Shown: piece after piece, positions 1 through 64,000 of the stretch | Layout: every line of letters starts with the position of its first letter | Position numbering within the stretch: the first letter of the stretch is position 1 | DNA from: Escherichia phage ECO07P2 | Sequence record: OP172785 | DNA length: 64,000 nucleotides | Reading direction: 5' to 3' (one strand) | Program-made: the position numbers and the translations under genes | The notes under the pieces: generated by a model | Database searches by the model: none | Seen by the model: the letters and a program-made list of their open reading frames with translations, nothing else | Told to the model about the DNA's origin: nothing

Positions 1-11
1 TAAGGTTAAAA

Positions 12-545
12 ATGAATTTAAATCTGATACTACCACTGAAGAAAGTAGTTCTTCCAATAAGCAATAAAGAAGTTTCTATTCCTAAAATGGGTCTTAAACA
101 TTATAACATTTTAAAAGATGTTAAAGGTCCTGATGAAAATTTAAAACTTCTTATTGATTCTATTTGTCCGAATTTATCACCGGCAGAAGTTGATTTCGTT
201 TCTATTCATCTATTGGAATTTAATGGAAAGATTAAATCTCGTAAAGAAATAGATGGTTATACTTATGACATTAATGATGTTTATGTATGCCAAAGATTAG
301 AATTTCAATACCAAGGAAATACATTTTATTTTAGACCGCCTGGAAAATTTGAACAATTTTTAACTGTGAGCGATATGTTATCCAAATGCTTGCTTAAGGT
401 CAATGATGAAGTTAAAGAAATTAATTTTCTTGAGATGCCAGCATTCGTTTTAAAATGGGCAAATGATATTTTTACAACTTTAGCAATTCCTGGCCCTAAT
501 GGTCCAATAACCGGAATTGGCAATATTATTGGATTATTTGAATGA
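12..545 (+). CDS. 28: baseplate hub distal subunit gp28
   Basis: 177 aa; first gene of a 28-29-48-54 order typical of T4-like baseplate hub cluster; overlaps start of next ORF. Confidence 0.75.
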   Translation: MNLNLILPLKKVVLPISNKEVSIPKMGLKHYNILKDVKGPDENLKLLIDSICPNLSPAEVDFVSIHLLEFNGKIKSRKEIDGYTYDINDVYVCQRLEFQYQGNTFYFRPPGKFEQFLTVSDMLSKCLLKVNDEVKEINFLEMPAFVLKWANDIFTTLAIPGPNGPITGIGNIIGLFE

Positions 546-2314
546 AAAAGCCACAAGAAATGCAAACGATGCGTAGAAAAGTTATTTCAGATAATAAACC
601 AACACAGGAAGCGGCTAAATCCGCTTCTAACACTTTATCTGGACTTAACGATATATCTACGAAATTGGATGATGCTCAAGCTGCGTCTGAATTAATTGCT
701 CAAACTGTCGAAGAAAAATCGAATGAAATAATTGGAGCAATTGACAACGTAGAAAGCGCAGTGAGTGATACTACTGCCGGTTCTGAGTTAATTGCTGAAA
801 CTGTCGAAATTGGCAATAATATTAATAAAGAAATCGGTGAATCGCTCGGGAGCAAATTAGATAAATTAACAAGTTTACTGGAGCAAAAAATTCAGACAGC
901 TGGAATTCAACAAACAGGAACTAGTTTAGCCACGGTTGAAAGCGCTATTCCTGTTAAAGTTGTTGAGGACGATACAGCTGAATCTGTGGGTCCTTTATTA
1001 CCAGCTCCTGAAGCAGTTAATAATGATCCTGATGCTGATTTTTTCCCTACCCCTCAGCCAGTTGAACCTAAACAAGAATCGCCAGAAGAAAAACAGAAAA
1101 AAGACGCATTTAACTTAAAATTATCTCAAGCTTTAGATAAATTAACAAAGACTGTTGATTTCGGATTTAAGAAATCTATTTCAATTACTGATAAAATATC
1201 AAGCATGCTATTTAAGTATACCGTCAGTGCTGCTATTGAAGCTGCTAAAATGACAGCAATGATATTGGCTGTTGTTGTCGGAATAGACCTGTTGATGGTT
1301 CATTTCAAATATTGGTCAGATAAATTTTCGCAGGCATGGGATTTATTTAGTACAGACTTTACTAAATTCTCTAGTGAAACAGGAACATGGGGTCCTTTAT
1401 TACAGAGCATCTTTAGTTCTATTGATGAAATTAAAAAATTCTGGGAAGAGGGAGATTGGGGCGGTTTGACGGTAGCTATTGTAGAAGGGCTTGGAAAGGT
1501 TCTTTATAATTTAGGAGAACTTATTCAGCTTGGAATGGCTAAATTATCTGCTGCAATTCTTCGAGTCATTCCTGGCATGAAGGATACCGCTGATGAAGTA
1601 GAAGGAAGAGCACTAGAAAATTTCCAAAATTCTACTGGAGCATCTCTCAATAAAGAAGACCAGGAAAAAGTTGCAAATTATCAAGATAAACGAATGAACG
1701 GAGACCTTGGTCCGATAGCAAAAGGATTAGATAAAATTGCTAATTGGAAAACTCGTGCATCTAACTGGATTCGTGGCGTTGATAATAAAGAAGCACTAAC
1801 TACCGACGAAGAGCGTGCAGCAGAAGAAGAAAAATTAAAGCAACTTTCACCAGAAGAAAGAAAAAATGCTTTAATGAAGGCTAATGAAGCTCGTGCCGCG
1901 ATGATTCGTTTTGAAAAATATGCTGATTCAGCTGATATGAGTAAAGACTCAACTGTTAAATCAGTTGAAGCTGCCTATGAAGACCTTAAAAAACGGATGG
2001 ATGACCCGGATTTAAATAATTCACCGGCAGTTAAAAAAGAACTTGCTGCTAGATTTTCTAAAATTGATGCTACTTATCAAGAGCTCAAGAAAAATCAGCC
2101 TAATGCCAAACCTGAAACTTCTGCTAAATCACCGGAAGCGAAACAGGTTCAGGTGATTGAAAAGAACAAAGCACAGCAAGCTCCTGTTCAACAAGCATCT
2201 CCTTCAATCAATAATACTAATAATGTTATTAAGAAAAATACTGTCGTTCATAATATGACACCCGTAACGAGTACGACTGCTCCTGGTGTATTTGATGCGA
2301 CTGGAGTTAATTAA
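542..2314 (+). CDS. 29: baseplate hub subunit / tail length determinator gp29
   Basis: 590 aa; length and position match T4 gp29; start overlaps gp28 stop (ATGA coupling). Confidence 0.8.
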   Translation: MKKPQEMQTMRRKVISDNKPTQEAAKSASNTLSGLNDISTKLDDAQAASELIAQTVEEKSNEIIGAIDNVESAVSDTTAGSELIAETVEIGNNINKEIGESLGSKLDKLTSLLEQKIQTAGIQQTGTSLATVESAIPVKVVEDDTAESVGPLLPAPEAVNNDPDADFFPTPQPVEPKQESPEEKQKKDAFNLKLSQALDKLTKTVDFGFKKSISITDKISSMLFKYTVSAAIEAAKMTAMILAVVVGIDLLMVHFKYWSDKFSQAWDLFSTDFTKFSSETGTWGPLLQSIFSSIDEIKKFWEEGDWGGLTVAIVEGLGKVLYNLGELIQLGMAKLSAAILRVIPGMKDTADEVEGRALENFQNSTGASLNKEDQEKVANYQDKRMNGDLGPIAKGLDKIANWKTRASNWIRGVDNKEALTTDEERAAEEEKLKQLSPEERKNALMKANEARAAMIRFEKYADSADMSKDSTVKSVEAAYEDLKKRMDDPDLNNSPAVKKELAARFSKIDATYQELKKNQPNAKPETSAKSPEAKQVQVIEKNKAQQAPVQQASPSINNTNNVIKKNTVVHNMTPVTSTTAPGVFDATGVN

Positions 2315-2322
2315 GGAATAAT

Positions 2323-3417
2323 ATGGCAATTGTTAAAGAAATAACTGCTGATTTAATTAAAAAATCCGGTGAGACAATTTCAGCCGGACAAAGCACTAAA
2401 TCAGAAGTAGGAATTAAAACATACACAGCCCAGTTTCCAACTGGGCGTGCTAGTGGTAATGACACTACAGGGGACTTCCAGGTAACAGATCTATATAAGA
2501 ATGGATTATTATTTACTGCATACAATATGTCATCTAGGGATTCTGGAAGTCTTAGATCGATGAGATCTAACTACTCTTCTTCATCTTCGAGTATTTTACG
2601 TACAGCCAGAAACACTATCAGTAATACAGTATCAAAACTGTCAAATGGATTAATATCAGATAATAATTCAGGAACAATAAGTAAAGCCCCTGTTGCAAAT
2701 ATTCTTTTACCAAGATCTAAATCCGATGTTGATACATCATCACATAGATTTAATGATGTTCAAGAAAGTCTTATCAGCAGAGGCGGAGGTACTGCTACTG
2801 GTGTGTTAAGTAATATTGCTTCAACTGCAGTATTTGGGGCACTGGAAAGTATAACACAGGGTATAATGGCTGATAATAATGAACAGATTTATACTACAGC
2901 CAGAAGTATGTATGGCGGTGCTGAGAATAGAACTAAAGTGTTTACATGGGATTTGACGCCACGTTCAACAGAAGATTTAATGGCTATTATTAATATCTAT
3001 CAATATTTTAACTATTTTTCTTATGGTGAAACGGGTAAATCTCAATATGCCGCTGAAATAAAGGGGTATTTAGATGATTGGTATCGTTCTACGTTAATTG
3101 AACCTTTATCTCCGGAAGACGCGGCTAAAAATAAAACACTATTTGAGAAAATGACATCGAGTTTAACTAACGTTCTAGTAGTTTCAAACCCGACAATTTG
3201 GATGGTGAAAAACTTTGGTGCAACATCTAAGTTTGATGGAAAAACGGAAATATTTGGCCCATGCCAAATACAGAGCATCAGATTTGATAAAACACCTAAC
3301 GGTAACTTTAACGGATTAGCTATTGCACCAAATCTCCCTAGTACATTTACTCTCGAGATTACTATGAGAGAAATTATTACGTTAAACCGTGCTTCTTTAT
3401 ATGCGGGGACTTTTTAA
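2323..3417 (+). CDS. 48: baseplate tail tube cap gp48
   Basis: 364 aa; position between 29 and 54; Ser-rich N-terminal region. Confidence 0.8.
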   Translation: MAIVKEITADLIKKSGETISAGQSTKSEVGIKTYTAQFPTGRASGNDTTGDFQVTDLYKNGLLFTAYNMSSRDSGSLRSMRSNYSSSSSSILRTARNTISNTVSKLSNGLISDNNSGTISKAPVANILLPRSKSDVDTSSHRFNDVQESLISRGGGTATGVLSNIASTAVFGALESITQGIMADNNEQIYTTARSMYGGAENRTKVFTWDLTPRSTEDLMAIINIYQYFNYFSYGETGKSQYAAEIKGYLDDWYRSTLIEPLSPEDAAKNKTLFEKMTSSLTNVLVVSNPTIWMVKNFGATSKFDGKTEIFGPCQIQSIRFDKTPNGNFNGLAIAPNLPSTFTLEITMREIITLNRASLYAGTF

Positions 3418-4382
3418 TGTATTCTTTAGAGGAATTTAATAATCAAGCAATAAACGCAGATTTTCAACGTAATAATATGTTTAGCTGCGTTTTTGCGACA
3501 ACTCCATCAACTAAAAGCTCTTCGTTGATAAGTTCAATTAGCAACTTTTCTTATAATAACTTGGGTCTAAATTCAGATTGGTTAGGATTAACCCAAGGCG
3601 ATATTAATCAGGGAATTACAACGTTAATTACTGCTGGAACACAAAAACTGACAAGAAAATCAGGAGTCAGTAAATATCTAATTGGTGCAATGAGTCAACG
3701 TACAGTTCAAAGTTTATTAGGCTCATTTACAGTTGGTACATATTTAATTGACTTCTTTAACATGGCATATAACTCATCTGGATTGATGATATACTCTGTA
3801 AAAATGCCAGAGAATAGATTATCTTATGAAACTGACTGGAACTATAATTCTCCTAATATTCGCATAACCGGGAGAGAATTAGACCCTTTGGTTATTTCAT
3901 TTAGAATGGATTCAGAGTCGTGTAATTATCGTGCAATGCAAGACTGGGTCAATGCTGTTCAAGACCCAGTAACTGGATTACGTGCTCTGCCGCAAGATGT
4001 CGAGGCGGATATCCAAGTTAATCTTCATTCTCGTAATGGATTGCCTCATACTGCGGTGATGTTCACCGGATGCATTCCAGTATCAGTGAGCGCTCCTGAG
4101 TTATCATATGATGGAGATAACCAAATAACTACATTTGATGTTACTTTTGCGTATAGAGTCATGCAGGCTGGAGCAGTTGATAGACAAGCTGCGCTTGAAT
4201 GGCTTGAATCTGCTGCTATAAATGGTATTCAAAGCTCTTCTGGAAATAATGGAGGTGTTACTGAACTATCTAGTTCGCTTTCACGACTTAGTAGATTAGG
4301 TGGAACTGCAGGAAGCATTTCAAACATTAATACTATGACAGGGATTGTCAATTCGCAGAGTAAAATATTAGGAGCAATATAA
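3417..4382 (+). CDS. 54: baseplate tail tube initiator gp54
   Basis: 321 aa; immediately follows gp48 with overlapping stop/start; followed by hairpin terminator. Confidence 0.8.
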   Translation: MYSLEEFNNQAINADFQRNNMFSCVFATTPSTKSSSLISSISNFSYNNLGLNSDWLGLTQGDINQGITTLITAGTQKLTRKSGVSKYLIGAMSQRTVQSLLGSFTVGTYLIDFFNMAYNSSGLMIYSVKMPENRLSYETDWNYNSPNIRITGRELDPLVISFRMDSESCNYRAMQDWVNAVQDPVTGLRALPQDVEADIQVNLHSRNGLPHTAVMFTGCIPVSVSAPELSYDGDNQITTFDVTFAYRVMQAGAVDRQAALEWLESAAINGIQSSSGNNGGVTELSSSLSRLSRLGGTAGSISNINTMTGIVNSQSKILGAI

Positions 4383-4386
4383 CAAT

Positions 4387-4414
4387 GGGGACCTTTCGGT
4401 CCCCATGTTTTTAT
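4387..4414 (+). terminator. rho-independent terminator after gene 54 (GGGGACC-TTTC-GGTCCCC hairpin plus T-run)
   Basis: perfect 7-bp stem with tetraloop followed by tgtttttattt. Confidence 0.6.
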
Positions 4415-4701
4415 TTACGGAATGAAATGAAAGCAGCAACTGAAGCAACTAAACTGTCTTCAATATAAACTTCAATTTTTACCGGAGCTTCTGACTCAAA
4501 TTTACCTGTTACCACACCCTGAAAAATACTTTCAGTCTGTTCTGGCTTTGAAAAATTTTCAGAAGGAAAAATTCCGAACTTTTTATCTGTTCCAAAAATT
4601 TTAATAAATTCATCGTAAACTGCTTCATTAAAAGCATTATCAACAGGAATAACGCCTTCAACTACAAGTTCTTGACCTAAAAAGCGCAAAGAAGATTTCA
4701 T
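4411..4701 (-). CDS. hypothetical protein (alt-adjacent small ORF)
   Basis: 96 aa ORF with SD-like aggaacacaaaATG; preceded by early promoter cassette at 4733-4762. Confidence 0.45.
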   Translation of the reverse strand: MKSSLRFLGQELVVEGVIPVDNAFNEAVYDEFIKIFGTDKKFGIFPSENFSKPEQTESIFQGVVTGKFESEAPVKIEVYIEDSLVASVAAFISFRK

Positions 4702-4732
4702 TTTGTGTTCCTCATGTTATGTCAGTAAGACT

Positions 4733-4762
4733 ACTATAACACAACATGAGGAACTTGTAAAC
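4733..4762 (-). promoter_or_regulatory. early-type sigma70 promoter (-35 GTTTAC, TGn-extended -10 TATAGT)
   Basis: revcomp reads GTTTAC-18nt-TGTTATAGT; flanked by 12-bp perfect inverted repeat 4707-4718/4743-4754; near-identical copy at 19622-19651. Confidence 0.55.
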
Positions 4763-6819
4763 TACATTTTGAACTTTTTAGACATTCCGTTAATGTTAAC
4801 CAAAGAAGCTAAGATTTGAGAAACTTCGTTTTCCTCTTCTTTTGATTCTTCTACAAGGAATTGATTAAATCCAGCCATTGGACGAACTTCACCAGTTTCC
4901 ATTAAATGGTCGCCATCATATACTGATTCTTCTAATTGTTCAGAAGGAGGAACGATTGTACCTTCGATTAGATACTTGTTATAAGCAGTTTCTTTCATAA
5001 AGTAAGTACTTACTTTATTAATCTTCAGTAAAATTCCACGTGGTAGAATAACTTCAGCTTCTGATGGAAATCCTGATAAATGACCTGGAACGATAACTTT
5101 GATTCGCTCAGCTCCTTTAATTACCATACCCACGCTAGTTTCAGCATCTTCATTAGCATATGTAGAATGACTACCCATATACATCAAATCTTCAGCATCA
5201 ACAGAACCTTCTCCTTCACCAGAAAATACTGCGCCGGAATCATCTAGAGCCATATAGTTTTTACCATGCTCACCGAAGATATTTGGTTTAAGCGATGTGG
5301 ATACGAAGTTCTTGAAATAGAACATTTTATTTTCAATGTTATGACGCAAAGTTTTAAAAGTAACTTCTTGTCCACGATAAAGCGTAGTTCCTGGAGGAAG
5401 AACTGAACCTTTAGCGAATGCAGAATCCATTGTCTCGATGTGTTTAATGGCTCGTTCCATGTATTCTTCACGGGTAGAATCTGGTTTACCCAAGAGGAAC
5501 GAGTTCATTTCAACATATGAATCTGCACAATAATCTTCAATTACATCAGACTCAGCCTGAGTTAATCCTTTTGGAGTTACTTCAGTACTTGCATATTCAT
5601 ATGCCTGGGCAGCAGATTCATTAATCAATTTATAAATGCCATTCATGACAAATTGAATAATAGCTACCTTTTCGTCTGGCGTGGCTTTAGAACCTTTAAC
5701 TAAATCATTGATAATTTTCTTAATAACATCAAAGCTATTAGAAATATTAATATCAGCAAGATCGCTTAAAATTTTATCAGTTTTATAATCAAAGAATTCT
5801 TTATTTTCTAAATATTCTTGAGAACCTTGATATGTTATATCGCTCTGCAACTTGATGGATGGATCACGTAAACGTGCATGGGCTAATGCAATATGATTTC
5901 GGAAGTTTTCTAGTTCATAATCGCTAGATTTAAAACGAGAAGCACTTCTCATACCACCGATAGCTCCTTTGCTGAAGTTTGAACCAATCTGAATAACGCC
6001 AGAGTTCATTGGTCCTTCTGCTTTATATACCGGAACTTTAGATTCAAACTCTTGATATTTCTTGGCAGCGAAGCTATCACCCTGAAGCGAAGCATCTACA
6101 GTAGAATATTGAGCTTGCGCTGCTAATCGACGACTAATTTTAGTTTTCTGAATAACAGCTTGATCCGTGCGCTTATCATTTTCTAAAGCAATAGAAGCAG
6201 CAACAGCAACAGCTTTAGGAACAGCATTACCTGTTTTAACATCTACATAAACATCACCAACCTTTGATTCAACTTTTGTGAATAACTCAGTTGAAATAGG
6301 AGGTACACCTGGAATGTCTTCTAAATTGGTATTTTTACGGTAAACCATAATATATGCATACTTTTTATCATAATCCCAGATTTCCTTTAAAAGAACATAT
6401 CGACCTGCTCCTTTAGTACGTACTAAACGGTCAGCAATAACTTGCATTTGACGAGCTGCGCCATTTGTTTTACTTTTTAGTACGCGGAATAGGCATGCGT
6501 CAATTTTATACTGTTTCATTGTTTGAAGAGCAGTATCAAAAACCGCATTAATAACACCAATTGGATTTCCACCCAAGTTTTTAAGTTTAACTAATGATAA
6601 TTTCTCATTAACACCTATCATTACGATATGCATCATTTTATCGCCTGGCTTAACGTTTTTATTTGTATCACCGCCAGAGGTGTATGTACAAAATCTAAAT
6701 CCAGGAAGCACACTTTCTTCACCGGCTTGAATAGCGAAAATTTGAGGTATTTTATGCTTAGGATTTAAGTTAACAACCGGCGCCGAAGCGCCGTCAAATA
6801 ATTCTGTAATAAGTTCCAT
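4762..6819 (-). CDS. Alt-family mono-ADP-ribosyltransferase, paralog A
   Basis: 685 aa; N-terminus MELITELFD shared with neighbouring paralog; C-terminal ART motifs LYRG, FVSTSL, EAEVILPRG (R-S-E type). Confidence 0.8.
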   Translation of the reverse strand: MELITELFDGASAPVVNLNPKHKIPQIFAIQAGEESVLPGFRFCTYTSGGDTNKNVKPGDKMMHIVMIGVNEKLSLVKLKNLGGNPIGVINAVFDTALQTMKQYKIDACLFRVLKSKTNGAARQMQVIADRLVRTKGAGRYVLLKEIWDYDKKYAYIMVYRKNTNLEDIPGVPPISTELFTKVESKVGDVYVDVKTGNAVPKAVAVAASIALENDKRTDQAVIQKTKISRRLAAQAQYSTVDASLQGDSFAAKKYQEFESKVPVYKAEGPMNSGVIQIGSNFSKGAIGGMRSASRFKSSDYELENFRNHIALAHARLRDPSIKLQSDITYQGSQEYLENKEFFDYKTDKILSDLADINISNSFDVIKKIINDLVKGSKATPDEKVAIIQFVMNGIYKLINESAAQAYEYASTEVTPKGLTQAESDVIEDYCADSYVEMNSFLLGKPDSTREEYMERAIKHIETMDSAFAKGSVLPPGTTLYRGQEVTFKTLRHNIENKMFYFKNFVSTSLKPNIFGEHGKNYMALDDSGAVFSGEGEGSVDAEDLMYMGSHSTYANEDAETSVGMVIKGAERIKVIVPGHLSGFPSEAEVILPRGILLKINKVSTYFMKETAYNKYLIEGTIVPPSEQLEESVYDGDHLMETGEVRPMAGFNQFLVEESKEEENEVSQILASLVNINGMSKKFKM

Positions 6820-6822
6820 GAT

Positions 6823-8880
6823 TTATCCTTGAACGAACTTGTAAGGCATGTTTGTAATATCTATGCAAGACGCAATAATTCCAAGAGATGATTCTACTTT
6901 TTGTTTAACATTTGATGAAACAAATGATGCAAAGTCAACTCTGTCTTCTATTTCAATATCACCTGTCATTGCAACTACTTCACCAGTTTCCATTAGACGG
7001 TCACCGTCATAAATTACCGATTCGGTGAGTTCTTCCGTAGTCATAACTTCAGCTTGAATAAGCTTGTTGTTAGTTTTAACTGTTCCATCATTGTAAGATG
7101 CATCGGTTATTTTATTAATTTTGACCATTAATCCACGTGGCAAAATGACTTCCATTTCATTTGAAGGCGCTAAACTTCCACCGGGTAAAACAACATTGAC
7201 TTTATCAGCTCCAGTAATAACCCATCCAATTCCAACTAAATTATCGCTAGAATTAACAAGCCCTTCATCATTTTTATCGATAGAAATGCTTAGACGCTTT
7301 TCATCTGGTAAAACACCCACAGCTGAATCAGTCATCCAAGTACCAAAAATGTTTGGATATAATGATGTTGATACAAAATTTCTAAAATAAAAAACTCGAT
7401 TTTTTACCAATGCTTCATATATTGAAGGTAACATTCGCTGTGAACGATATAAAGTAATACCTTTTGGCAATCGATCACCATTTTTAAAGGCTGAATCTAA
7501 ATTATCGATGGCTTGTTCTATTTCGGGTGCTGTCAAAATACTTGTACGCTCATCTGGATTATATAATCCCAAAAGAGCATTATTCATGTCTACATATCCT
7601 GAACCCACATATTCACGAATTCCGCGTTTTTGAGCCGGTGTGTATTTAGATGAATCTTTATTTTCGACTATAGAATGTAATGACCACCCAACGGTAAGAG
7701 CATATCCACGTAATTCTCTTCGAATAATCTTTGTTTTTATTGCATTCCAAGAATTTTGCACCAACTCATTCGCAGCATCTTGATTTAAATGCGAATGCTT
7801 GTTAATATTTCTTTCTAACCAAGCACTTTTATATTTTTCTAAAGTATCATCGACTATAGAAGCAATAGTTTCTAAAGTTTTTATTGAAGTAATAGATTCT
7901 TTTCGTAATCTTTCTAAAGCTTTATTTTTTATTTCTGCATTAACGTCAGATTCTTTATCTTCAGGAATTATAGAAGCTTCTCTGAATGCCATTCCAGCTG
8001 TAACACTATTAAGAGCATTCTCTAATGCAAATCCTGAAGTAGAAATAACAGTCAATTCGTTAGCATCAGAAATTAAAGGCGCGTCGGCGGGTTTATTTAA
8101 TTCTGCTGCTGAAGCCTCAAATTTTTGAAACATTGGTGTTTCAAATCTAGAAGATTCCAATGACTGACTTTGCGCAATTGCTCTACGGGAAATTTTAACT
8201 TTAACTATTACAGCTTGGTCAGAACGTTTATCGTTTTCTTGCGCAATAGATGCTGCAATTGCCTCATTTTTAGTTACTTGAACCCCAGTATCTTTATTGA
8301 TATAAACGTCGCCGACCTTCGATTCAACTTTAGTAAAGAGCTCGGTACTAATTTCCGGAACTCCTGGAATGTCTTCTAGTGATACATTTTTGCGATGTAT
8401 AAGAATATATGCATACTTTTTATCATAATCCCAGAGTTCCTTAAGAAGGACGTATCTGCCACCTGAACGACTACGGATAAGTCTATCAGCAATAACTTGA
8501 ATTTGTCGAGCTTGACCAGCAGTTTTAGACTTAAGAATACGAAGCATGCAGGCATCAATTTTATACTGACGCATCGTCCGCATTGCAACAGTAAAAACTG
8601 AATTGATGTAATTAATTGGGCTTGGACCGAGACCTTTTAATTTAGCAATTGAACCTTTAGCAGTTAATGTAAAAGGAACAATATGCATCATTTTATCGCC
8701 CATTTTTAAATCGCGATTAGTATCACCTCCAGATGTATAGGTACATAAACGAAAGCCTGGTTGTTCAATTGCATCATCAACATGAACTGAAAAAATTTGT
8801 GGTATTTTCTTCTTTGGATTTAAGTTTGTAATCGGAAGAGTAGTATCTTCGTCAAATAATTCTGTAATAAGTTCCATCAT
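6823..8880 (-). CDS. alt: Alt mono-ADP-ribosyltransferase (capsid-packaged internal protein), paralog B
   Basis: 685 aa; ART motifs LYRS, FVSTSL, NEMEVILPRG; late promoter TATAAATA 21 nt upstream. Confidence 0.85.
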   Translation of the reverse strand: MMELITELFDEDTTLPITNLNPKKKIPQIFSVHVDDAIEQPGFRLCTYTSGGDTNRDLKMGDKMMHIVPFTLTAKGSIAKLKGLGPSPINYINSVFTVAMRTMRQYKIDACMLRILKSKTAGQARQIQVIADRLIRSRSGGRYVLLKELWDYDKKYAYILIHRKNVSLEDIPGVPEISTELFTKVESKVGDVYINKDTGVQVTKNEAIAASIAQENDKRSDQAVIVKVKISRRAIAQSQSLESSRFETPMFQKFEASAAELNKPADAPLISDANELTVISTSGFALENALNSVTAGMAFREASIIPEDKESDVNAEIKNKALERLRKESITSIKTLETIASIVDDTLEKYKSAWLERNINKHSHLNQDAANELVQNSWNAIKTKIIRRELRGYALTVGWSLHSIVENKDSSKYTPAQKRGIREYVGSGYVDMNNALLGLYNPDERTSILTAPEIEQAIDNLDSAFKNGDRLPKGITLYRSQRMLPSIYEALVKNRVFYFRNFVSTSLYPNIFGTWMTDSAVGVLPDEKRLSISIDKNDEGLVNSSDNLVGIGWVITGADKVNVVLPGGSLAPSNEMEVILPRGLMVKINKITDASYNDGTVKTNNKLIQAEVMTTEELTESVIYDGDRLMETGEVVAMTGDIEIEDRVDFASFVSSNVKQKVESSLGIIASCIDITNMPYKFVQG

Positions 8881-8900
8881 ATCCTCTCTAGTGTTTATTC

Positions 8901-8908
8901 TATTTATA
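8901..8908 (-). promoter_or_regulatory. T4-type late promoter TATAAATA upstream of alt
   Basis: forward tatttata = minus-strand TATAAATA, about 21 nt upstream of alt ATG. Confidence 0.6.
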
Positions 8909-8913
8909 AAATT

Positions 8914-8931
8914 AAAGGCCCGAAGGCCTTT
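8914..8931. terminator. GC hairpin (GGCC-CGAA-GGCC) between small ORF and alt late promoter
   Basis: perfect palindrome aaaggcccgaaggccttt; likely terminator/RNA stability element. Confidence 0.45.
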
Positions 8932-9118
8932 AATAATCTAATGGTAAGAGAGTACGGTATATTTCAAACTTCGGACCTTTTTCATAGGCATCAAATGTTT
9001 CTGTAAATTTATTATAAGCATATGCATCTACAAATTCGAGAATGACTTGTGATACAGAAGTAGAAACATCTCCACCTTCTTTTTGAGCAATGACAATTGT
9101 TTCTAAGTAAGCTTTCAT
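8930..9118 (-). CDS. hypothetical protein
   Basis: 62 aa ORF; start overlaps ligase stop. Confidence 0.4.
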   Translation of the reverse strand: MKAYLETIVIAQKEGGDVSTSVSQVILEFVDAYAYNKFTETFDAYEKGPKFEIYRTLLPLDY

Positions 9119-10578
9119 AAACCAGTTACCTCATGAAAATCACCAAATACATCCTCGAATGTATTAGCTTTAGTTTTATCTTCACGTAAACGAATCGCAA
9201 TCGGAAGAAATAATTTAACGTAATCAGTGCGGCCGTCAGATTTTAACCAACCATTGCATTCACATTCTAGAATTTTTCCAATATAATAATTTTGGTTTTC
9301 CATAATGCGAGTACGGTCAAGTTCATGTGATTTTACACCGGCTTTATCTTTTAAGCCTGAACCAGCATTCACTTTAATTTTTCCACATTCTGATTCAAGA
9401 ATAAATCCACCGGCTTTAGTAGGGTCTTTACGGTGAGGATAAATTCCTACAATTTTTAAATCAACATCAATTACTTCTTTAAATTTATAGAGATTTTTTG
9501 AACGAGCATTTTCCCATAATCCATCGATATTTTTGAGAATAATACCTTCAAGACCTTGGTCAATATATTTTTTATAAATTACCTTAGCTTCATCTAGGTT
9601 ATTTACTACCTGGTTTTCAATTAAAATTACTTTATCATATCCTGATGTCATTTGTTCTAGTTTAGAAAAACGTACATCATATTTTAAACGAAACGCCGGA
9701 AGACCGTATATTTCTACCAACGGGACATAATCCCAGACCTGAAACTTCATACATTGAGCTTCTTTTTCAGAAATGGTTCCTTTTAAGGATTTATTGGCGA
9801 TTCCATTAGAAGTAGTACGAGATTCCGCTACTTCGGCGAATTCTTTAGCTTTACTAATTTCAGGATAAGCATCAAAAAGAAAATCTAGGCCTTCTGGTTC
9901 CTTTTTAACTTGCTCATGGTATACCAATTCGCCATCAATTAACACACCTTCTGGATGAATCTGGCGGGCTTCAGCAGTCATTTTGATTAACTCTTCCTTA
10001 AGAAGATCTAATCCTAGATATTCATTACCAGCTCGTGATAAAAGACGAACATCATCTAATTCATCGCCTCGGACTTCAGCAAAACACCGAGCTCCATCTG
10101 CTTTTAACTGCGCAAAGGCTGGAAACTTGATATTCTTACTAATGCCTTTTTCATCATAAGAACTTGCCAGCATTTGAGGTTGTTCAGGAATTAAACCTGG
10201 CCAAACTTTATTTGCAATAGATACTGAAGCACCGCATTCAAGGTCTCGCATCATAACTCGACGCAAAACTTCAACATCATCCTTTTTACCATCGGTGATA
10301 TATCCAATTAATTCCTCAATTGCCGCATTTCCAGTCAATTTCCGAGTAGCTAACGTGAATTCAATGAAGTCAAGCATATCGGTAATAGTCAGCATTCCAA
10401 AACTCTGGGTAGCAATACCAGGTTTAGGCCATTTCTTGATATAATACTGTAACCCACGAGAATAAGTTAGACGATATACTCGTTTAAGCAATTCATTATC
10501 TTTATTCTTTTCAAGAATTGCTTGCTTCTGCTTAGTTGATCCAATAGATGCTATTTCATTCAGAATTTTAAGAATCAT
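9115..10578 (-). CDS. 30: ATP-dependent DNA ligase gp30
   Basis: 487 aa; adenylation motif KADGAR (KxDG); sequence recognisable as T4-type DNA ligase. Confidence 0.95.
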   Translation of the reverse strand: MILKILNEIASIGSTKQKQAILEKNKDNELLKRVYRLTYSRGLQYYIKKWPKPGIATQSFGMLTITDMLDFIEFTLATRKLTGNAAIEELIGYITDGKKDDVEVLRRVMMRDLECGASVSIANKVWPGLIPEQPQMLASSYDEKGISKNIKFPAFAQLKADGARCFAEVRGDELDDVRLLSRAGNEYLGLDLLKEELIKMTAEARQIHPEGVLIDGELVYHEQVKKEPEGLDFLFDAYPEISKAKEFAEVAESRTTSNGIANKSLKGTISEKEAQCMKFQVWDYVPLVEIYGLPAFRLKYDVRFSKLEQMTSGYDKVILIENQVVNNLDEAKVIYKKYIDQGLEGIILKNIDGLWENARSKNLYKFKEVIDVDLKIVGIYPHRKDPTKAGGFILESECGKIKVNAGSGLKDKAGVKSHELDRTRIMENQNYYIGKILECECNGWLKSDGRTDYVKLFLPIAIRLREDKTKANTFEDVFGDFHEVTGL

Positions 10579-10844
10579 TGTTCATCCTTCAGAGTTTGAT
10601 TTACAGCTCTATTATAAATCAATTCATCATTAAGCTCAGTCAAAGACTTATGATATGTAGTTCTAACTTTATTTCCTTGCATCCAGTGCTTGACGTAAAT
10701 GAAACCTTGCTCTACACATTTTTTAAAAATTCGTTCGTCTTTTTGAGCTCTGAATTCTGGATTGCATCTAAAAAATTGATTTACGTGACCGTAATCACGC
10801 GTAGTATTACCTTCATTTTCATAAATAGTGTGAACGACAAACAT
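10575..10844 (-). CDS. hypothetical protein (30.1 position)
   Basis: 89 aa; stop/start overlaps with flanking genes on minus strand. Confidence 0.5.
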   Translation of the reverse strand: MFVVHTIYENEGNTTRDYGHVNQFFRCNPEFRAQKDERIFKKCVEQGFIYVKHWMQGNKVRTTYHKSLTELNDELIYNRAVNQTLKDEQ

Positions 10845-11683
10845 TAGAATGCTCCTTGGAAAATATTATCACCACAAGTAGGTCTATTATACAAATACTC
10901 TATTCCACCAGGTTTAATATAGTTCCATGTCTGAAACGGATGTGTCTGATATGGATGATATAGATGATTATAAGGATTAAATCCAGGAGTTCTCCAGGTA
11001 GTGTTCCAACGAAAAGAATCATTTTTAATCATCTTTTCAATTATATTTTTTATAGCTTTTTCGCTATCAAAACTTTCTTTATTTTCCTTTGGTGAAAAAA
11101 GCTTATTTTCTACATCATTCCATGTATAAACTCGCTGAGCGGTTTTTGGAATATTGTCACGCTCTCCTCGCGCCATCCAATAAACAGGAACATTTAATAT
11201 TTCACTCGCATGGTCGCAGTGGTGAGCGAGATCGTCAATATAACAAATTACGTTATATTTCTCTTTTGCCTTTTTAAATAACTCTTCTTTTGAAGAATCA
11301 TGACCACACATCATTACTTCTGAGAAGGCACCAGGAAAAAGAGCATTCAAATTAAATTGACGATTCAGCAGAGCGTCAATAGAATCACCCAATGCTGTAA
11401 CAGCTACAAAATTATAATCTTCTTTTAGTTTGTTAATTACGCACAGGGCATCTTTATATGGAGACAAGTAACGAATAAAATCTGATCGATTGTATTTTTC
11501 AATTAGCTTGACACCAAGTTCTTCATCACAATTAAAGAGTTTACCTGGAGAAATAAATTTCTCATCTTGGATCATTTTTAAAATATGTTCTAACGGAAGA
11601 TTATATTTCTGAGCAAAATAAGGAAGACCTGATTGCCAGCTTAAACATACTCCATCAATATCAGTTAAAATAGTAGGCTTCAT
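10844..11683 (-). CDS. HAD-superfamily hydrolase-like protein (30.2 position)
   Basis: 279 aa; N-terminal ILTDIDGV (DxDx[TV] HAD motif I) and later YIDDLAHH (motif IV-like). Confidence 0.6.
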   Translation of the reverse strand: MKPTILTDIDGVCLSWQSGLPYFAQKYNLPLEHILKMIQDEKFISPGKLFNCDEELGVKLIEKYNRSDFIRYLSPYKDALCVINKLKEDYNFVAVTALGDSIDALLNRQFNLNALFPGAFSEVMMCGHDSSKEELFKKAKEKYNVICYIDDLAHHCDHASEILNVPVYWMARGERDNIPKTAQRVYTWNDVENKLFSPKENKESFDSEKAIKNIIEKMIKNDSFRWNTTWRTPGFNPYNHLYHPYQTHPFQTWNYIKPGGIEYLYNRPTCGDNIFQGAF

Positions 11684-12144
11684 AGAGAGTCTCTTAATAG
11701 GTTTAACACATCAATAAATTCAGCTTCGGTTAGTATTGTATCATCTTTTGTTAGACCACTAGCCATGCTGTGCTTCAAAACTTTTCCTTTCGAGGCTTGT
11801 AATGCATCACGAAAGCCCCTGTTTTGGATCGCTGCTTCAAAATATGCATTTGTGTATAATTCTTTCCATGCTTCGGAATATCTTGAAAACGGAACTCCAA
11901 GCCAGAAGAGGGTCCCACGGTCCTGAGCTCTAGCATAAGCTCGTCCAGCTTGTTGGGCGGCAAGCCCGGATAACCCAAATATACGACGTTGGTGTTCAAC
12001 ATTTTTCACCTTACATCCTTGGAGGAATCCTTCGAGACCTCCGAATTGAATACCATCCATGACGAAAGGCCATTGGGCGAAATTACTTAATGCACATGAT
12101 GGCCATCTAAAATTGCTTCTTATCTCTAACTCAGACATTTTCAA
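11680..12144 (-). CDS. NADAR/YbiA-like (DUF1768-like) protein, tentative (30.3 position)
   Basis: 154 aa; LSNFAQWPFVMDG resembles YbiA FSNFAAWP..DG core; assignment from memory of the family motif, not a search. Confidence 0.45.
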   Translation of the reverse strand: MKMSELEIRSNFRWPSCALSNFAQWPFVMDGIQFGGLEGFLQGCKVKNVEHQRRIFGLSGLAAQQAGRAYARAQDRGTLFWLGVPFSRYSEAWKELYTNAYFEAAIQNRGFRDALQASKGKVLKHSMASGLTKDDTILTEAEFIDVLNLLRDSL

Positions 12145-12337
12145 TACTTATAATTTCAACATCAGCCCAATGACCATAGCAAGGAAGACGAAATTCAACT
12201 GGCCAGTTAGGATCCTTTTCTAATATAATAGACTGAACTTGTGGCTCTTCATGTTCATCGGTATACGGACCTTTATACGTTACTTTATATGTGACCTTAA
12301 TGTACTGAATTCCAAAAATCTTATTAATTATATTCAT
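12131..12337 (-). CDS. hypothetical protein
   Basis: 68 aa ORF in tightly packed minus-strand operon. Confidence 0.45.
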   Translation of the reverse strand: MNIINKIFGIQYIKVTYKVTYKGPYTDEHEEPQVQSIILEKDPNWPVEFRLPCYGHWADVEIISIENV

Positions 12338-12531
12338 ATTAATTCCTTTAATCCGTAAATAGGAGATAATTCATCACCCATACGAAGGTCTTCATTTCCA
12401 TCTACCCAGGAAACAATATAAGCCTCTTTTATTTGAATACCACTCCATTTAAATGGAGGTAGAACCTTAGAAATTAATCCAGGTATACCAACTCCCTTTA
12501 ATTCAACAGTTTGACCTAAAAAGAATTTCAT
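12334..12531 (-). CDS. hypothetical protein
   Basis: 65 aa ORF, ATGA-type overlaps. Confidence 0.45.
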   Translation of the reverse strand: MKFFLGQTVELKGVGIPGLISKVLPPFKWSGIQIKEAYIVSWVDGNEDLRMGDELSPIYGLKELI

Positions 12532-12818
12532 TAGAACCTCATCTGAAAACCATGCGATTTAACATTACCGCCGCCGATATCAGAAATGTTAATTTCGCGC
12601 GCGATTGAATGGTCAATGTCAATTTCACGGTTGAGTTTAGTGATAGCTAGAGTATCACGCCCATTTACAGTACGGAACTCTAAAGGACATACTACATTAA
12701 CATAGTTTTTAATCGATTCACTGGTAGGCTGCAAATGAGCAGGAAGGTCTTTAGGCGCCTTAGAGAAAACTACTTCGCAGAAGTTTTTACGAGTATCAAA
12801 ATAAGTAGTCATAAACAT
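12531..12818 (-). CDS. hypothetical protein
   Basis: 95 aa; SD gaggaaaatactATG; preceded by GC hairpin 12835-12850. Confidence 0.5.
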   Translation of the reverse strand: MFMTTYFDTRKNFCEVVFSKAPKDLPAHLQPTSESIKNYVNVVCPLEFRTVNGRDTLAITKLNREIDIDHSIAREINISDIGGGNVKSHGFQMRF

Positions 12819-12864
12819 AGTATTTTCCTCAGTAAGGGGCCGAAGCCCCTTATTTTATTTTATT

Positions 12865-13230
12865 TTAAATATCAAATTCGTTAAGAACTACATCAAAGAT
12901 TGCTTCAAGATGCTCAGGTTTAGCTCTATTACTCAGAATATGACGAATCCAAGTTTTAACCAGAAGCTTACGATTAACGCCATTCCAGCAAGGATGAGTC
13001 CCTAAATCACGTTGACGAAAATCATCATCCAAAGCGATTTTAAAAGAAGAACCTTCTTTCGTGATTGAAACCGTAATGCCATTTTCAAATCGCATATAAA
13101 CGTAGTTAGGAGTCATATACTGTTCAATTTCGCATACTGATCCATTTTGATGTTTCCAAAGGCAAATAGTATCAATAGAACCTGCAATACCGTTAGAAAC
13201 ATATTTACGTTCAAAGTTGATGTAGTTCAT
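12865..13230 (-). CDS. hypothetical protein
   Basis: 121 aa ORF. Confidence 0.5.
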   Translation of the reverse strand: MNYINFERKYVSNGIAGSIDTICLWKHQNGSVCEIEQYMTPNYVYMRFENGITVSITKEGSSFKIALDDDFRQRDLGTHPCWNGVNRKLLVKTWIRHILSNRAKPEHLEAIFDVVLNEFDI

Positions 13231-13298
13231 TTTTATTCTCCGAGATGTTTAATTGCGGTACAGGTATATAATATCATATCCTGTACCAAAGTAAACAA

Positions 13299-13631
13299 TT
13301 ATTTTACTACTTTCCAATGCTTCATGTCAAGTTTACCAACTTTTTTCATCTTCTCAATTAAGCGTTCGGCACGTTGGCGAGCTGTAACATAATACCATTC
13401 GCCTAATTCATTTTGTTCAATTTTTCCAACGATTACTGTATTCAATTCATAAATCCAACCAGTAAAGAAATTATGAACTTGAATTGTAAAGGTGAAATCT
13501 GTTCCCATACCTTCTGTTGTTTCTACTTCAATAATATCACCTTCAACTGCCATTAAGAACCACATAGTTTCATCATATTTACCATTGAAGCATTTAGTTT
13601 TAACTGTAGCGTTCAGATTAATCGTTTTCAT
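13299..13631 (-). CDS. hypothetical protein
   Basis: 110 aa ORF; early promoter cassette upstream at 13659-13689. Confidence 0.5.
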   Translation of the reverse strand: MKTINLNATVKTKCFNGKYDETMWFLMAVEGDIIEVETTEGMGTDFTFTIQVHNFFTGWIYELNTVIVGKIEQNELGEWYYVTARQRAERLIEKMKKVGKLDMKHWKVVK

Positions 13632-13658
13632 TTTATTCTCCTTTGTTTGTGTAAGATA

Positions 13659-13689
13659 ATACTATCACAAAGGAACTATACTGTAAACA
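13659..13689 (-). promoter_or_regulatory. early-type promoter (GTTTAC -35, TGATAGTAT extended -10)
   Basis: minus-strand GTTTAC ... TGATAGTAT upstream of 13631 start. Confidence 0.5.
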
Positions 13690-13705
13690 ACTTTGTGCAA
13701 TCTTT

Positions 13706-13740
13706 GGAAAATAAAAAAGGACTCCCGAAGGAGTCCTCAA
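13706..13740 (-). terminator. rho-independent terminator (GAGGACTCC-TTCG-GGAGTCCTC hairpin plus U-run)
   Basis: minus strand reads gaggactccttcgggagtcc followed by ttttttatttt, directly after stop of 13742 ORF. Confidence 0.7.
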
Positions 13741-13741
13741 C

Positions 13742-13918
13742 TTATGCTTTCTGCTTACCAAAACGAGAAGCATCATCTCGAAGAACCGCACGTGCTCGAC
13801 GCATGATCTTCTCAACAGTTTGATTGATACGAGAGTTCGACCCACGCTTGTAGCCAGCGCGTTTAGAATCACCAACTTTCTTTTCAACTGCTTTCTTTGC
13901 TTTAACTTGTTTTGCCAT
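13742..13918 (-). CDS. small basic protein (Lys/Arg-rich; 30.9 position)
   Basis: 58 aa from MAKQVKAKK...; start chosen at internal Met with AAGAGAA upstream; longer track ORF (to 13960) lacks SD. Confidence 0.45.
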   Translation of the reverse strand: MAKQVKAKKAVEKKVGDSKRAGYKRGSNSRINQTVEKIMRRARAVLRDDASRFGKQKA

Positions 13919-14111
13919 TATAAATTCTCTTTTAAATGAAAATGCAGGACTTATTGGCATTGCCTGCGCAAGCCCTCAAGGGGAACATAGGTTTTGGATA
14001 TTTAACGACAGGATAACCATAAACCCGTCATCATTCAAGAGGTACACCGTAAAACAAAGTTCGACGGCTCCTCGTTTTAACTTCACACTAAGGCAGTGAC
14101 TCTCCAATAAA

Positions 14112-14360
14112 TTACTTCAGTGTTACCACAAAGTGACGAACTGCTTTTCGTGCAGCAGAAGCCAGAGGCTTAGCATACTTAAGTTCATCTTTTTCCTGAA
14201 GCTCAGCAGCTAATGCAGTTTGAGCAGGATTCAGATGTTTGAAATAACGCAGGATTTCAAGAGCTTCGGCTTCAACATCAATAGATGCACCATAGTTTTC
14301 GTGACCATTATTCCATGCGTTTCGTTGCAGTTCAAGAGCGTGTTGTAATTGTTTAATCAT
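14112..14360 (-). CDS. rIII: rIII lysis-inhibition accessory protein
   Basis: 82 aa; position between 30.x genes and gene 31; length matches T4 RIII. Confidence 0.8.
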   Translation of the reverse strand: MIKQLQHALELQRNAWNNGHENYGASIDVEAEALEILRYFKHLNPAQTALAAELQEKDELKYAKPLASAARKAVRHFVVTLK

Positions 14361-14507
14361 TTAAAAATTCTCGTTAGAGATTAAAACTCGGTAGTCACGT
14401 TCTTCTGAATTTCATCTTCTTTCGACAGATCTCTCAGTTGTAGACTACCACGTAGAATTGTTCGGTTAACTTATTATTCCGACACCCAATTCATATTATT
14501 ATTTATA

Positions 14508-14843
14508 TCACTTATAAAGACACGGAATAGCTTTATAGTGACAGGTAACGAATTTTTGTTTAATTTCTTTTGGCTGCTTAAGACCCAGAGCTACAAAAGG
14601 ATGCGGAACATTTCGAATTTGACCAACTGGAAGAGAAGTCAAATCACCGACTTCGCAGAAACCTTCAGGAACATCAGGACCAACAGAGTGAACTACACAC
14701 AGTTCAGGAACTTCACCTTGAACACGTTTACCGATAATGAGTCCTGATTCTGTAACTTCTTCATCACCAGCCTGTGCAGGTTCAGAAACTAAAATAACAT
14801 ATTCACCGACAGCACGAATTGGCAGCTGTTGTACTTCAGACAT
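14508..14843 (-). CDS. 31: co-chaperonin gp31 (GroES-like, capsid folding)
   Basis: 111 aa; length and position as T4 gp31. Confidence 0.85.
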
Positions 14844-14899
14844 CGTTTTTCCTTTTTGTTAGCAGATGAATTAATAATAACAAATAATTCTTAAAGCAT

Positions 14900-15208
14900 T
14901 TATTTACCAATAAATTGAAGCAAATGCTCAACTTTCATACCATTAACGGAAATCAATTTGTCAATAGAAAAACCTCGCCATGCACCAAGCTCAACATCAA
15001 ATACTGGAATCATATCAGTAGATTCTTTCCGAGTAGATTCAGTCAATTTACCGGTTTGCATGGTTGGCATAAAGTCTGCATCACGAGTACCTTTCATAGT
15101 ACGAATAGTACCATCAGACTTTTCAAAAACTACGTTTGAAACACCCATGGACAGTTTAGTTTTCAAAATTTCACGAATTGATACTTTCTGCTCAGTTGTC
15201 AGTTTCAT
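14900..15208 (-). CDS. hypothetical protein (31.1 position)
   Basis: 102 aa ORF. Confidence 0.5.
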   Translation of the reverse strand: MKLTTEQKVSIREILKTKLSMGVSNVVFEKSDGTIRTMKGTRDADFMPTMQTGKLTESTRKESTDMIPVFDVELGAWRGFSIDKLISVNGMKVEHLLQFIGK

Positions 15209-15445
15209 TTATTTACCTATTACAGTTTTAATATGAGTTGTTCCACGTTCTTTAAGGGTGGAAAGTAATTTTTGGCATTTTTCTAAATCAGATTTCCAGC
15301 TATATGGTCTATCAATACAAACCCAATTTGTCTTATAATACTGTTTCCATTTAGAGAAAAAATATTTCTTATACTCTACAGCAAATGAAATGTTCTCATT
15401 AGAATAAGAACTAATTGCTGTGAGTTGTACCAAACGAAATTTCAT
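15209..15445 (-). CDS. hypothetical protein (31.2 position)
   Basis: 78 aa ORF. Confidence 0.45.
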   Translation of the reverse strand: MKFRLVQLTAISSYSNENISFAVEYKKYFFSKWKQYYKTNWVCIDRPYSWKSDLEKCQKLLSTLKERGTTHIKTVIGK

Positions 15446-16026
15446 TATTCACCACAGAATTCGTTGATATTTTCCCAATTTAACTTATTCAAGTTTTTCT
15501 TAGGAACATTAAACACTTCAATACCTGCATTTCGCAGAATATCATCCCAGCCAGGTTTATTCTTATCGTATGTTTCACAATAAACTAGCTTTTTAATACC
15601 AGATTGAGCTATCGCTTTTGCGCAATCCGGACAAGGAGAAAGTGTTACATACATAGTAGCACCTTCAATAGAAGAACCATTTCGTGCAGCAAACAAAATT
15701 GCATTTAGTTCAGCATGAATTTCATTTTTAGATGACCATTCCGAGTGAGCACTACGATGTTCTTTCGCCAAGATAAAACGATCAGTTGAACCAAATGATA
15801 CGCATTCAGGCTTATGGCCTTGAATGATAGTATGTTTAGGCTTATTCAACAACCATCCTTGCTCAGCAGCATAATCACAACAGTTCACACCACCTGCCGG
15901 AGAACCATTATATCCGGTAGAAATAATACGTCCATTCTTTTCAATTACTGCTCCTACCTTCCAGGAGCAACATTTGGATTCTTGTGATACTAAATATGCA
16001 ATTTGAAGTACTGTACTCGCTTTCAT
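15445..16026 (-). CDS. cd: dCMP deaminase
   Basis: 193 aa; zinc-dependent deaminase motifs HAELNAI and PCPDCAKAI. Confidence 0.9.
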   Translation of the reverse strand: MKASTVLQIAYLVSQESKCCSWKVGAVIEKNGRIISTGYNGSPAGGVNCCDYAAEQGWLLNKPKHTIIQGHKPECVSFGSTDRFILAKEHRSAHSEWSSKNEIHAELNAILFAARNGSSIEGATMYVTLSPCPDCAKAIAQSGIKKLVYCETYDKNKPGWDDILRNAGIEVFNVPKKNLNKLNWENINEFCGE

Positions 16027-16361
16027 TTCATAATCACCAGATAAGCAGATTTAGCAGTTTCAACACGATAAATTTCATGACGAAGTTTAGTTATACTTTT
16101 AATAACAGAACTAATTATATTCTGCCCATCTTTAAAGCGGTTTTTCTTATCAATAAAAATTGCACCAACCATCTTTTTGTGAAGCTCAACTGGATACTTC
16201 GTCACAATAATAGCATCATACACAGAAGGATGAATACTATTCACTAGAGTATCGTTCATTAAAGTTATTCTAATGAACTGTGCTGTTTCAGAATCAAGCG
16301 CTCTATGATCGCCAGTATCATTTTCAAGACAATTATCAATTATATCAGTTAAATTCATCAT
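16023..16361 (-). CDS. hypothetical protein (cd.1 position)
   Basis: 112 aa ORF overlapping cd start. Confidence 0.5.
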   Translation of the reverse strand: MMNLTDIIDNCLENDTGDHRALDSETAQFIRITLMNDTLVNSIHPSVYDAIIVTKYPVELHKKMVGAIFIDKKNRFKDGQNIISSVIKSITKLRHEIYRVETAKSAYLVIMK

Positions 16362-16594
16362 AGTACGCCATACACCCTTTGTGCTTCAACTAATCCATCA
16401 AAATCCAATTTGAGATGTGTTATTTGGTCACCATCACATGGATTCACAATTACTAATACTGAACGAGGAGTTTCGGTAATAACACGAACCGATGTTTCAG
16501 GAAATCGTTCAGAAACCTTATTTACCAATTCCTGAGCAAATAGTTTAACTTTTTCTTGAAATTCTTTAACAGTAATTGGTTTTTCACTTAGCAT
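16358..16594 (-). CDS. hypothetical protein
   Basis: 78 aa ORF; early promoter 16625-16654 upstream. Confidence 0.5.
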   Translation of the reverse strand: MLSEKPITVKEFQEKVKLFAQELVNKVSERFPETSVRVITETPRSVLVIVNPCDGDQITHLKLDFDGLVEAQRVYGVL

Positions 16595-16624
16595 TTCAAT
16601 TTCCTCATTTATTTTGGTAGAGCT

Positions 16625-16654
16625 ATAATATCACAACTCTACCGTAAAGTAAAC
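16625..16654 (-). promoter_or_regulatory. early-type promoter (GTTTAC -35, TGATATTAT extended -10)
   Basis: minus-strand GTTTAC-18nt-TGATATTAT. Confidence 0.5.
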
Positions 16655-16656
16655 TA

Positions 16657-16962
16657 TTAAATTGCTTTGAATTCTGATGTCTGCGATTCAAAACGAATAT
16701 CGCCTTTGATGACTAGCTCAGCATCAAGACCGAATACGACAATGATATGCGCGGAACCTGGATACAGCGTAATGGCGATAGAATCAACCTGGTCTGGAAG
16801 CAAAGTGTTCAATACATGAGTCACTTGAGCATGAATTCGAAGCTCAGCTGCGTTATCAAGCTTTTCAAACATATTATTAGCTATAATTTGACTAAACACT
16901 ACTTCTACGATTTTAGAATAAGTTGGAAACATATTTACCTCACATAATTTTCTTCGAGCCAA
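16657..16962 (-). CDS. hypothetical protein
   Basis: 101 aa ORF. Confidence 0.5.
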   Translation of the reverse strand: MARRKLCEVNMFPTYSKIVEVVFSQIIANNMFEKLDNAAELRIHAQVTHVLNTLLPDQVDSIAITLYPGSAHIIVVFGLDAELVIKGDIRFESQTSEFKAI

Positions 16963-16996
16963 TTAATAATAGTCCAAGTTTCATGGTGACAAGCCA

Positions 16997-18222
<1,226 letters not shown>

Positions 18223-18225
18223 TTA

Positions 18226-18456
18226 TTATTTCTCAACCAATGATTGAATATAATCATGCAAGTCTTTAGATGCTTTACCCCACTTATTTTGGTATTCATT
18301 TTTAAGATTAGCACGTGATTGAGCTAATAAAACATCATTAGTTGGAGGTAAAGATTCTAATCGTTGAATCTGGCGTCCATAAATCATTGCAGCCATCTCG
18401 GATTCATAAATCAATCCTTTGAGATGTTCAAATTGATGCCATGAAATCATTTGCAT
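18226..18456 (-). CDS. hypothetical protein
   Basis: 76 aa ORF. Confidence 0.45.
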   Translation of the reverse strand: MQMISWHQFEHLKGLIYESEMAAMIYGRQIQRLESLPPTNDVLLAQSRANLKNEYQNKWGKASKDLHDYIQSLVEK

Positions 18457-18746
18457 TTATCCTCTTTTAACTCTTGACGATAATAACATATCATAGTTTT
18501 CTGATCATGTACATATCGTTTTACATCATTAAGCCAAATACGAAATTCCTGGGAATCTTCAAATGGCATACCGACCCAAGCTTTACCATCGATAACTTTA
18601 ACTTGCCAAGATAGTTTAGCTTCATCATATGACTTTATCTGCACAGGCCAATTAGGATGAACTGTTTCTTTCTTTACTTCTAGAGGCTTTGTCGAACAAC
18701 CAACTAGAAGACCAATAGATAATATTACTGCTGATAGTTTAATCAT
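18447..18746 (-). CDS. putative o-spanin (outer-membrane lipoprotein, Rz1 equivalent)
   Basis: 99 aa; signal peptide with lipobox LLVGC; immediately downstream of TM-anchored ORF; T4 pseT.2/pseT.3 region is known to encode the spanins. Confidence 0.6.
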   Translation of the reverse strand: MIKLSAVILSIGLLVGCSTKPLEVKKETVHPNWPVQIKSYDEAKLSWQVKVIDGKAWVGMPFEDSQEFRIWLNDVKRYVHDQKTMICYYRQELKEDKCK

Positions 18747-19096
18747 TTAGAAAGGTCCTGGATGTCTTCTGCGAACTTGTTGAAGGAGTTGTTGATTTGT
18801 TTTTCAACCAATCCTGGCTTACGAGCCACCACATCCGCCTTCTTTGCGTCTTTGCGCAGTTTTTCATTTTCACGCTCAATAGCAGCAATTGCCTCACGAT
18901 TTTTATTATTCATCGCATCAATATAATTATATTGAATTTTTAAATCATTTAATGCTAAAGCGTTTTCATTGGCCGTTTTTGTAATTTCTACAACAGACGT
19001 TTCTAATCTTTCAATTTTACTTTTTAAAATTAAAGAAGTTCCGCCCAATGCAATTACAATTAATAACAAACCTGCTGTCGTATTACTTAATTGCAT
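18743..19096 (-). CDS. putative i-spanin (inner-membrane, Rz equivalent)
   Basis: 117 aa; N-terminal TM helix GLLLIVIALGG then coiled-coil-like region; adjacent to lipoprotein ORF. Confidence 0.6.
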   Translation of the reverse strand: MQLSNTTAGLLLIVIALGGTSLILKSKIERLETSVVEITKTANENALALNDLKIQYNYIDAMNNKNREAIAAIERENEKLRKDAKKADVVARKPGLVEKQINNSFNKFAEDIQDLSK

Positions 19097-19593
19097 AAAG
19101 TTTTAATAACCTCTACAATATCGTCTTTCTCAAGACCGTTAATTAAAATATGATGTTCAGCCGGAGATTTAGAAATTTTAAAGCATGCCTCAACATCTTC
19201 TGCCATATCTGATGCGCTACGATTTGGATTACTAATTCCAAGACGATGTTTTCCCGTTAAAGGATTAACGATGATATAACATTTACAGTTGTTAATATGA
19301 ACATTAGGTTGAGTCTGATTAATGAACACATCACAATCATATTTTGCAAGCTGATTTTCTAAAAAGACTTTCATCTCCTCAACCGCATCAGGAAGCATAT
19401 CACGGGCTTGCTCAAGACGACGATTTCGATATTCTTTAATGGTCGTTTTCCGCTTTGCTTGCTTAGCTAAATCTTTCTTAAGATCGGTGATATATCCAAC
19501 TCGACGATTTCCTTTAAATACAGAAATCCCATCTGTAGTATCACCGTACGCTTCAACGACCATTTCAGTAGTAATAAGCTGTAAATCCATCAT
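19087..19593 (-). CDS. alc: Alc, inhibitor of host transcription elongation on C-containing DNA
   Basis: 168 aa; position between spanins and rnlA; early promoter 19622-19651 upstream. Confidence 0.7.
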   Translation of the reverse strand: MMDLQLITTEMVVEAYGDTTDGISVFKGNRRVGYITDLKKDLAKQAKRKTTIKEYRNRRLEQARDMLPDAVEEMKVFLENQLAKYDCDVFINQTQPNVHINNCKCYIIVNPLTGKHRLGISNPNRSASDMAEDVEACFKISKSPAEHHILINGLEKDDIVEVIKTLCN

Positions 19594-19621
19594 AAAGTCC
19601 TCATGTTATGTCAGTAAGATT

Positions 19622-19651
19622 ACTATAACACAACACGAGGGACTTGTAAAC
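19622..19651 (-). promoter_or_regulatory. early-type promoter, near-identical copy of 4733-4762 cassette
   Basis: shared about 40-nt core catgttatgtcagtaaga.tactataacacaaca...cttgtaaac. Confidence 0.55.
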
Positions 19652-19654
19652 AGC

Positions 19655-21242
<1,588 letters not shown>

Positions 21243-21250
21243 AATAAAAT

Positions 21251-21264
21251 GGGCCTTGCGGCCC
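21251..21264. terminator. GC hairpin GGGCC-TTGC-GGCCC between nrdB and denA
   Basis: palindrome gggccttgcggccc. Confidence 0.4.
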
Positions 21265-21269
21265 ACTCC

Positions 21270-22439
21270 TTAAAAATATTTTTTAAAACCCATCATAACT
21301 TTATCATCAACATCATTATCAATCTGTGCTACAAGGTAAGATGACAGTTCTACTTCTTGTGGCGCGGATTGAACATTATCAGAATTAAGATATTCACGAA
21401 TCCAAGGATACGGGTGTTTAACCGGAGCATCGGTAATTGGGCATGGAAGACCACACTGTTTCATACGAGATACAGTTAAGTAATCAATAAAGCTCCACAT
21501 GCTATTTGTATTTAATCCAGGAACATCGCCATCTTTAAATAAATGAACTGCCCAGTCTTTTTCTTGACGGTTAACTTCCATGAAAATATCAACTGCTTCT
21601 TGTTCACACTCTTGAGCAATTTTAACCCATTCATCGCCATCAGTGCCAAGTTGAAGTTGACGAATAATATATTGAGTGCCTTTAAGGTGAAGCTGTTCAT
21701 CACGAGCAATGAACTTCATAATCTTGGCATTACCTTCCATGATTTCCATGTTCTTATGGAAGTTAAAGGTACATGCGAAAGATACATAAAAACGAATAGC
21801 TTCCAACGCGTTGATTACATGGAGGCAAAGGTAAAGAGATTTCATTAGTGCTCGTTTAGTACATTCAACAACTTTGCCTAATTCGTCTTTACGAAATCCT
21901 TCTGATAAAATTCCTTCATAATCTTCAATCGCGTTTTGGTATTCACGAGTCTTAACTAGAACATCATCATAATAGCGACCAATGGACTCGGCACGTTTCA
22001 TGATAGCTTTATCTAATACAATCTCATCAAATACCTTTGATGGATCAGTATAAAGATTTCGCATGATATGGGTATATGAACGGCTGTGAATAGTTTCACT
22101 AAAAGTCCATGTAGCAACCCATGTATCAAGACTTGGGTCTGAAATTAACGACATAAGTACAGCAGACGGTGCACGACCCTGAATGCTATCTAGAAGTGAT
22201 TGATACTTCAAGTTATTAGTAAAAATATCTTGCTGATACTGAGGAAGCTTGTTAAATTGCGCAGCATCCATCATTAAGTTTACTTCTTCAGGACGCCAGA
22301 AAAATGATAATTGCTTTTCGGTTAAATCTTCAAAAACTTTATGGCGTTGAATATCATAACGCGCAATACCAAGACCTGAACCGAAGAACATGGGTTCTTT
22401 TAAAACATCGACTGGATTTGTATTAAAAACTGTAGACAT
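21270..22439 (-). CDS. nrdB: ribonucleotide reductase small subunit
   Basis: 389 aa continuous ORF (no intron). Confidence 0.9.
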   Translation of the reverse strand: MSTVFNTNPVDVLKEPMFFGSGLGIARYDIQRHKVFEDLTEKQLSFFWRPEEVNLMMDAAQFNKLPQYQQDIFTNNLKYQSLLDSIQGRAPSAVLMSLISDPSLDTWVATWTFSETIHSRSYTHIMRNLYTDPSKVFDEIVLDKAIMKRAESIGRYYDDVLVKTREYQNAIEDYEGILSEGFRKDELGKVVECTKRALMKSLYLCLHVINALEAIRFYVSFACTFNFHKNMEIMEGNAKIMKFIARDEQLHLKGTQYIIRQLQLGTDGDEWVKIAQECEQEAVDIFMEVNRQEKDWAVHLFKDGDVPGLNTNSMWSFIDYLTVSRMKQCGLPCPITDAPVKHPYPWIREYLNSDNVQSAPQEVELSSYLVAQIDNDVDDKVMMGFKKYF

Positions 22440-22474
22440 ATTATTCTCGCTTATTATGGGTTTAAATTATTTAA

Positions 22475-23266
22475 TCACATATTGTGTATAAGCACTTCAG
22501 TCTGAAATGATGCACCTTTCTTTTGCTTCCTATACATGGTTTCAAAATATTCAATTTTGAAATTATTAGAAAGTGCCCAATCTTTTAAAATATAATTGTT
22601 AATATCGTCTGATAGATTATTAGTGATAATAAATTTAGACTTTGATTGTTTAATTTTGTCTAATAATTCTAATTCATCCTTTTCTTCCCAGCCTGAATAT
22701 TTAAATTTAGTAGAAAGATATGGTGGGTCAATGAATAAATTTTTGTTTTCAAAATCCAAATCTCTGAATGATTTATTACTAAATGTAAATCGGTGCTGTC
22801 TATTTTTAAATTCAGAAAATTTATCCTGTTGAGACTTGTTAAAAGAAGTTCTGGAATACTTGGCTCTATTGGCGAAAGCCGCGTTATAATTTCCATTACT
22901 AGAAAATCGGATTAACGAACTGAATGAAAATAAATGTAAAACATAAAGATATAATCCGTTTTTGGTTTTATCGTATTCTTTTGACAGATTATAAAAAGGT
23001 GCTGAATCTTTGTCATTCAAATTAAAATCTTCAATAATTTTAACTATATCATTAATTGAAGATGATTTCATCTTTTTATACATGTCTATAAGAGGAGTAT
23101 TAATATCATTACATATAACATCTCTCTGACAATTCATAGAAAATCCAAGACCACCACAAAAAGCATCCAAAACAGGCTTATCGTCAAAGCGGTTTGAAAA
23201 TTGTCTAATAAATGGCATATACTTATGTTTTGCACCTGGATATGTTATGGCAGGTAGGTCTTTCAT
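22475..23266 (-). CDS. Dam-family (D12 class, alpha-type) N6-adenine DNA methyltransferase-like protein
   Basis: 263 aa; N-terminal YPGAK and DAFCGGLG (motif I FxGxG), C-terminal DPPY catalytic motif; architecture parallels E. coli/T4 Dam. Confidence 0.7.
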   Translation of the reverse strand: MKDLPAITYPGAKHKYMPFIRQFSNRFDDKPVLDAFCGGLGFSMNCQRDVICNDINTPLIDMYKKMKSSSINDIVKIIEDFNLNDKDSAPFYNLSKEYDKTKNGLYLYVLHLFSFSSLIRFSSNGNYNAAFANRAKYSRTSFNKSQQDKFSEFKNRQHRFTFSNKSFRDLDFENKNLFIDPPYLSTKFKYSGWEEKDELELLDKIKQSKSKFIITNNLSDDINNYILKDWALSNNFKIEYFETMYRKQKKGASFQTEVLIHNM

Positions 23267-23277
23267 ATTATTTCTCG

Positions 23278-23295
23278 TTGTTGGTGACTCGTCCG
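23278..23295. other. hairpin TGACTC-GTCCGT-GAGTCA between nrdA and MTase gene
   Basis: 6-bp inverted repeat in 43-bp intergenic gap. Confidence 0.35.
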
Positions 23296-23309
23296 TGAGT
23301 CAAATTATA

Positions 23310-25574
23310 TCATAATTTACAGGATGAACAATCTTCAGCTTTTGGAGTTTCTATTTCATAATCATCAGTACCAGAACCATCGCGGGTATTATGATAATAG
23401 AAATTTTTTCCGCCAAAATACCAAAAATACAAAAGGTCATCAATCATTATTGACATTGGAACCTTTCCTTTTGGAAAAATCTGCGGGTCATAATATGTAT
23501 TCGCTGAAGCTGATTGACATACCCATTTCAGCATAATAGCTACCTGCGTAAGATAAGGTTTATTACCTTTCTTAGCTAATTTCCACGTATAATCATACAG
23601 GTCTATGTTATGCTCAATATTGGGCACGACTTGATTAAAGGAACCCTCTTTTGATTCTTTAACAGAGACTGGTCCACGTGGAGGCTCGATACCGTTTGTA
23701 CTGTTAGAAACTTGGGAAGATGACTCACATGGCATAAGTGCTGATAATGTGCTATTACGGATGCCAAAGAGCTTAAGGTCTTCCCGCAGCGCCGACCAGT
23801 CACAAACGTATTTTGGAGCTGCGATTTGGTCAATCTTTTTATTGTACCAGTCGATAGGTAATTCGCCTCGAGACCAACGAGTGTCTGAATAATATTCGCA
23901 AGGTCCTTTTTCTTTGGCGAGCTTAATGGATGCTTTAATGAGTCCATACTGTAATCTCTCAAATAGTTCATGTGTTAAATCGTTAGCATCTTCATAAGAA
24001 GCAAAGTTACTTGCCAGCCAAGCTGCATAGTTAGTAACACCTACGCCAAGGTTTCGACGCTTTTTAGCTTTTTCTGCTTCAGGAACTGGATATCCTTGGT
24101 AGTCCAAAAGATTATCAAGAGCACGAACTTGGACTTCTGCTAATTCATTAATTTTATCTTGGTCTTGCCAATCGAAGTTATCTAACACAAATGCAGATAA
24201 TGTACACAATCCAATTTCAGCATCATGACTATTCACATCATTTGTTGGAATAGCAATTTCACAGCACAAGTTGCTCTGACGAATAGGTGCCTTTTCACGA
24301 ATAAATGGCGTATAGTTATTCGTATTATCAATGAACTGCACATAAATCCTTGCTGTTCCTGAGCGTTCAGTCATGAGCAATTCAAACAGTTCACGGGCTT
24401 TAATACGCTTTTTGCGAATATTAGGGTCTTTTTCTGCGGCTTCGTATAATTCACGGAAACGGTCTTGGTCTTTAAAATAAGAATAATAAAGCTCGCCACC
24501 CATTTCGTGTGGACTGAACAAAGTAATGTAGTCGTTCTTTCCAAAACGTTCCATCATCAAATCATTCAGTTGAACGCCATAATCCATATGACGGATACGG
24601 TTTTCTTCTACGCCTTTGTTATTTTTCAAAACGAGAAGATTTTCAACTTCCAAATGCCAAATAGGATAATAAGCAGTAGCAGCGCCGCCACGAATTCCAC
24701 CCTGTGAGCATGATTTAACAGCAGTCTGAAAATGTTTCCAAAAAGGAATAACACCAGTATGGCGTACTTCACCTGTGCCAATCTTAGAACCTTCGGCACG
24801 AATCATACCAACGTTAATGCCGATTCCAGCACGTTTGGAGATATATTCAACAATTGAAGCGGAAGCCTTATTAATAGACTTTAATGAATCACCTGCCTCA
24901 ATAACAACGCATGAACTAAACTGCCGAGTCGGAGTACGGCAACCAGCCATAATAGGAGTTGGCAATGAAATCTGTCGAGTAGATACTGCTTCATAAAAAC
25001 GAATAACATGTTTTAATCTATCAATAGGTTCATCTTGATGCAATGCCATTCCAATAGTCATAAATGCAAACTGTGGAGTTTCATAAATTTGACCAGTGGT
25101 TTTATCTTTAACTAGATATTTTTCTTTTAATTGCATCGCCCCGGAATAAGTAAATTCCATATCCCGCTCATGCTTAATTTTTGATTCTAAAAATGTAATT
25201 TCTTCAGCAGAATATTTTGACAACAATTCAGGGTCATATTTACCTTCATTTACACAGTAAGAAATATGGTCAATAAATGAACGGGGTTCATACTGTCCAT
25301 AAACATGCTTACGAAGAGCGAACATTAAACATCGTGCAGCTACATATTGATAATCAGGCTCTTCAACTGAAATAGAATTCGCAGCAGCCTTAATTACAAT
25401 AGTTTGAATGTCATCAGTGGTCATTCCATCACGGAGATATGATTTAATATTTTCATATAATTCATAAGGATCTACAGATGTTCCTTCAGCTGCCCAAGAT
25501 AAAACTTTAATAATTTTTTGCGGGTCAAAGCTCTGAGAAACACCACTACTTTTGATAACATTAATTAATTGCAT
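23310..25574 (-). CDS. nrdA: ribonucleotide reductase large subunit
   Basis: 754 aa; length matches T4 NrdA; adjacent to nrdB. Confidence 0.95.
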   Translation of the reverse strand: MQLINVIKSSGVSQSFDPQKIIKVLSWAAEGTSVDPYELYENIKSYLRDGMTTDDIQTIVIKAAANSISVEEPDYQYVAARCLMFALRKHVYGQYEPRSFIDHISYCVNEGKYDPELLSKYSAEEITFLESKIKHERDMEFTYSGAMQLKEKYLVKDKTTGQIYETPQFAFMTIGMALHQDEPIDRLKHVIRFYEAVSTRQISLPTPIMAGCRTPTRQFSSCVVIEAGDSLKSINKASASIVEYISKRAGIGINVGMIRAEGSKIGTGEVRHTGVIPFWKHFQTAVKSCSQGGIRGGAATAYYPIWHLEVENLLVLKNNKGVEENRIRHMDYGVQLNDLMMERFGKNDYITLFSPHEMGGELYYSYFKDQDRFRELYEAAEKDPNIRKKRIKARELFELLMTERSGTARIYVQFIDNTNNYTPFIREKAPIRQSNLCCEIAIPTNDVNSHDAEIGLCTLSAFVLDNFDWQDQDKINELAEVQVRALDNLLDYQGYPVPEAEKAKKRRNLGVGVTNYAAWLASNFASYEDANDLTHELFERLQYGLIKASIKLAKEKGPCEYYSDTRWSRGELPIDWYNKKIDQIAAPKYVCDWSALREDLKLFGIRNSTLSALMPCESSSQVSNSTNGIEPPRGPVSVKESKEGSFNQVVPNIEHNIDLYDYTWKLAKKGNKPYLTQVAIMLKWVCQSASANTYYDPQIFPKGKVPMSIMIDDLLYFWYFGGKNFYYHNTRDGSGTDDYEIETPKAEDCSSCKL

Positions 25575-25891
25575 AAGTCCTCAACTTGAAAATCGTCTTT
25601 AAACAATCGGTTAACTATATGAGCTATTATATCACCATGACACGGCTTTGGTTTACATGTGCATCCTAGCCTCATTCCACGTAAAGGCTCTAAATGTGCT
25701 TTAGTTATTTCTCCGGATTTAATTCGACGTATAAAATCTTTTTTGAATAATTCAATGGCAGCCTCCCGGCTGCCAGCATCTTTACCGACGTAATTTCCCC
25801 AAAATGTACCACGGTGAATATTAACATCAAAGTCGGATTTATATTTATTCACTACCCGGCATAGACGGCCCACGTTGGAATAATTCGTCAT
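25565..25891 (-). CDS. DUF4326-like protein
   Basis: 108 aa; GNYVGKD...[21 protein letters not shown] resembles DUF4326 core (CHGD motif); overlaps nrdA start. Confidence 0.5.
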
Positions 25892-26120
25892 ATTGTTTTT
25901 CCGTTAAAACAGTAATATCATAGTAACAATCAGAAGAAGTTTTAACTGTAGAAATTTTATTATCAAAATACTCACGAGTCATTTTATGAGTATAATACTT
26001 TTTACCATAAATGATAATAGGTTGTTCTGGTCCTGGAACTTCTAACTCGCTTGGATTAGGAAGTGTAAAAAGAACGATACCAGAAGTATCCTTAAATCGT
26101 AAAATCATATATCCTCTCAA
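25845..26120 (-). CDS. hypothetical protein
   Basis: 91 aa ORF; 47-nt overlap with downstream ORF makes exact ends uncertain. Confidence 0.35.
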
Positions 26121-26131
26121 TTAAATTAAAA

Positions 26132-26992
26132 TTACACCGCCATCTTTCCTTTCAGGACACCGTGGGACTGATAATCTTTGAGAACGAAATCCCGTGCTGT
26201 CATATATTCCGTTAACCAATACATCTGAGTTTCAGTATCGCATTGACTGAATCCATTAGGCCAATTAATACTGAGTTTGCATAGATCCATAGGAGTTCTA
26301 TTTAATATCTCTTTGCATTGCTCAATATGGTTAGAATAAATGTGTGTATTACCACCCGAGAATACCAAATCGCCCGGAACTAGTTCACACATGTCAGCAA
26401 CAATATGTAAAAGAGCAGCATAACTCGCGATGTTAAATGGAAGACCGAGGAAAACATCTACCGAACGTTGATACCATTGGAGATCGAGGTATCCGTTACG
26501 CACATTAAACTGATAGAACATATGACAAGGTGGTAATGCCATCTGCTTGAGTTCAGCTGGATTCCATGCCGACACAATTTGACGTCTATCATTGGGAAAT
26601 GTTTTAATACGATTAACAACTTCTACAATTTGGTCTACACCACCAAAATCGCGCCATTGTTTTCCGTAAATTGGACCAAGTTCACCGCTATGATAACCTA
26701 AGTCTTTAGCCTGGTTTTCGTAGTTTTCATCCCAAATTGTTTTTCCTGCAATTAAAGATCCATGAGTACGTTGACGTAAATCATTTACGTTAGTACTTCC
26801 TGATAAGAACCACAATAACTCAGAAATACATGCATTCCAGGCGAGCTTCTTAGTTGTTACTGCAGGAAAACCTTTAGTTAAATCCCAGCGTAATTTAGTA
26901 CCGAACAAAGCAATTGTTCCTGTGCCCGTTCGGTCATCGGTTTCATAACCGTTTTCAAAAATGTCTTTAATTAAATCTTGGTATTGTTTCAT
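26132..26992 (-). CDS. td: thymidylate synthase
   Basis: 286 aa continuous ORF (no intron). Confidence 0.95.
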   Translation of the reverse strand: MKQYQDLIKDIFENGYETDDRTGTGTIALFGTKLRWDLTKGFPAVTTKKLAWNACISELLWFLSGSTNVNDLRQRTHGSLIAGKTIWDENYENQAKDLGYHSGELGPIYGKQWRDFGGVDQIVEVVNRIKTFPNDRRQIVSAWNPAELKQMALPPCHMFYQFNVRNGYLDLQWYQRSVDVFLGLPFNIASYAALLHIVADMCELVPGDLVFSGGNTHIYSNHIEQCKEILNRTPMDLCKLSINWPNGFSQCDTETQMYWLTEYMTARDFVLKDYQSHGVLKGKMAV

Positions 26993-27036
26993 TTAGTACC
27001 TTATATAAATTATAATACATTTTATGAAGCTAATAA

Positions 27037-27384
27037 TCAATACGGTTTAGCATCAAATTTTATTTCAATTTCAGGCGTAAAATACAATTCTTTACCACGC
27101 TTGGAAAAGCGACCAATAATATGATAATTATTCTCATCAAACGTGATATTGCCGATATCCATAGCTTTCAACCAAATATCGATATTTCTGTCAAGCTTTA
27201 TATCAAAATTCCAATATGGAGAACTATTACCAAAAATACTACAAGCGGATTCAGTGAAACAACTGCTATAAATCTTGTCTTTAGGAACTACTAATTGATA
27301 GACACCTTTAATAAACTGAGGACCTTGCCATTTTGGTTGTTTCGCGTCTTTTTCTAATAGAATAGGGTAATAATTAAAATTCAT
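27037..27384 (-). CDS. hypothetical protein (between frd and td)
   Basis: 115 aa ORF. Confidence 0.45.
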   Translation of the reverse strand: MNFNYYPILLEKDAKQPKWQGPQFIKGVYQLVVPKDKIYSSCFTESACSIFGNSSPYWNFDIKLDRNIDIWLKAMDIGNITFDENNYHIIGRFSKRGKELYFTPEIEIKFDAKPY

Positions 27385-27403
27385 ATTTTCCGCCAGCGTT
27401 ATT

Positions 27404-28233
<830 letters not shown>

Positions 28234-28243
28234 GTTATTTTCC

Positions 28244-28486
28244 TTAAACAGACTTTTTCACAATTTTCCAATCAGCTTTAAACTGTTCAACATCAGAATG
28301 GTAAATCCAAAACCCTGCGCTTTCTCCATCCTCATAAAGAGGGCATCCATCACATTCATCTTCCCATCCCATATCACGCAAAAGACGTTCAGCTTTTTCA
28401 ACGAGTTCAGAATCTTTACCGATGATATTAAAATACCATTTACCTCTAACTTCTGAATCTTTAATGCTCTGACGTTGTAATCTCAT
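28244..28486 (-). CDS. hypothetical protein
   Basis: 80 aa ORF; early promoter 28513-28541 upstream. Confidence 0.5.
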   Translation of the reverse strand: MRLQRQSIKDSEVRGKWYFNIIGKDSELVEKAERLLRDMGWEDECDGCPLYEDGESAGFWIYHSDVEQFKADWKIVKKSV

Positions 28487-28512
28487 TTTATTCTCCTTAG
28501 TTGATAGGGTAA

Positions 28513-28541
28513 TAGTATCACACTACTACCCTTTTGTAAAC
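28513..28541 (-). promoter_or_regulatory. early-type promoter (GTTTAC -35, TGATACTAT extended -10)
   Basis: minus-strand GTTTAC-17nt-TGATACTAT. Confidence 0.5.
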
Positions 28542-28921
28542 TACTTTTTGAAAGTTTTTCGCAAAAGTTCAATGATTTCGTCTACATTGTTTTCGTCAAC
28601 AATGCAGTGAATTTTTGTTACGCCAGAAACCTTGTCTTCGATTTCATCTTCTTCGGAAGTCGGTTCTTTATACTCACGGAAACAATGAAATTCATCTTCG
28701 CAAATTTCTGAAAGTCTATCTTTGAGGTAAAAATGCTTTCCATTGGCGCATTCAATGTGTTTTACAGCTTTAAATCCATTAGCAAAGAAAACTTCTTTAA
28801 CTTCAAACCATCCGCCATTTTCTCGAATAATTTTAACTATTGACGCATTGGATCGTGGGCTATAATTAATAAATGTATCAATAAGTCTTGGAACAAGTTC
28901 ATACTTTTTGCCAATATACAT
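28541..28921 (-). CDS. hypothetical protein
   Basis: 126 aa ORF. Confidence 0.5.
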   Translation of the reverse strand: MYIGKKYELVPRLIDTFINYSPRSNASIVKIIRENGGWFEVKEVFFANGFKAVKHIECANGKHFYLKDRLSEICEDEFHCFREYKEPTSEEDEIEDKVSGVTKIHCIVDENNVDEIIELLRKTFKK

Positions 28922-28965
28922 TACGTTTTCCTCATTTTAATAGGGGCTTGATAGCCCCTTGATAA

Positions 28966-29193
28966 TTATTGTTCAATCAGTCCCATGTAAAATTCTGCGT
29001 CTTCAGAATCCATACCATCACAATACTCATTAGCCATAAAACGAGTGAGGTCTTCAAGAGGACCTTCAATAACGATTTGAATACTCCAAAACTTAGAATC
29101 TTGCACGCTTGTGATACTAAGTTCAGGATAACGATTACGAATAATTTCTTCAATATATTCAAAATCAACGATGTCAATATCAACTTTAGCCAT
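28966..29193 (-). CDS. hypothetical protein
   Basis: 75 aa from MAKVDIDIV with SD aagaggaaaataatATG; longer track start lies near the promoter. Confidence 0.45.
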
Positions 29194-29236
29194 ATTATTT
29201 TCCTCTTTAATCATCAGCAGTATTGCCGATAGTTGT

Positions 29237-29266
29237 ATAGTACCACAGTCCTTATGGTATGTAAAC
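29237..29266 (-). promoter_or_regulatory. early-type promoter (GTTTAC -35, TGGTACTAT extended -10)
   Basis: minus-strand GTTTAC-18nt-TGGTACTAT; AT-rich UP region further upstream. Confidence 0.55.
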
Positions 29267-29289
29267 CATTTTGTGAAAAATTTTTGAAA

Positions 29290-29316
29290 TAAAAAAAGGG
29301 GACCTCTAGGGTCCCC
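29290..29316 (-). terminator. rho-independent terminator downstream of gene 32
   Basis: minus strand GGGGACCCTAGAGGTCCCC hairpin followed by ttttttatttc. Confidence 0.7.
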
Positions 29317-29338
29317 AATTAATTAGTAATATAATCTA

Positions 29339-30247
29339 TTAAAGGTCATTCAAAAGGTCATCCAGGTCCGTGTCATCAGCACTAGATGAACTGCCAGAGC
29401 TTGAGCTCATAAAATCATCTTCAGTTTTTGTATTGAAGTCATCAACATTGAATGCATCCAAATCATCAGCAACTTTATCAGCTTTCTTAGCGGCAGTTGC
29501 TGCGGCACCACCCATAGCAGCAGTTCCCATAACTTGACTGAACTTAGTACTCAGTTCTTCAAACGATTTGAATTTATCTTTAGAAGTCATTTCAGAAAGG
29601 TCAACCATTTGTTCGAACAGTTCTTTCTGGAAAGATTCATCATCAATGTTTGGAATCGCGGATTGATTCAGGAATTTAGATTCGTCATAGTTACTAAAAC
29701 CAGAAACTTGTTTAACTTTCAATACAAAGTTAGCACCTTCCCACGGACAAGTTACATCAACCGGAGTTTCACCCATTTCAACATCAACTGCAATCATTGC
29801 GTTGATTTTATCCCAGATTTTCTTACCGAAACGGTATTTAAATACTTTACCTTCATTTTCTGGAGCAGCTGGGTCTTTTACTACAAGAATGTTAGCCCAG
29901 TAAGAAGTTTTACGTTTAACAAGACCATATTCTTTATTGTCAGTGTTGTACAAATCATTTTTACTGATGTACTGACATACTGGACAAGAATCGTAATCAC
30001 CGTGGGTAGATGAACAGTTTTCAATATACCATTTACCATTTTTCTTGAAACCGTGATTTACAAGAATTGCGAATGGTGCTTGTTCATCATTTTTAGACGG
30101 AAGAAAACGAATTACTGCTTGACCGTTACCCGCATTATCGAGTTTCAGTTTCCACTCGCCTTTATCTTCAGAAGAAAAACCACCTTTATTTCCAGCCAGT
30201 TTAGCCATTTGTGCAGCGAGTTCAGCAGTAGATTTACGTTTAAACAT
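29339..30247 (-). CDS. 32: single-stranded DNA-binding protein gp32
   Basis: 302 aa; acidic Ser/Asp-rich C-terminus [22 protein letters not shown]; zinc-binding Cys/His cluster. Confidence 0.95.
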
Positions 30248-30300
30248 TTTTATTTCCTTTTTAATTTAATTAACAGTTGGTGCTATGACGATGTATGACC
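30248..30300 (-). promoter_or_regulatory. gene 32 translational operator (autoregulatory 5' leader)
   Basis: mRNA leader reads UUAAUUAAAUUAAAAAGGAAAUAAAAAUG, the classic unstructured gp32-binding region. Confidence 0.65.
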
Positions 30301-30320
30301 TCATAGCTGGTCAGTGAGAT

Positions 30321-30328
30321 AATTATAA
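30321..30328 (-). promoter_or_regulatory. TATAAATA late-promoter-like motif upstream of gene 32
   Basis: minus-strand TATAAATA about 74 nt upstream of gene 32 ATG. Confidence 0.35.
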
Positions 30329-30346
30329 TCTATTTATAATAAGCAA

Positions 30347-31000
30347 TTAATACTTGCAAGATTTCACAGTTTCAATAAAAACACTTTTAGCTTTCTGTGA
30401 ATCAATATTTAAAATTTTTCTATAAGCCTTTAACTTTATAGAATAATTATTCCAGACTAAATTATCAGTCTGTTCATCATGTTTATCAATTATATTTAAA
30501 AACGAATCAAGCAAGATAAACGTCTCAAACGAAATTATATTCGATTGAAGTAGTTTAAAAATATAACTTGATTGGACTTTTGGATTATACTCAAAGATTT
30601 CTTTAAAAGCAGAAACTTCAACTTTTTTACTAAAATAATAAATGTTGCGAATATCTTCTTCAAACTTAAATTTAATTTGCTTTAAGCGTCCGATATATTC
30701 ACGATAAAACACAAGTGCATCAGCGTCAGAGATGTCACCAATCCAAGCATCTTGGTTAGCAACCAAATTACTTATAAAAATTAAAGCAAGTTCCTTTAAT
30801 TTATATTTTTCTGATAACTTCTGGAAAAAATACTTATCCCTTCGCTTTTGATAAGCGGCATCAGACACCCGCATGCACCAATTATACTTAATTACATCAT
30901 ACTTTCCATTCATATGTTGTTTTATCATTAAGTATAATTTATAAACTGATTTACCATCAATGTATCTTTCACCACCAGCAGGCATGCGGAGTTTAATCAT
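30347..31000 (-). CDS. 59: helicase loader gp59
   Basis: 217 aa; position between 32 and 33. Confidence 0.85.
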   Translation of the reverse strand: MIKLRMPAGGERYIDGKSVYKLYLMIKQHMNGKYDVIKYNWCMRVSDAAYQKRRDKYFFQKLSEKYKLKELALIFISNLVANQDAWIGDISDADALVFYREYIGRLKQIKFKFEEDIRNIYYFSKKVEVSAFKEIFEYNPKVQSSYIFKLLQSNIISFETFILLDSFLNIIDKHDEQTDNLVWNNYSIKLKAYRKILNIDSQKAKSVFIETVKSCKY

Positions 31001-31335
31001 AGTAGAAAATCTAGTGTATTAGTTTTTTCACAACGAACAACAGAAGGACGTAAAAGATTTTCGTCAATAGCTTCTGACTGAATTTTTTCAATTATACCCG
31101 AAGGAATAAATTTAGCAAATTGAGTTTCAGGAATAGAATTTTCTTCTAAGAATGCTGTTGTAGCTTCAAGATAACTCATTCCAAACTCTTCTACCATTTT
31201 TTCAATAATAAATCCATTTTCTTGACGGTCAAGAAGCTTTGCTATTTCATCCTTTTCTTTCTTAATTGAAAGTTCTTTTTCTGAAAGACCGGTCTCATCG
31301 ACCGGACGAATATCATTTAGAGAAAACTGTGTCAT
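30997..31335 (-). CDS. 33: late transcription co-activator gp33
   Basis: 112 aa from MTQFSLNDIRP; position between dsbA and 59. Confidence 0.75.
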   Translation of the reverse strand: MTQFSLNDIRPVDETGLSEKELSIKKEKDEIAKLLDRQENGFIIEKMVEEFGMSYLEATTAFLEENSIPETQFAKFIPSGIIEKIQSEAIDENLLRPSVVRCEKTNTLDFLL

Positions 31336-31582
31336 AAAGTTCAACTACCTCTTCAGTTTCAGCTTCAAACACATCACGGTTATCTTTATGATACAAAGCT
31401 AACAGACGATTAAACATCTTACCATCAACGCCAAGTTCATCTTTGGCACGAATTCGAATATCTTTAATCAATTCATTATAACCGGAAATTTTCAGTTTAT
31501 GGTCAGATGCTTCTTTAATAAATTTAGCTAAGTCTTCGCCATGGATAGCTTCATCAAATTCAACCATTTCTTTTTTAGCCAT
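31313..31582 (-). CDS. dsbA: double-stranded DNA binding protein
   Basis: 89 aa; position between rnh and 33. Confidence 0.8.
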   Translation of the reverse strand: MAKKEMVEFDEAIHGEDLAKFIKEASDHKLKISGYNELIKDIRIRAKDELGVDGKMFNRLLALYHKDNRDVFEAETEEVVELYDTVFSK

Positions 31583-31590
31583 TATTCACC

Positions 31591-32508
31591 TCAAAATTCA
31601 TTAATGCTATTAGTTAATTTAGAAAGACCCGCTTTTACAAAATATGAATAAATTTTGCCACGCGGTGGTAATTTATATGAATTATAGTAATTCACAATGT
31701 TTGAAGCAATATTATCAGGAATATAATCAAAATCAATTAGAACTAAATTTTCTTTATAACGATTATATTCAGATTCAGTGAGAAGCACCTTAGCTTGCTC
31801 ACGGTCATTAGCAATAGCTTCAACAATAGAGGTTTTCATTGAAGGAGTTCGTTCACCTTCAACTCTAGTAAACCAGAAGTCAGATCGTACTTTAACTGAA
31901 GCAACGTTATCCTTTTTGTCGCCTTTAAGGATTTTAGTCATACAGTCAATTTCAGCAGAACCACTTTTAATTTTAACCCATTTCTTGTGCATCGGTGACC
32001 ATTGCTTAACATTTGGATATTTGTGAAGTTGAGTAAAGTCACCATCCGATGAAATGATTAAAATCTTATGTCCTTCTAAAGAGAACTTTTTAACAAGAAC
32101 AGCAATATGGTCATCTGCTTCATACTTATCAATATCCATAACAATGTATGGCATATAAGCTTTCAATTCATCTATAACTTTATGACTGGATTCAAAATAA
32201 CCTTCCCAATCCCAAGTAGATTCTTCTCGTGCTTTTCCACGGTTTTTCTTATAATAATAAGCGAAATCACGACGCCAGTATCCAGATTTCGCATTATCGA
32301 TACACAGTACAATTTTAGTGTATCCAAGAGTTTTTGCTTTTTTGACATTAAACTTAATTGAGTTCAATATCAAATGACGAACCATTGATAAGTTAATTTT
32401 TTCTTTATCTGGGAAGTTTACTAGAGCAGTCGAAAGTGCAATTTGACTAAAGTCAATTAAGCAGATTCCTTCTTTGTAATCTTCATCCAACATCATTTCT
32501 AAATCCAT
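31591..32508 (-). CDS. rnh: RNase H (5'-3' exonuclease, FEN family)
   Basis: 305 aa from MDLEMMLDEDYKEGICLIDFSQ; Asp-rich nuclease motifs. Confidence 0.9.
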   Translation of the reverse strand: MDLEMMLDEDYKEGICLIDFSQIALSTALVNFPDKEKINLSMVRHLILNSIKFNVKKAKTLGYTKIVLCIDNAKSGYWRRDFAYYYKKNRGKAREESTWDWEGYFESSHKVIDELKAYMPYIVMDIDKYEADDHIAVLVKKFSLEGHKILIISSDGDFTQLHKYPNVKQWSPMHKKWVKIKSGSAEIDCMTKILKGDKKDNVASVKVRSDFWFTRVEGERTPSMKTSIVEAIANDREQAKVLLTESEYNRYKENLVLIDFDYIPDNIASNIVNYYNSYKLPPRGKIYSYFVKAGLSKLTNSINEF

Positions 32509-32570
32509 ATGAACCTCGTTCAATTAGTGAGATTTCTATTATATACCATCCGAATCTTAAAGTAAACAAG

Positions 32571-32578
32571 TATAAATA
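32571..32578 (+). promoter_or_regulatory. late promoter TATAAATA for gene 34
   Basis: tataaata 35 nt upstream of gene 34 ATG in divergent intergenic region. Confidence 0.65.
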
Positions 32579-32612
32579 CTTATTATTGAAAACACAATAG
32601 GAGCCCGGGAGA

Positions 32613-35600
32613 ATGGCCGAGATTAAAAGAAAGTTCAGAGCAGAAGATGGTCTGGACGCAGGTGGTGATAAAATAATCAACGTAGCTTTAGCTGATCGTA
32701 CCGTAGGAACTGACGGTGTTAACGTTGATTACTTAATTCAAGAAAATACAGTTCAACAATACGATCCAACTCGTGGATATTTAAAAGATTTTGTAATCAT
32801 TTATGATAACCGCTTTTGGGCTGCTATAAATGATATTCCAAAACCGGCAGGAGCTTTTAATAGCGGACGCTGGAGAGCATTACGTACCGATGCTAACTGG
32901 ATTACAGTCTCATCTGGTTCATATCAATTAAAATCCGGTGAAGCTATTTCGGTTAACACTGCAGCTGGTAATGATATTACGTTTACTTTACCATCTTCCC
33001 CAATTGACGGTGATACTATCGTTCTCCAAGATATTGGAGGAAAACCTGGAGTTAACCAAGTTTTAATTGTAGCTCCAGTGCAAAGTATTGTAAACTTCAG
33101 AGGCGAACAAGTACGTTCAGTACTAATGACTCATCCAAAGTCACAGCTAGTTTTAATTTTTAGTAATCGTCTGTGGCAAATGTATGTAGCTGATTATAGT
33201 AGAGAAGCTGTAGTTGTAACACCAGCGAATACTTATCAAGCGCAATCTAACGATTTTATCGTACGTAGATTTACTTCTGCTGCACCGATTAATATTAAAC
33301 TTCCGAGATTTGCTAATCACGGCGATATTATTAATTTCGTCGATTTGGACAAATTAAATCCACTTTATCATACAATTGTTACGACATACGATGAAACTAC
33401 TTCAATACAAGAAGATGGAACTCATTCTATTGAAGGCCGCACATCGATTGACGGTTTCTTGATGTATGATGATAATGAAAAATTGTGGAGATTGTTTGAC
33501 GGGGACAGTAAAGCACGTTTACGCATTATAACGACTAATTCAAATATTCGTCCAAATGAAGAAGTTATGGTATTTGGTGCGAATAACGGAATGACTCAAA
33601 CAATTGAACTTCAGCTTCCAACTAATATTTCTGTTGGTGATACTGTTAAAATTTCCATGAATTACATGAGAAAAGGACAAACAGTTAAAATCAAAGCTGC
33701 AGGTGAAGATAAAATTGCTTCTTCAGTTCAATTGCTGCAATTCCCAAAACGTTCAGAATATCCGCCTGAAGCTGAATGGGTGACTGTTCAAGAATTAGTT
33801 TTTAACGGTGAAACTAATTATGTTCCAGTTTTACAACTTGCTTATATAGAAGATTCTGACGGAAAATACTGGGTAGTACAGCAAAACGTTCCAACCGTAG
33901 AAAGAGTCGATTCGTTAAATGATTCTACTAGAGCAAGATTAGGCGTGATTGCTTTAGCTACACAAGCTCAAGCTAATGCCGATTTAGAAAATTCTCCACA
34001 AAAAGAATTAGCAATTACTCCAGAAACATTAGCTAACCGTACTGCTACAGAAACTCGTAGAGGTATCGCAAGAATAGCAACTACTGCTCAAGTGAATCAG
34101 AACACTACATTCTCTTTTGCTGACGATATTATCATCACTCCTAAAAAGCTGAATGAAAGAACTGCCACAGAAACTCGTAGAGGTGTTGCTGAAATTGCTA
34201 CGCAGCAGGAAACTAATGCAGGTACTGATGATACTACAATCATCACTCCTAAAAAGCTTCAAGCTCGTCAAGGTTCTGAATCATTATCTGGTATTGTAAC
34301 ATTTGTATCTACTGCAGGAGCTACTCCAGCTTCTAGTCGTGAATTAAATGGTACAAACGTTTATAATAAAAACACTAATAATTTAGTTGTTTCGCCTAAA
34401 GCTCTGGATCAGTATAAAGCTACTCCAACACAACAAGGCGCAGTAATTTTAGCAGTTGAAAGTGAAGTAATTGCTGGAAAAAGTCAAGAAGGATGGGCAA
34501 ATGCGGTTGTAACGCCAGAAACGTTACATAAAAAGACATCAACTGATGGAAGAATTGGTTTAATTGAAATTGCTACGCAAAGTGAAGTTAATACGGGAAC
34601 TGATTATACTCGTGCAGTCACTCCTAAAACTTTAAATGACCGTATAGCAACTGAAAGTTTAAGTGGTATAGCTGAAATTGCTACACAAGTTGAATTCGAC
34701 GCAGGCGTCGACGATACTCGTATCTCTACACCATTAAAAATTAAAACTAGATTTAATAGTACTGATCGTACTTCTGTTGTTGCTCTATCTGGATTAGTTG
34801 AATCAGGAACTCTCTGGGACCATTATACCCTTAATATTCTTGAAGCAAATGAGACACAGCGTGGTACACTTCGTGTAGCTACACAAGTTGAAGCTGCTGC
34901 AGGAACATTGGATAATGTTTTAATAACTCCTAAAAAGCTTTTAGGTACTAAATCTACTGAAGCACAGGAAGGTGTTATTAAAGTTGCAACTCAGTCTGAA
35001 ACTGTGACTGGAACGTCAGCAAATACTGCTGTATCTCCAAAAAATTTAAAATGGATTGTGCAGAGTGAACCTACTTGGGCAGCTACTACTGCGATAAGAG
35101 GTTTTGTTAAAATGTCTGAAGGCGCAATTACTTTTGTCGGTAATGCAACTGCAGGTTCGACCCAGGCTCTTGACCTGTACGAGAAAAATAGCTATGCTAT
35201 CTCTCCGTACGAGTTAAACAAAACTCTTGGTAACTTCCTGCCGCGTTTGGCTAAAGCAGCAGACTCGGATAAACTGGATAACCTGGATAGTACACAGTTT
35301 ATTCGTCGTGATGTAGCCCAGGATATTAATGCTACTATGACATTTAAACAGCCTGCAAGAATTGAAAGTACTTTAACCGCTACAGGTGTGGTTAATTTGA
35401 GTGGTTCTGTTACTTCAAATAATACCACATTAACCGGTGCTACTGCAATCAATAGCAATTCTACTGTAGGTGCTCAGAATTACATTGAGTTCACTTCACT
35501 TTCGCAAGGCTCGGGTACTTGGACCTCTCAACATGATAGCAATGTTAAAGCTCCTGTATTTTTAAATATAACTACTCTAGCTGGCGCATCTAGATACGTT

Positions 35601-36458
35601 CCTTTAATTAAGCAACGTTATAAAGATGGAACATTTACCTTTGGTACATTGACAAATGAACCTACCTCAAATGATGAAGGTGCTTTTATTCTTCATTATA
35701 TAGATGCAGTAAAAACCCAGCGCAAATGGTCCTTTAGACGGAACGGTGATTTAGAAATATCGGCAGGTAATTTCGTTCTTGGTAATGGGACTGCTGTAAT
35801 TAATGGCGGGCTTAATGTTACTAAAGCTTCAGGTATTACAACCACCAGTCTAGTTGCTAATAGCGAATCTAGATTCGAAGGTGCCGTTACTATTAACAAC
35901 TTCCTTACGGTAAGCAACAAAGCTACCATTAACAACGGCTTAGATGTTCAGAAATATGCAAGGGTTACAGGAGATAAGACTTCTGACATCTATAGCAGAA
36001 AACCTACAATGGATAATGTTGGTTTTTGGTCTATAGACATCAACGATTCAGCCACTTATAACCAGTTCCCAGGTTATTTTAAAATGGTTGAAAAAACTAA
36101 TGAAGTGACTGGACTTCCATACTTAGAACGTGGTGAAGAAGTTAAATCTCCTGGTACATTGACTCAGTTTGGTAACACACTTGATTCGCTTTACCAAGAT
36201 TGGATTACTTATCCAACGACTCCAGAAGCACGTACCACTCGCTGGACGCGTACATGGCAGAAAACCAAAAACTCTTGGTCGAGTTTTGTTCAGGTATTTG
36301 ATGGAGGTAACCCTCCTCAGCCGTCTGATATCGGTGCTTTACCATCTGATAATGCTACAATGGGGAATCTTACTATTCGTGATTTCTTACGAATTGGTAA
36401 TGTTCGCATTGTTCCTGACCCAGTGAATAAATCTGTTAAATTTGAATGGATTGAATAG
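32613..36458 (+). CDS. 34: long tail fibre proximal subunit gp34
   Basis: 1281 aa; internal repeated TETRRG[IV]A.IAT motifs; first gene of 34-35-36-37 fibre cluster. Confidence 0.95.
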   Translation: MAEIKRKFRAEDGLDAGGDKIINVALADRTVGTDGVNVDYLIQENTVQQYDPTRGYLKDFVIIYDNRFWAAINDIPKPAGAFNSGRWRALRTDANWITVSSGSYQLKSGEAISVNTAAGNDITFTLPSSPIDGDTIVLQDIGGKPGVNQVLIVAPVQSIVNFRGEQVRSVLMTHPKSQLVLIFSNRLWQMYVADYSREAVVVTPANTYQAQSNDFIVRRFTSAAPINIKLPRFANHGDIINFVDLDKLNPLYHTIVTTYDETTSIQEDGTHSIEGRTSIDGFLMYDDNEKLWRLFDGDSKARLRIITTNSNIRPNEEVMVFGANNGMTQTIELQLPTNISVGDTVKISMNYMRKGQTVKIKAAGEDKIASSVQLLQFPKRSEYPPEAEWVTVQELVFNGETNYVPVLQLAYIEDSDGKYWVVQQNVPTVERVDSLNDSTRARLGVIALATQAQANADLENSPQKELAITPETLANRTATETRRGIARIATTAQVNQNTTFSFADDIIITPKKLNERTATETRRGVAEIATQQETNAGTDDTTIITPKKLQARQGSESLSGIVTFVSTAGATPASSRELNGTNVYNKNTNNLVVSPKALDQYKATPTQQGAVILAVESEVIAGKSQEGWANAVVTPETLHKKTSTDGRIGLIEIATQSEVNTGTDYTRAVTPKTLNDRIATESLSGIAEIATQVEFDAGVDDTRISTPLKIKTRFNSTDRTSVVALSGLVESGTLWDHYTLNILEANETQRGTLRVATQVEAAAGTLDNVLITPKKLLGTKSTEAQEGVIKVATQSETVTGTSANTAVSPKNLKWIVQSEPTWAATTAIRGFVKMSEGAITFVGNATAGSTQALDLYEKNSYAISPYELNKTLGNFLPRLAKAADSDKLDNLDSTQFIRRDVAQDINATMTFKQPARIESTLTATGVVNLSGSVTSNNTTLTGATAINSNSTVGAQNYIEFTSLSQGSGTWTSQHDSNVKAPVFLNITTLAGASRYVPLIKQRYKDGTFTFGTLTNEPTSNDEGAFILHYIDAVKTQRKWSFRRNGDLEISAGNFVLGNGTAVINGGLNVTKASGITTTSLVANSESRFEGAVTINNFLTVSNKATINNGLDVQKYARVTGDKTSDIYSRKPTMDNVGFWSIDINDSATYNQFPGYFKMVEKTNEVTGLPYLERGEEVKSPGTLTQFGNTLDSLYQDWITYPTTPEARTTRWTRTWQKTKNSWSSFVQVFDGGNPPQPSDIGALPSDNATMGNLTIRDFLRIGNVRIVPDPVNKSVKFEWIE

Positions 36459-36466
36459 GAGGTATT

Positions 36467-37582
36467 ATGGAAAAATTTATGGCAGAGTTTGGACAAGGAT
36501 ATGTCCAAACGCCATTTTTATCGGAAAGTAATTCAGTAAGATACAAAATAAGCATAGCGGGTTCTTGCCCGCTTTCTACAGCAGGACCGTATGTTAAATT
36601 TCAAGATAATCCTGTTGGAAGCCAAACATTTAGCGCAGGACTTCATTTAAGAGTTTTTGACCCTTCCACCGGAGCATTAGTTGATAGTAAGTCATATGCT
36701 TTTTCGACTTCAAATGACACTACATCAGCTGCCTTTGTTAGCTTCATGAATTCTTTGACGAATAATAGACTTGTTGCTATATTAACTAACGGAAAGGTTA
36801 ATTTTCCTCCTGAAGTAGTATCTTGGTTAAGAACCGCCGGAACGTCTGCTTTTCCATCTGACTCTATATTGTCAAGATTCGACGTATCATATGCTGCTTT
36901 TTATACTTCTTCTAAAAGAGCTATTGCATTAGAGCATGTTAAATTAAGTAATAGAAAAAGCACAGATGACTATCAAACTATTTTAGATGTTGTATTTGAT
37001 AGTTTAGAAGACGTTGGAGCTACGGGATTTCCTAAAAGAACATATGAAAGTGTCGAGCAATTCATGTCAGCGGTCGGTGGAACCAATAACGAAATTGCAC
37101 GTTTTCCAACTTCATCCGCGATAAGTAAACTCTCTGATTATAATTTAGTTCCTGGTGATGTTCTTTATCTTAAAGCTCAGTTATATGCTGATGCGGATTT
37201 ACTTGCGCTTGGAACCACAAATATATCCATCCGTTTTTATAATGCATCTAATGGATATATTTCTTCAACACAAGCTGAGTTCACCGGACAAGCTGGGTCT
37301 TGGGAATTAAAGGAAGATTATGTAGTTGTTCCAGAAAACGCTGTGGGATTTACGATATACGCACAAAGAACTGCACAAGCTGGTCAAGGTGGCATGAGAA
37401 ATTTAAGCTTTTCTGAAGTGTCAAGAAATGGAGGTATTTCGAAACCTGCTGAATTTGGCGTCAATGGCATTCGTGTTAATTATATCTGTGAATCTGCTTC
37501 ACCTCCGGATATAATGGTACTTCCTACACAAGCATCGTCTAAAACTGGTAAAGTGTTTGGGCAAGAATTTAGAGAAGTTTAA
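36467..37582 (+). CDS. 35: long tail fibre hinge connector gp35
   Basis: 371 aa; between 34 and 36. Confidence 0.9.
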   Translation: MEKFMAEFGQGYVQTPFLSESNSVRYKISIAGSCPLSTAGPYVKFQDNPVGSQTFSAGLHLRVFDPSTGALVDSKSYAFSTSNDTTSAAFVSFMNSLTNNRLVAILTNGKVNFPPEVVSWLRTAGTSAFPSDSILSRFDVSYAAFYTSSKRAIALEHVKLSNRKSTDDYQTILDVVFDSLEDVGATGFPKRTYESVEQFMSAVGGTNNEIARFPTSSAISKLSDYNLVPGDVLYLKAQLYADADLLALGTTNISIRFYNASNGYISSTQAEFTGQAGSWELKEDYVVVPENAVGFTIYAQRTAQAGQGGMRNLSFSEVSRNGGISKPAEFGVNGIRVNYICESASPPDIMVLPTQASSKTGKVFGQEFREV

Positions 37583-37587
37583 ACTGA

Positions 37588-37613
37588 GGGAGCCTTCGGG
37601 TTCCCCTTTTCTT
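37588..37613 (+). terminator. rho-independent terminator after gene 35
   Basis: GGGAGCC-TTCG-GGTTCCC hairpin followed by cttttcttt. Confidence 0.6.
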
Positions 37614-37621
37614 TATAAATA
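37614..37621 (+). promoter_or_regulatory. late promoter TATAAATA for gene 36
   Basis: tataaata 24 nt upstream of gene 36 ATG. Confidence 0.65.
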
Positions 37622-37644
37622 CTATTAAAATAAAGGGGCATACA

Positions 37645-38310
37645 ATGGCTGATTTAAAAGTAGGTTCAACAACTGGAGGCTCTGTTATTTGGCATCAAGG
37701 AAATTTTCCATTGAATCCAGCCGGTGACGATGTACTCTATAAATCATTTAAAATATATTCAGAATATAATAAACCACAAGCTGCAGATAACGATTTCGTT
37801 TCTAAAGCTAATGGTGGTACTTATGCATCAAAGGTAACATTTAACGGCGGTGTTCAAGTCCCATATGCTGTAAACAACACAAACCCATGCGGTATTTATC
37901 CAGGTAATGGTGATAATGCTACTTTTGCTGTAACAAATATCGATATTGTTTCGTGGAATGGTATTGGTTTTAAATCATCACAAGGTTCAGCAGACCGAAC
38001 TGTTGTAATTAATGCACGTAATGGTGATATTAGTACAAAAGGCATTGTGATAGCAGTAGGTCAAGTAAAAAGTAACGCAGCTGCTCCTATAGAAGCTCGT
38101 GATCTTACTAGAAAGGACTACGTCGATGGAGCAATAAATACTGTTACGGCAAATGCGAACTCTAGAGTGTTACGATCTGGCGACACTATGACAGGTAACT
38201 TAACTGCGCCAAACTTTTTCTCACAGAATCCCGCATCTCAACCTTCACATGTTCCACGATTTGACCAAATCGTAATTAAGGATTCTGTTCAAGATTTCGG
38301 CTATTATTAA
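37645..38310 (+). CDS. 36: long tail fibre distal small subunit gp36
   Basis: 221 aa. Confidence 0.9.
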
Positions 38311-38318
38311 GAGGACTT

Positions 38319-41300
38319 ATGGCTACTTTAAAACAAATACAATTTAAAAGAAGCAAAACCGCAGGTGCTCGTCCTGCTGCTTCAGTATTAGCCGAAGGTG
38401 AATTGGCTATAAACTTAAAAGATAGAACAATTTTTACTAAAGACGATTTAGGAAATATCATTGATCTGGGTTTTGCTAAAGGCGGGCAAGTTGATGGAAA
38501 TGTGACTATCAATGGTCTTTTGAAATTAAACGGCGATTATGTACAAACTGGTGGAATGACCGTAAATGGACCTATTGGTTCTACTGAAGGCATAACTGCA
38601 AAAGTTTTCAGATCTACACAAGGTTCATTTTATACAAGAGCCTCAAATGATACTTCCAATGCCCATCTTTGGTTTGAAAATGCCGATGGCATTGAACGAG
38701 GCGTTATATATGCTCGTCCTCAAACTACAACTGACGGTGAAATACGTCTTAGAGTTAGACAAGGAACCGGAAGCACTATTAATAGCGAATTCTATTTCCG
38801 TTCTATAAACGGCGGCGAATTTCAAGCCAACCGTATTTTAGCATCAGATTCGTTAGTAACTAAACGCATTGCGGTTGATACTGTTATTCACGATGCCAAA
38901 GCCTTTGGGCAATATGATTCTCAATCTTTGGTTAACTATGTTTATCCTGGAACCGGTGAAACAAACGGTATAAACTATCTTCGTAAAGTTCGCGCTAAAG
39001 CTGCCGGAACCATGTGGCATGAAATCTGTACAGCTCAGACTGGCCAAGCAGATGAAATGTCTTGGTGGACGGGTAATACTCCATCATCTAAACAATATGG
39101 TATTCGTAACGACGGCCGAATGGCTGGGCGTAATAGCCTTGCATTAGGTACATTCACTGCAGATTTCCCGTCTAGTGATTATGGTAACGTCGGTGTAATG
39201 GGCGATAAGTATCTTGTTCTCGGTGACACTGTAACTGGCTTGTCATACAAAAAAACTGGTGTATTTGATCTAGTTGGCGGTGGATATTCTGTTGCTTCTA
39301 TTACTCCTGATAGTTTCCGTAGTACTCGCAAAGGTTTATTTGGACGTTCAGAAGACCAAGGCGCTACATGGAACATGCCTGGAAACAACGCCGCGCTTTT
39401 ATCGGTTCAAACACAAGCTGATGGAAACACTGCTGGTGACGGTCAAACCCACATTGGATATAATTCTGGCGGTAAAATGAACCATTATTTCCGTGGTACA
39501 GGTCAGATGAATATCAATACCCAGCAAGGTACGGAAATTAACCCGGGTATTTTGAAATTAGTAACTGGCTCTAATAACGTACAATTTTATGCTGACGGCA
39601 CTATTTCTTCTATCCAACCTGTTAAATTAGACAACGAATTATTTTTAAATAATTCTAATAATACTGCGGGCATTAAATTTGGCGCCCCTAGCAAAGTTGA
39701 TGGCTCGAGAACTATCCAATGGAATGCCGGGACCCGTGCAGGACAAAATAAAAATTATCTGATTATGAAAGCTTGGGGTAATGCATTCGACTCCACTGCC
39801 GGTAATCGCGAAACTGTATTTGAATTATACGATGGTCAGGGCTATCATTTTTATTCTCAACGTTTAGCTCCAACGGGTTCTGAAACTGTCGGTGCTCTTC
39901 AATTTAGAATTTCCGGCGCTTTACGTGTGGGTGGTGGTATTATATCAGCTGGTTCTATTGTTAGTGAATCAAGTTTAGTTGCAAATAATGGATTGTCTAT
40001 AAACGGCCAAGCTAAATTCGGTGGAACTGCAGATGCATTGAGAATTTGGAATGCTGAATATGGTGCTATTTTCCGTCGTTCAGAAACAGCATTGCACATT
40101 ATTCCTACTCTTAAAGACCAAGGAGAAAATGGTGAAATAGGTAATCTTCGTCCATTGAGCATCGCACTTCATAACGGTATGGTGCAAATGCGTCATTCCG
40201 TCACGTTAGGTGATGATGGTGCAGGCGGTAATATGGTTACTGTTGATAATGATAGTAAACTTGTTGTTGTTACTAGTAATAGTCGCATTTCTCCTAATTA
40301 TAATATGCAATTAGGACAAAATGCTTATATAGATATTCAGGCTTCTGACGGCGTTCGTCCAGCAGGGTGTGGTTCATTTGCATCCCAGAATGACGTAAAC
40401 GTCAGAGCTCCAATTTATATGAATATAGAGCGTACTGCTACTTCTGAATACATTCCTATTATTAAACAACGGTATGTAAAGGGTGATAGCACTTATTCTA
40501 TTGGCACCTTAATTGCCCAAGGAGACTTCCGTGTCCATTATCACCAAGGTACTAGTACTACCGGAACCGATATAAGTTGGGAATTCCGTCGTACCGGTGA
40601 CTTCCGCTTACCTGGTAAAATTATTGTAGGCAACACAACTTTAGGAACTGATGGTAATATCACCGGTGGCTCTGGTAACTTTGCTAACTTAAACAGTACG
40701 ATTGAATCACTTAAAACTGATATTGTTTCAAGTTATCCTATTGGAGCTCCAATTCCATGGCCAACGGATACTCCTCCTGACGGTTACGCTATTATGGAAG
40801 GTCAGACTTTTGATAAGTCTGCATATCCTAAGCTCGCTATCGCATATCCTACAGGTACTATTCCTGATATGCGTGGACAAACTATCAAGGGTAAACCAAG
40901 TGGTCGTGCTGTTTTGAGCGCAGAAGCAGATGGTGTTAAGGCTCATAGTCATAGTGCAAGTGCATCAAGCACAGATTTAGGTACTAAAACCACATCAAGC
41001 TTTGACTATGGTACTAAGACGACAAGTAGTTTCGACTATGGTACTAAGACCAGTAATAATACTGGTGCTCATACGCATAGTTTGAGCGGTTCCACAAACA
41101 CCGCCGGTGCGCACAGCCACACAAGCGCTCTTTATGCGGGCGATAGAGACTCTCCTGGTGGTAGTTCTGCAAGAGGATCCGCCGGTGGTGGTAATACGCT
41201 TGGAACTTCTTCTTCTGGGGCACATTCGCACTCTATATCTGGTACTGCTGCAAGCGCAGGCGCTCACGCACATACTGTTGGTATTGGTGCTCATACCCAT

Positions 41301-41435
41301 ACAGTTGGTATTGGTGCCCATACTCACTCTGTTGCGATTGGTTCGCATGATCATACTATCACTGTAAATAGTACAGGTAATACAGAAAACACGGTTAAAA
41401 ACATTGCTTTTAACTATATCGTTCGTTTAGCATAA
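38319..41435 (+). CDS. 37: long tail fibre distal large subunit gp37 (receptor-binding)
   Basis: 1038 aa; C-terminal array of GAHxH His boxes and terminal [11 protein letters not shown]. Confidence 0.95.
40980..41060 (+). repeat. degenerate 30-bp tandem repeat inside gp37 tip region ([10 protein letters not shown] x2.7)
   Basis: ggtactaa(a/g)ac.aca..agc/agt ttt/ttc gactat repeated three times. Confidence 0.6.
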
Positions 41436-41440
41436 GGAGA

Positions 41441-41454
41441 GGGGCTTCGGCCCC
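41441..41454 (+). other. GGGGC-TTCG-GCCCC hairpin between genes 37 and 38
   Basis: perfect 5-bp stem with UUCG loop directly after gene 37 stop. Confidence 0.4.
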
Positions 41455-41462
41455 TTCTAAAT

Positions 41463-42014
41463 ATGAAAATATATCATTATTATTTTGACACTAAAGAATT
41501 TTACAAAGAAGAAAATTACAAACCGGTTAAAGGTCTTGGTCTTCCCGCTCATTCAACAATTAAAAAACCTTTAGAACCTAAAGAAGGATACGCAGTTGTA
41601 TTTGATGAACGTATTCAGGATTGGATTTATGAAGAAGACCATCGCGGTAAACGGGCTTGGACTTTTAATAAAGAAGAAATCTTAATAACTGACATAGGAA
41701 GCCCGGTTGGTATAACTTTTGATGAACCCGGCGAATTTGATATATGGACTGATGATGGTTGGAAAGAAGACGAAACATATAAACGCGTTTTAATTCGTAA
41801 TAGAAAAATTGAAGAATTATATAAAGAATTCCAAGTATTGAATAATATGATCGAAGCTTCAGTTGCAAATAAAAAGGAAAAATTCTATTATCAAAACCTT
41901 AAACGGTTCTTTGCTCTTTTAGAAAAGCATGAGCATTTAGGTGGTGAATTTCCTAAATGGCCTGAAAAAGAACGGAAGCCTTGGTATAAGCGTTTATTCA
42001 GGAATTACGTATAA
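41463..42014 (+). CDS. 38: gp38, T4-type tail fibre assembly chaperone
   Basis: 183 aa; short T4-type form rather than long Gly-rich adhesin form. Confidence 0.85.
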   Translation: MKIYHYYFDTKEFYKEENYKPVKGLGLPAHSTIKKPLEPKEGYAVVFDERIQDWIYEEDHRGKRAWTFNKEEILITDIGSPVGITFDEPGEFDIWTDDGWKEDETYKRVLIRNRKIEELYKEFQVLNNMIEASVANKKEKFYYQNLKRFFALLEKHEHLGGEFPKWPEKERKPWYKRLFRNYV

Positions 42015-42017
42015 ATA
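42010..42017 (+). promoter_or_regulatory. late promoter TATAAATA for holin gene t
   Basis: tataaata 19 nt upstream of t ATG, overlapping gene 38 stop. Confidence 0.55.
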
Positions 42018-42035
42018 TCCTTAAAAGGAGGGTCT

Positions 42036-42692
42036 ATGGCAGCACCTAGAATATCATTTTCGCCCTCTGATATTCTGTTGGGTGTTCTAGATCGCTTGTT
42101 CAAAGATAACGCTACCGGGAAGGTTCTTGCTTCCCGGGTAGCTGTCGTAATTCTTTTATTTATGATGGCGATTGTTTGGTATAGGGGAGATAGTTTCTTT
42201 GAGTACTATAAGCAATCAAAGTATGAAACATACCGTGAAATTATTGAAAAGGAAAGAAATGCACGCTTTGAATCTGTCGCCCTGGAACAACTCCAGATAG
42301 TTCATATATCATCTGAGGCAGACTTTAGTGCGGTGTATTCTTTCCGCCCTAAAAACTTAAACTATTTTGTTGATATTATAGCATATGAAGGAAAATTACC
42401 TTCAACAATAAGTGAAAAATCACTTGGAGGATATCCTGTTGATAAAACTATGGATGAATATACAGTTCATTTAAATGGACGTCATTATTATTCCAACTCA
42501 AAATTTGCTTTTTTACCAACTAAAAAGCCTACTCCCGAAATAAATTACATGTACAGTTGTCCATATTTTAATTTGGATAACATCTATGCTGGAACAATAA
42601 CCATGTACTGGTATAGAAATGATCATATAAGTAATGACCGCCTTGAATCAATATGTTCTCAGGCGGCCAGAATATTAGGAAGGGCTAAATAA
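42036..42692 (+). CDS. t: holin T
   Basis: 218 aa; single N-terminal TM VAVVILLFMMAIVWY with large periplasmic domain. Confidence 0.95.
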   Translation: MAAPRISFSPSDILLGVLDRLFKDNATGKVLASRVAVVILLFMMAIVWYRGDSFFEYYKQSKYETYREIIEKERNARFESVALEQLQIVHISSEADFSAVYSFRPKNLNYFVDIIAYEGKLPSTISEKSLGGYPVDKTMDEYTVHLNGRHYYSNSKFAFLPTKKPTPEINYMYSCPYFNLDNIYAGTITMYWYRNDHISNDRLESICSQAARILGRAK

Positions 42693-42965
42693 TTATTTGT
42701 TCGTATACATCTCTAGATATCGATATACACTCTCAAAACCCTCGTTGAATTCGTCGATGAGGGTTTTCTTATCTTCTTGGGTTAATTCAGAAACAATTTT
42801 ACGGAATGAATTCTGATTTAACTTTCTACCTTCATGCGTTACTCCAATCTCATTCAGAAATGCAATAAAATTAGCACGATTCTCAACAATATCTTCTCTG
42901 GAAAATTTAATCAAAATAGACGCAACAGTAATAATTTCACGAACTGTATCAATGTTTTTATTCAT
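42693..42965 (-). CDS. asiA: anti-sigma70 factor AsiA
   Basis: 90 aa; convergent with t. Confidence 0.9.
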   Translation of the reverse strand: MNKNIDTVREIITVASILIKFSREDIVENRANFIAFLNEIGVTHEGRKLNQNSFRKIVSELTQEDKKTLIDEFNEGFESVYRYLEMYTNK

Positions 42966-42977
42966 TAACTATACCAC

Positions 42978-43130
42978 TCAATTAGTTGACTTTATTATAA
43001 TATCATCAGACGTTTGATTTGTAAAATGGTCTGTGTTATTTTCTTCAAAAATTTTTTCTACGAATTCCTTGAACGACTCACGTTCCTGAGCTACATTATG
43101 CTCGATTACCTTTTCAAGATTATGACTCAT
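42978..43130 (-). CDS. hypothetical acidic micro-protein (not in ORF track)
   Basis: 50 aa MSHNLEKVIEHNVAQERESF...; ATG overlaps arn stop (ATGA). Confidence 0.4.
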   Translation of the reverse strand: MSHNLEKVIEHNVAQERESFKEFVEKIFEENNTDHFTNQTSDDIIIKSTN

Positions 43131-43405
43131 TCGAAATAATCTTCAATTTCGTAATCATGGACGTAAATCATTATAGTTTTTAATACATCATCAATACTTT
43201 TTCCTGGAGCTGGAATTACGTAAAAATATCCTGCTTTTGAGAGGTCTTTATAAGTTCCAACCAAGAAATCATTATTCTCGAGATGTAGTTCTTCAACTAA
43301 TTCATCGACAATTGAGTGGTATAAATTTGGTAGAAACTTATATAGCTTTTCTAGAATATCAATTTTGATTGTGTATTGAACCACAGATTGAGAATCAATA
43401 ATCAT
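43127..43405 (-). CDS. arn: Arn, anti-restriction inhibitor of McrBC
   Basis: 92 aa acidic protein; position downstream of motA region and upstream of asiA. Confidence 0.8.
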   Translation of the reverse strand: MIIDSQSVVQYTIKIDILEKLYKFLPNLYHSIVDELVEELHLENNDFLVGTYKDLSKAGYFYVIPAPGKSIDDVLKTIMIYVHDYEIEDYFE

Positions 43406-43488
43406 AGACCTTCCCCTTATGTTTCTGTTTGCGATTAGATTCTTTAAACGCTTTCTTCTTATCTTTATGAACAGAAGCTTTATTAAAA

Positions 43489-43707
43489 TTATGTTTTGCG
43501 ACTAAATTGTTCATAGTGCTGAATCACCTCTCTTAAACATTCGCATGTGAATGAAAACTTTTTAGCTACACCACATTCAAATATATGTTCTCTTAAATCA
43601 CGTGTGTCAGTATATCCCATCTCAACGATAAAATGCCGTATTAGGTTTTTATCTTTATCATTGAGAGAATTAAAATAATCGGATTTTGAATTAATTTCCC
43701 TGGCCAA
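43489..43707 (-). CDS. hypothetical protein
   Basis: 72 aa ORF with Cys cluster FECGVAKKFSFTCEC. Confidence 0.45.
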   Translation of the reverse strand: MAREINSKSDYFNSLNDKDKNLIRHFIVEMGYTDTRDLREHIFECGVAKKFSFTCECLREVIQHYEQFSRKT

Positions 43708-43987
43708 ATTGAATCACCTTCAGTTGACGTTTTAGCTCTTTTATCATCTCTTCGTTCATCGCGATATAAAGATCGCGTAAAGCAGGTTTTAGCATTCCAT
43801 TTATTGGGGAACTAAATGGACATACATAATCTTTTCCTACGAGCTTTTTAGTGAATTCCATATTACAGAACTGAAATGCCGGTTCATTGGCATAAATTCC
43901 CCATTTGGTTGACATCATTTTATTGGCATATTCCAGCGCCTTGATTTGATTCATAATTCCATCAATTTGAAACTTTTTAATATTCAT
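43691..43987 (-). CDS. hypothetical protein
   Basis: 98 aa ORF. Confidence 0.5.
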   Translation of the reverse strand: MNIKKFQIDGIMNQIKALEYANKMMSTKWGIYANEPAFQFCNMEFTKKLVGKDYVCPFSSPINGMLKPALRDLYIAMNEEMIKELKRQLKVIQFGQGN

Positions 43988-44448
43988 TAGTAAAGGTCCT
44001 CAGAGTAAAGTTCTTTTTCACTACCACCGCGTTCAATACGTACTTGTCCAGCGTAAGTTGCAATAATCATTGCTTCTTCACGTGTCCAATAATTACTATA
44101 TTGGTCAATAAACCCTTGGTCATCATCACAAACTTGTTGAGTAACTAATTGAGGTTTAACTACATCTAAAACTGCTGCCATATCTTTAGAATAATGACGA
44201 GCACCCGGAATAACAAGAATTCGTCCATCTTTTAATTTAAAACGGTTGGCCGCGCAAACAATCCGTCGTTGGTACTTTTGATTTTCATCCCAATATGCGG
44301 TCTGCCAACAGATTTCAGGAACTTCTTTTAAAATATCTTCTTCTGTATATTCACCGCTGTAAGAAGCTAATTTAGCAGCCAGACTTTCTGGAGTCTCACG
44401 TGACAAAGCTTTATCTAACAGAGCTAAACGTTCTTTAAAAGTTTTCAT
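43987..44448 (-). CDS. hypothetical protein
   Basis: 153 aa ORF. Confidence 0.5.
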
Positions 44449-44774
44449 TTAAACCATCCTTTAATACGTTGCCACAAAGTTTTCTGTTGAGCTTTGTTAA
44501 CGCCAATTGAGCGAATAACTGGTTGAGATTCCTGAAATTCTTTATAATCAGCAAGGTAAATTTCGTAAGCTGCATCCGTAAAGGAACTTATCGCTGCCAT
44601 GAAATTATTGCGAATACCTACTGGAACATCTTTACTTTCACGAATAATCATGTATTTGCCAGTCTTAATCTTTACGATAGTTCCAAGATAAGCTCCATGG
44701 TACCAGATATCCCACCCCTCTTGAGTGGGTTCTGCACAACGACGAAGTTCATTGATAATTTCTAACTTGTTCAT
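44445..44774 (-). CDS. hypothetical protein
   Basis: 109 aa ORF. Confidence 0.5.
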
Positions 44775-44784
44775 TATTTATTCC

Positions 44785-45420
44785 TCACAGTTCAGATGCT
44801 ACGGTGATTACTGCTTCAATGTTTTCTGCCGAGCGTTTAATGTCAAGATACACATTACCATTTTTAGCGATTTTGCATGACATACCGATGTCAGTAAATT
44901 TCTGAATATGATGTTCCATCATTTTGTATCCAAAAATTCGCATATTTCCATTGTTGTTAATTTCAAAATTACGAATTCCGTGAGTGCGTTTTTCTAAAAT
45001 AGCGAGATAGTTACTACGATAAGTTTCAACTTTTTTAAGAACAAATCCATTTTCATCTAAAAGTTTTAACATGAAATCTTTATCTTCTTCCATATCAGAA
45101 GTAATCTCGCGAGCTTTACGAGTTGCTCGTTTTTTCAGTAGTTCCGGAGCATTTTCCTGTGCGTATAAAGTTGCCGCGTTTGAAATAATATCCTGAGCTT
45201 CACCAGTAATGATTAATCCATCACCAGATTTCTCCACCAGGCCTTTTTTAATCAATACCCCAATATTACTATTAACTACTGCATTACCTAAATCTGGATG
45301 CACCTCACGAACTTCTGCAGCTGTAATGAAATCTTTCTTAGCAATGGTAATTAAAATCGCAGCAGTTTTTTCATTCAGAACATCGTTAGAAGCTTTGATG
45401 ATGTAAGTTACTTTAGACAT
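44785..45420 (-). CDS. motA: middle-transcription activator MotA
   Basis: 211 aa; early promoter 45462-45491 upstream. Confidence 0.9.
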   Translation of the reverse strand: MSKVTYIIKASNDVLNEKTAAILITIAKKDFITAAEVREVHPDLGNAVVNSNIGVLIKKGLVEKSGDGLIITGEAQDIISNAATLYAQENAPELLKKRATRKAREITSDMEEDKDFMLKLLDENGFVLKKVETYRSNYLAILEKRTHGIRNFEINNNGNMRIFGYKMMEHHIQKFTDIGMSCKIAKNGNVYLDIKRSAENIEAVITVASEL

Positions 45421-45461
45421 TTTCTAATCTCCGTAATTCTGTATCAGCAGTTGATAGTTGT

Positions 45462-45491
45462 ATAGTACCACAGTATGCTTTGGTTGTAAAC
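45462..45491 (-). promoter_or_regulatory. early-type promoter for motA (GTTTAC -35, TGGTACTAT extended -10)
   Basis: minus-strand GTTTAC-18nt-TGGTACTAT preceded by terminator hairpin. Confidence 0.55.
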
Positions 45492-45513
45492 CGTTTTGTG
45501 AAAAAAATTTTAA

Positions 45514-45541
45514 AATAAAAAGGGAGAGCCAAGGCTCTCCC
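45514..45541 (-). terminator. rho-independent terminator (GGGAGAGCC-AA-GGCTCTCCC plus U-run)
   Basis: minus strand hairpin followed by ttttatttt. Confidence 0.65.
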
Positions 45542-45546
45542 TAAAA

Positions 45547-45696
45547 TTACTGCATGACTGTGATAACTGTCATGATAACACGTTGAATGCCGAACGCAAG
45601 AAGACCTCCTGCTACAGCTGGAACAACACCTAAACCCGCTAGTAAAATGCTACCAGATACTAATGCCGCGCTTGTAATACCTATGAATGGACTCAT
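45547..45696 (-). CDS. small hydrophobic membrane micro-protein (not in ORF track)
   Basis: 49 aa MSPFIGITSAALVSGSILLAGLGVVPAVAGGLLAFGIQ...; strong SD GAGGAaatcaaATG; ATG overlaps gp52 stop. Confidence 0.45.
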   Translation of the reverse strand: MSPFIGITSAALVSGSILLAGLGVVPAVAGGLLAFGIQRVIMTVITVMQ

Positions 45697-47021
45697 TTGA
45701 TTTCCTCTAAATCTTTAGTGTATTCTGTAACTACATCAGTAGTTTTCCAATATTCGTTTTCTTCTTTTTTAGCTTTAGCTTCTTCAGCAAGTTTCTTTGC
45801 TTCGTCGGAAGTCATATGAAAAATGTTCATTCCAACTAGTTTATCAACATAAGAAGAATACATATCAATTTTAGAAAGTTCTTCAGTCAGTTCTTTGCGA
45901 GTTTTACATTGTACAACAATTTCACCTGAAATCACTTTCTTAATGAAATGTGCCTTGGCAAAGGCTAAACGAAATGCTGATTCAGTTTCTTTGATTTTGT
46001 TATCAATTCGCTTTTGGACATAAGTTTTACGAACTTCAACGAAGTCTTTAATTAAATCAACTACGTTATCGTAAACTTGTAGTTTTCCTTTCTCATTAAT
46101 AACGGTAATATTCTGGGAACGACGCTCAATCAACCCGAAGTCTTTCATGATTTTTGCATGGCGTTCTTCTTCGTTATCGCTCAAAGAGTATTCTTTGCGG
46201 AATTTAATTTTAAAGCCAAAACCATGCTCACCACAAGCATCATCCCATGTAATGAAGCCTTTATCTTCAAGCGGGTCTAAGATTTTACTCACATAAGTTT
46301 CACGATCATACTTATACGGAATCTCAGTGATATTCATTTGAATTCGTGAAGTAAACTTGTACGTTCCACGAATTTCATATTGACCGTCAATTTCAACGAC
46401 TTCACCACGAAATTCTGGGAATTCTACCTTCGGTTTAGTTACTTTCTTTCCTTGAAGAGCTTGTAGTACAGCTTTCTTGACAGAAGAAACACTATGAGGA
46501 AGAATGTAAGTTGCATAACCAGTTGCAATACCGGAAACACCATTAAGAAGAACAGTAGGAATAATAGGCAAATAGAAAGCAGGCGGAATGTGTTCTTTAT
46601 CTTGATGTACCGGAGCATATTCAGTATCTTTATATACGTTATAGAAATTTTTACTTACGCGAGCAAAAATATAACGACTTGCCGCTGCTTTTTGAACGGT
46701 ACGAGAACCAAAGTTTCCTTGACCATCTAACAAAGGAAAGTTATTATTCCAAGTATTAGCCATCAAAGCCCCCGCGTCTTGCGCAGAGTTTTCGCCATGA
46801 TGATATCCAAGGTCCGCTACACCGCCTGCAATAGAAGCGAGTTTGTGAAACTTATCTTTATTTCCTCGTGCCAAATCAAGAGCTCGAGCGATAACAAATC
46901 GTTGAACTGGCTTAAATCCATCAATCATATTTGGGATAGCACGATTTTCAACGGTGTACATCGCATATGCTAAGGCTTCGTTATCAATAATACTTTTTAA
47001 ATCGCGATTATTCAGTTGCAT
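45693..47021 (-). CDS. 52: DNA topoisomerase II medium subunit gp52
   Basis: 442 aa. Confidence 0.95.
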   Translation of the reverse strand: MQLNNRDLKSIIDNEALAYAMYTVENRAIPNMIDGFKPVQRFVIARALDLARGNKDKFHKLASIAGGVADLGYHHGENSAQDAGALMANTWNNNFPLLDGQGNFGSRTVQKAAASRYIFARVSKNFYNVYKDTEYAPVHQDKEHIPPAFYLPIIPTVLLNGVSGIATGYATYILPHSVSSVKKAVLQALQGKKVTKPKVEFPEFRGEVVEIDGQYEIRGTYKFTSRIQMNITEIPYKYDRETYVSKILDPLEDKGFITWDDACGEHGFGFKIKFRKEYSLSDNEEERHAKIMKDFGLIERRSQNITVINEKGKLQVYDNVVDLIKDFVEVRKTYVQKRIDNKIKETESAFRLAFAKAHFIKKVISGEIVVQCKTRKELTEELSKIDMYSSYVDKLVGMNIFHMTSDEAKKLAEEAKAKKEENEYWKTTDVVTEYTKDLEEIK

Positions 47022-47025
47022 AAAT

Positions 47026-47166
47026 TTACCATACTAGTGAATGTAGTGCCATAATAACATCAGAAATGAAAAGCACGACTTGAATTAATCCGAACATTAC
47101 TCCATAATATAGTGCTACCAATAAAGTAGCAAGGGCTACTGAGTAGCCCAAGATTTTCTTAATCAT
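47026..47166 (-). CDS. small membrane micro-protein (52.1 position; not in ORF track)
   Basis: 46 aa MIKKILGYSVALATLLVALYYGVMFGLIQVVLF... Confidence 0.4.
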   Translation of the reverse strand: MIKKILGYSVALATLLVALYYGVMFGLIQVVLFISDVIMALHSLVW

Positions 47167-47317
47167 TAGTAGATAACAACACAAATGTTAAATATGCACA
47201 CATACCCTGAGCTAAAGCTTGTGAAAACACGCTGCTGGCATCAATATAGATAGTTAAAACACATGCTACTATCCAACAAATAAATGAAATAACTCCTAAT
47301 AATTTTGCAATATTCAT
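47159..47317 (-). CDS. small membrane micro-protein, possibly Ac (acriflavine sensitivity) equivalent
   Basis: 52 aa MNIAKLLGVISFICWIVACVLTIYIDASS...; position between 52 and stp. Confidence 0.4.
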   Translation of the reverse strand: MNIAKLLGVISFICWIVACVLTIYIDASSVFSQALAQGMCAYLTFVLLSTND

Positions 47318-47324
47318 ATTTTCC

Positions 47325-47405
47325 TCACTGGCGTCCGAAGACGCCTTTAGTTTTAAGATTGTTACGATAGAACTGCATCACGTGTTCGTTATGGAAATTA
47401 CTCAT
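47325..47405 (-). CDS. stp: Stp peptide (activator of host PrrC anticodon nuclease)
   Basis: 26 aa [26 protein letters not shown], matching the T4 Stp peptide as I recall it; ATG overlaps ndd stop. Confidence 0.75.
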
Positions 47406-47863
47406 TAATACGCCTGCAAAACAAATTTAAAGTTATCAGCCAACATACGATTCATTTCTTCAAGTGTTTGATACTCAGAATGATGATTACGGGTAAACGC
47501 CAAAGCTAACTGACCTTTTCCAAACCCCGTCGTCAGAGGTTTCATCTTAGAAGCAGGTAGATAAAATACCGTGTATGGAACATTGTTATTTGCAATAGTA
47601 CGTGCAAGCTGAGACCGACGCTGACGAATATGACTTAGAACTGCACTGAATCCTTGCTTAGAACGCTGATTACCTACATAAAATCGTGCAGACACACATG
47701 GATTACTAAATAGACGACCATCTAATTTACTTACTAAAAAGTAAAATCCAGGTTTAGATAAAATATCTTTATGTGGAACTCCCAAAAACCATTCACCGTT
47801 CTTGATTGTACCAATAACGGTAGCGCCTGCATTGTTCAGATCAGTAACAGTCATATATTTCAT
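47405..47863 (-). CDS. ndd: nucleoid disruption protein Ndd
   Basis: 152 aa from [18 protein letters not shown]; track ORF extended 16 codons upstream. Confidence 0.8.
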
Positions 47864-47923
47864 ATTAATTTCCTCTAAATTATTTTCTACTCCAAGGCCG
47901 CATGAATACACACGGCCATTAAA

Positions 47924-48139
47924 TTAATCATCGCAGTCGACGCTTAATTCCCAGAACTCTTCTACAGTATAAGTTTCAGTATCATTTTCAATACAGAAAC
48001 GTTCATTGCTGTTATTTGCTAAAGTAGCGTTAACTGTCATTTTCTCGCTAGTGCTTTTAAGAGGCGAAATACGAATTAACTGATCACCATTATCTAAGCA
48101 AAAAATTTCACCAACTTTTACATCTTTAAAGATTTTCAT
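47924..48139 (-). CDS. hypothetical protein
   Basis: 71 aa ORF. Confidence 0.5.
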   Translation of the reverse strand: MKIFKDVKVGEIFCLDNGDQLIRISPLKSTSEKMTVNATLANNSNERFCIENDTETYTVEEFWELSVDCDD

Positions 48140-48254
48140 AATTCACCTCAAGGAGTATAAAATCCAAATGCAGTTGTTGACCATCCCATCCAATATGGGA
48201 AATTTGCACCAATGTAAAACATAAGAATATAAAACCAAATGCTTAGTAAATTCA

Positions 48255-48473
48255 TTATTTTACACCATTCCAAATTGTTTCAACCACAGATTTTAAGCCA
48301 TTTTGGTGAATATCCATTCCGACAACTGCCATCAAATAGATTCCAACTACAACTGAACCTAAGGCAAAAATCAGCATGAAAATGAATAAAGCTGGAAAAA
48401 TATTATCGAAAAACCATTCAATAAATGTAAAAGCACTGCGTTTACGCTTCATATTTTCCTCACATAAATCCAA
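48255..48473 (-). CDS. hypothetical membrane protein
   Basis: 72 aa; TM segment FPALFIFMLIFALGSVVVGIYLMAVV. Confidence 0.5.
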   Translation of the reverse strand: MDLCEENMKRKRSAFTFIEWFFDNIFPALFIFMLIFALGSVVVGIYLMAVVGMDIHQNGLKSVVETIWNGVK

Positions 48474-48573
48474 AGTAAGCGTTTAATACATCAATCATTA
48501 AAACGATTGGGAATATACTCAAAACTACTAGTATTATAACTACATTCCATATAGCTTTAACAATCTTTTTCAT
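48460..48573 (-). CDS. small membrane micro-protein
   Basis: 37 aa MKKIVKAIWNVVIILVVLSIFPIVLMI...; SD ggagga upstream; longer track ORF reads through promoter 48602-48631. Confidence 0.4.
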   Translation of the reverse strand: MKKIVKAIWNVVIILVVLSIFPIVLMIDVLNAYFGFM

Positions 48574-48601
48574 TTTCTGTTCCTCCGTAGTTGATAGTTG
48601 T

Positions 48602-48631
48602 ATAGTACCACAGAGGAACAGTCTTGTAAAC
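48602..48631 (-). promoter_or_regulatory. early-type promoter (GTTTAC -35, TGGTACTAT extended -10)
   Basis: minus-strand GTTTAC-18nt-TGGTACTAT. Confidence 0.55.
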
Positions 48632-48816
48632 AACTTTTTTAAAAATATTCGTAATAAATGTGAATACCAACTACTACCGCTGAAACTTGTGCAACCCACC
48701 ACGCACAAGCAATAAGTACAGAATTCAAAATTTTCATAATAACCTCATCACAAAAGTAAATACTAAACAAATCAATGGAATACTAATTAACCAAACAAAA
48801 CACCACCACAATGAAC

Positions 48817-49089
48817 TCATAGTTCAATCTCAGCGATTTTCATTTCATTACTATTAATAGCCGCTTTAAGACTATCTGAAAGAATTACATCCCAGTGGTC
48901 ATTCATATGACCATTAACTAAGCGTGTAATTTCTTCAGGAGTTGAAAAATAAGGCGTATCAGACTCCCAGTGCGATAGTCCCAAGCGAGTATAAATCATA
49001 CCTTCATCATCGCTAGAATATTCAACTGACACAAACTCATCAGTTATTTTATGTTTAGCGTAATAAAATTTAAATTTCATTTTACTCAA
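48817..49089 (-). CDS. hypothetical protein
   Basis: 90 aa ORF. Confidence 0.5.
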   Translation of the reverse strand: MSKMKFKFYYAKHKITDEFVSVEYSSDDEGMIYTRLGLSHWESDTPYFSTPEEITRLVNGHMNDHWDVILSDSLKAAINSNEMKIAEIEL

Positions 49090-49292
49090 TAATCCGCTAA
49101 AAGATCGACGATTGCATCACGAAGACACTTATTCGCAATACGCTTAAAAGCAATTTCAGTTTCTGGAGCATTTTGAATAATCATTGAATTCAATTCAGCC
49201 TCAGCAAACTGAAGTTCTTTAACTAATTCAGCTTTATATTTTCCTTGCCCTTTCTTAGCTTTTGCTCGTTTTAATTCAGCTGTAGTAAACAT
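49086..49292 (-). CDS. hypothetical protein
   Basis: 68 aa from MFTTAELKRAKAKKGQ; longer track ORF reads through promoter 49327-49356. Confidence 0.45.
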   Translation of the reverse strand: MFTTAELKRAKAKKGQGKYKAELVKELQFAEAELNSMIIQNAPETEIAFKRIANKCLRDAIVDLLADY

Positions 49293-49326
49293 TTTATTCT
49301 CCAAATCCGTATCAGTTGATAGTTGT

Positions 49327-49356
49327 ATAGTACCACAGTCCTTGTGGTATGTAAAC
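49327..49356 (-). promoter_or_regulatory. early-type promoter (GTTTAC -35, TGGTACTAT extended -10)
   Basis: minus-strand GTTTAC-18nt-TGGTACTAT. Confidence 0.55.
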
Positions 49357-49372
49357 CGTTTTGTGAAAATTT

Positions 49373-49930
49373 TTAAATGGAAAGATACCATCCGTTGTAG
49401 TTGCTTTTTCTTACAACTTTACGAAGGTCTTCTCTATCACCAATGAACTTCGGAGTGTACTGGATGACACCTGGATGAATTTCTTTAGTGTTGAATATAA
49501 TTATACAGTCAGCGACCTGATGATTCAGAATGGGCCCTAGATTTATTCCAGAACCGTATGGATACTCTCCGCTGCATCCTGTTGTTACAGAAATCCAACG
49601 TGAGTCAGTTTGGTGTGTTTTGACTTCTACACGAAGCCCGCAATATCTTGGATGAGCCAATACATCCCATGCATATGTATACGGGTCATTAACATCCTCT
49701 TGGCCTTTGTTAACATACCCGCTCAGCCAATCTGCTACAAAAAACTCTGCATACACAGCGATACGGCATCTTTCGATGACTTCTGCTTTATCCTGATTAG
49801 GATTTTGTTTTAAAGAGTATCTTGCTGTATCAGCAATTTTGACCTTCATTTCACTAGTCAAGTCATTGTTCGATAGGGTAAATGTCGGAATCTGAAATAG
49901 TCTCTGTAAACCCGGATTCGTTTTCTGCAT
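49373..49930 (-). CDS. denB: endonuclease IV (dC-specific ssDNA endonuclease)
   Basis: 185 aa; length and position (between ndd region and rIIB) as T4 DenB. Confidence 0.7.
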   Translation of the reverse strand: MQKTNPGLQRLFQIPTFTLSNNDLTSEMKVKIADTARYSLKQNPNQDKAEVIERCRIAVYAEFFVADWLSGYVNKGQEDVNDPYTYAWDVLAHPRYCGLRVEVKTHQTDSRWISVTTGCSGEYPYGSGINLGPILNHQVADCIIIFNTKEIHPGVIQYTPKFIGDREDLRKVVRKSNYNGWYLSI

Positions 49931-49995
49931 TAAACTTTCCTTTTACGTCGGAATCACTGATATTCATACAATAAATCATAGTTTCCCTTAAAACA

Positions 49996-50014
49996 AAAGG
50001 GCCGAAGCCCTTTA
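49996..50014 (-). terminator. GC hairpin GGGC-CGAA-GCCC with U-run
   Basis: minus strand aaagggcttcggccctttt. Confidence 0.5.
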
Positions 50015-50016
50015 TT

Positions 50017-50211
50017 TTATTTGAACTGTGCAATTCTTTTCTCTAAACAATCTGCGTAAGATTTCATTGAGATAAACTGCGAAAGCAGTAATTCTTGCTC
50101 AACTGCATTAACCGTTGAAAACTTTTCACTTTCTAAAAATTTGCTCAGTGCATTAATTTTGAGCATTAATTGATCGTATTCTTCTTTTACTCGTGCTTGA
50201 TAACCTAACAT
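50017..50211 (-). CDS. hypothetical protein
   Basis: 64 aa ORF. Confidence 0.45.
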   Translation of the reverse strand: MLGYQARVKEEYDQLMLKINALSKFLESEKFSTVNAVEQELLLSQFISMKSYADCLEKRIAQFK

Positions 50212-50239
50212 AATTTTCCTTAGTTAAGGGCCGAAGCCC

Positions 50240-51178
50240 TTATTTAAATTGTTCAGTAACGTCTTCAACTACTTCGTATTGACAGGTACGCATTTTAGCA
50301 TCGTTGTAATCAATCGGAATTGATACTACATCACGAGGATGTACTTTAACTTTTACAACTCGGCTGGTTGAACTGCCAAAGTGACGAATATAAGATTTAG
50401 AACACACATGCAGACCACGAGAACAAGTTTGTGTATCATCGTCATTCACGCGAGTACGTGGCATTTTAACTACTTTACCAGGACTGTTATCAAAGGTATT
50501 TGAGTGACAGTCAAAGTAATTGCTGCGAACTACTTTCCAAGCATAGAAGTAACCGTCTTCTGTAATTTCAATATCGTTTGCTACCAAGAAATCAAAGAGT
50601 CGAGATACCGCTTTTTGGCTCGGGTTTTCCAACAGATTTTCCAAGAACGGAAAATAAAATTCAAAGTTTTCACCTTTTTCCATCGAATCGAGAATACGAT
50701 CAACTAAACCAGACCGCAATTCAATGTTTTGATAGAACAAGCTTCCACCTTCAATTCGAACATCACCGGAAATATATTTTTCAACAGCACGACGAACGTT
50801 AATTTTTTGCGCTGCTTCTTCCAATTTATCCGCAACAAGCAGATTAAGAATTTCTTGGAAGTTTGAATGAGTATTAGGAGTTGCGTTATAAGTTACACCA
50901 TCAACAGTAATTGAAATGAATTTTTTAGATGCATTCCAAATAATGTCAGATTTAGCAACTGGAGCAATAGCTGCATCACTCTTAACTTTAACTGTAATGT
51001 CACCGCTAATGGTAACTTTGGAGCGCTCAGCTTCTTCAGCATTTTTCAAAACACGACGGATTGTGTCCACCGATACACCTTGCCAATCAGCCAATTCCTG
51101 TTGGGTGTAATTACCACTTGAATACAGTTTGACAATTTCAGCTTGTTCGTTTTTGGTCAGGCATTTAATATTGTACAT
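50240..51178 (-). CDS. rIIB: rIIB membrane-associated rapid-lysis/exclusion protein
   Basis: 312 aa; adjacent to rIIA. Confidence 0.9.
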   Translation of the reverse strand: MYNIKCLTKNEQAEIVKLYSSGNYTQQELADWQGVSVDTIRRVLKNAEEAERSKVTISGDITVKVKSDAAIAPVAKSDIIWNASKKFISITVDGVTYNATPNTHSNFQEILNLLVADKLEEAAQKINVRRAVEKYISGDVRIEGGSLFYQNIELRSGLVDRILDSMEKGENFEFYFPFLENLLENPSQKAVSRLFDFLVANDIEITEDGYFYAWKVVRSNYFDCHSNTFDNSPGKVVKMPRTRVNDDDTQTCSRGLHVCSKSYIRHFGSSTSRVVKVKVHPRDVVSIPIDYNDAKMRTCQYEVVEDVTEQFK

Positions 51179-51189
51179 AATTTTCCTTA

Positions 51190-53367
51190 TTAGGCCGCAA
51201 GGGCCTTCATAGTTTTAGCGATTTGGGAAACTTCATCATCACTTAAAGAGTTGCGATAACCGATGAAGTCGGAAACAATACGGAATTTCTTGGTAAACTC
51301 AGCAACCATTTTATCACTGTTTTTTGAAGCATTACGTGATAATTCATCAAAAAGATTAGTTACTGTCCAGATGTCATGACCAATGGTATCTTTTCCACCA
51401 TTAAAATATACACCCTGTAATGAACTAACCATATTAGCGAGTCGTGTATATTCTTCAGAAACTTCATCTACACTGAAGTACTTCATCATAAAATCTAGCT
51501 CAGGATACTTGATAATTTTATCAATATATCGTTTAGCTGAACTTGAATAACCTACATACTTATCATAATCTACATCATCAAAAGCATCTACATATAAATC
51601 ACGCAAAGCTTCAAAAATACATTGGCACTGACCGAGTTCTTTTACCTTTTTCTGCAAAAGCGGACGAATAACATAAAATTCATTAATGCCAATAAGATTA
51701 GCCATACGAATCAAAATATTCATAGATGGATGACAAAGCGATGTAGTACCATCCATAGAGAAAATATCAGAACGATGCATGTATGCTACATAACCAGTAA
51801 TTTCATCTGCTTCTGATGTGAGTGTAAACAGTTCCTCTTTTTCCCAGCGCCCGTCTTTAATTTCAAACTTAAATGCAGTAGCAGCTTTAGGACGAGGAGC
51901 TGTACTTTTTACTGCCTTTGGAATATAACTTTTAACTAAAGCTTCAATTTCTGACAAATAATGAATGTTAACTTCATCACTTTCAAACATTGCCATAATA
52001 TCAGGAAGCAAATCAATCTGCGATTCTACTTCCGGATTAATAAACAGAAGACGCTCATTGTGATGAATATTTAAGGTGTTATTAAATTCACTATCATCTA
52101 ACGCACGTGCTAATCCACGGACAATATTAACACGATTTTTAGTATTATCAATAACAATATTAATTTTTGTCGTATTAATACCAAACAGACGATAGCTTGA
52201 CGCAACGGCTGAAGTTTCATGGCTTTGCTTAATGCGTTTCAGTCGAGGGTCAAGATTTACTTCATACACAACCCCTGCATTGCATAACTTACTGTCAGGT
52301 TCAAACATGCTTTGCATCTTCTTATATGACAGATTTTTAGTCGTGAATTTGACCGAATTACTAATCATATAATCTCGAGCAGAATATCCCATCTTCATCA
52401 ATTCACGGTATGTATGACGAGGAGATGTAGATTCTTTAAATCGTTTTACATCTTCATTGAATGCCTTCTCACTAAGCTCTTTAACACGCTCAATAATATT
52501 TTTACGAGTACGATCATCCAGCGAAAGAGCCTCACGCGATGGAGCAATATCAAGTGAACCCATTGGAAACTTAATATAATTCACTTCATTGCGAATGCTT
52601 AACCAGTTACGTTCTCTAATAACACCTTCGATAGGATAAACAATGCCGCCATAGATAGCATACAATCCACCACGATCTGGCCAGTATCTTTCTGGATTTA
52701 CACCGTAATAGTCATCAAAATCCGGAAAATAATCAATTTCACGGTCAAGACCATTAATGATAGCCAAATCTTTGAATGGTCGCATGATATAAGAAACTTC
52801 ATAAGCAAAGTTTCTAAAGTCTTTTTCTTCAACTGGAACTACGATTTCAATACCAGTTTTATCATCTGGACCCATTTCTTTTACGAATGTAGGTTTAATC
52901 TGTGGACCATCACCATCCATGTAAGCTACATAACCACGAATTTCACCTTTATGATATGAAGTAATACTAAATGTATCAGTATAACTAAACGGAGATTTAG
53001 AACCTAAACCAAATCCACCAATGAAATCATTAGATTCAGCCTTAGATGAACTGAAGTATGAATTATACAACCCAGGAGAATTATCATCACCTTGAATATC
53101 AAAATCGCTCATACCTGGACCAAAATCTCGACAAACAAATCGCGGATCTAATCGTCCTGGAACTTGAATGATAAATTTTTCAGGATTTCCATTGAGAGCA
53201 TGGGCATCAATCATGTTGGTAATCAATTCACGGACTACTGCGCGAATCTTGTTTGTATACAAATCAGATGACAGAATTTTGAATACTTTAGGAGATGCTG
53301 TGATGCTAAATGCTTTTGATTTAGAACCATTGCCAAGAATTGTTTCTTTTTCAGTGGTGATAATCAT
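51190..53367 (-). CDS. rIIA: rIIA rapid-lysis/exclusion protein (GHKL-type ATPase fold)
   Basis: 725 aa; N-terminal ATPase-like motifs [14 protein letters not shown]. Confidence 0.95.
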
Positions 53368-53377
53368 AATTTCCTCA

Positions 53378-53581
53378 TTAATTCATATTGCGTTTAATAA
53401 CTTCAGCAACTTCTAGTAATTCATCTTTAGTTGCGGTGTCGGATTGAATTTTATCTCTAATATCCTTAAAGCGGTTTTTAAACTCTTCGGCTTCTCCCAT
53501 ATCGAAAAAGCGTTGAATGATTCTATATTCTCGATGAACTGCTTTATCAAAAAGTTCTAAATTTACTTTATATGATTTCAT
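53378..53581 (-). CDS. hypothetical protein (rIIA.1 position)
   Basis: 67 aa ORF. Confidence 0.5.
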
Positions 53582-53606
53582 TTCAATATCCTCATTTGCC
53601 CAATTA

Positions 53607-53636
53607 ATTATACCACATCCTTGTGGTAAAGTAAAC
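53607..53636 (-). promoter_or_regulatory. early-type promoter for rIIA.1-rIIA-rIIB (GTTTAC -35, TGGTATAAT extended -10)
   Basis: minus-strand GTTTAC-18nt-TGGTATAAT (consensus -10). Confidence 0.6.
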
Positions 53637-55456
53637 TACTGACTCATCCATTCTTTACGAAGGTCAGCATTATCTCCCATGAGCATTTCAAAAAGCTCTT
53701 TCCAGTTCTCAGGAAGTTTAACAACATCATATACTGGATTTTGAATCATCTCACGATATTCAGATTTTTCCAAAGAGCCAAGTCCCTTAATATAACGGAT
53801 GCTATGTTTAGGTAGAGCATCTTTAGCACTCTCATATTCAGCGACTGTATAAAACCATTCTTGTTTTTTACCGACCTGAGCGATGATTACAGGAGTTTTG
53901 ACAAAGCGAATTCTTCCTTGTTCAAACAGTTCTGGCCAATTACTGAAAAATCCGAGCAGAGAAGGATAAATGCTTCCTAGACCATCGTGGTCAGCGTCAG
54001 TCATAATAGCAATATTATGATAATTCAAGTTTTCGGCTTTTTCACCAAGAACTAATCCAGTGATTGCGCAAATATCAAACAGTTCTTTGTTTTTAAGCAT
54101 ATCAGCATATGACATACCCCAACTGTTGAGAACTTTACCACGTAATGGATAACCACCATGAAGTTCTTTATCACGAACATCAATAAGATATCCGATAGCG
54201 GAATCACCCTCAGTCAAGAAAAGAGTAGTGTCAGCATCTTTACCACAAAGATTCGCTTTAATATGTTTATGAACCTTAGCTTTAGAAGCCTTTTTAGCTG
54301 CTTTAGTTTCTGCTGCTTTTTCTGCCGCCAATTTACGAGCCAAGGCAGCTTCAATGATTGGCATTAAAATTGCTTCATTGTTTAAAATAGCGCGTGAAAT
54401 CTTTTTAGCATCAAGCTGAATATGACTACGAATTTCACCAAAAGGAGAAGTCAAACGCTCTTTAGTTTGAGAATCAAATCGCATGTTTTTCATATCACGA
54501 ACAAACATAACGATAGTCAAACATTCTTTAACACGTGCTTTAGTTACATCAATTTTAAATTTACGTTTGATTTGTGGAATAAGGTCTTCACAAATATCAT
54601 CCATAACACAGTCAATGTGATGACCACCATTCTTAGTATGAATGTTATTGACGTATGTTAATTGACGAAAACCATCCGGTGAACGACCAACCGCAATAGA
54701 GCAATTTTCCTGTTCTTGAACGATAGCATGCTCATCATACTGGCGTGCATACTTCTTAAAATTGCCCTGAACCTTTTTACCATTAAAGGTAAATTGAATA
54801 TCAGGATAAACTACTGCAAGTGTCTGGAGACGATCTAGTGTAATGTCAAGATAAACTTGGGACAGCTCATTAGTTTCAAATGACATAAAATCAGGAATGA
54901 AAGTAACGCGAGTTCCTTTCCATTTTCCAGGAATAGTTTCCCATGATTTATTTTCCATGCCGTTTGAACAACGAACTACAATATTATTTTGACCGTCGCC
55001 AGTTTCACCGACAAACATCACAGAAAAAATGTTAGTTAAACTAGAACCAACACCGTTCATACCGCCAGTGACGCGTTCTTTGTCATCACCGAAGTTACCA
55101 CCTGCTTTTGGAATAGTCCATGCAGCAACAGGACCAGGAATTTCTTCACCGGTAGGTGTTTTAACCATCGCCTGTGGAATACCACGACCGTTATCTTCAA
55201 CTGTTACTTGATTGTTTTTAATAGTAACATTAATTTTATTCGCGAATTTAAACTTAGTACGAATACCTTCATCTACTGAGTTATCGATAATTTCATCAAT
55301 AAGCTTAACAAGACCAGGTACATACTGAACACTTTCCCATTTACCAAACAGAAAGCGCTCATGCATTTCATTAGCAGAAGAGCCAATATACATGCCGCTA
55401 CGCTTTTTGATATGTTCAATATCGCTCAGAATTTTAATTTCATTCTTAATCATCAC
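53636..55456 (-). CDS. 39: DNA topoisomerase II large (ATPase) subunit, fused gene 39+60 form
   Basis: 606 aa single ORF; GHKL ATPase motifs; C-terminal portion corresponds to the separate gene 60 product of T4. Confidence 0.9.
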   Translation of the reverse strand: MMIKNEIKILSDIEHIKKRSGMYIGSSANEMHERFLFGKWESVQYVPGLVKLIDEIIDNSVDEGIRTKFKFANKINVTIKNNQVTVEDNGRGIPQAMVKTPTGEEIPGPVAAWTIPKAGGNFGDDKERVTGGMNGVGSSLTNIFSVMFVGETGDGQNNIVVRCSNGMENKSWETIPGKWKGTRVTFIPDFMSFETNELSQVYLDITLDRLQTLAVVYPDIQFTFNGKKVQGNFKKYARQYDEHAIVQEQENCSIAVGRSPDGFRQLTYVNNIHTKNGGHHIDCVMDDICEDLIPQIKRKFKIDVTKARVKECLTIVMFVRDMKNMRFDSQTKERLTSPFGEIRSHIQLDAKKISRAILNNEAILMPIIEAALARKLAAEKAAETKAAKKASKAKVHKHIKANLCGKDADTTLFLTEGDSAIGYLIDVRDKELHGGYPLRGKVLNSWGMSYADMLKNKELFDICAITGLVLGEKAENLNYHNIAIMTDADHDGLGSIYPSLLGFFSNWPELFEQGRIRFVKTPVIIAQVGKKQEWFYTVAEYESAKDALPKHSIRYIKGLGSLEKSEYREMIQNPVYDVVKLPENWKELFEMLMGDNADLRKEWMSQ

Positions 55457-55506
55457 TTATCCTCGTTTGGTTTCGGGAATATTATACTCCAGTAATCATA
55501 AAGCTA

Positions 55507-55524
55507 AAGGCCCGAAGGCCTTTT
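55507..55524. terminator. GC hairpin GGCC-CGAA-GGCC upstream of gene 39
   Basis: palindrome aaaggcccgaaggcctttt. Confidence 0.45.
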
Positions 55525-55795
55525 ATTTAAAGCGGATAGTCGAATCCTTGAAGAATAGACCAGAACATACGGTTCCTTCTACTTTCTGCCCGGTAGGTCC
55601 AATAGCACGAAATCCAGTATGTTGGAAATCATTTTCAGAGCAACCGAACCAATTATATCCAGTGATTTCAATATTAGTAAAACCACTTGAAGACAAAACT
55701 TTGGTTGCATTATCAGCATCAGTACATCCTACTAAAGATACTGCTAATACTAATGCCGCGATAGAACGATTAACATATTTCATAATTTCACTCAA
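55523..55795 (-). CDS. putative lipoprotein
   Basis: 90 aa; signal peptide with lipobox LVGC; two further Cys pairs. Confidence 0.5.
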   Translation of the reverse strand: MSEIMKYVNRSIAALVLAVSLVGCTDADNATKVLSSSGFTNIEITGYNWFGCSENDFQHTGFRAIGPTGQKVEGTVCSGLFFKDSTIRFK

Positions 55796-56159
55796 ATTTA
55801 ATGGCTTGAAGGAGACTAATAATTCTCAAGCGACTTCTTTCATCTTTAACTGTAAAAGAAAGAGGGTCACCAGATTTCATAGTGATGGTGCATCCAAAAT
55901 CAAAATCTTCTGTAACTTCTTCGAATAGGTCAAACTCTTCATCATAAATTAGAACATTACTCTGAAAACTGTGAAGAATTTTTCCATCATTTCCAGATGC
56001 TGTACTAATCATTGTAACATTATTACCCTTCATATCTTCAACGATAAATTCGCTTGTAGATATTACATTACTAATAGAACCATTCCTATAAATAGCAGAA
56101 AATAGATATTTCTTTTCTTCGCCTTCGCGAATACGATACTTCTTACCGATTTTAAACAT
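55788..56159 (-). CDS. hypothetical protein
   Basis: 123 aa ORF. Confidence 0.5.
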   Translation of the reverse strand: MFKIGKKYRIREGEEKKYLFSAIYRNGSISNVISTSEFIVEDMKGNNVTMISTASGNDGKILHSFQSNVLIYDEEFDLFEEVTEDFDFGCTITMKSGDPLSFTVKDERSRLRIISLLQAIKFE

Positions 56160-56161
56160 AA

Positions 56162-56338
56162 TTACCCTTTAAGTAAGTCGTAAAAACCGCCATTCACATG
56201 CTTAGGAGCAGAAGGCCGACGAATAGACAGACGATGACATTTAGGGCAAACATCATTTTCTCGTTCAGAAATCTTTTTAATTTTTTCATATTCATGCCCG
56301 CAATCTTCGGATTGGCATTTATAATCATACATTGGCAT
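56162..56338 (-). CDS. zinc-ribbon micro-protein (not in ORF track)
   Basis: 58 aa MPMYDYKCQSEDCGHEYEKIKKISERENDVCPKCH...; CxxC...CxxC pattern. Confidence 0.45.
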   Translation of the reverse strand: MPMYDYKCQSEDCGHEYEKIKKISERENDVCPKCHRLSIRRPSAPKHVNGGFYDLLKG

Positions 56339-56340
56339 AA

Positions 56341-56745
56341 TTATTCCTTAAAATGTGCTTTTAACATCTGATACAAGGACCATGCATGTTCATTATTTTC
56401 AATAGTAACTTTCATTACCGGGAATTCTGTGAAATCTTCTATCTGTTCTTGCTCTTCAGAAGCTTGGTATGGATTTTCCACTTCATCAAAGAACTCAGCT
56501 TCGTTAGTAGAGAGCCAAATAAAGTTTTCGTCAAGGATATCAGCGCCGGCACAACGTTTGAGTACACCTGTGGATGTCACAATTTTAGTAGGACGACTGA
56601 GATGGTCAACATCTAAAATTTTAAAAGGTTCCATACCTAAACGTCGTGCGTAGATTCCGTTATCAGTATGGTCTTTAATAAAAGCTTCTTGAGCTTGTTT
56701 ATTTTTAAATTGATACCATTTATTAACTTCAAATCTAATAGCCAT
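56341..56745 (-). CDS. hypothetical protein
   Basis: 134 aa ORF. Confidence 0.5.
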
Positions 56746-56960
56746 TAATAAATTTCCTTCCAGTAAGTTGTACCGTCTTCAGTGATTTCACGGAATACAC
56801 CATAAATCGGTTGTTTATCACCAACCTTTTCATACACATAAACCGAAGTCAAGTGAGTAAACTTGATGGTGTGTTCCTTTTGAACTACTACCAAATCTGG
56901 ATCGAATAATACATCTTCAAATTCGTCATTAGTGCAATTCTGAACAATTTTATGTTTCAT
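56745..56960 (-). CDS. hypothetical protein (size and position consistent with T4 cef)
   Basis: 71 aa ORF. Confidence 0.4.
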
Positions 56961-56973
56961 TACAATTTCCTCA

Positions 56974-57255
56974 TTAATTGAACAGTGGAGCGATGCGTTT
57001 CAGAAGAGTAGCAGCACCTTTGGCAAATTTTACATCATGAAAAACAGTTTCTTCTTCCGTTACAACACGAACTTTAATGTTTTCACAATCCCAATTTTTG
57101 CGAACAATCTTCAAAAGCTGCAGTAAATCTTTACATTCAGCAATATCGATAACACATCCACGAGAATCTTCCATTATCGCACGATAACCATAAGCCATAC
57201 CATAATCGTTGAAAGATTGTTCGATGATAATTAAGTTTTCCATTTTATTCTCCAA
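56974..57255 (-). CDS. hypothetical protein
   Basis: 93 aa ORF; promoter-like TGGTACTAT upstream at 57287-57295. Confidence 0.5.
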   Translation of the reverse strand: MENKMENLIIIEQSFNDYGMAYGYRAIMEDSRGCVIDIAECKDLLQLLKIVRKNWDCENIKVRVVTEEETVFHDVKFAKGAATLLKRIAPLFN

Positions 57256-57286
57256 GTTGTTTTCTGTATCAGTAGTTGATAGTTGT

Positions 57287-57316
57287 ATAGTACCATAATC
57301 AACTACTGATGTATAT
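57287..57316 (-). promoter_or_regulatory. early-type promoter (TGGTACTAT extended -10, weak -35)
   Basis: same agttgatagttgtatagtacca cassette as other early promoters. Confidence 0.4.
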
Positions 57317-57339
57317 AGTTTTATGAAAAAATTTAAACT

Positions 57340-57837
57340 TTATGCACAACGAGCTTTGCTGTAGTGTTTAATCCAACTTTCAGGAATGACTTTGTATGTT
57401 CCTAAAAATACCGCGTTGTACAGCTTAACACCATCTTCTACCCACTGATCGGTAATGTATGCGCACATAGCACGAGTACGGTGTTTTTGAACAACCCCTT
57501 CCTCATCTTCAGTAAATTCGAATTCATAAGGAGCAACGAACTTAATAGCTTGACCGAGTTTCCACTTAAAGTCTACACCTACATGCGAAGTATCAATCGT
57601 TTCAATTCCTTTAGCAGGAACAGCTTTCAAAAACGCAGATTCAAGAAATTTCGCACGAACATAGCCAAACTGGGGTTTAGACTTTCCATCTTTAGGAATG
57701 ATACGCACTTTTACTTCAGAATCTTCATCTTTAACGCCATGTTTAAGCTGAATGCTTACAATTTCGACCAATTTTCCTGCTGCTTTAGAACGGGATTTAT
57801 CAGATACACGAGCTAATTCACCAATATTAATAATCAT
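57340..57837 (-). CDS. hypothetical protein, MotB-position
   Basis: 165 aa; C-terminal motif ITDQWVEDGVKLYNAVF shared with next ORF. Confidence 0.5.
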   Translation of the reverse strand: MIINIGELARVSDKSRSKAAGKLVEIVSIQLKHGVKDEDSEVKVRIIPKDGKSKPQFGYVRAKFLESAFLKAVPAKGIETIDTSHVGVDFKWKLGQAIKFVAPYEFEFTEDEEGVVQKHRTRAMCAYITDQWVEDGVKLYNAVFLGTYKVIPESWIKHYSKARCA

Positions 57838-57881
57838 AGTTATCTCTCACTTGTTAAAAAGATTTTATACTCCACAGGACC

Positions 57882-57911
57882 ATTATACTCTGGTCCCAAG
57901 AGTTTGTAAAC
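57882..57911 (-). promoter_or_regulatory. early-type promoter (GTTTAC -35, TATAAT -10)
   Basis: minus-strand GTTTAC ... GAGTATAAT. Confidence 0.45.
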
Positions 57912-58345
57912 TAGCTTACACGAACATTAATCACTGCGCTGCGAGGAACTACAGAGTATTCTCCAGCATGAACTACATTAAGAAGTTCAACGCCATCTTC
58001 AATCCATTGGTCAGTTACCCAACCACCAATCGGATTCGCAAATGGACGACGAATGTAAACCGCCTTACACAACAAATCAGTCGGATCTTCAGGTTTTTCA
58101 ATTTCTGTCAATAGATTAAAATCTTCTTCATAGATGATAAATGATGATACTGTTCCATGATAGTTTCTAATTTCCATGTACACTGTACCAATAAGAATTC
58201 CGCTATTAACGCTAATAACAGTAAAAGGATACCCATAAGTTACACCAAGAAGGTCCCAAAACTTACCATAAGTCGTATTAGACATTGTTGATAAATCAAT
58301 TTTAGGGGATTTTTTCAATTTGTAAACAGTATTAATTTTAATCAT
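57911..58345 (-). CDS. hypothetical protein, paralog of 57340-57837
   Basis: 144 aa; C-terminal WVTDQWIEDGVELLNVV homologous to neighbour. Confidence 0.5.
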   Translation of the reverse strand: MIKINTVYKLKKSPKIDLSTMSNTTYGKFWDLLGVTYGYPFTVISVNSGILIGTVYMEIRNYHGTVSSFIIYEEDFNLLTEIEKPEDPTDLLCKAVYIRRPFANPIGGWVTDQWIEDGVELLNVVHAGEYSVVPRSAVINVRVS

Positions 58346-58355
58346 GATTTTCTCT

Positions 58356-58859
58356 TTAGTCTAAAGTAATAAAGCCTTTTAATTCAGCATGCGATTTACG
58401 GAACATTACTTGGTGTCCGCCAATTATAACTTCATCTTCAGGAACTTCGTATACAGCGAGATAAAATCCTTTAGAAGATAATTCTTCACGCTCTTCTCGA
58501 GTGAACCATCTCATCATATCATATTCACTAGCGAAAGCAAAATGATAAAGAGCTATAAACCATCCTGGAATATAGTGATCTACGCCTACATATTCCTCTT
58601 TCTCAAATTTAGTATTAATTGCTATATTAGCATTTTTAACTAATAATTTGTCTTCGCGCGGAAGAGGAATTCTTTTGTTATCATTACTATGATGTGTAAA
58701 ATTAGGTCTATCATAACCTACGTGTAATAACCACTCTTCGCTCCATGAATCTATTATACTCCTGTATGGAGTTATTTGAACACAAAGATTTCGACGTATT
58801 GTTATAGCATCTTCACAATTAAGAATACTAAACGATGATTCAACACGATAAATTTTCAT
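58356..58859 (-). CDS. hypothetical protein (dexA.1 position)
   Basis: 167 aa from MKIYRVESS with SD GAGGA; longer track start lies inside promoter 58887-58916. Confidence 0.5.
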   Translation of the reverse strand: MKIYRVESSFSILNCEDAITIRRNLCVQITPYRSIIDSWSEEWLLHVGYDRPNFTHHSNDNKRIPLPREDKLLVKNANIAINTKFEKEEYVGVDHYIPGWFIALYHFAFASEYDMMRWFTREEREELSSKGFYLAVYEVPEDEVIIGGHQVMFRKSHAELKGFITLD

Positions 58860-58886
58860 TTTATTATCCTCAGTAGCTATGGTGTT

Positions 58887-58916
58887 ATAATACCACAACT
58901 AACCGAGGAAGTAAAC
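58887..58916 (-). promoter_or_regulatory. early-type promoter (GTTTAC -35, TGGTATTAT extended -10)
   Basis: minus-strand GTTTAC-18nt-TGGTATTAT. Confidence 0.5.
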
Positions 58917-58922
58917 AACTTT

Positions 58923-59606
58923 TTATCGTTTTGTTGGAAGGGATAGAGGATCGCAATCTTCCTCTGACGGAGCATCTTCAAGACCCATAGCATATCGTAA
59001 AGCATACTTCATCATCAGGATGTCTTTCGCACAGTCATGAATAGAATCATGTGCAACGAATCCATCTAAAGTTCCCTTTGGAAGAGGACACGTGGTCATA
59101 TCACGAACAAGAAGAAGTGCTTCAATTCTGGTACGAATATCACGCTGATTCCAGAATTTACATGGTTCTAACTTAAATGTGTCAAGTTCATTCTCAGAAA
59201 CGCCATTAAGACGTTGAATATCGCGAATGAGATCGACTAAAATTGGAAAATCAAACGACATTCCACGGCACCAGCCTTGAGATTTCCAAGGATCAATATT
59301 ATGTGCATTGATGTAATCATTAAATTTTGCAATACCATCGATAGTGCTTACATCTTCATCTGATGGTGCAATATTTTTTCGAGCTTCAGGAGACTGATTT
59401 TTCCACCATTCAATAGTGCTTTTAGTAAAAAGACGATGTCCTTTTTGGCTTTTTAAATCAAATTTGATTTTAATGCCGCGCGAAACTAATTCATCAAATG
59501 TTTCAACTACTTCTGGATTAGGGTCAAAGGCAATAACAGCCAAATCAATAACAGCTGCCTTTTCACCGCTTCCCATTGTTTCAAAATCTATAATAAAATC
59601 AAACAT
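58923..59606 (-). CDS. dexA: exonuclease A (DEDDh 3'-5' exonuclease)
   Basis: 227 aa; N-terminal FDFIIDFETMG exonuclease motif I. Confidence 0.85.
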   Translation of the reverse strand: MFDFIIDFETMGSGEKAAVIDLAVIAFDPNPEVVETFDELVSRGIKIKFDLKSQKGHRLFTKSTIEWWKNQSPEARKNIAPSDEDVSTIDGIAKFNDYINAHNIDPWKSQGWCRGMSFDFPILVDLIRDIQRLNGVSENELDTFKLEPCKFWNQRDIRTRIEALLLVRDMTTCPLPKGTLDGFVAHDSIHDCAKDILMMKYALRYAMGLEDAPSEEDCDPLSLPTKR

Positions 59607-59848
59607 TAAATTTTCCTCGCTAAATCGCGAATTTGACCTACAGTATAATCTTGGATATAAACTTTATTAATGGGCTCATCAATAAATTTTGCCATAGATT
59701 CAATATCTTTTTGTATCTCTTCAAGACTGTATACTATCTTTGAAGCTTTTTCGCGAATAGTAACATTATCAGGTCCTGAATTTTCTTGAATGACAGCTTT
59801 AACACTTGCCATAAGAGATTTAAACTGGTGCAAACTTAATTCAATCAT
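59606..59848 (-). CDS. hypothetical protein
   Basis: 80 aa; paralogous to the adjacent 81-aa ORF. Confidence 0.5.
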   Translation of the reverse strand: MIELSLHQFKSLMASVKAVIQENSGPDNVTIREKASKIVYSLEEIQKDIESMAKFIDEPINKVYIQDYTVGQIRDLARKI

Positions 59849-60086
59849 TAATAACCGCCTTATAAAGATGGCTAATTTCGCCTAAAACATAATCACTGAT
59901 TGTAACAGTTTTCACTTCACCGCAAAAGAATTCTAACGCAATCAAATCTCGTTCAATTTCTTCCAATTGAAGCATTAACTTGCCTGATTCAATTTTCACG
60001 TTTTTGCGATTTTTACTATAAGCTATTTCATAAATTTCGCTTACTTTATCTTGGAGCAGATAAAACTGATCTTTAGTTATTTCCAC
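59841..60086 (-). CDS. hypothetical protein
   Basis: 81 aa; tandem paralog of previous ORF. Confidence 0.5.
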   Translation of the reverse strand: MEITKDQFYLLQDKVSEIYEIAYSKNRKNVKIESGKLMLQLEEIERDLIALEFFCGEVKTVTISDYVLGEISHLYKAVIND

Positions 60087-60107
60087 GAATAGATTCCTCG
60101 AATTTAA

Positions 60108-61427
60108 TCATACGTAAAACACATCATAACGACCACGTGTTACACCAACATAAAGAAGCTGCTGAGCTAGTTCAGCATCTGCATAATGAATACAAGGCGT
60201 ATAGATAAAAGCACGGTCTACAGACATGCCCTGAGCTTTGTGGAATGTTGATGCAGGAAGTGCTTTCACTTTACTAAACTGCGATTTAGCATCCCAAAAA
60301 TCACTCCATGGAGCTTTTCCACCTTTATTCCAATTTTTATAAGTTTCTGCCGTTTTACCTAAAAATAAGTTAAACTTATACAGCTCTTCATCAGATGAAA
60401 TTATTTTAATCTTTTCACGATAATATTCATCATCGCCGTAAGTTTCTACTGTTAAATCCCAATGACGAATTAGATATTCTCCAGGAACACCACGAGCTTT
60501 AACAAATGTTGATGTATACTCTGCTTCTATAATACGAACTAATTGTCCGTTATTAAAAATAATTTCTGACACAGGCTTTCCATCAATTTTATATGTTTTA
60601 ATTAATGGTTCCTGCATTACAATAATTTCACCAACGATAAAATCTTTATCAGTTTCAAAAATCTTTTTGCGAATAATGCTATTTAACTTGTCAACAGATT
60701 TATTCGTAAATGCCATTACGCGATTTTCAAACAAATCATCTAGTGATTTTACGATTGAAAAATAATTTACCATAAAATCGCGTAAAGCGGTATCACCAGT
60801 AAATCCACGTACTCCATGCCCGTCAACAATTTTATCATAAATCCACTTACCATTACGAACATCAGTAGCTACATCAATAATAGGAGCATTACTGCGTTTA
60901 ACTTCAGTGAGTTCACACTGATAAAAATCTTTATGTGTAAAGAATGGACTGATATAAGCAGTGTTTTCTCCTGGGTCAACAGGTCTAATTTGCTTATTAT
61001 CACCTATTCCAATTATAGTACACCATGGTGGAATAGTTGAAAGCAAAATTTTAAATAGCTTTCTATCATACATTGACACTTCGTCGCAGATTAATACTCT
61101 GCATTTAGCCAAATCCGGTACTTCTTTTTGCTCAAAAAGAACGTTTTCTTCATATGTTACTGGGTTAATTTTGAGAATACTGTGAATAGTACTCGCTTCT
61201 TTCCCTGACAGTTTTGAAAGAATCTTTTTAGCTGCATGAGTAGGAGCTGCTAAAATAATGCCAGTTTCGCCAGTAGATATTAAGGCTTCAATGATGAACT
61301 TAGTAAGAGTAGTCTTACCAGTACCAGCAGGTCCATTAATAGTTACATGATGTTTCTTTTCTTTGATAGCCCTCATAACGATGTTAAAGGCATTTTTCTG
61401 GCCTTCAGTCAAATCATCAAATGTCAT
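60108..61427 (-). CDS. dda: Dda DNA helicase (SF1B)
   Basis: 439 aa; Walker A GPAGTGKTT, DEVSM Walker B. Confidence 0.95.
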   Translation of the reverse strand: MTFDDLTEGQKNAFNIVMRAIKEKKHHVTINGPAGTGKTTLTKFIIEALISTGETGIILAAPTHAAKKILSKLSGKEASTIHSILKINPVTYEENVLFEQKEVPDLAKCRVLICDEVSMYDRKLFKILLSTIPPWCTIIGIGDNKQIRPVDPGENTAYISPFFTHKDFYQCELTEVKRSNAPIIDVATDVRNGKWIYDKIVDGHGVRGFTGDTALRDFMVNYFSIVKSLDDLFENRVMAFTNKSVDKLNSIIRKKIFETDKDFIVGEIIVMQEPLIKTYKIDGKPVSEIIFNNGQLVRIIEAEYTSTFVKARGVPGEYLIRHWDLTVETYGDDEYYREKIKIISSDEELYKFNLFLGKTAETYKNWNKGGKAPWSDFWDAKSQFSKVKALPASTFHKAQGMSVDRAFIYTPCIHYADAELAQQLLYVGVTRGRYDVFYV

Positions 61428-61735
61428 CGTAAATTCCCTGCAATTGGTATACTAACAATACGCCCAGTATCTAAAATTCGCCGATATAATCTTTGCGTGT
61501 CTACATCAGGCTTAACGTGTTTAACTTCTATTTTATTAAACCAAAACTTGCGTGGAGTCTCAACTAATCTCGGAATTCCCATACCTAAAGCTAGTCGATA
61601 CTGCTCTTTAAGAGTTGTAAAAACTTTATCAGCAATCTCCCTTTCAAAAAATACAGCAGGACGATGTTCATCAAGCGGAACAGGCACCGCAAATCCATCT
61701 TTATCTCTATACACTATCGCATATACATAAAACAT
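61424..61735 (-). CDS. hypothetical protein (dda.1 position)
   Basis: 103 aa ORF. Confidence 0.5.
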   Translation of the reverse strand: MFYVYAIVYRDKDGFAVPVPLDEHRPAVFFEREIADKVFTTLKEQYRLALGMGIPRLVETPRKFWFNKIEVKHVKPDVDTQRLYRRILDTGRIVSIPIAGNLR

Positions 61736-61736
61736 A

Positions 61737-62483
61737 TTATCCTCGGATAAGTTTAAAAATTGAACAATTTAGCGGGTATCCTCTTTTCAGTTTAAGTTTA
61801 TCAATAAAAGACAAGTTTTGATACCGCTCTACACCTTGAATAATTTTATCACACATATCATATTGCATTTCTGCTTCTGACAACTTTTTCACGGTTTTCC
61901 AATCCGAGCCTTTAAGAAGAACGTTCAATTTAACAACTTCAGCGCCTTCTGCTATACGAGAACCATCAATACGAGCTTTGAGTGCTATAATCGTTAGCTT
62001 AACGTCAGAAGTTTGTTTTGATTTAGAAAGCTGAGAAATGTGCTCAATTCGGTTTTCACGTTTTTTCTGTATAGCTTTAATTTGATTATAAGTCTTTTTG
62101 ATTTTAGCCCATTTCTTTTCATCTAAATTTAGTTTATGAACTTTTTTCGCAGATGAACGACCAATTCGCAAAGCAAATAAATCACGCTTTTCAATCAACT
62201 CTTCTAAAGTATAATCAGAACGAAATGTATTATACTTTTTCTTTACTGCAATAACATTCCCTTTAATGTATCCAACGTTATTATCAAAACGTTCTAATGA
62301 TAATTTCTCTCCTTCAATACGATTATCAAAAGGTTCTCCTGAGTAAGCGCAAACTTTCTGATCTAAAATGTTCTTAATGTAATTGAAGTCTAAGTTAAAA
62401 TCTTTAGAACGTCTTTTGGCAGATGCCTGAGTGTGCTCTAGACGACGTGTAATTTTACGAATTTGATTATTAGACAGTTTCAT
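61737..62483 (-). CDS. basic protein in srd position (possible Srd, sigma-like regulator)
   Basis: 248 aa Lys/Arg-rich; lies between dda and modA as srd does in T4. Confidence 0.45.
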   Translation of the reverse strand: MKLSNNQIRKITRRLEHTQASAKRRSKDFNLDFNYIKNILDQKVCAYSGEPFDNRIEGEKLSLERFDNNVGYIKGNVIAVKKKYNTFRSDYTLEELIEKRDLFALRIGRSSAKKVHKLNLDEKKWAKIKKTYNQIKAIQKKRENRIEHISQLSKSKQTSDVKLTIIALKARIDGSRIAEGAEVVKLNVLLKGSDWKTVKKLSEAEMQYDMCDKIIQGVERYQNLSFIDKLKLKRGYPLNCSIFKLIRG

Positions 62484-62512
62484 ATTTTTCTCACGGACGG
62501 TTAACTACTTAT

Positions 62513-62542
62513 ACTATAACATTTTTACTTCAGCTTGTAAAC
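62513..62542 (-). promoter_or_regulatory. early-type promoter (GTTTAC -35, TGTTATAGT extended -10)
   Basis: minus-strand GTTTAC-18nt-TGTTATAGT. Confidence 0.5.
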
Positions 62543-62598
62543 AACTTTATGAAAAATGCTTTAAAACTTTCATGGTATAATGAATCTAAGTCCTTCCA

Positions 62599-63201
62599 TT
62601 ATAGATTAAATCCTTCAAAATCAAGAGTATAGATAGTGTATGTTGAATACTTTTTATACTCGTATCTATCAGCAATTCTAAATACACTTCCAGCTGGTAT
62701 CATTACTTCTTGTTCATCTGAAACTAATTCCATATTACGATAACGGTGGCTATCTGGAAACTTAAAACTTGGACTATATTCTTTACAACGTAAAGCTTTT
62801 ATAGCATACTCCTGGAAATTAAACACCATAGGAGCTTTGAATTCAAAAATAACTTGCGTGTTGTATTCTAATCCAGAAGCAAAATGTAGAGCTATATTTT
62901 TATCATATGAAGCTGATACTACTTTATCAAATGTAATAATATCAATTCCTTGATTTAACACCTGCTTAGTCTCAACTGGAACACCTCTCCAAAGAGGTTT
63001 ATCGTTTGGAACCAAACGAGATTTGATTATTTCATTTAACCAAGAATGATCGTCTGGCTTATTAGTAATACAATGAATTAAAAGTTCAATTTCGGATAAA
63101 TTAAATCCTTCAGAAAGTAATTCTTCACGAATAGAAGCACGCACAGATGCATCCATTGATTTGATTTTAAAATCTTTTAATTGCATTGCTGAATATTTCA
63201 T
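62599..63201 (-). CDS. modA: ModA mono-ADP-ribosyltransferase
   Basis: 200 aa; R-S-E ART motifs LWRG, SAS, EQEVMIP. Confidence 0.85.
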   Translation of the reverse strand: MKYSAMQLKDFKIKSMDASVRASIREELLSEGFNLSEIELLIHCITNKPDDHSWLNEIIKSRLVPNDKPLWRGVPVETKQVLNQGIDIITFDKVVSASYDKNIALHFASGLEYNTQVIFEFKAPMVFNFQEYAIKALRCKEYSPSFKFPDSHRYRNMELVSDEQEVMIPAGSVFRIADRYEYKKYSTYTIYTLDFEGFNL

Positions 63202-63821
63202 TCAACTACCTCAATATCATACACTTTAAATGTTCCAAATGAATCGTGTAATTTTTCTTTTGAAATAGAAGTTATTTTATACTTTCCAATTGGAATCATC
63301 CATTCTTGTTCACGTACAATCATCATTAAGTTATCAGTACGTTCTGAATCTAATCCATCAGTATCTTCATATGTATACTTAAACTCAGTATTAGGAGAAG
63401 AAAGTATAATATCGCTGATATGGTCAGAGTAATTAAAAGCTTTATCAGTTTTTAAGCGAAGTATTGTGTCAGTGAAATATTCGGCATAAGAAAAAGAACA
63501 CGCTGTATGCAAACTAGTAGTAAATGAATCTACTCTGTTCGTTGAAAACACTTCTCCGACTTGTAAATCTTTAATGAGTTCTTTTGTCGATTTTGATATA
63601 CCACGATATAGCTGATAAGGCGATTTAGTTAAATGCTTTTTAACGATTTTATTCAACTGCTGATGAAGAGCTTCATTCTTTTTGGCTTCCATACATTGCC
63701 AAAGAACTGACTGTTCAAAGTCAGTAAATTTTTCACAGACCTTTTTATACATATCATATTGAAAATCGACACTTTCAGCTTTTATAGATAACTGTTCAAC
63801 ATCTGCAAGATTAATAATCAT
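63198..63821 (-). CDS. modB: ModB mono-ADP-ribosyltransferase
   Basis: 207 aa; LYRG, STN, EQEWMIP; tandem with modA. Confidence 0.85.
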   Translation of the reverse strand: MIINLADVEQLSIKAESVDFQYDMYKKVCEKFTDFEQSVLWQCMEAKKNEALHQQLNKIVKKHLTKSPYQLYRGISKSTKELIKDLQVGEVFSTNRVDSFTTSLHTACSFSYAEYFTDTILRLKTDKAFNYSDHISDIILSSPNTEFKYTYEDTDGLDSERTDNLMMIVREQEWMIPIGKYKITSISKEKLHDSFGTFKVYDIEVVE

Positions 63822-63847
63822 GATAGCCTCCGTATACTTCAGAAGCT

Positions 63848-63877
63848 ATCATATCATTGTTAGGAAGGAAAGTAAAC
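63848..63877 (-). promoter_or_regulatory. early-type promoter for modB-modA (GTTTAC -35, TGATATGAT extended -10)
   Basis: minus-strand GTTTAC-18nt-TGATATGAT. Confidence 0.5.
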
Positions 63878-63888
63878 AACTTTTTGAA

Positions 63889-64000
63889 TTATTTTGCCCA
63901 GGGAGCCCAGGGCGGAGGGTCAAGATGGTATGAAGCTAGTTCTTCTAGAAGAGCATCTGGGGCTTCAATTCCATAATTCTGTAATACTATACGGTACTCT
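63889..64000 (-). CDS. partial ORF (3' end only; truncated by window edge)
   Basis: open minus-strand frame running to window end. Confidence 0.3.
   Translation of the reverse strand, partial: EYRIVLQNYGIEAPDALLEELASYHLDPPPWAPWAK

Follow-up and report, generated by a model that had tools for sequence, protein, structure and literature searches.

The alt region of Escherichia phage ECO07P2 (sequence record OP172785) probably represents a two-gene late operon, altA and altB, for two Alt-family mono-ADP-ribosyltransferases that would be packaged in the phage head and injected, AltB with targets of its own. The region lies in a window of 64,000 nucleotides, which is the whole stretch of DNA that was analysed, between gene 30/alt.1 and alt.-3/gene 54, and is syntenic with T4. 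Two adjacent ORFs, 6823..8880 and 4762..6819, are present on the minus strand, and each encodes 685 aa from its first ATG. The first gene of the pair, altA, is the T4 alt orthologue in its T4-type allele. Its product is 96% identical to T4 Alt (gpAlt, NP_049811), the packaged NAD+:arginine ADP-ribosyltransferase. The altA ORF begins ATGATG. The annotated start of T4 alt corresponds to the second of these ATGs, at 8877, which is also better spaced from the Shine-Dalgarno sequence. Thus, altA probably spans 6823..8877 and encodes 684 aa. The second gene, altB (4762..6819, minus strand), encodes another full-length Alt-family ADP-ribosyltransferase of 685 aa. AltA and AltB are 42-46% identical, and their end-to-end alignment gives 42% identity (E = 3e-159). 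The initial annotation had described two tandem full-length Alt-type paralogs of 685 aa and had proposed aligning them with each other and with T4 Alt; these alignments confirm the pair, with altA probably one residue shorter.

The novelty that this description implied could not be upheld, since T2 and T6 also have the two-gene arrangement, which hundreds of records annotate. AltB is present at 90% identity or more in approximately 401 phage records, T2 and T6 included, and its 90% cluster has 772 member sequences. AltB orthologues of 685 aa, in the same position and with 97-99% amino-acid identity, are EcT2_00208 (T2), EcT6_00197 (T6), ANZ51380 (GiZh), and cm3_032 (JoYop). T2 and T6 pair AltB with a 697-aa T6-type altA allele, whereas OP172785 pairs it with the T4-type allele. 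Many records annotate the pair as "Alt-like ... (x2)", and RB14, RB32, and RB51 carry altB as 'alt.-2', according to an annotation note in GiZh. Duplications of alt were noted in print earlier (Nolan et al., 2006); alt is not discussed in Petrov 2010. The two genes are therefore the already known majority state of the genus, with T4 the exception, and as a discovery the second gene carries little weight.

The initial annotation was correct in giving T4 one alt plus small ORFs. The T4 genome (NC_000866) contains one alt, alt.-1, alt.-2, and alt.-3, and no full-length paralog at this position. T4 alt.-1/alt.-2 share about 96% DNA identity with the first 349 nt and the last 20 nt of altB. The T4 ORFs lack one A of an A-run, so that the frame is split, and they also lack 1,699 bp that lay between copies of a 9-bp direct repeat, CTAAAAAGT. 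Both copies are still present in the OP172785 window on the minus strand, exactly 1,699 bp apart. The upstream copy (6472..6480, altB nt 340-348) corresponds to the left end of the T4 deletion and the downstream copy (4773..4781, altB nt 2039-2047) to the right end. By this DNA comparison, T4 alt.-1/alt.-2 are a dead remnant of altB left by a 1-bp frameshift and the 1,699-bp deletion. The T4 record refers to a 'duplication of the first part of alt', which does not fit, as the T4 ORFs descend by deletion from an ancient full-length paralog. One GenBank note instead gives 'Insertion in alt.-2'. A deletion in T4 is favoured, because a positional orthologue of the intact gene occurs in a second genus and 9-bp direct repeats mark both ends of the missing segment. 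Only the remnant is found in T4 and roughly 100 other records. On laboratory hosts, at any rate, altB is dispensable. T4, the source of all knowledge of Alt, is thus a deletion mutant for one of the two putatively injected ADP-ribosyltransferases of its genus.

Both products appear to be complete members of the family. The ADPrib_exo_Tox domain (PF03496, curated cut-off 23.4 bits) was matched by AltA with 119 bits (E = 2e-34) and by AltB with 71.6 bits (E = 7e-20). The profile phrog_802, 'Alt-like RNA polymerase ADP-ribosyltransferase' (674 profile positions), was matched over the full length by AltA (1-684, E = 4e-263) and AltB (1-685, E = 1e-255). PF26846 and PF03496 are also the precomputed assignments of homologues. 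A search of solved structures with the AltB sequence alone gave no match, and a profile was needed. The catalytic motifs are LYR476-478, STS503-505, and EME574-576 in AltA and LYR480-482, STS507-509, and EAE587-589 in AltB. The ExE motif is followed by VILPRG in each (EME at 574 in AltA, EAE at 587 in AltB). The R, STS, and ExE positions are invariant across an alignment of 22 sequences, and the ART fold of the R-S-E clade is present as well. Judged by these motifs, AltA and AltB are intact R-S-E enzymes, as the initial annotation had proposed for their C-terminal parts. It had allowed that one copy might lack a catalytic Glu, and these residues are intact in both. Other R-S-E toxins with PF03496, of the C3/VIP2/iota/Vis type, rely on secretion or a binary-toxin pore, whereas the Alt type is delivered by the phage head. 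They also have no counterpart of the large N-terminal and helical domains of Alt.

The architecture of T4 Alt recurs throughout AltB: an N-terminal module and a helical centre are followed by a C-terminal R-S-E ART domain and a propeptide at the C-terminus, and both gp21 cleavage motifs are there. The genes also have their genomic position and control by a late promoter in common. The two proteins of OP172785 are not equally similar along their length. The MELITELFD N-terminus is common to both, and the N-terminal 235 residues are 55-82% identical. The centre is below 25% identity. The ART domain is 33-53% identical, and its loop from STS to ExE is hypervariable (7-25% identical). Divergence in the centre and around the catalytic loop was likewise noted in the initial annotation. 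Relative to T4 Alt, with 42-46% overall identity, the central ~180 residues of AltB are essentially unrelated and its STS-to-ExE loop contains insertions. Three positions ahead of the first catalytic Glu, in the region of presumed specificity, AltB has an aromatic residue (Phe), whereas T4-type AltA has Pro, as in T4 Alt, and T6-type AltA has Ile.

AltB would use NAD+ to modify arginines of host proteins. Its target set would be at least partly distinct from that of Alt, since the helical central domain and the ExE-flanking loops are unrelated or strongly diverged, and it can be argued that AltB need not share the Alt target Arg265 of RNA polymerase alpha. The acceptor could possibly be something other than protein arginine, such as nucleic acids or the RNA-linked NAD substrates of ModB, though this is very improbable. 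The R-S-E ARTs of T4 do include ModB, which is reported to join NAD-capped RNA to proteins (10.1101/2021.06.04.446905), and the class of substrate is not revealed by sequence.

The altB gene is under strong purifying selection. Its dN/dS is 0.025-0.078 (NG86, seven orthologues), with dS of 0.08-0.35. A pseudogene or decaying copy was rejected, given this dN/dS (0.03-0.08) and the intact ORF in about 400 records. Tandem full-length alt paralogs are also found from alt.1 to alt.-3 in Dhakavirus (KIT01_205, KIT01_204, and KIT01_203; JS10), where there are three copies compared with two here. By position and sequence, the first Dhakavirus gene is the AltA orthologue and the last is the AltB orthologue. 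When AltB is compared with KIT01_203, identity is 47% for the centre, 59% for the ART domain, and 66% for the C-terminus; the same three parts of AltA in the same genome give 14%, 36%, and 42%. Because all three parts are orthologous to the last of the three Dhakavirus genes, altB is old, and on this orthology the effector part of AltB is older than the split between Tequatrovirus and Dhakavirus.

This bears on whether AltB is redundant, acting on Arg265 of RNA polymerase alpha and other Alt targets, kept for dosage and heading for loss. Its loss in T4 and about 100 other records carries no obvious cost on laboratory hosts, and alt itself is non-essential in T4 (PMC9026906). However, redundancy is quite unlikely given the long-term constraint (dN/dS of 0.03-0.08 over dS up to 0.35) and an effector part that has been distinct since before the two genera separated. 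A centre below 25% identity to Alt and ExE-flanking loops that are not confidently alignable are also unlike dosage redundancy.

The N-terminal modules resemble one another more within a genome (67-87% identity in KIT01, 68% here) than they resemble those of their positional orthologues (42-47%). Recent gene conversion was rejected as the source of the shared N-terminus in OP172785, where the altA and altB N-terminal regions have dS of ~1.4, 67% nucleotide identity, and a longest exact run of 32 nt. Homogenisation at an earlier date, or co-adaptation to the head core of the same phage, may account for it; the two cannot be separated because dS is saturated.

A consensus match to the T4-type late promoter, TATAAATA, is located at 8901..8908 on the minus strand, as had been noted in the initial annotation. 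The octamer is not enriched in the 64-kb window (7 found, 8.7 expected). Its assignment as a promoter is supported by its place 20 nt ahead of the altA start and by its conservation in T4, T6, and JoYop. The altA/altB junction (6820..6833, minus strand) is tight. The altA stop TAA (6825-6823) is followed by a 3-nt spacer, and the AGGA Shine-Dalgarno of altB is within the last altA codons, so that altB is probably translationally coupled to altA. Neither TATAAATA nor a MotA-box middle-promoter pattern was found on the coding strand of the two genes or in the spacer that separates them. Internal promoters for altB were considered and rejected, the only candidates being weak sigma-70-like matches at or below shuffled expectation. 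It is plausible that the one late promoter serves both genes, as had been suggested. A GC-rich hairpin, AAGGCCTTCGGGCCTT, with a T-rich tail was read from the sequence after alt.1, at approximately 8912..8931 on the minus strand, and is invariant in T4, T6, and JoYop. It probably acts as a terminator, shielding the alt genes from early transcription that arrives from upstream. The output of an automatic terminator scan did not contain it. A conserved terminator upstream of alt has been described (Nolan, 2006).

The prohead protease gp21 cleaves T4 Alt at ITE-6 and LTE-619, which leaves a 68.2-kDa protein (PMC5694885). AltA keeps both gp21 sites. AltB has gp21-type motifs at the aligned positions, MELITE| (ITE-6) and QLEE|S (LEE-631). 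This shows that the motifs are present, I-T-E at residue 6 and L-x-E some 55-65 residues short of the C-terminal end, and it is suggestive only because L/I-x-E is short and common. The predicted mature masses are 68.3 kDa for AltA and 69.2 kDa for AltB, which would make the two hard to resolve on classical gels. AltB may enter the prohead core by means of the shared N-terminal module, lose its ends to gp21 so that about 69 kDa remain, and be ejected with the DNA.

It is also possible that AltB is made late and left unpackaged, acting in the producing cell like the unpackaged T4 ARTs ModA and ModB or as an assembly or decoy factor. No virion proteomics, biochemistry, or functional study of AltB was found in the searchable literature, its N-terminal module is no more than 55-82% identical to that of Alt, and its predicted mature pI is acidic, 6.6, whereas that of Alt is basic (8.2 for AltA). 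Nevertheless, this is unlikely when AltB, under strong purifying selection, has kept its N-terminal module and both gp21-type motifs, a conserved YDGDxLMETGE block is present in the C-terminal propeptide, and altB appears to be co-transcribed, and probably translationally coupled, with the gene for a known head protein. ModA and ModB are not known to have the Alt-type architecture.

If AltB is packaged and injected, its targets could extend beyond those of Alt, for example to a host defence or stress-response protein. Alt has been reported to modify MazF. AltB might then explain some of the differences in immunity sensitivity between T4 and T2/T6, because it is absent in T4 and present in T2, T6, and most relatives, and alt would be a polymorphic-effector locus. 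This extension is doubtful. If true, a constant head-delivery module would be combined with swappable effector cassettes (T4-type AltA, T6-type AltA, and AltB; three in Dhakavirus). The altB difference should be borne in mind when host takeover or sensitivity to defences is compared between T4 and T2/T6.

Downstream of altB is alt.-3 (DUF5498; 4411..4701, minus strand), which was identified by a PF17602 match (E = 8e-64) and by T4 synteny. It is not an ART. An early promoter of its own is probable, and the promoter scan gave an early-type TTTACA-17-TATAGT at 4761..4733 on the minus strand. A strong hairpin (4707..4754, minus strand; dG -27.9 kcal/mol, z -5.6) is present between altB and alt.-3. 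It overlaps this early-type promoter and contains the alt.-3 Shine-Dalgarno in its 3' arm.

The gene order of the window is that of T4, and the genome is T4-like (Tequatrovirus). Genes 28, 29, 48, and 54 are on the plus strand, preceding the alt.-3 side of the locus. The minus strand carries alt.-3, two long open reading frames, alt.1, gene 30 (DNA ligase), and the 30.x genes. The upstream long frame is altA (6823..8880), the orthologue of T4 alt, and the downstream one is altB (4762..6819). The 5' end of altA reads ATGATG, giving two candidate starts. A length of 684 aa appears likelier because the second ATG (8877) matches the annotated T4 start and has better spacing from a GAGG Shine-Dalgarno sequence.

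The initial annotation had proposed two tandem full-length Alt-type ADP-ribosyltransferase paralogs with C-terminal R-S-E motifs, and both points were borne out. AltA and AltB each score above the cut-off of the PF03496 profile and match phrog_802 from end to end. Identity to T4 Alt is 96% for AltA and 46% for AltB, and the two proteins of the window share 42% with each other (E = 3e-159). The R-S-E motifs (LYR, STS, and E-x-E followed by VILPRG) are unbroken in both proteins, and their positions are invariant in a family alignment of 22 sequences. The Alt family profile matches the solved structures of C3cer, BECa, Certhrax, and Vis; a sequence search brought up no solved structure of an Alt protein. 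Both products are members of the Alt family of ADP-ribosyltransferases.

The initial annotation described T4 as having one alt plus small open reading frames. This is correct, as T4 has alt.-1 (61 aa) and alt.-2 (67 aa) where altB stands here. The T4 record attributes them to an old duplication of the beginning of alt. Aligned to altB, the T4 segment matches its 5'-most 349 nt and 3'-most 20 nt at about 96% DNA identity, and 1,699 bp are missing in one clean block. A 9-bp direct repeat, CTAAAAAGT, bounds this block: its copies in intact altB (nt 340-348, window 6480..6472, and nt 2039-2047, window 4781..4773) are exactly 1,699 bp apart, so altB was lost from T4 by repeat-mediated deletion. The remnant has also lost one A from an A-run, and the resulting frameshift creates the split into alt.-1 and alt.-2. 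The repeat is also present in T2, T6, JoYop, bov9_1, and GiZh. VEc20 has the same T4-type remnant beside a T6-type altA. In Pu-Krd-SF5 (PQ759885, 601-3037), a T4-type remnant accompanies an altA split into two open reading frames; this is either a phage that lacks any intact Alt enzyme or the product of an error in sequencing or assembly.

Intact altB was found in both T2 and T6. AltB is present at ≥90% identity in about 401 phage records (tblastn), and a further 820 have more distant Alt-type genes only. The DNA of the locus matches 505 records, 369 of which hold 80% or more of it as one continuous segment, and the AltB protein cluster at 90% identity represents 772 sequences. The GiZh annotation names 'alt.-2' of RB14, RB32, and RB51 as similar. 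Among seven AltB orthologues (window, T6, JoYop, FL33, bov9_1, GiZh, and PEC04), dN/dS was 0.025-0.078 at dS 0.08-0.35 (Nei-Gojobori). AltB is an old gene under constraint.

Many RefSeq records already annotate tandem alt paralogs; one such label is 'Alt-like RNA polymerase ADP-ribosyltransferase (x2)'. Paralogous alt duplications were described for T4 alt.-1/alt.-2 and for open reading frames of RB49 and 44RR, that of 44RR being full-length (Nolan et al., 2006; PMC1524935). Reviews cover the Alt/VIP2 clade and the context of its packaging (PMC5512222; PMC9503650). A second alt gene is normal in the genus and has been documented before; the exception is T4. A literature search, which covered few subscription journals and is weak evidence, found no biochemistry or virion detection of a second Alt. 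The initial annotation was confirmed in its observation and supported in its interpretation.

Divergence of the two proteins through the centre and around the catalytic loop had also been noted, and it was recovered in a three-way alignment of AltA of the window, T6-type AltA, and AltB (residue limits approximate). AltA and AltB share 55-82% identity in the N-terminal module (residues 1-235), 3-28% in the central helical region (residues 240-410), 33-53% in the ART domain, and 23-42% in the C-terminal ~65 residues, a region with a conserved YDGDxLMETGE block. Inside the ART domain, the loop from STS to E-x-E is barely alignable. The third residue before the first catalytic Glu is Phe in AltB, Pro in T4-type AltA, and Ile in T6-type AltA. 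In C3- and iota-type toxins, an aromatic residue at this ARTT-loop position has a part in substrate recognition.

Two allele classes of the alt orthologue were seen in Tequatrovirus. The T4-type (682-684 aa) is found in T4, JoYop, and the window (6823-8877), and the T6-type (697 aa) in T2, T6, FL33, bov9_1, GiZh, PEC04, and VEc20. Their ends are nearly identical (dS 0.13 N-terminal, 0.12 C-terminal); the centre has 15-40% identity and the ART region a dS of 1.28. Such a pattern marks the replacement of an effector cassette by recombination in the conserved flanks.

At this locus the Dhakavirus KIT01 carries a tandem array of three alt genes, compared to two in the window. AltB is closest to the last of these (centre 47%, ART 59%, C-terminus 66%) and AltA to the first (ART 56-61%), so the effector parts separated before the split of Tequatrovirus and Dhakavirus. 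The N-terminal modules are more alike within a genome (window 68%, KIT01 67-87%) than between positional orthologues (42-47%). Recent gene conversion of the shared N-terminus is ruled out by an altA-altB N-terminal dS of about 1.4. The pattern may instead reflect homogenisation at an older date, transfer of effector cassettes onto N-termini particular to each lineage, or co-adaptation to the head core of each phage. The KIT01 paralogs (AP019521, 861-7124) are full-length, with 695, 681, and 707 aa. A quick scan with the strict motif E-x-E-V-[IL]-LPRG gave no match in two of the three, and one was without [LV]YR.

T4 Alt is a prohead-core protein of about 40 copies, and mass spectrometry has placed cuts by the prohead protease gp21 after ITE-6 and LTE-619, giving a 68.2-kDa mature form (PMC5694885; PMC9026906). 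AltA retains both sites. AltB retains MELITE/ (slash, cut point), and its QLEE/S is aligned to LTE/S. The predicted mature forms are 68.3 kDa with pI 8.2 (AltA) and 69.2 kDa with pI 6.6 (AltB). These sites support, and do not prove, packaging and processing of AltB in the manner of Alt.

A late promoter at 8901-8908 had been proposed to drive both genes, and the octamer TATAAATA is indeed present (8908..8901, minus strand). Downstream of alt.1, a GC-rich hairpin with a T-rich tail is followed by TATAAATA, a Shine-Dalgarno sequence, and the altA start codon, a block kept entire in T4, T6, and JoYop. A conserved terminator upstream of alt has been reported (Nolan et al., 2006; PMC1524935). Across the window the octamer shows no enrichment (7 found, 8.7 expected), so support for the promoter comes from position and conservation rather than count. 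The altA stop codon, TAA, is 3 bases from the altB start, and AGGA lies within the final altA codons. The coding strand, across both genes and their junction, shows no late-promoter or MotA-type middle-promoter pattern. The simplest reading is that the late promoter would drive altA and altB on one transcript, with their translation coupled.

The interval between the altB stop and alt.-3 (4707-4761, minus strand) can form a strong hairpin (dG -27.9 kcal/mol, z -5.6); in T4 its 5' arm is less complementary. The alt.-3 Shine-Dalgarno sequence is in the 3' arm, so late read-through transcripts would hide the alt.-3 ribosome site. The hairpin also encloses an early-type promoter (TTTACA-17-TATAGT, with a TG upstream), so transcripts from this promoter would be without the 5' arm. 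The small gene alt.-3 itself (4411-4701, minus strand) adjoins altB and encodes a DUF5498 protein. C-terminal extension mutants of T4 alt.-3 escape CmdTAC defence by stabilising CmdA (bioRxiv 10.1101/2024.02.24.581662). Between the convergent alt.-3 and 54 is a bidirectional terminator-like hairpin, GGGGACC-GAAA-GGTCCCC (4385-4406), with a stem conserved in T4 and a different loop.

What the first reader, a model, noticed from the sequence alone, without database searches (positions are those of the whole stretch)
22475..23266. Dam-family adenine methyltransferase-like gene between nrdB and nrdA
The sequence shows the YPGAK box, the FxGxG AdoMet motif (DAFCGGLG) and a C-terminal DPPY in the alpha-class order typical of Dam/D12 enzymes. 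In T4 as I recall it, this slot holds nrdA.1, nrdA.2 and the homing endonuclease mobE, and dam maps elsewhere in the genome. This would therefore be either a relocated dam or a second, divergent methyltransferase with possibly new specificity, which could act in anti-restriction or epigenetic control.
Basis: partly seen in the sequence, partly recalled or inferred. Interest (0 to 1): 0.65.

Follow-up and report, generated by a model that had tools for sequence, protein, structure and literature searches.

The report
Divergent Dam-like methylase cassette between nrdA/nrdB
A T4-like phage carries an intact but divergent DNA adenine methyltransferase gene as a rare single-gene insert between its two ribonucleotide reductase genes; it is real and moves between phage genera, but it is an ordinary member of a well-known enzyme family and is already annotated in GenBank relatives.

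Summary
Window 22475-23266 (minus strand) is an intact 263-aa ORF between nrdA and nrdB. It has YPGAK, DAFCGGLG and DPPY in alpha-class order. It matches Pfam PF02086 over its full length (E 5.5e-24), and the closest solved structure is T4 Dam (E 4e-38; model TM 0.83).

It is not the T4 dam orthologue. It is about 35% identical to T4 Dam, scores below the NCBIfam Dam cut-off (94 vs 115 bits), and forms its own 50%-identity cluster among 1.84 billion representatives.

Only 8 of 50,697 phage records carry it, and it is always in the nrdA-nrdB slot, across at least three named genera plus two unclassified phages. The alleles evolve under purifying selection (dN/dS 0.12-0.17), and the cassette has been swapped between lineages.

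One carrier (BGP) also has canonical dam; the other six readable carriers do not. The window ends about 3 kb short of the dam locus, so its own genome cannot be judged.

GATC-contact residues are mostly kept, but Pro126 is Ala and 6-7 residues are inserted at the Arg130 contact. GATC or a relaxed GAT-core specificity is therefore likely but unproven.

GenBank relatives already call it "dam" or "DNA adenine methylase". Verdict: a new member of a known kind, of low to moderate interest.

The parts
22475..23266 (-). 263-aa ORF encoding an orphan D12-class (T4-Dam-like) N6-adenine DNA methyltransferase; 28% GC against 36-38% in the flanking genes
23228..23242 (-). YPGAK, residues 9-13. This is the N-terminal Dam motif; its Lys aligns with T4 Dam K11 and EcoDam K9.
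23144..23167 (-). DAFCGGLG, residues 34-41: the AdoMet-binding FxGxG motif I
22847..22924 (-). Residues 115-140, FSSLIRFSSNGNYNAAFANRAKYSRT, the predicted DNA-recognition beta-hairpin. F115, S116, L118, R120, A130 and F131 align with T4 Dam F111, S112, M114, R116, P126 and F127. A clade-specific 6-7-residue insertion sits at the T4 R130 position; pLDDT there is about 64.
22718..22729 (-). DPPY, residues 180-183: catalytic motif IV, invariant in all alleles and homologues aligned
23267..23309 (-). 43-nt spacer between nrdA and the methyltransferase gene. It holds the conserved short hairpin TGACTCACGGACGAGTCA (23285-23302), which is also present in relatives that lack the gene. The left cassette junction follows the hairpin, then a weak GAG Shine-Dalgarno sits 8-10 nt before the ATG.
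22440..22474 (-). 35-nt spacer between the methyltransferase gene and nrdB. The right cassette junction lies just upstream of the nrdB ribosome-binding site (TAAGCGAGAATAAT-ATG).
23310..25574 (-). nrdA, the upstream flank. It is the likely source of read-through transcription and provides a homology arm for cassette exchange.
21270..22439 (-). nrdB, the downstream flank; intron-less. Codon 42 is AAG (22314-22316), the T2-type MobE nick site.

Best explanation
The ORF encodes a functional orphan AdoMet-dependent DNA N6-adenine methyltransferase with the T4 Dam fold. It belongs to a divergent sister lineage of T4 Dam, not to the orthologue.

Inferred mechanism. AdoMet binds at the FCGG motif. 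The target adenine is flipped into the DPPY pocket. The site is read by a beta-hairpin that keeps the aromatic intercalator (F115), the orphan-thymine contact (S116) and the Arg that reads the G:C pair at position 4 (R120). The most likely target is therefore GATC or a GAT-core site. Ala replacing T4 Pro126, and a 6-7-residue insertion at the first-base-pair contact, may loosen or shift specificity.

Gene organisation. The gene is a promoter-less, single-gene cassette of about 827 bp, made up of the ORF plus the 35-nt spacer that follows it. It sits after the nrdA stop codon and a conserved hairpin, and before the nrdB ribosome-binding site. It is therefore probably transcribed with nrdA and nrdB early or in the middle of infection, in time to methylate replicating phage DNA.

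Spread. The cassette moves between T4-like phages by homologous recombination through the conserved nrdA and nrdB flanks, a known hot spot for homing endonucleases. It can be lost or displaced in the same way.
For: Family and fold: Pfam D12, full length. PHROG 56. PADLOC's best model is 'orphan methyltransferase', E=9e-40. T4 Dam is the best solved relative by sequence and by fold: the AlphaFold model has pLDDT 87 and TM 0.83 to 1yf3/1yfl.

Catalytic and AdoMet residues are invariant across the alleles and distant homologues aligned.

Functional constraint: dN/dS is 0.12-0.17 between allele groups at dS of about 0.9-1.3.

Recognition residues were mapped through the alignment with T4 Dam and EcoDam. 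The EcoDam contact roles come from PMC4417163.

Orphan status: the neighbours are nrdA and nrdB, and no nuclease gene is present.

Same slot in every context seen: Tequatrovirus, Gelderlandvirus, Marfavirus, the unclassified fDHCT2 and EP02SG, and metagenome contigs.

Lateral exchange: in EP02SG the gene is 95-97% identical to the window but the flanks only 73-84%. In BGP the flanks are 94-100% identical but the gene only 77-89%. BGP's allele is 91.5% identical to Gelderlandvirus CF-SP2, whereas their nrdA genes are 79% identical.

Clean junctions against the 51-nt spacer of ECP2301, which lacks the gene.

Expression: no promoter-like signal above chance. mobE, in the same T4 slot, was shown experimentally to be promoter-less and co-transcribed with nrdA (PMC2790892).
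Against: No methylation data exist for this protein or any allele, so activity and specificity are inferred.

The score is below the NCBIfam Dam-subfamily cut-off (94.1 vs 114.85 bits).

Pro126 is replaced, and the insertion lies exactly where T4 Dam contacts the first G:C pair. The alignment there is ambiguous: T4 R130 aligns with R134 under HMMER and with R139 under MAFFT.

The B alleles carry Lys instead of the key Arg, so specificity may differ within the clade.

Coexistence with canonical dam in BGP would be redundant if both enzymes methylate GATC.

Co-transcription is argued by analogy with mobE, not measured here.
Confidence: 0.75

Rival explanations
1. It is simply the phage's Dam: an enzyme with the same strict GATC specificity that replaces a lost canonical dam (non-orthologous displacement), with nothing new in biochemistry.
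For: Six of the seven carrier genomes that can be read have no other Dam-like gene: ev240, NR1, 236Ecol005PP, EP02SG, CF-SP2 and fDHCT2. F, S and R of the recognition hairpin, and an Arg near the R130 position, are conserved in the window allele. T4 Dam is the closest relative.
Against: Canonical dam is itself missing from many T4-like phages, so its absence in carriers is close to the base rate. About 454 of roughly 900 nrdAB-matching records have any Dam-like hit, and 10 of 10 contigs sharing the window's Mod protein lack it. BGP has both genes. Pro126 is replaced and there is an insertion at the R130 site.
Confidence: 0.45
2. It is a natural enzyme with relaxed or shifted specificity, like the T4 dam-h mutant. 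It would methylate GAT-core or GAY sites beyond GATC and so give wider anti-restriction cover, for example against type III enzymes such as EcoP1I when glucosylation is incomplete.
For: The residue aligned with T4 Pro126 is Ala in the window and Ser in the B alleles; no allele has Pro. From memory (Miner, Schlagman and Hattman 1989, not retrievable here), the T4 dam-h hypermethylating mutant is P126S. [quoted passage not shown] Coexistence with canonical dam in BGP makes more sense if the specificities differ.
Against: This rests on one substitution and a remembered mutant phenotype. Other Dam-family members that lack this Pro are uncharacterised here. There is no functional data.
Confidence: 0.25
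3. It is a neutral or selfish passenger. The gene persists only because it sits in a recombination hot spot and hitch-hikes on gene conversion driven by homing endonucleases. It gives the phage no benefit and may be inactive.
For: It is rare and patchy: 8 of 50,697 records. The slot is a documented homing hot spot; MobE nicks nrdB codon 42 and co-converts the flanks (PMC2790892). The gene is AT-rich compared with its flanks.
Against: There is strong purifying selection over deep divergence (dN/dS 0.12-0.17, dS about 1). All catalytic motifs are intact in every allele. The cassette encodes no nuclease that could drive its own spread.
Confidence: 0.08

Closest known systems
Phage T4 Dam (M.EcoT4Dam; PDB 1Q0S, 1YF3, 1YFJ, 1YFL)
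   Same: Best hit by sequence (E=4e-38 over residues 4-252) and by fold (TM 0.83). Similar length (263 vs 259 aa) and the same alpha-class motif order. K11, FCGG, F111, S112, R116, F127 and DPPY are conserved. Both are orphan enzymes in T4-like phages, and both genes are about 28% GC.
   Different: Only about 35% identical. It lies at a different locus: the nrdA-nrdB slot rather than 56-dam-61. It scores below the TIGR00571 cut-off, where T4 Dam scores 239 bits. P126 becomes Ala, M114 becomes Leu, and 6-7 residues are inserted at R130. The two genes can coexist in one genome, BGP.
E. coli Dam and DpnM (M.DpnIIA), the bacterial GATC methyltransferases
   Same: Same D12 family and fold (Foldseek E about 1e-14, TM 0.70-0.75). 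The Arg that reads the G:C pair at position 4 (EcoDam R124), the aromatic intercalator (Y119/F) and Leu at the L122 position are conserved.
   Different: Very distant in sequence: 16-18% identity in the structural alignment, phmmer E=1e-4 to 3e-6. EcoDam P134 is not conserved. The first-base-pair contact is arranged as in T4 (an Arg after the hairpin), not as in EcoDam (K9).
T4 mobE, the free-standing HNH homing endonuclease cassette in the same nrdA-nrdB slot
   Same: Both are promoter-less single-gene inserts between nrdA and nrdB. Both have a patchy distribution among T4-like phages and are probably expressed by read-through from nrdA.
   Different: mobE encodes a nuclease that drives its own spread by nicking nrdB. 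This cassette encodes only a methyltransferase and has no recognisable means of moving itself. Its transfer must rely on ordinary recombination or on co-conversion started by other elements.

Membership tests
D12-class N6-adenine DNA methyltransferase (Pfam PF02086) | Profile score above the Pfam gathering threshold over the whole domain | tested here: met
   85.7 bits against a cut-off of 22, E=5.5e-24, profile positions 1-251 of 253
D12-class N6-adenine DNA methyltransferase (Pfam PF02086) | Catalytic DPPY (motif IV) and AdoMet-binding FxGxG (motif I) in alpha-class order, with the recognition region between them | tested here: met
   DAFCGGLG at residues 34-41, hairpin at 115-140, DPPY at 180-183; invariant in the alignments
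D12-class N6-adenine DNA methyltransferase (Pfam PF02086) | Dam-type fold | tested here: met
   The model (pLDDT 87) matches T4 Dam at TM 0.83 (E=1e-21), EcoDam at 0.70-0.75 and DpnM at 0.73
Dam family, NCBIfam TIGR00571 (subfamily model) | Score at or above the curated cut-off of 114.85 bits | tested here: not met
   Window 94.1 bits and BGP slot allele 70.2 bits; T4 Dam scores 239.5 bits. The match is significant (E=1e-26) but below the trusted cut-off.
Orthologue of T4 dam | Conserved position between gene 56 (dCTPase) and gene 61 (primase), and close sequence identity | tested here: not met
   It lies between nrdA and nrdB and is about 35% identical. BGP carries a true dam at the 61-dam-56 locus as well as this gene.
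GATC-specific Dam enzymes | Conservation of the base-contact residues (T4 F111, S112, M114, R116, P126, R130; EcoDam Y119, N120, L122, R124, P134) | tested here: inconclusive
   F, S, L and R are kept. P126 is Ala. An Arg is available for R130, but next to a 6-7-residue insertion where the alignment is ambiguous. The B alleles have K at R116.
GATC-specific Dam enzymes | m6A made at GATC | not testable with these tools
   This needs a methylome or a restriction-sensitivity assay.
Type II restriction-modification system | A cognate restriction endonuclease gene next to the methyltransferase gene | tested here: not met
   The neighbours are nrdA and nrdB in every context seen. The best PADLOC model is 'orphan methyltransferase'.
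Free-standing homing-endonuclease cassette (mobE/seg type) | Encodes an HNH or GIY-YIG nuclease | tested here: not met
   Only the D12 domain is found over the full length. Separately, the 144-aa GIY-YIG ORF downstream of nrdB is denA.

The most novel reading that the evidence does not exclude
The nrd-slot methyltransferases would be a naturally occurring, horizontally traded family of Dam enzymes with relaxed or altered specificity. All alleles lack the Pro that, from memory, is mutated in the T4 dam-h hypermethylating mutant, and all carry a conserved insertion at the first-base-pair contact. The allele groups (Arg vs Lys at the position-4 contact) would differ in target site. T4-like phages would then have a swappable epigenetic anti-restriction module that is complementary to canonical dam rather than redundant with it.
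Probability: 0.2. Interest if true: 0.5.

Novelty: new member of a known kind. Interest (0 to 1): 0.25.

Why it matters
If the enzyme is a plain GATC Dam, this is a tidy example of non-orthologous gene displacement and cassette traffic in the T4 nrd hot spot, useful for annotation but not surprising. The protein should be labelled 'Dam-like, divergent', not 'dam'.

If its specificity is relaxed or shifted, it would supply natural variants at the exact positions known to set Dam specificity. It would also help explain the host range of therapeutic T4-like phages on strains with adenine-methylation-sensitive or methylation-dependent defences.

Either way, the question can be settled cheaply with one expression clone and one methylome.

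Tried and rejected
1. Looking for a canonical dam in the window's own genome. The window covers roughly T4 coordinates 115 kb, through the record end, to 13 kb. It stops about 3 kb short of the 56-dam-61 locus. tblastn of T4 Dam against the window hits only this ORF.

2. Extending the window. I tried an exact-match scan of viral contigs and looked up contigs encoding the window's last two proteins. None of those contigs is the same genome; the best are 97-98% identical. L025 has a canonical dam and the other ten do not, so the question stays open. L018 is 100% identical across the cassette but does not reach the dam locus.

3. Searching for a dedicated promoter or terminator. Sigma-70-like sites are at chance level (25 found vs 20.3±4.8 in shuffles). 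There is no MotA-box/-10 match within two mismatches, no late promoter TATAAATA, and no terminator in the slot. The post-nrdA hairpin is weak (z=-1.1).

4. Testing mutual exclusion with canonical dam. This was rejected as a strong argument, because BGP has both genes and about half of T4-like records have no Dam at all.

5. Testing whether the recognition hairpin is unusually variable between alleles. It is variable (0.60 of columns), but no more so than the helical region at residues 51-90 (0.60-0.67).

6. Retrieving the T4 Dam structure papers (PMC2656680, PMC2672621, PMC4030375) and the dam-h paper. None is held. T4 residue roles are therefore mapped from the EcoDam paper PMC4417163, and the dam-h fact is marked as memory.

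7. Literature search for a description of this gene in the nrd slot. None was found.

Full report
**What is there.** Window 22475-23266 on the minus strand is an uninterrupted 263-aa ORF. It lies between nrdA (23310-25574) and nrdB (21270-22439), which are on the same strand.
- YPGAK at residues 9-13
- DAFCGGLG at residues 34-41
- DPPY at residues 180-183

The order is that of alpha-class N6-adenine methyltransferases. The match is not a chance pattern:
- Pfam PF02086 (MethyltransfD12): 85.7 bits against a gathering score of 22, E=5.5e-24, covering 251 of 253 profile positions.
- PHROG 56 'DNA methyltransferase': E=9e-36.
- PADLOC best model, 'orphan methyltransferase': E=9e-40.

The window is a T4-like (Tequatrovirus) genome segment. 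The gene order is alc, rnlA, denA, nrdB, methyltransferase, nrdA, nrdA.1, nrdA.2, td, frd, and flanking DNA is 96-97% identical to several Tequatrovirus records.

In T4 the nrdA-nrdB slot holds mobE and nrdB.1. nrdA.1 and nrdA.2 lie between td and nrdA, and the window has them there as well (25565-26120). T4 dam does map elsewhere, between gene 56 and gene 61. The 144-aa GIY-YIG ORF just downstream of nrdB is denA, not a homing endonuclease.

**What kind of methyltransferase it is.**
- The closest solved structure by sequence is T4 Dam (E=4e-38, aligned over residues 4-252). E. coli Dam and DpnM are far behind (E=1e-4 and 3e-6).
- An AlphaFold model (mean pLDDT 87, pTM 0.86) matches T4 Dam-DNA complexes at TM 0.83. 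It matches EcoDam at 0.70-0.75 and DpnM at 0.73.
- Identity to T4 Dam is only about 35%.
- The protein scores 94.1 bits on the NCBIfam Dam subfamily model TIGR00571. That is below the curated cut-off of 114.85; T4 Dam scores 239.5.
- In an exhaustive HMMER scan of 1.84 billion 50%-identity representatives, only its own cluster reaches E<1e-30. The next hit is 34% identical and belongs to the T4 Dam-like group, being 52% identical to T4 Dam.

It is therefore a distinct, deep-branching lineage next to T4 Dam. It is not a relocated orthologue.

**Distribution and context.** Only 8 of 50,697 phage records carry the gene:

| Phage | Group | Nucleotide identity to window |
|---|---|---|
| T4_ev240, 236Ecol005PP, vB_Eco_NR1, EP02SG | Tequatrovirus, except EP02SG (unclassified) | 97-99% |
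| vB_Eco_BGP | Tequatrovirus | 81% |
| Salmonella phage CF-SP2 | Gelderlandvirus | 79.5% |
| Escherichia phage fDHCT2 | unclassified | 78% |
| Klebsiella phage PhiKpNIH-6 | Marfavirus | 74% |

The large protein collection holds four 90%-identity clusters of this protein. In every context I could read, the gene sits directly between nrdA and nrdB; the exception is the 905-bp contig for P0002, which shows no neighbouring genes.

Most close relatives have an almost empty slot. ECP2301 has a 51-nt spacer. Alignment of the junctions shows that the cassette begins after a conserved short hairpin that follows the nrdA stop codon, and ends just before the nrdB ribosome-binding site. The insert amounts to about 827 bp: the ORF plus the 35-nt spacer that follows it. 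It has no terminal repeats and no nuclease gene. Its GC content is 28%, against 36-38% in the flanks; T4 dam is also 28%.

**Is it functional?** All alleles are full length, with invariant FCGG and DPPY motifs. Between the window allele and the BGP/CF-SP2/fDHCT2 allele group, dN/dS is 0.12-0.17 at dS of about 0.9-1.3. That is clear purifying selection over a divergence as deep as that of nrdA between genera.

**Lateral movement.** Sliding-window identity and gene-by-gene comparison show two discordances:
- EP02SG carries a gene 95-97% identical to the window, but its flanks are only 73-84% identical.
- BGP has flanks 94-100% identical to the window, but its gene is only 77-89% identical. BGP's allele is 91.5% identical to that of Gelderlandvirus CF-SP2, while their nrdA genes are 79% identical.

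The cassette has therefore been exchanged between lineages and always lands in the same slot. This fits homologous recombination through the conserved nrdA 3' and nrdB 5' sequences.

The slot is a documented recombination hot spot. In T4, MobE nicks nrdB at codon 42 of mobE-less phages and co-converts the flanking DNA (PMC2790892). The window's nrdB has the sensitive T2-type AAG at codon 42. I infer that a cross with a mobE-bearing phage could replace the cassette, which would help explain its patchy distribution.

**Relation to canonical dam.**
- The window ends about 3 kb before the 56-dam-61 locus, and T4 Dam finds nothing else in the window.
- I could not recover the source genome.
- T4_ev240 has no dam between genes 56 and 61.
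- ev240, NR1, 236Ecol005PP, EP02SG, CF-SP2 and fDHCT2 each show only one Dam-like place by tblastn.
- BGP carries both a canonical 259-aa dam at the 61-dam-56 locus and the slot gene.
- About half of T4-like records have no Dam-like gene at all, and 10 of 10 contigs sharing the window's Mod protein lack dam.

The absence of canonical dam in most carriers is therefore close to the base rate and does not prove replacement.

**Likely mechanism and specificity.** I mapped the protein onto T4 Dam and EcoDam, taking the EcoDam contact roles from PMC4417163:

| EcoDam | T4 Dam | Window | Role (from EcoDam) |
|---|---|---|---|
| Y119 | F111 | F115 | aromatic intercalator |
| N120 | S112 | S116 | orphan-thymine contact |
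| L122 | M114 | L118 | contact to an inner base pair (with P134) |
| R124 | R116 | R120 | reads the G:C pair at position 4 |
| P134 | P126 | A130 (Ser in B alleles) | contact to an inner base pair (with L122) |

- An Arg is available for the T4 R130 first-base-pair contact. It is R134 in the HMMER alignment and R139 in the MAFFT alignment.
- A conserved 6-7-residue insertion (RAKYSRT) sits exactly there, and the model is least confident at that point.
- The first-base-pair contact is known to be the least conserved in the family (PMC4417163).
- From memory only, T4 dam-h (relaxed specificity) is P126S. I could not retrieve that paper.
- The B alleles have Lys at the key Arg.

My best reading is a GATC or GAT-core methyltransferase, possibly with loosened discrimination. 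I put roughly 55-60% on predominantly GATC.

**Expression.** No promoter-like or terminator-like signal above chance lies in the slot. mobE, in the same T4 slot, was shown to be promoter-less and co-transcribed with nrdA. Read-through transcription with nrdA and nrdB is therefore the most likely mode of expression, but this is an inference.

**Comparison with what is known, and verdict.** Membership of the D12 class and the Dam-type fold is established. Membership of the curated Dam subfamily is not met on score. Orthology with T4 dam is refuted by position and divergence. GenBank relatives already label the gene 'dam' or 'DNA adenine methylase' by homology. I found no paper that describes it.

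It is a new, uncharacterised member of a well-known kind of enzyme, carried on a small recombination-borne cassette. Interest is low to moderate. The only route to something notable is a specificity that proves non-canonical, which one methylome experiment would settle.

Noticed in passing
whole window (1-64000): GATC is the most depleted palindromic tetramer: 66 occurrences against about 216 expected from a second-order Markov estimate (ratio 0.31). Other tetramers fall between 0.73 and 1.39.
   Followed up: partly
window 23285-23302 (minus strand): A short hairpin, TGACTCACGGACGAGTCA, follows the nrdA stop codon. It is conserved in phages with and without the methyltransferase gene and across genera; fDHCT2 has loop changes that lengthen the stem. 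It is thermodynamically weak (-7.5 kcal/mol, z=-1.1) and has no U-tract. Its function is unknown.
   Followed up: partly
window 21270-22439 (nrdB) and 26132-26992 (td): Both genes are intron-less, and mobE, I-TevI and I-TevIII are absent. nrdB codon 42 is AAG (22314-22316), the T2-type site that MobE nicks according to PMC2790892. This phage should therefore be a recipient in mobE homing.
   Followed up: partly
window 21600-22200 (inside nrdB): This is a mosaic patch. It is only 91-95% identical to ev240 and NR1, with indels (nrdB is 389 aa here, 392 aa there), while the surrounding DNA is 97-100% identical. It may be a footprint of past intron or homing-endonuclease gene conversion.
   Followed up: no
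L007 (BGP) 4501-5292; L002 and L003 (CF-SP2, fDHCT2), the equivalent gene: The B-type alleles have Lys instead of the Arg that reads the G:C pair at position 4, and a different hairpin tip (FSSMLKFSKDDKYIASF against FSSLIRFSSNGNYNAAF). Specificity may therefore differ between alleles. BGP, which has this allele, is the one carrier that also has canonical dam.
   Followed up: partly
L033-L042 and L025 (gp61-gp56 interval of relatives): The canonical dam locus is itself variable. It is empty (only a 66-aa antisense ORF) in 8 of the 10 contigs L033-L042. It holds a 216-aa NUMOD3-type ORF in two (L037, L039). In L025 and BGP it holds a 186-aa ORF plus dam.
   Followed up: no
window 23267-23278; protein P0001: Some relatives are annotated with a start four codons upstream (MRNN-MKDL). 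In the window that upstream codon is ACG, so the ATG at 23264-23266 is the start. In the B alleles a strong GAGGAG Shine-Dalgarno precedes the same second ATG, which suggests the 267-aa database models are over-extended.
   Followed up: partly

Follow-up and report, generated by a model that had tools for sequence, protein, structure and literature searches.

Between td and nrdA, Escherichia phage ECO07P2 carries the early T4 genes nrdA.2 (87 aa) and nrdA.1 (108 aa), which belong to the td-nrdA.2-nrdA.1-nrdA transcription unit. The window, that is, the whole stretch of 64,000 nucleotides that was analysed (sequence record OP172785), is T4-type phage DNA (Tequatrovirus). Its gene order matches that of T4 at td-nrdA.2-nrdA.1-nrdA, with all four genes on the minus strand. 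The spacing from the td stop to the nrdA start was measured as 557 bp, in agreement with the original prediction of about 560 bp carrying two ORFs. The features of the interval are as follows.

26132-26992, minus strand: td (ORF list)
26112-26118, minus strand: nrdA.2 Shine-Dalgarno sequence GAGAGGA, 23 nt 3' of the td stop (read from the sequence)
25845-26108, minus strand: probable nrdA.2 coding sequence, DUF5496, 87 aa from ATG 26108 (Pfam PF17600, T4 annotation)
25845-25891, minus strand: 47 nt shared, in different frames, by the end of nrdA.2 (3') and the beginning of nrdA.1 (5') (ORF coordinates)
25565-25891, minus strand: nrdA.1 coding sequence, stand-alone DUF4326 domain, 108 aa (ORF, Pfam PF14216, PHROG 464)
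25790-25825, minus strand: codons of the N-terminal conserved motif D22-V-N-I-H-R27-G-T-F-W-G32-N33-Y34 (conservation over 154 domains)
25775-25756, minus strand: GC-rich hairpin, a T4 nrdA feature inside the nrdA.1 ORF (T4 record J03968)
25755-25750, minus strand: T4 nrdA -35 element TTGAAT inside the nrdA.1 ORF (J03968)
25733-25728, minus strand: T4 nrdA -10 element TATACG inside the nrdA.1 ORF (J03968)
25631-25663, minus strand: codons of the invariant loop C77-T-C79-K-P81-K-P-C84-H85-G86-D87 (conservation over 154 domains)
25565-25582, minus strand: nrdA.1/nrdA junction, with the nrdA Shine-Dalgarno sequence GAGG at 25582-25579 and ATG at 25574-25572 (sequence and J03968 ribosome-binding site)
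23310-25574, minus strand: nrdA (ORF list)

Identity of the two genes

The 108-aa ORF with a DUF4326-like signature lies exactly at 25565-25891 and contains WGNYVGK. Its product matched Pfam DUF4326 (PF14216) with E=5.5e-22 (78.7 bits, cut-off 25), residues 11-90 corresponding to model positions 1-81 of 82, and PHROG 464 with E=1.2e-48. NrdA.1 shares 107 of its 108 residues (99.1%) with T4 NrdA.1 (T4p235, NP_049846, UniProt P32279), which is equal in length, position and overlaps with nrdA.2 and nrdA; the sole substitution, Asn6 for Ser6, is in the non-conserved N-terminus.

The 91-aa ORF described earlier does exist at 25845-26120, but the likely gene is shorter. The 91-aa form begins at TTG 26120, inside the Shine-Dalgarno sequence GAGAGGA (26118-26112) of ATG 26108; positions 1-87 of the DUF5496 model align to its residues 5-91; and T4 nrdA.2 is annotated as the ATG form (264 nt, 87 aa). 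On these grounds, translation most likely begins at ATG 26108, so that nrdA.2 spans 25845-26108 and has 87 aa rather than 91. NrdA.2 matched the full Pfam DUF5496 model (PF17600, positions 1-87 of 87) with E=3.9e-62 (206.8 bits, cut-off 27). T4 NrdA.2 (T4p236, NP_049847, UniProt P32280; DUF5496) also has 87 aa and lies in the same place right after td; apart from two substitutions in the window copy, there is no difference of substance. Read in one frame, the 47-nt overlap between the genes gives the C-terminal tail of NrdA.2, which is modelled with low confidence (pLDDT 47); in the other frame it gives the non-conserved N-terminus of NrdA.1.

No match to a nuclease family (HNH, GIY-YIG, LAGLIDADG) was found in Pfam or PHROG for either product. 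A homing-endonuclease-like mobile cassette, comparable to mobE, segG and I-TevI nearby, was rejected because of this absent nuclease motif and vertical inheritance. The genuinely variable slot near td-nrdA is nrdA-nrdB, which carries a rare Dam-like methylase in the window versus mobE and nrdB.1 in T4.

Selection, expression and regulatory signals

When 8 Tequatrovirus copies of nrdA.1 were compared pair by pair outside the overlap, the differences added up to 55 synonymous ones and no non-synonymous one, and all amino-acid changes among these NrdA.1 copies fell within the 47-nt overlap. For nrdA.2, pN/pS was 0.09 in 8 Tequatrovirus copies. Such strong purifying selection shows that these are not chance ORFs. 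In T4 infection data (proteomics and transcriptomics), both proteins were detected; NrdA.1 falls into the class with early RNA and late protein, like NrdA, NrdB and RnlA, and NrdA.2 into that with early RNA and middle protein, like Td. Both genes scored 'Not Fit' in a T4 knock-down screen. Taken together, nrdA.1 and nrdA.2 are expressed, under purifying selection and dispensable for growth on the laboratory host.

The T4 record J03968, as annotated in 1988, has a promoter, two stem-loops and a ribosome-binding site in this region and no CDS, and these elements are identical in the window. Over the hairpin/-35/-10 stretch (25728-25775) the window sequence is the same as in T4, with a predicted hairpin free energy of -15.9 kcal/mol. 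The nrdA.1 frame could on this basis be read as a fortuitous ORF in the upstream regulatory region of nrdA. The chance of this is close to nil, given the exclusively synonymous differences, the wide occurrence of homologues (1960 phage records and 10,413 representative proteins), the confident fold prediction and the detection of the protein in T4-infected cells. The notion of a mere regulatory region is therefore refuted; the annotated signals lie within a genuine gene. A generic promoter scan missed the annotated -35/-10 pair and found no excess of promoter-like sites, and a search for terminators between the genes of the interval found none.

Distribution and genomic context

The original prediction regarded the interval as inserted accessory cargo. 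For the DUF4326 gene this does not hold: it is T4's own nrdA.1, has homologues throughout the phage records counted above, and lies directly upstream of and overlaps nrdA in 32 of 39 T4-like contigs, over which NrdA identity falls from 99% to 28%. These findings make it an old resident of the frd-td-nrd-denA-rnlA module, and the junction comparison speaks against recent cargo. Identity to T4 NrdA.1 drops broadly in parallel with NrdA identity in these contigs, and the overlap is retained even where frd and td are missing. In the window the nrdA Shine-Dalgarno sequence and ATG sit within the final codons of nrdA.1, with an overlap of 10 nt (25565-25574) that implies translational coupling; across the T4-like loci that keep it, the overlap is 8-23 nt. 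About 490 phage records carry nrdA.1 at 90% identity or more.

The cargo description is partly apt for nrdA.2, which is found only in E. coli-type T-even phages (Tevenvirinae), varies in copy number and is dispensable in the laboratory. About 500 phage records carry it at 80% identity or more, and distant homologues (23-37% identity) occur in Mosigvirus and in Gaprivervirus, where two copies flank the DUF4326 gene. The AlphaFold2 model of this small, lineage-restricted protein is a beta-sheet of five strands with a C-terminal helix (pLDDT 78.5), for which no related fold could be recognised. By likeness to other small T4 early proteins, NrdA.2 may bind a host or phage protein.

The contexts of DUF4326 are heterogeneous, including ribonucleotide reductase, RNA repair, replication and tRNA regions. 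Slopekvirus has the order nrdB-DUF4326-denA-rnlA-...-pseT, Aeromonas phages have td-DUF4326-denA-rnlA with no adjacent reductase gene, and T4-like phages of ~230 kb place DUF4326 between td and rnlA. Rnl1 and Pnkp homologues were located 1-2 kb from DUF4326 in a clade of ~100-kb phages (7 contigs), RlaP, an RNA-repair nucleotidyltransferase, 1-3 genes downstream in two jumbo phage groups, and a CCA-adding-type enzyme nearby in L148/L160. In T5-like phages the gene lies in tRNA gene regions; these phages, Ackermannviridae and phi92-like phages all have it away from the T4-type position. In the unrelated lineage of 121Q/PBECO4-type jumbo phages, DUF4326 is located between the class III gene nrdD and the activase gene nrdG. 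Other neighbours include td, dUTPase and an IMPDH-like gene, and at one locus DUF4326 adjoins NadV, a nicotinamide phosphoribosyltransferase. No class I reductase gene was present within 4 kb in about 40 non-T4-like DUF4326 loci.

Fusions were also found among 150 DUF4326 representatives, with mSLOG (7), YAcAr-SLOG (6), NADAR (4, and 1 of the DarT1-type NADAR), Macro (1) and TIR (1). Further fusions involve DNA polymerase A, RNase H and T7-type RNA polymerase, and tandem arrays contain two to three DUF4326 copies per protein. One locus is composed of DUF488, a DUF4326-TIR-APAZ fusion and a short pAgo, in that order. PADLOC and NCBIfam gave no match for NrdA.1 or NrdA.2, a defence locus being seen only for fused relatives. 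PHROG 24867 and some phi92-like genomes label small DUF4326 proteins 'Ribonucleotide reductase NrdA-like'. This label was rejected, with no reductase annotated in the 4-kb flanks shown; the name nrdA.1 seems to have been misread and the error passed on between annotations.

Conserved residues and fold of NrdA.1

The Cys/His motif is kept in homologues as had been anticipated: among 154 DUF4326 domains, C77 and C84 are present in 154, H85 in 153 and C79 in 152, and P81 is conserved at 99%. In the N-terminal motif, conservation is 93% for D22, 95% for R27, 94% for G32 and 99% for N33. The window protein has all the family-invariant residues (N15, D22, R27, G32-N33 and C77-x-C79-x-P81-x-x-C84-H85-G86-D87; 91-100% over the 154 domains). 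Position 34, in the WGNP motif, is Tyr in T4-type proteins versus Pro in 89% of the family.

A confident AlphaFold2 model was obtained (mean pLDDT 90.3), with a strand at 74-77, a loop, a helix at 85-96 and three short strands. Foldseek found nothing with E <2.5 for this model in the PDB. PDB sequence searches with NrdA.1, NrdA.2 and a 150-member profile also returned nothing meaningful. The C77-D87 loop, which in the model connects the strand to the helix, is predicted to be the active site or to bind phosphate.

NrdA.1 is a small alpha/beta DUF4326 domain which, on weaker evidence, probably belongs with RapZ-C and DUF488 in the rhodanese-phosphatase superfamily. A RapZ-C-DUF488-DUF4326 clade was reportedly defined by Burroughs and Aravind in 2023. 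The DUF4326 profile aligned with an active DUF488 protein at 18.3 bits and an hhalign probability of 61%, LLCSEAKPHRCHRRVLAEYL being matched to LGCxCKPxxCHGDVLAE, and 7 of 150 DUF4326 members gave weak Pfam DUF488-N3a matches. The NrdA.1 loop aligned to the DUF488 motif LLCSEAKPHRCHRR and resembles AIGCTGGKHRS of RapZ. DUF488 (PF04343, DUF488-N3a/N3i) is like DUF4326 in its C-terminal half, which aligns over L-x-C, K-P and C-H and then the helix VLAEYL; it differs in being longer (~115-165 aa), in having Arg after His and in lacking the second cysteine (C79), and it too is uncharacterised. In E. coli YeaO the motif cysteines are all missing.

The C-terminal domain of the E. coli RNase adaptor protein RapZ (PDB 5o5q), which we take to be the closest solved relative of DUF4326, has the loop C-T-G-G-K-H-R-S. 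The NrdA.1 loop exceeds this by two residues, contains two additional cysteines and has Gly-Asp instead of Arg-Ser, and the likeness is insufficient for a confident assignment from structure alone. When the DUF4326 profile was compared by hhalign with single RapZ-C or YeaO sequences, the scores were not significant, with local alignments on the expected motifs; the RapZ side consisted of single sequences, as none of the 80 RapZ loci recovered fell below 95% identity. RapZ-C, whose ligands are a small RNA and a sugar phosphate, is a binding domain with no known catalysis.

A canonical cysteine phosphatase was rejected because the C-X5-R-(S/T) signature is absent from the loop, which contains no Arg: the residue six past C77 is Pro83, at a position taken by Ala or Pro across the family, and that six past C79 is His85. 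PTEN, dual-specificity phosphatases, Cdc25 and rhodanese differ from NrdA.1 in this C-X5-R motif and in their much larger sheet, and NrdA.1 is no member of them by sequence. A truncated NADAR was rejected as well, since NrdA.1 had no profile match to NADAR (PF08719).

Proposed function of NrdA.1

In keeping with the original prediction that DUF4326 has no established function, our literature search found no measured activity of any DUF4326 protein, only predictions. Based on the invariant C-x-C-x-P-x-x-C-H-G-D loop, the DUF488 profile match and the SLOG, NADAR, Macro and TIR fusions, we infer, with a probability of roughly 0.45, that NrdA.1 is a minimal RapZ-C/DUF488/DUF4326 member whose target is a phosphate attached to ribose, in a substrate that derives from NAD+/ADP-ribose or is a nucleotide or RNA end. 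Macro ADP-ribose-1''-phosphate phosphatases and NADAR ADP-ribose glycohydrolases, which are fused to some DUF4326 proteins, process ADP-ribose derivatives, the role proposed here. Published predictions for DUF4326 agree with an NAD+/ADP-ribose link (PMC9503650, PMC7824862), the domain being predicted to process the phosphates of molecules derived from NAD+/ADP-ribose.

An anion (phosphate) pocket would lie between Cys77 at the end of its strand, the loop C79-K-P-K-P-C84-H85 and the first turn of the next helix, and D22, R27, N33 and R42 of the N-terminal half may complete it. NrdA.1 would bind a phosphorylated ribose there and remove or transfer the phosphate via a cysteine thiol. ADP-ribose-derived metabolites or breakdown products would be the most likely substrates, a nucleotide or RNA end being less likely. 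During infection, NrdA.1 might clear or disarm NAD+-derived products made by ADP-ribosyltransferases of the phage itself or by NADase-based immunity of the host, which would fit a gene that is conserved yet conditionally dispensable. Several observations point away from the proposed function, namely that T4 nrdA.1 has no NAD-related neighbour, the Tyr in place of Pro in the WGNP motif, the heterogeneous neighbourhoods, the missing C-X5-R and the non-significant single-sequence comparisons with RapZ and YeaO.

NrdA.1 might instead process nucleic-acid ends: where RNA (tRNA) or DNA is broken, it would remove or transfer a phosphate (2'-, 3'- or cyclic), working beside the phage polynucleotide kinase/phosphatase and RNA ligase. 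Rnl1, Pnkp, rnlA, pseT, RlaP, the CCA-adding-type enzyme and tRNA regions near DUF4326 genes are consistent with such a role, as are the fusions to DNA polymerase A, RNase H and T7-type RNA polymerase and the RNA binding of RapZ-C. However, shared gene order explains the rnlA/pseT proximity in T4-like phages, only one clearly independent lineage shows proximity to RNA repair, and in T4 the ends with a 3'-phosphate or cyclic phosphate are already dealt with by Pnkp. As the commonest fusions (SLOG, NADAR, Macro, TIR) also favour small NAD-derived ligands over polymers, we consider end processing unlikely. A non-catalytic protein is harder to credit: the C-x-C...C-H cluster would be a structural zinc (or iron) site, and NrdA.1 a binder of a nucleotide-derived ligand, nucleic acid or protein, serving as a sensor, sponge or inhibitor. 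The cysteines, three in number, and the histidine are conserved at 99% or more within nine residues, which would suit a metal site equally well as a phosphatase, and this reading is in line with the RapZ-C precedent, the tandem arrays and the TIR-APAZ fusion, in which DUF4326 stands where sensor or regulatory domains typically sit. Yet N15, D22, R27, N33, R42 and D87, outside the cluster of cysteines, are also nearly invariant polar residues, as expected of a catalytic or ligand pocket, and the neighbouring Cys84 and His85 are unlikely ligands of one metal ion.

A link to ribonucleotide reduction was also weighed. NrdA.1 could be an accessory to the reductase or to dNTP supply, acting as a cysteine redox or metal partner or, through nucleotide phosphatase activity, tuning the substrates or effectors of the reductase, at a ratio to NrdA fixed by translational coupling. 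This would account for the overlap with the nrdA start, persisting to 28% NrdA identity and without frd and td, for the protein-kinetics class shared with NrdA and NrdB in T4, and for the nrdD-DUF4326-nrdG order in 121Q/PBECO4-type phages; the td, dUTPase and IMPDH-like neighbours and the suitability of three invariant cysteines for redox or metal chemistry point the same way. Against it stand the lack of class I reductase genes around the non-T4-like loci, the other positions in Ackermannviridae, phi92-like and T5-like phages, the td-DUF4326-denA order of Aeromonas phages, and fusion partners unrelated to the reductase. Moreover, one extra adjacency among about 12 sampled lineages would arise by chance in ~20% of cases (a rough estimate), and class Ia and class III ribonucleotide reductases are not known to have any accessory factor in common. 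Such an accessory is improbable, in our judgement. Slightly less doubtful, though still unlikely, is that DUF4326 is an enzyme tied to ribonucleotide reduction in general, removing a ribose-phosphate or nucleotide by-product or guarding dNTP supply against NAD+- or nucleotide-depleting host immunity. Behind this idea lie the coupling to class Ia nrdA in T4-like phages and the class III nrdD-nrdG placement in 121Q/PBECO4-type phages. If true, it would add a new, unrecognised component to the dNTP-synthesising machinery of T4.

Implications

As nrdA.1 and nrdA.2 are already catalogued and annotated T4 genes, ordinary for a T4-type genome, finding them here adds little. The family of NrdA.1 is nevertheless very large (10,413 representative proteins, 1960 phage genomes), with no biochemically characterised member found in the literature. 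T4 is an ideal genetic and biochemical system for testing the predicted NAD+/ADP-ribose phosphate processing, and the conserved coupling to reductase genes and the DUF488/DUF4326/TIR/pAgo locus are starting points. Once established, the function of DUF4326 would provide an annotation for thousands of genes in phages, plasmids and giant viruses.

Identity and coordinates of the genes between td and nrdA

The window comes from a T4-type phage. A nucleotide search with 25200-26500 matched 532 phage records, nearly all of them Escherichia/Shigella/Yersinia T-even phages, with a top identity of 99.0%. On the minus strand, frd is followed by a 115-aa ORF, td, a small ORF, a 108-aa ORF and nrdA. In the T4 reference genome, td-nrdA.2-nrdA.1-nrdA is arranged as in the window, and the 327-nt and 264-nt genes match in size. 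The features are as follows:

26132-26992, minus strand, td, without intron; 286 aa, single ORF
25845-26108, minus strand, nrdA.2, 87 aa from ATG, as in the T4 annotation; DUF5496
25565-25891, minus strand, nrdA.1, 108 aa; DUF4326
23310-25574, minus strand, nrdA, ORF

The two ORFs of the original prediction were present, with corrections. Since the Pfam DUF5496 alignment of the small ORF (E=3.9e-62) begins at residue 5 of the predicted 91-aa form, and TTG 26120, the start of that form, falls within the Shine-Dalgarno sequence GAGAGGA of ATG 26108, nrdA.2 was assigned to 25845-26108 with 87 aa. It shares 47 nt with nrdA.1, which in turn shares 10 nt with nrdA. The 108-aa protein, described from sequence as DUF4326-like, matched Pfam DUF4326 in a profile search (E=5.5e-22) as well as PHROG 464, and has a single residue change relative to T4 NrdA.1. 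The finding is real, and the pair are the already known T4 genes nrdA.1 and nrdA.2.

Both genes are real and expressed

Both nrdA.1 and nrdA.2 are real genes. Among eight Tequatrovirus copies, nrdA.1 showed 55 synonymous and 0 non-synonymous differences outside the overlap (pairwise sum), and nrdA.2 had a pN/pS of 0.09. Amino-acid variation of NrdA.1 in these copies was confined to the first 12 residues, whose codons fall in the stretch shared with the sequence for the disordered NrdA.2 tail. In a time-resolved study of T4, both proteins were detected, NrdA.1 being classed as 'early RNA, late protein', like NrdA, NrdB and RnlA, and NrdA.2 as 'early RNA, middle protein', like Td (PMC9697503 supplement). 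In a T4 dCas13d knock-down screen, nrdA.1 and nrdA.2 were 'Not Fit' (-0.12 and -0.35), as were nrdA, nrdB, td and frd (PMC11879866 supplement). The two genes are dispensable on the laboratory host.

In the 1988 T4 record J03968, the sequence of nrdA.1 was annotated as lying upstream of nrdA and carrying a hairpin, -35 and -10 boxes and a ribosome-binding site. The sequence of these promoter-region elements is unchanged in the window, and all lie within the nrdA.1 coding sequence:

25728-25775 and 25836-25849, minus strand, J03968 elements including the hairpin, -35, -10 and a late-promoter-like site

The hairpin (TGGCAGCC-GGGA-GGCTGCCA, -15.9 kcal/mol) codes for the conserved A-G-S-R42-E-A-A segment. 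The annotated -35 TTGAAT and -10 TATACG, and also the late-promoter-like TATAAATA, are likewise coding.

Distribution and junction variants

DUF4326 relatives of nrdA.1 occurred in 1960 phage records and, at a threshold of E<=0.001, numbered 10,413 among representative proteins. We fetched 80 viral contigs with the DUF4326 family profile, of which 39 were T4-like with both a DUF4326 gene and nrdA. The DUF4326 ORF overlapped the extrapolated nrdA start by 8-23 nt in 32 of these 39, across NrdA identities to T4 from 99% down to 28%. A distant T4-like contig without frd and td at the site keeps the overlap (gp32, 128-aa ORF, DUF4326, nrdA). Homologues of nrdA.2 were restricted to E. coli-type T-even phages; identities were 86-99% within Tequatrovirus and 23-37% for the Mosigvirus and Gaprivervirus copies. 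Other gene orders were:

Gaprivervirus: td, nrdA.2-like, DUF4326, nrdA.2-like, nrdA
Acinetobacter Lazarusvirus: td, 70-aa ORF, DUF4326, nrdA
Aeromonas Biquartavirus: td, DUF4326, denA, rnlA
Klebsiella PTP25-type (Slopekvirus-like) phages: td, nrdA, nrdB, DUF4326, denA, rnlA
Mosigvirus AV115: td, nrdA.2-like, homing endonuclease, nrdA; DUF4326 gene absent at the td-nrdA junction (junction only)

The pair had been read as accessory cargo. This is wrong for nrdA.1, because it is widespread at nrdA, and partly right for nrdA.2, because its distribution is narrow.

In Gaprivervirus Escherichia phage vB_EcoM_RZ, two diverged nrdA.2-like paralogues (L007, its fetched locus, 3245-3442 and 3863-4108; 65 and 81 aa; 23% and 35% identity to NrdA.2 of the window) flank the DUF4326 gene, which suggests that nrdA.2 was duplicated within this junction. 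In five T-even contigs of ~170 kb (L118-L122), identity to T4 drops from 86-88% for NrdA to 65-69% for the adjoining NrdA.1, and the two genes are separated by 57 nt instead of overlapping, suggesting a recombination boundary or quicker evolution here. A distant T4-like contig (L181 4332-8003; L132 4320-7991) encodes an NrdA of 1223 aa, versus 754 aa in T4, with the T4 similarity broken into three blocks; it may carry inteins or other insertions.

Other differences from T4 lie nearby. In place of T4 mobE and nrdB.1, the nrdA-nrdB interval of the window carries a 263-aa ORF like a Dam-type (D12 class) DNA adenine methyltransferase (22475-23266, minus strand; PF02086 E=5.5e-24; TIGR00571 94 bits, under the cut-off of 115). 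Coverage of this stretch reached >=80% in only 7 of the 590 phage records that matched, so here is where truly variable cargo sits close to nrdA.1 and nrdA.2. The td gene of the window (26132-26992) has no intron, in contrast to the I-TevI intron of T4 td. The 115-aa ORF between td and frd (27037-27384, minus strand), without a Pfam or NCBIfam match, was found in phage KFS-EC3 and is missing in T4, where frd abuts td.

Conservation and predicted fold of NrdA.1

The confident AlphaFold2 model of NrdA.1 (32 homologues; pLDDT 90.3, pTM 0.83) comprises a strand (12-15), a short hairpin (23-28) and helices 42-59 and 64-70, after which strand 74-77 leads through a loop into helix 85-96, and a short helix ends the chain. 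Foldseek returned no PDB match with E below 2.5 for the model, and no close solved structure was found. Over 154 DUF4326 domains from 150 diverse representatives, N15, D22, R27, G32-N33, R42 and the block L75-G76-C77-x-C79-x-P81-x-x-C84-H85-G86-D87 were near-invariant. The Cys/His motif, whose loss in homologues had been named beforehand as evidence against the original prediction, was thus kept. Conservation of Cys11 is limited to T4-likes, and position 34 is Tyr in T4-type proteins versus Pro in 89% of the family.

Compared by eye, RapZ-C carries DVRFLPNPHW and AIGCTGGKHRSVYIAEQL, beside IGRGSKWGNPF and LGCFCKPKACHGDVLAE in the DUF4326 consensus. The DUF4326 profile gave nothing significant against a single RapZ or YeaO sequence. 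It did score 18.3 bits (hhalign probability 61%) against an active DUF488 protein encoded on a metagenomic contig, with LLCSEAKPHRCHRRVLAEYL aligned to the Cys/His block, and 7 of 150 family members had weak Pfam DUF488-N3a matches. Burroughs and Aravind reportedly defined, in 2023, a RapZ-C-DUF488-DUF4326 clade within the rhodanese-phosphatase superfamily, with which the DUF488 match would agree. A canonical C-X5-R phosphatase was considered and rejected; its signature is absent from NrdA.1.

Fusions, neighbours and the ribonucleotide reductase link

DUF4326 was treated in two earlier papers from one group, one of which predicted it as a bridge between NAD+-utilising signalling and DNA modification (PMC7824862). 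Our survey of fusions and neighbours supports the NAD+/ADP-ribose link. Stand-alone proteins (130 aa or less) made up 86 of 149 representatives, and 37 of 149 exceeded 200 aa. Among 150 scanned members, fusions involved mSLOG (7), YAcAr-SLOG (6), DprA-like SLOG (5), NADAR (4, plus 1 DarT1-type), Macro (1) and TIR (1), with single fusions to DNA polymerase A, RNase H, T7-type RNA polymerase and HD. The TIR-fused protein is the TIR-APAZ partner of a short prokaryotic Argonaute in a defence locus:

L178 (metagenomic locus, Logan SRR30813764), 248-4268: DUF488, 163 aa; DUF4326-TIR-APAZ, 681 aa; class I short pAgo, 506 aa

This SPARTA-type NADase system therefore has two members of the RapZ-C/DUF488/DUF4326 group joined to it. 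One phage clade has the DUF4326 gene two genes from NadV, near a CCA-adding-type enzyme.

Neighbourhoods outside the NAD context are mixed. They include Rnl1 and Pnkp in a ~100-kb phage clade, RlaP in jumbo phages, gp46/47 nuclease genes in Ackermannviridae and tRNA gene regions in T5-like phages. Further neighbours were dUTPase, an IMPDH-like gene, DNA ligase, PhoH with a Clp protease-like gene, DNA polymerase A, 5'-3' exonuclease and primase.

A role linked to ribonucleotide reductase is kept alive by the conserved nrdA overlap in T4-likes and by 121Q/PBECO4-type (Asteriusvirus-type) jumbo phages, in which nrdD (class III reductase) and nrdG (activase) are separated by a 110-aa DUF4326 gene that overlaps nrdG (L154, a fetched locus, 2106-4757; 121Q, PBECO4, SP27 and relatives), and is 100% conserved in >20 records. 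DUF4326 genes adjoin reductase genes in these two independent cases, with a different reductase class in each. However, ~40 other non-T4-like loci yielded no class I reductase gene within 4 kb, and one extra adjacency among ~12 sampled lineages could, by rough estimate, be expected by chance in ~1 of 5 cases.

In phi92-like phages, small DUF4326 proteins (PHROG 24867; Salmonella phage UAB_1, L005 3881-4267) carry the label 'ribonucleoside-diphosphate reductase 1 alpha subunit' or 'NrdA-like'. Their 4-kb flanks held no annotated reductase gene, and the label looks like a spread misreading of the gene name nrdA.1.

Proposed function

NrdA.1 is a conserved, expressed DUF4326 protein with an invariant loop. 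It is most likely a minimal enzyme, and every mechanistic step past that conserved, expressed protein is one that we infer. A pocket for a ribose-linked phosphate would be built from Cys77, the loop running from C79 to H85 and the N-terminus of the helix, with D22, R27, N33 and R42 completing it; the phosphate would be hydrolysed or transferred through a thiol. The most probable substrates would be ADP-ribose-derived molecules, with RNA or DNA ends, or nucleotides, as alternatives. Alternatively, a metal could be bound by the histidine together with the three invariant cysteines. The NrdA.2 model, of moderate confidence (pLDDT 78.5), has five strands and a helix, and a structural search with it gave no informative neighbour. 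NrdA.1 is of interest solely because it gives the best-studied phage one member of a very large, enzyme-like and uncharacterised family, which makes the published prediction directly testable there.

Follow-up and report, generated by a model that had tools for sequence, protein, structure and literature searches.

The stp locus and its expression signals

The DNA analysed here, referred to as the window, is a 64,000-nucleotide stretch of Escherichia phage ECO07P2 (OP172785). Between ndd and ac it contains a 26-codon reading frame that starts with ATG, ends with TGA, and corresponds to stp of phage T4. A first-pass annotation had reported a 26-residue ORF at this place. The ORF listing and translation confirmed its position and returned the same peptide; the strand, which had been left out, is minus. 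The elements of the locus are listed below, from upstream to downstream.

48602..48630, minus strand: candidate T4-type early promoter, GTTTACA - 17 nt - TGGTACTAT (consensus scan and direct reading)
47405..47863, minus strand: ndd, nucleoid disruption protein, 152 aa (PF06591, 312 bits; start MKYMTV preceded by GAGGAAA)
47325..47405, minus strand: stp, 26-codon ATG ORF and TGA stop
47330..47345, minus strand: hairpin GGCGUC-UUCG-GACGCC, C(UUCG)G tetraloop type (folding and terminator scan)
47159..47317, minus strand: ac, acridine resistance, small membrane protein, 52 aa (T4 ac position, PHROG 2501, direct reading)
47026..47166, minus strand: 52.1 homologue, small predicted membrane protein, 46 aa from an internal ATG (PF24129 DUF7396, T4 52.1 position)
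45693..47021, minus strand: gene 52, topoisomerase II medium subunit, 442 aa (ORF; length and position of T4 gene 52; so annotated in relatives)

The gene order ndd-stp-ac-52.1-52 is that of T4. The window Ndd shares 96% identity with its T4 counterpart, from which it also differs by a one-residue insertion, and the PF24129 DUF7396 match of the 52.1 homologue corresponds to residues 7-52 of a longer ORF that begins with TTG. At the ndd/stp junction the minus strand reads ...CAG GCG TAT TAATG AGT AAT..., and the stop codon of ndd (TAA, 47407..47405) and the start codon of stp (ATG, 47405..47403) have one base in common. An overlap between the ORF and the ndd stop had been proposed before and is indeed present, but it had been described as ATGA, whereas the minus-strand reading gives TAATG with a single shared base. 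At the other end of the gene, the Shine-Dalgarno sequence of ac (GAGG) overlaps the stop codon of stp.

The Shine-Dalgarno sequence of stp itself is weak, consisting of AGG 8 nt upstream, so translation of stp probably depends on coupling to ndd, for which the TAATG stop/start overlap would provide the junction. Upstream of stp, at a distance of about 1.2 kb, is the candidate early promoter, which precedes a series of small ORFs as well as ndd and stp; no obvious terminator was found between the promoter (48602..48630) and stp. Its position would fit delayed-early timing. Consistent with this arrangement, stp is probably transcribed within an early/delayed-early leftward operon, ...ndd.x-ndd-stp-ac-52.1-52.

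The frame had been called unannotated. This holds for the ORF track used in the first pass, from which stp is absent because of a 60-aa length cut-off, but not beyond it, since the T4 reference annotates the gene. In many GenBank records of relatives, the stp match carries nothing but an ndd or "hypothetical protein" entry, probably because of the same problem of size: a gene of 81 bases drops below common length cut-offs, such as that of the 60-aa track. The lesson for annotation is a practical one, as the gene overlooked in many deposited T4-like genomes encodes a known anti-restriction factor and abortive-infection trigger.

Identity with T4 Stp and conservation of the peptide

T4 stp occupies 165505..165585 of NC_000866 (T4p267/NP_049878.1) and is annotated as "activator of host PrrC lysyl-tRNA endonuclease". 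DNA alignment and translation showed that the window gene is identical to it at 81 of 81 bases and 26 of 26 residues. Alignment to T4 Stp had been suggested as a check on the identification, and no residue differs, including those needed for PrrC activation. The peptide matches PF08133 (Anticodon nuclease activator family; Nuclease_act) over profile positions 1-26 of 26 with 75.3 bits, where the gathering cut-off is 25 (E=2e-21), and it matches PHROG 6763, "activator of host PrrC lysyl-tRNA endonuclease", with E=4e-21. The profile score, the length (about 25-30 residues in the family), the conserved N-terminal 18 residues, the ndd/ac synteny, and the coding-type evolution described below all place it in the Stp family. 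The ORF is stp from a T4-like phage, a gene known and already annotated in T4, and its identification was correct.

The surroundings of the gene agree as well. T4 stp has the same neighbours, the same one-base TAATG overlap with ndd (T4 ndd, 165585..166040), ac 7 nt downstream, and the same strand logic, and it contains the CUUCGG hairpin as well. Within the gene there is no difference between the two phages, whereas the 77 bases upstream, which lie inside ndd, contain 4 substitutions; the window is therefore not from T4 itself. A 3-kb stretch around stp matches 744 phage records, the best of which (98.1% identical) is Escherichia phage ECO07P1, genus Tequatrovirus. Judged by these comparisons, the window comes from a Tequatrovirus close to T4.

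A frame of only 26 codons in AT-rich DNA calls for caution, because such ORFs are common (42 ORFs of at least 20 aa in 3 kb) and a strong hairpin fills the last six stp codons. The frame could be a chance ORF, conserved through a non-coding role of the ndd-ac junction, as a hairpin or coupling spacer, and not through its peptide. The distribution of the peptide and its codon differences argue against this. tblastn found it in 817 phage records, in 422 of them with at least 99% identity. Compared with the stp codons of the Kagunavirus K1ind2, a 42-kb siphovirus, 12 differences are synonymous and 2 change an amino acid; the corresponding numbers are 8 and 5 for Rtp, and 2 and 1 for RB68. Differences from the distant copies are thus dominated by synonymous changes, overwhelmingly so against K1ind2, the pattern expected from purifying selection on the Stp peptide in genomes without shared flanking genes. 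Moreover, the peptide is kept in siphoviruses that have no ndd, ac, or hairpin. Together with the Pfam match (E=2e-21) and the T4 match, this coding-type pattern lifts the stp ORF far beyond chance. T4 genetics points the same way: suppressor missense mutations map to the stp frame, and plasmid-expressed Stp suffices to elicit the nuclease (PMC3014915). We consider the chance-ORF explanation effectively refuted, with hardly any probability left to it, and treat stp as a protein-coding gene in what follows.

Copies of Stp in other phages were compared with the window peptide. T2-type Stp is identical at residues 1-11, and in T2 and TOPO13 the identity extends to residue 18; these copies match PF08133 but end in NFGILGFKK and lack the hairpin. 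Stp of the Gaprivervirus (VR7) type is also identical at residues 1-11 and matches PF08133, with the changes F12W, Y13H, and N15H; here the hairpin is kept, with a UUUG loop. Beyond Straboviridae, in siphoviruses with no relationship to T4, copies that all pass the PF08133 threshold occur in Drexlerviridae (Rtp and P818), in Kagunavirus (K1ind2), and in the Salmonella siphovirus STGO-35-1, at the following loci.

1444..2524 of locus L007: Rtp
2501..4956 of locus L010: P818
2501..2578 of locus L008: K1ind2
2501..2581 of locus L009: STGO-35-1

These siphovirus peptides (rtp6 in Rtp) have the core HNEH(V/I)MQ(F/W/L)YR(N/H)NLK in common with the window, score 35-67 bits against PF08133, and in most cases also carry a G-x-(F/L)-G-(K/R) tail. 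Their context differs from that of the T4-like gene, with neither ndd nor ac and no hairpin, and Rtp Stp has a 5-residue N-terminal extension.

Several observations accompany these copies. In Rtp, the distance between Stp and a 179-aa protein annotated "polynucleotide kinase" is 450 bp, and in P818 a 205-aa protein of the same name is 1.8 kb away from Stp; for both proteins, Pfam gave a match to the PNKP HAD phosphatase domain but none to a kinase domain. In a metagenomic siphovirus contig (L020, IMGVR_UViG_3300023038_000081, from position 226), the Stp frame continues into the downstream gene to give a 74-aa fusion; at the fusion point, relatives have a TGA stop that overlaps the next ATG. 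Either a sequencing error or a genuine fusion may lie behind it. A tblastn search of 72,556 plasmids gave one real Stp match, 96% identical, at 40360..40434 of CP088689.1. This record is a 44-kb E. coli "plasmid" that is non-mobilizable and comes from a blood isolate; judged by its size, it could be a Kagunavirus-like phage genome submitted as a plasmid. The search thus provided no indication that Stp is carried by conjugative plasmids.

A hairpin in the last six stp codons

Codons 21-26 of stp (GGC GUC UUC GGA CGC C) form a stem of six pairs with a UUCG loop. The hairpin ends 2 bases before the stp stop and 12 bases before the start codon of ac, and no other element of the region is present in both the MFE and the centroid folds. 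In plus-strand orientation a T-run, TTTAGTTTTA, follows the hairpin, and the terminator scan scored it as terminator-like in that direction. Hairpins of the C(UUCG)G type are a long-known feature of T4 mRNAs. Tuerk et al. reportedly described them there in 1988. A larger regulatory RNA around stp was considered and dropped: beyond the local hairpin, the 121 nt around the gene fold no better than shuffled sequence (z = -0.74).

Within a set of 18 IMG/VR contigs and the GenBank copies examined, the stem is kept in every copy with a GVFGR tail from a T4-size contig. Variants among Straboviridae copies are a C-to-U change giving GGUGUC with a G.U pair, or a change confined to the loop (UUUG), whereas no hairpin is present in T2 and TOPO13 with their GILG tail. 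That the GVFG(R/K) tail might be conserved purely as an effect of the RNA hairpin was considered and rejected. The copies from siphoviruses of about 44 kb encode GVFG(K) by GGA/GGG GTG TTT GGA AAA, codons for which pairing is impossible. Since these copies keep the residues without the pairing, the G-x-(F/L)-G-(K/R) tail is conserved as protein, with the hairpin laid over it in the T4 lineage.

It is conceivable, though we hold it doubtful, that the dispensable C-terminal tail of Stp is dual-coded in T4-like phages, with the unusually stable hairpin having a role at the RNA level. On the sense strand the hairpin could act as a barrier to 3'-exonucleases, as a processing boundary, or as a modulator of ac translation; on the opposite strand it could terminate antisense late transcription. 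Were dual coding true, codon choice in the Stp tail would be constrained independently of peptide function. As it stands, we regard the hairpin as a curiosity rather than a discovery.

Anti-restriction, tRNA repair and comparison with T4

Stp, PrrC, Pnkp, and Rnl1 make up one of the oldest worked-out circuits of phage defence and counter-defence. The two repair enzymes are encoded in the window by the following genes.

16997..17902, minus strand: pseT, polynucleotide 5'-kinase/3'-phosphatase, 301 aa from the second ATG (PF13671, residues 5-148; PF25109, residues 159-301)
19655..20779, minus strand: rnlA (gene 63), RNA ligase 1, 374 aa (PF09511, RNA_lig_T4_1; PF20819, T4_Rnl1_C)

The window PseT is 95% identical to T4 PseT and has the same length (301 aa), with a P-loop kinase domain (PF13671) and a PNKP HAD phosphatase domain (PF25109). 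In the alignment to T4, the P-loop GCPGSGKS (K15, S16), D35, R38, R126, and DVDGT (D165, D167) are all present, residues which we take to be essential from Shuman-laboratory mutagenesis. RNA ligase 1 is 99% identical to T4 Rnl1, again with the same length (374 aa), and it retains K99 in TKEDG (the KxDG lysine adenylylation motif), E159, E227, K240, and K242, which presumably are the residues found essential in published mutagenesis. The order pseT...alc-rnlA-denA-nrdB is the same as in T4, both domains of each protein are present, and the substitutions are only scattered; the ORFs of the pseT.1 region differ somewhat in size.

The coordinates given for both repair genes in the first-pass annotation were right, and so was its statement that all three phage-encoded components are in the window; by domains and catalytic residues, pseT and rnlA as well as stp are apparently intact. 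Its placing of stp "alongside" pseT and rnlA is true at the scale of the window but not as adjacency, for the repair genes lie 27-30 kb from stp, as they do in T4. The fourth component, the prr locus (EcoprrI hsdMSR and prrC), is host-encoded and lies outside any phage window, and the circuit is relevant in prr+ hosts alone. ARAGORN detected no tRNA genes in the whole window, and Rfam gave no matches at gathering thresholds, so the window adds neither a tRNA-Lys decoy nor a structured RNA family to the circuit.

In T4, Stp targets the type Ic restriction-modification complex EcoprrI, which keeps PrrC latent (Uzan & Miller 2010, PMC3014915; Blanga-Kanfi et al., PMC1484252). Besides relieving restriction by EcoprrI, Stp inhibits EcoR124I, whereas type Ia enzymes are not inhibited (PMC3014915, PMC1484252). 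Activation of PrrC requires GTP hydrolysis and an unmodified EcoprrI DNA substrate, with dTTP as co-activator, and the cut tRNA is healed and sealed by Pnkp and Rnl1; stp, pseT, and rnlA are all delayed-early genes (PMC3014915, PMC1484252). According to PMC3014915, which cites Penner et al. 1995, loss-of-function suppressors in T4 Stp cluster at residues 4-14, and activity resides in the N-terminal 18 residues. Loss of the last eight stp codons lowers both activities just moderately (PMC3014915, PMC1484252).

From its identity with the T4 peptide, the window Stp is predicted to inhibit type Ic enzymes and to activate latent PrrC. As extrapolated from the T4 literature, it would bind to the type Ic restriction-modification complex of the host (EcoprrI, EcoR124I) and block DNA restriction. 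In hosts with prrC inside that restriction-modification locus, the same event would unmask the latent PrrC anticodon nuclease, which would cut tRNA-Lys 5' of the wobble base; Pnkp and Rnl1 would then repair the cut tRNA. The first-pass annotation had presented Stp as the activator of PrrC, with pseT and rnlA repairing the damage. The identity of the peptide with that of T4 supports this description, but its emphasis needs to be shifted, as PrrC activation follows from type Ic inhibition. Under this analysis, the phage would keep stp for anti-restriction and not to trigger PrrC, and the most fitting description of Stp is that of an anti-restriction peptide which would be sensed by PrrC.

This shift of emphasis can be carried further, to a Stp that acts here purely as a type Ic anti-restriction peptide, with the PrrC and tRNA-repair circuit playing no part and pseT and rnlA kept for other reasons, such as the 3'-phosphatase in late gene expression, attachment of tail fibres by gp63, or repair after other tRNA nucleases. 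Stp does inhibit EcoR124I, a type Ic enzyme without an associated PrrC, and prr is optional and sporadically distributed (PMC3014915, PMC1484252). The Stp homologues of Kagunavirus and Drexlerviridae would also suit such a role, the "polynucleotide kinase" near Stp in Rtp and P818 being a HAD phosphatase match only. However, this proposal differs from the full circuit in emphasis and does not contradict it, because the T4 peptide does both jobs (PMC3014915), and all three phage genes are apparently intact in the window. We therefore regard it as very improbable that anti-restriction is the whole of the matter. The joint reading, to which we assign a probability of roughly 97%, is that of a Tequatrovirus stp that would be expressed from an early operon with coupling to ndd and would encode an anti-restriction peptide, whose action would unmask PrrC and be followed by tRNA repair.

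The literature search for a structure of Stp with EcoprrI or PrrC gave reviews and unrelated papers only.

Outside the stp circuit, the window departs from T4 at several places, listed below.

4762..6819 and 6823..8880, minus strand: tandem ADP-ribosyltransferase genes, 685 aa each (PF03496), 42% identical to each other
21270..22439, minus strand: nrdB, uninterrupted ORF, 389 aa
22475..23266, minus strand: D12-class N6-adenine DNA methyltransferase, 263 aa (PF02086, 85.7 bits), between nrdB and nrdA
26132..26992, minus strand: td, uninterrupted ORF, 286 aa
53636..55456, minus strand: single GyrB-like topoisomerase subunit, 606 aa (HATPase_c, DNA_gyraseB, TOPRIM_C)

In the nrdB/nrdA interval, T4 has nrdB.1 and the homing endonuclease gene mobE, whereas the window has the adenine methyltransferase. 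The insert is covered by 7 of the 594 phage records that match this stretch, and the methyltransferase gene is rare cargo at a site known as a hotspot of mobile elements. The td and nrdB ORFs are uninterrupted and Rfam found no group I intron anywhere in the window; the phage thus lacks the td/I-TevI and nrdB/I-TevIII introns of T4. Where the window has tandem ADP-ribosyltransferase genes, we take T4 to have a single alt gene (682 aa). Likewise, the single GyrB-like subunit stands in place of what we take to be the split genes 39 and 60 of T4, and the translational-bypass arrangement of gene 60 is presumably absent from this phage. At stp, the window repeats the textbook T4 arrangement.
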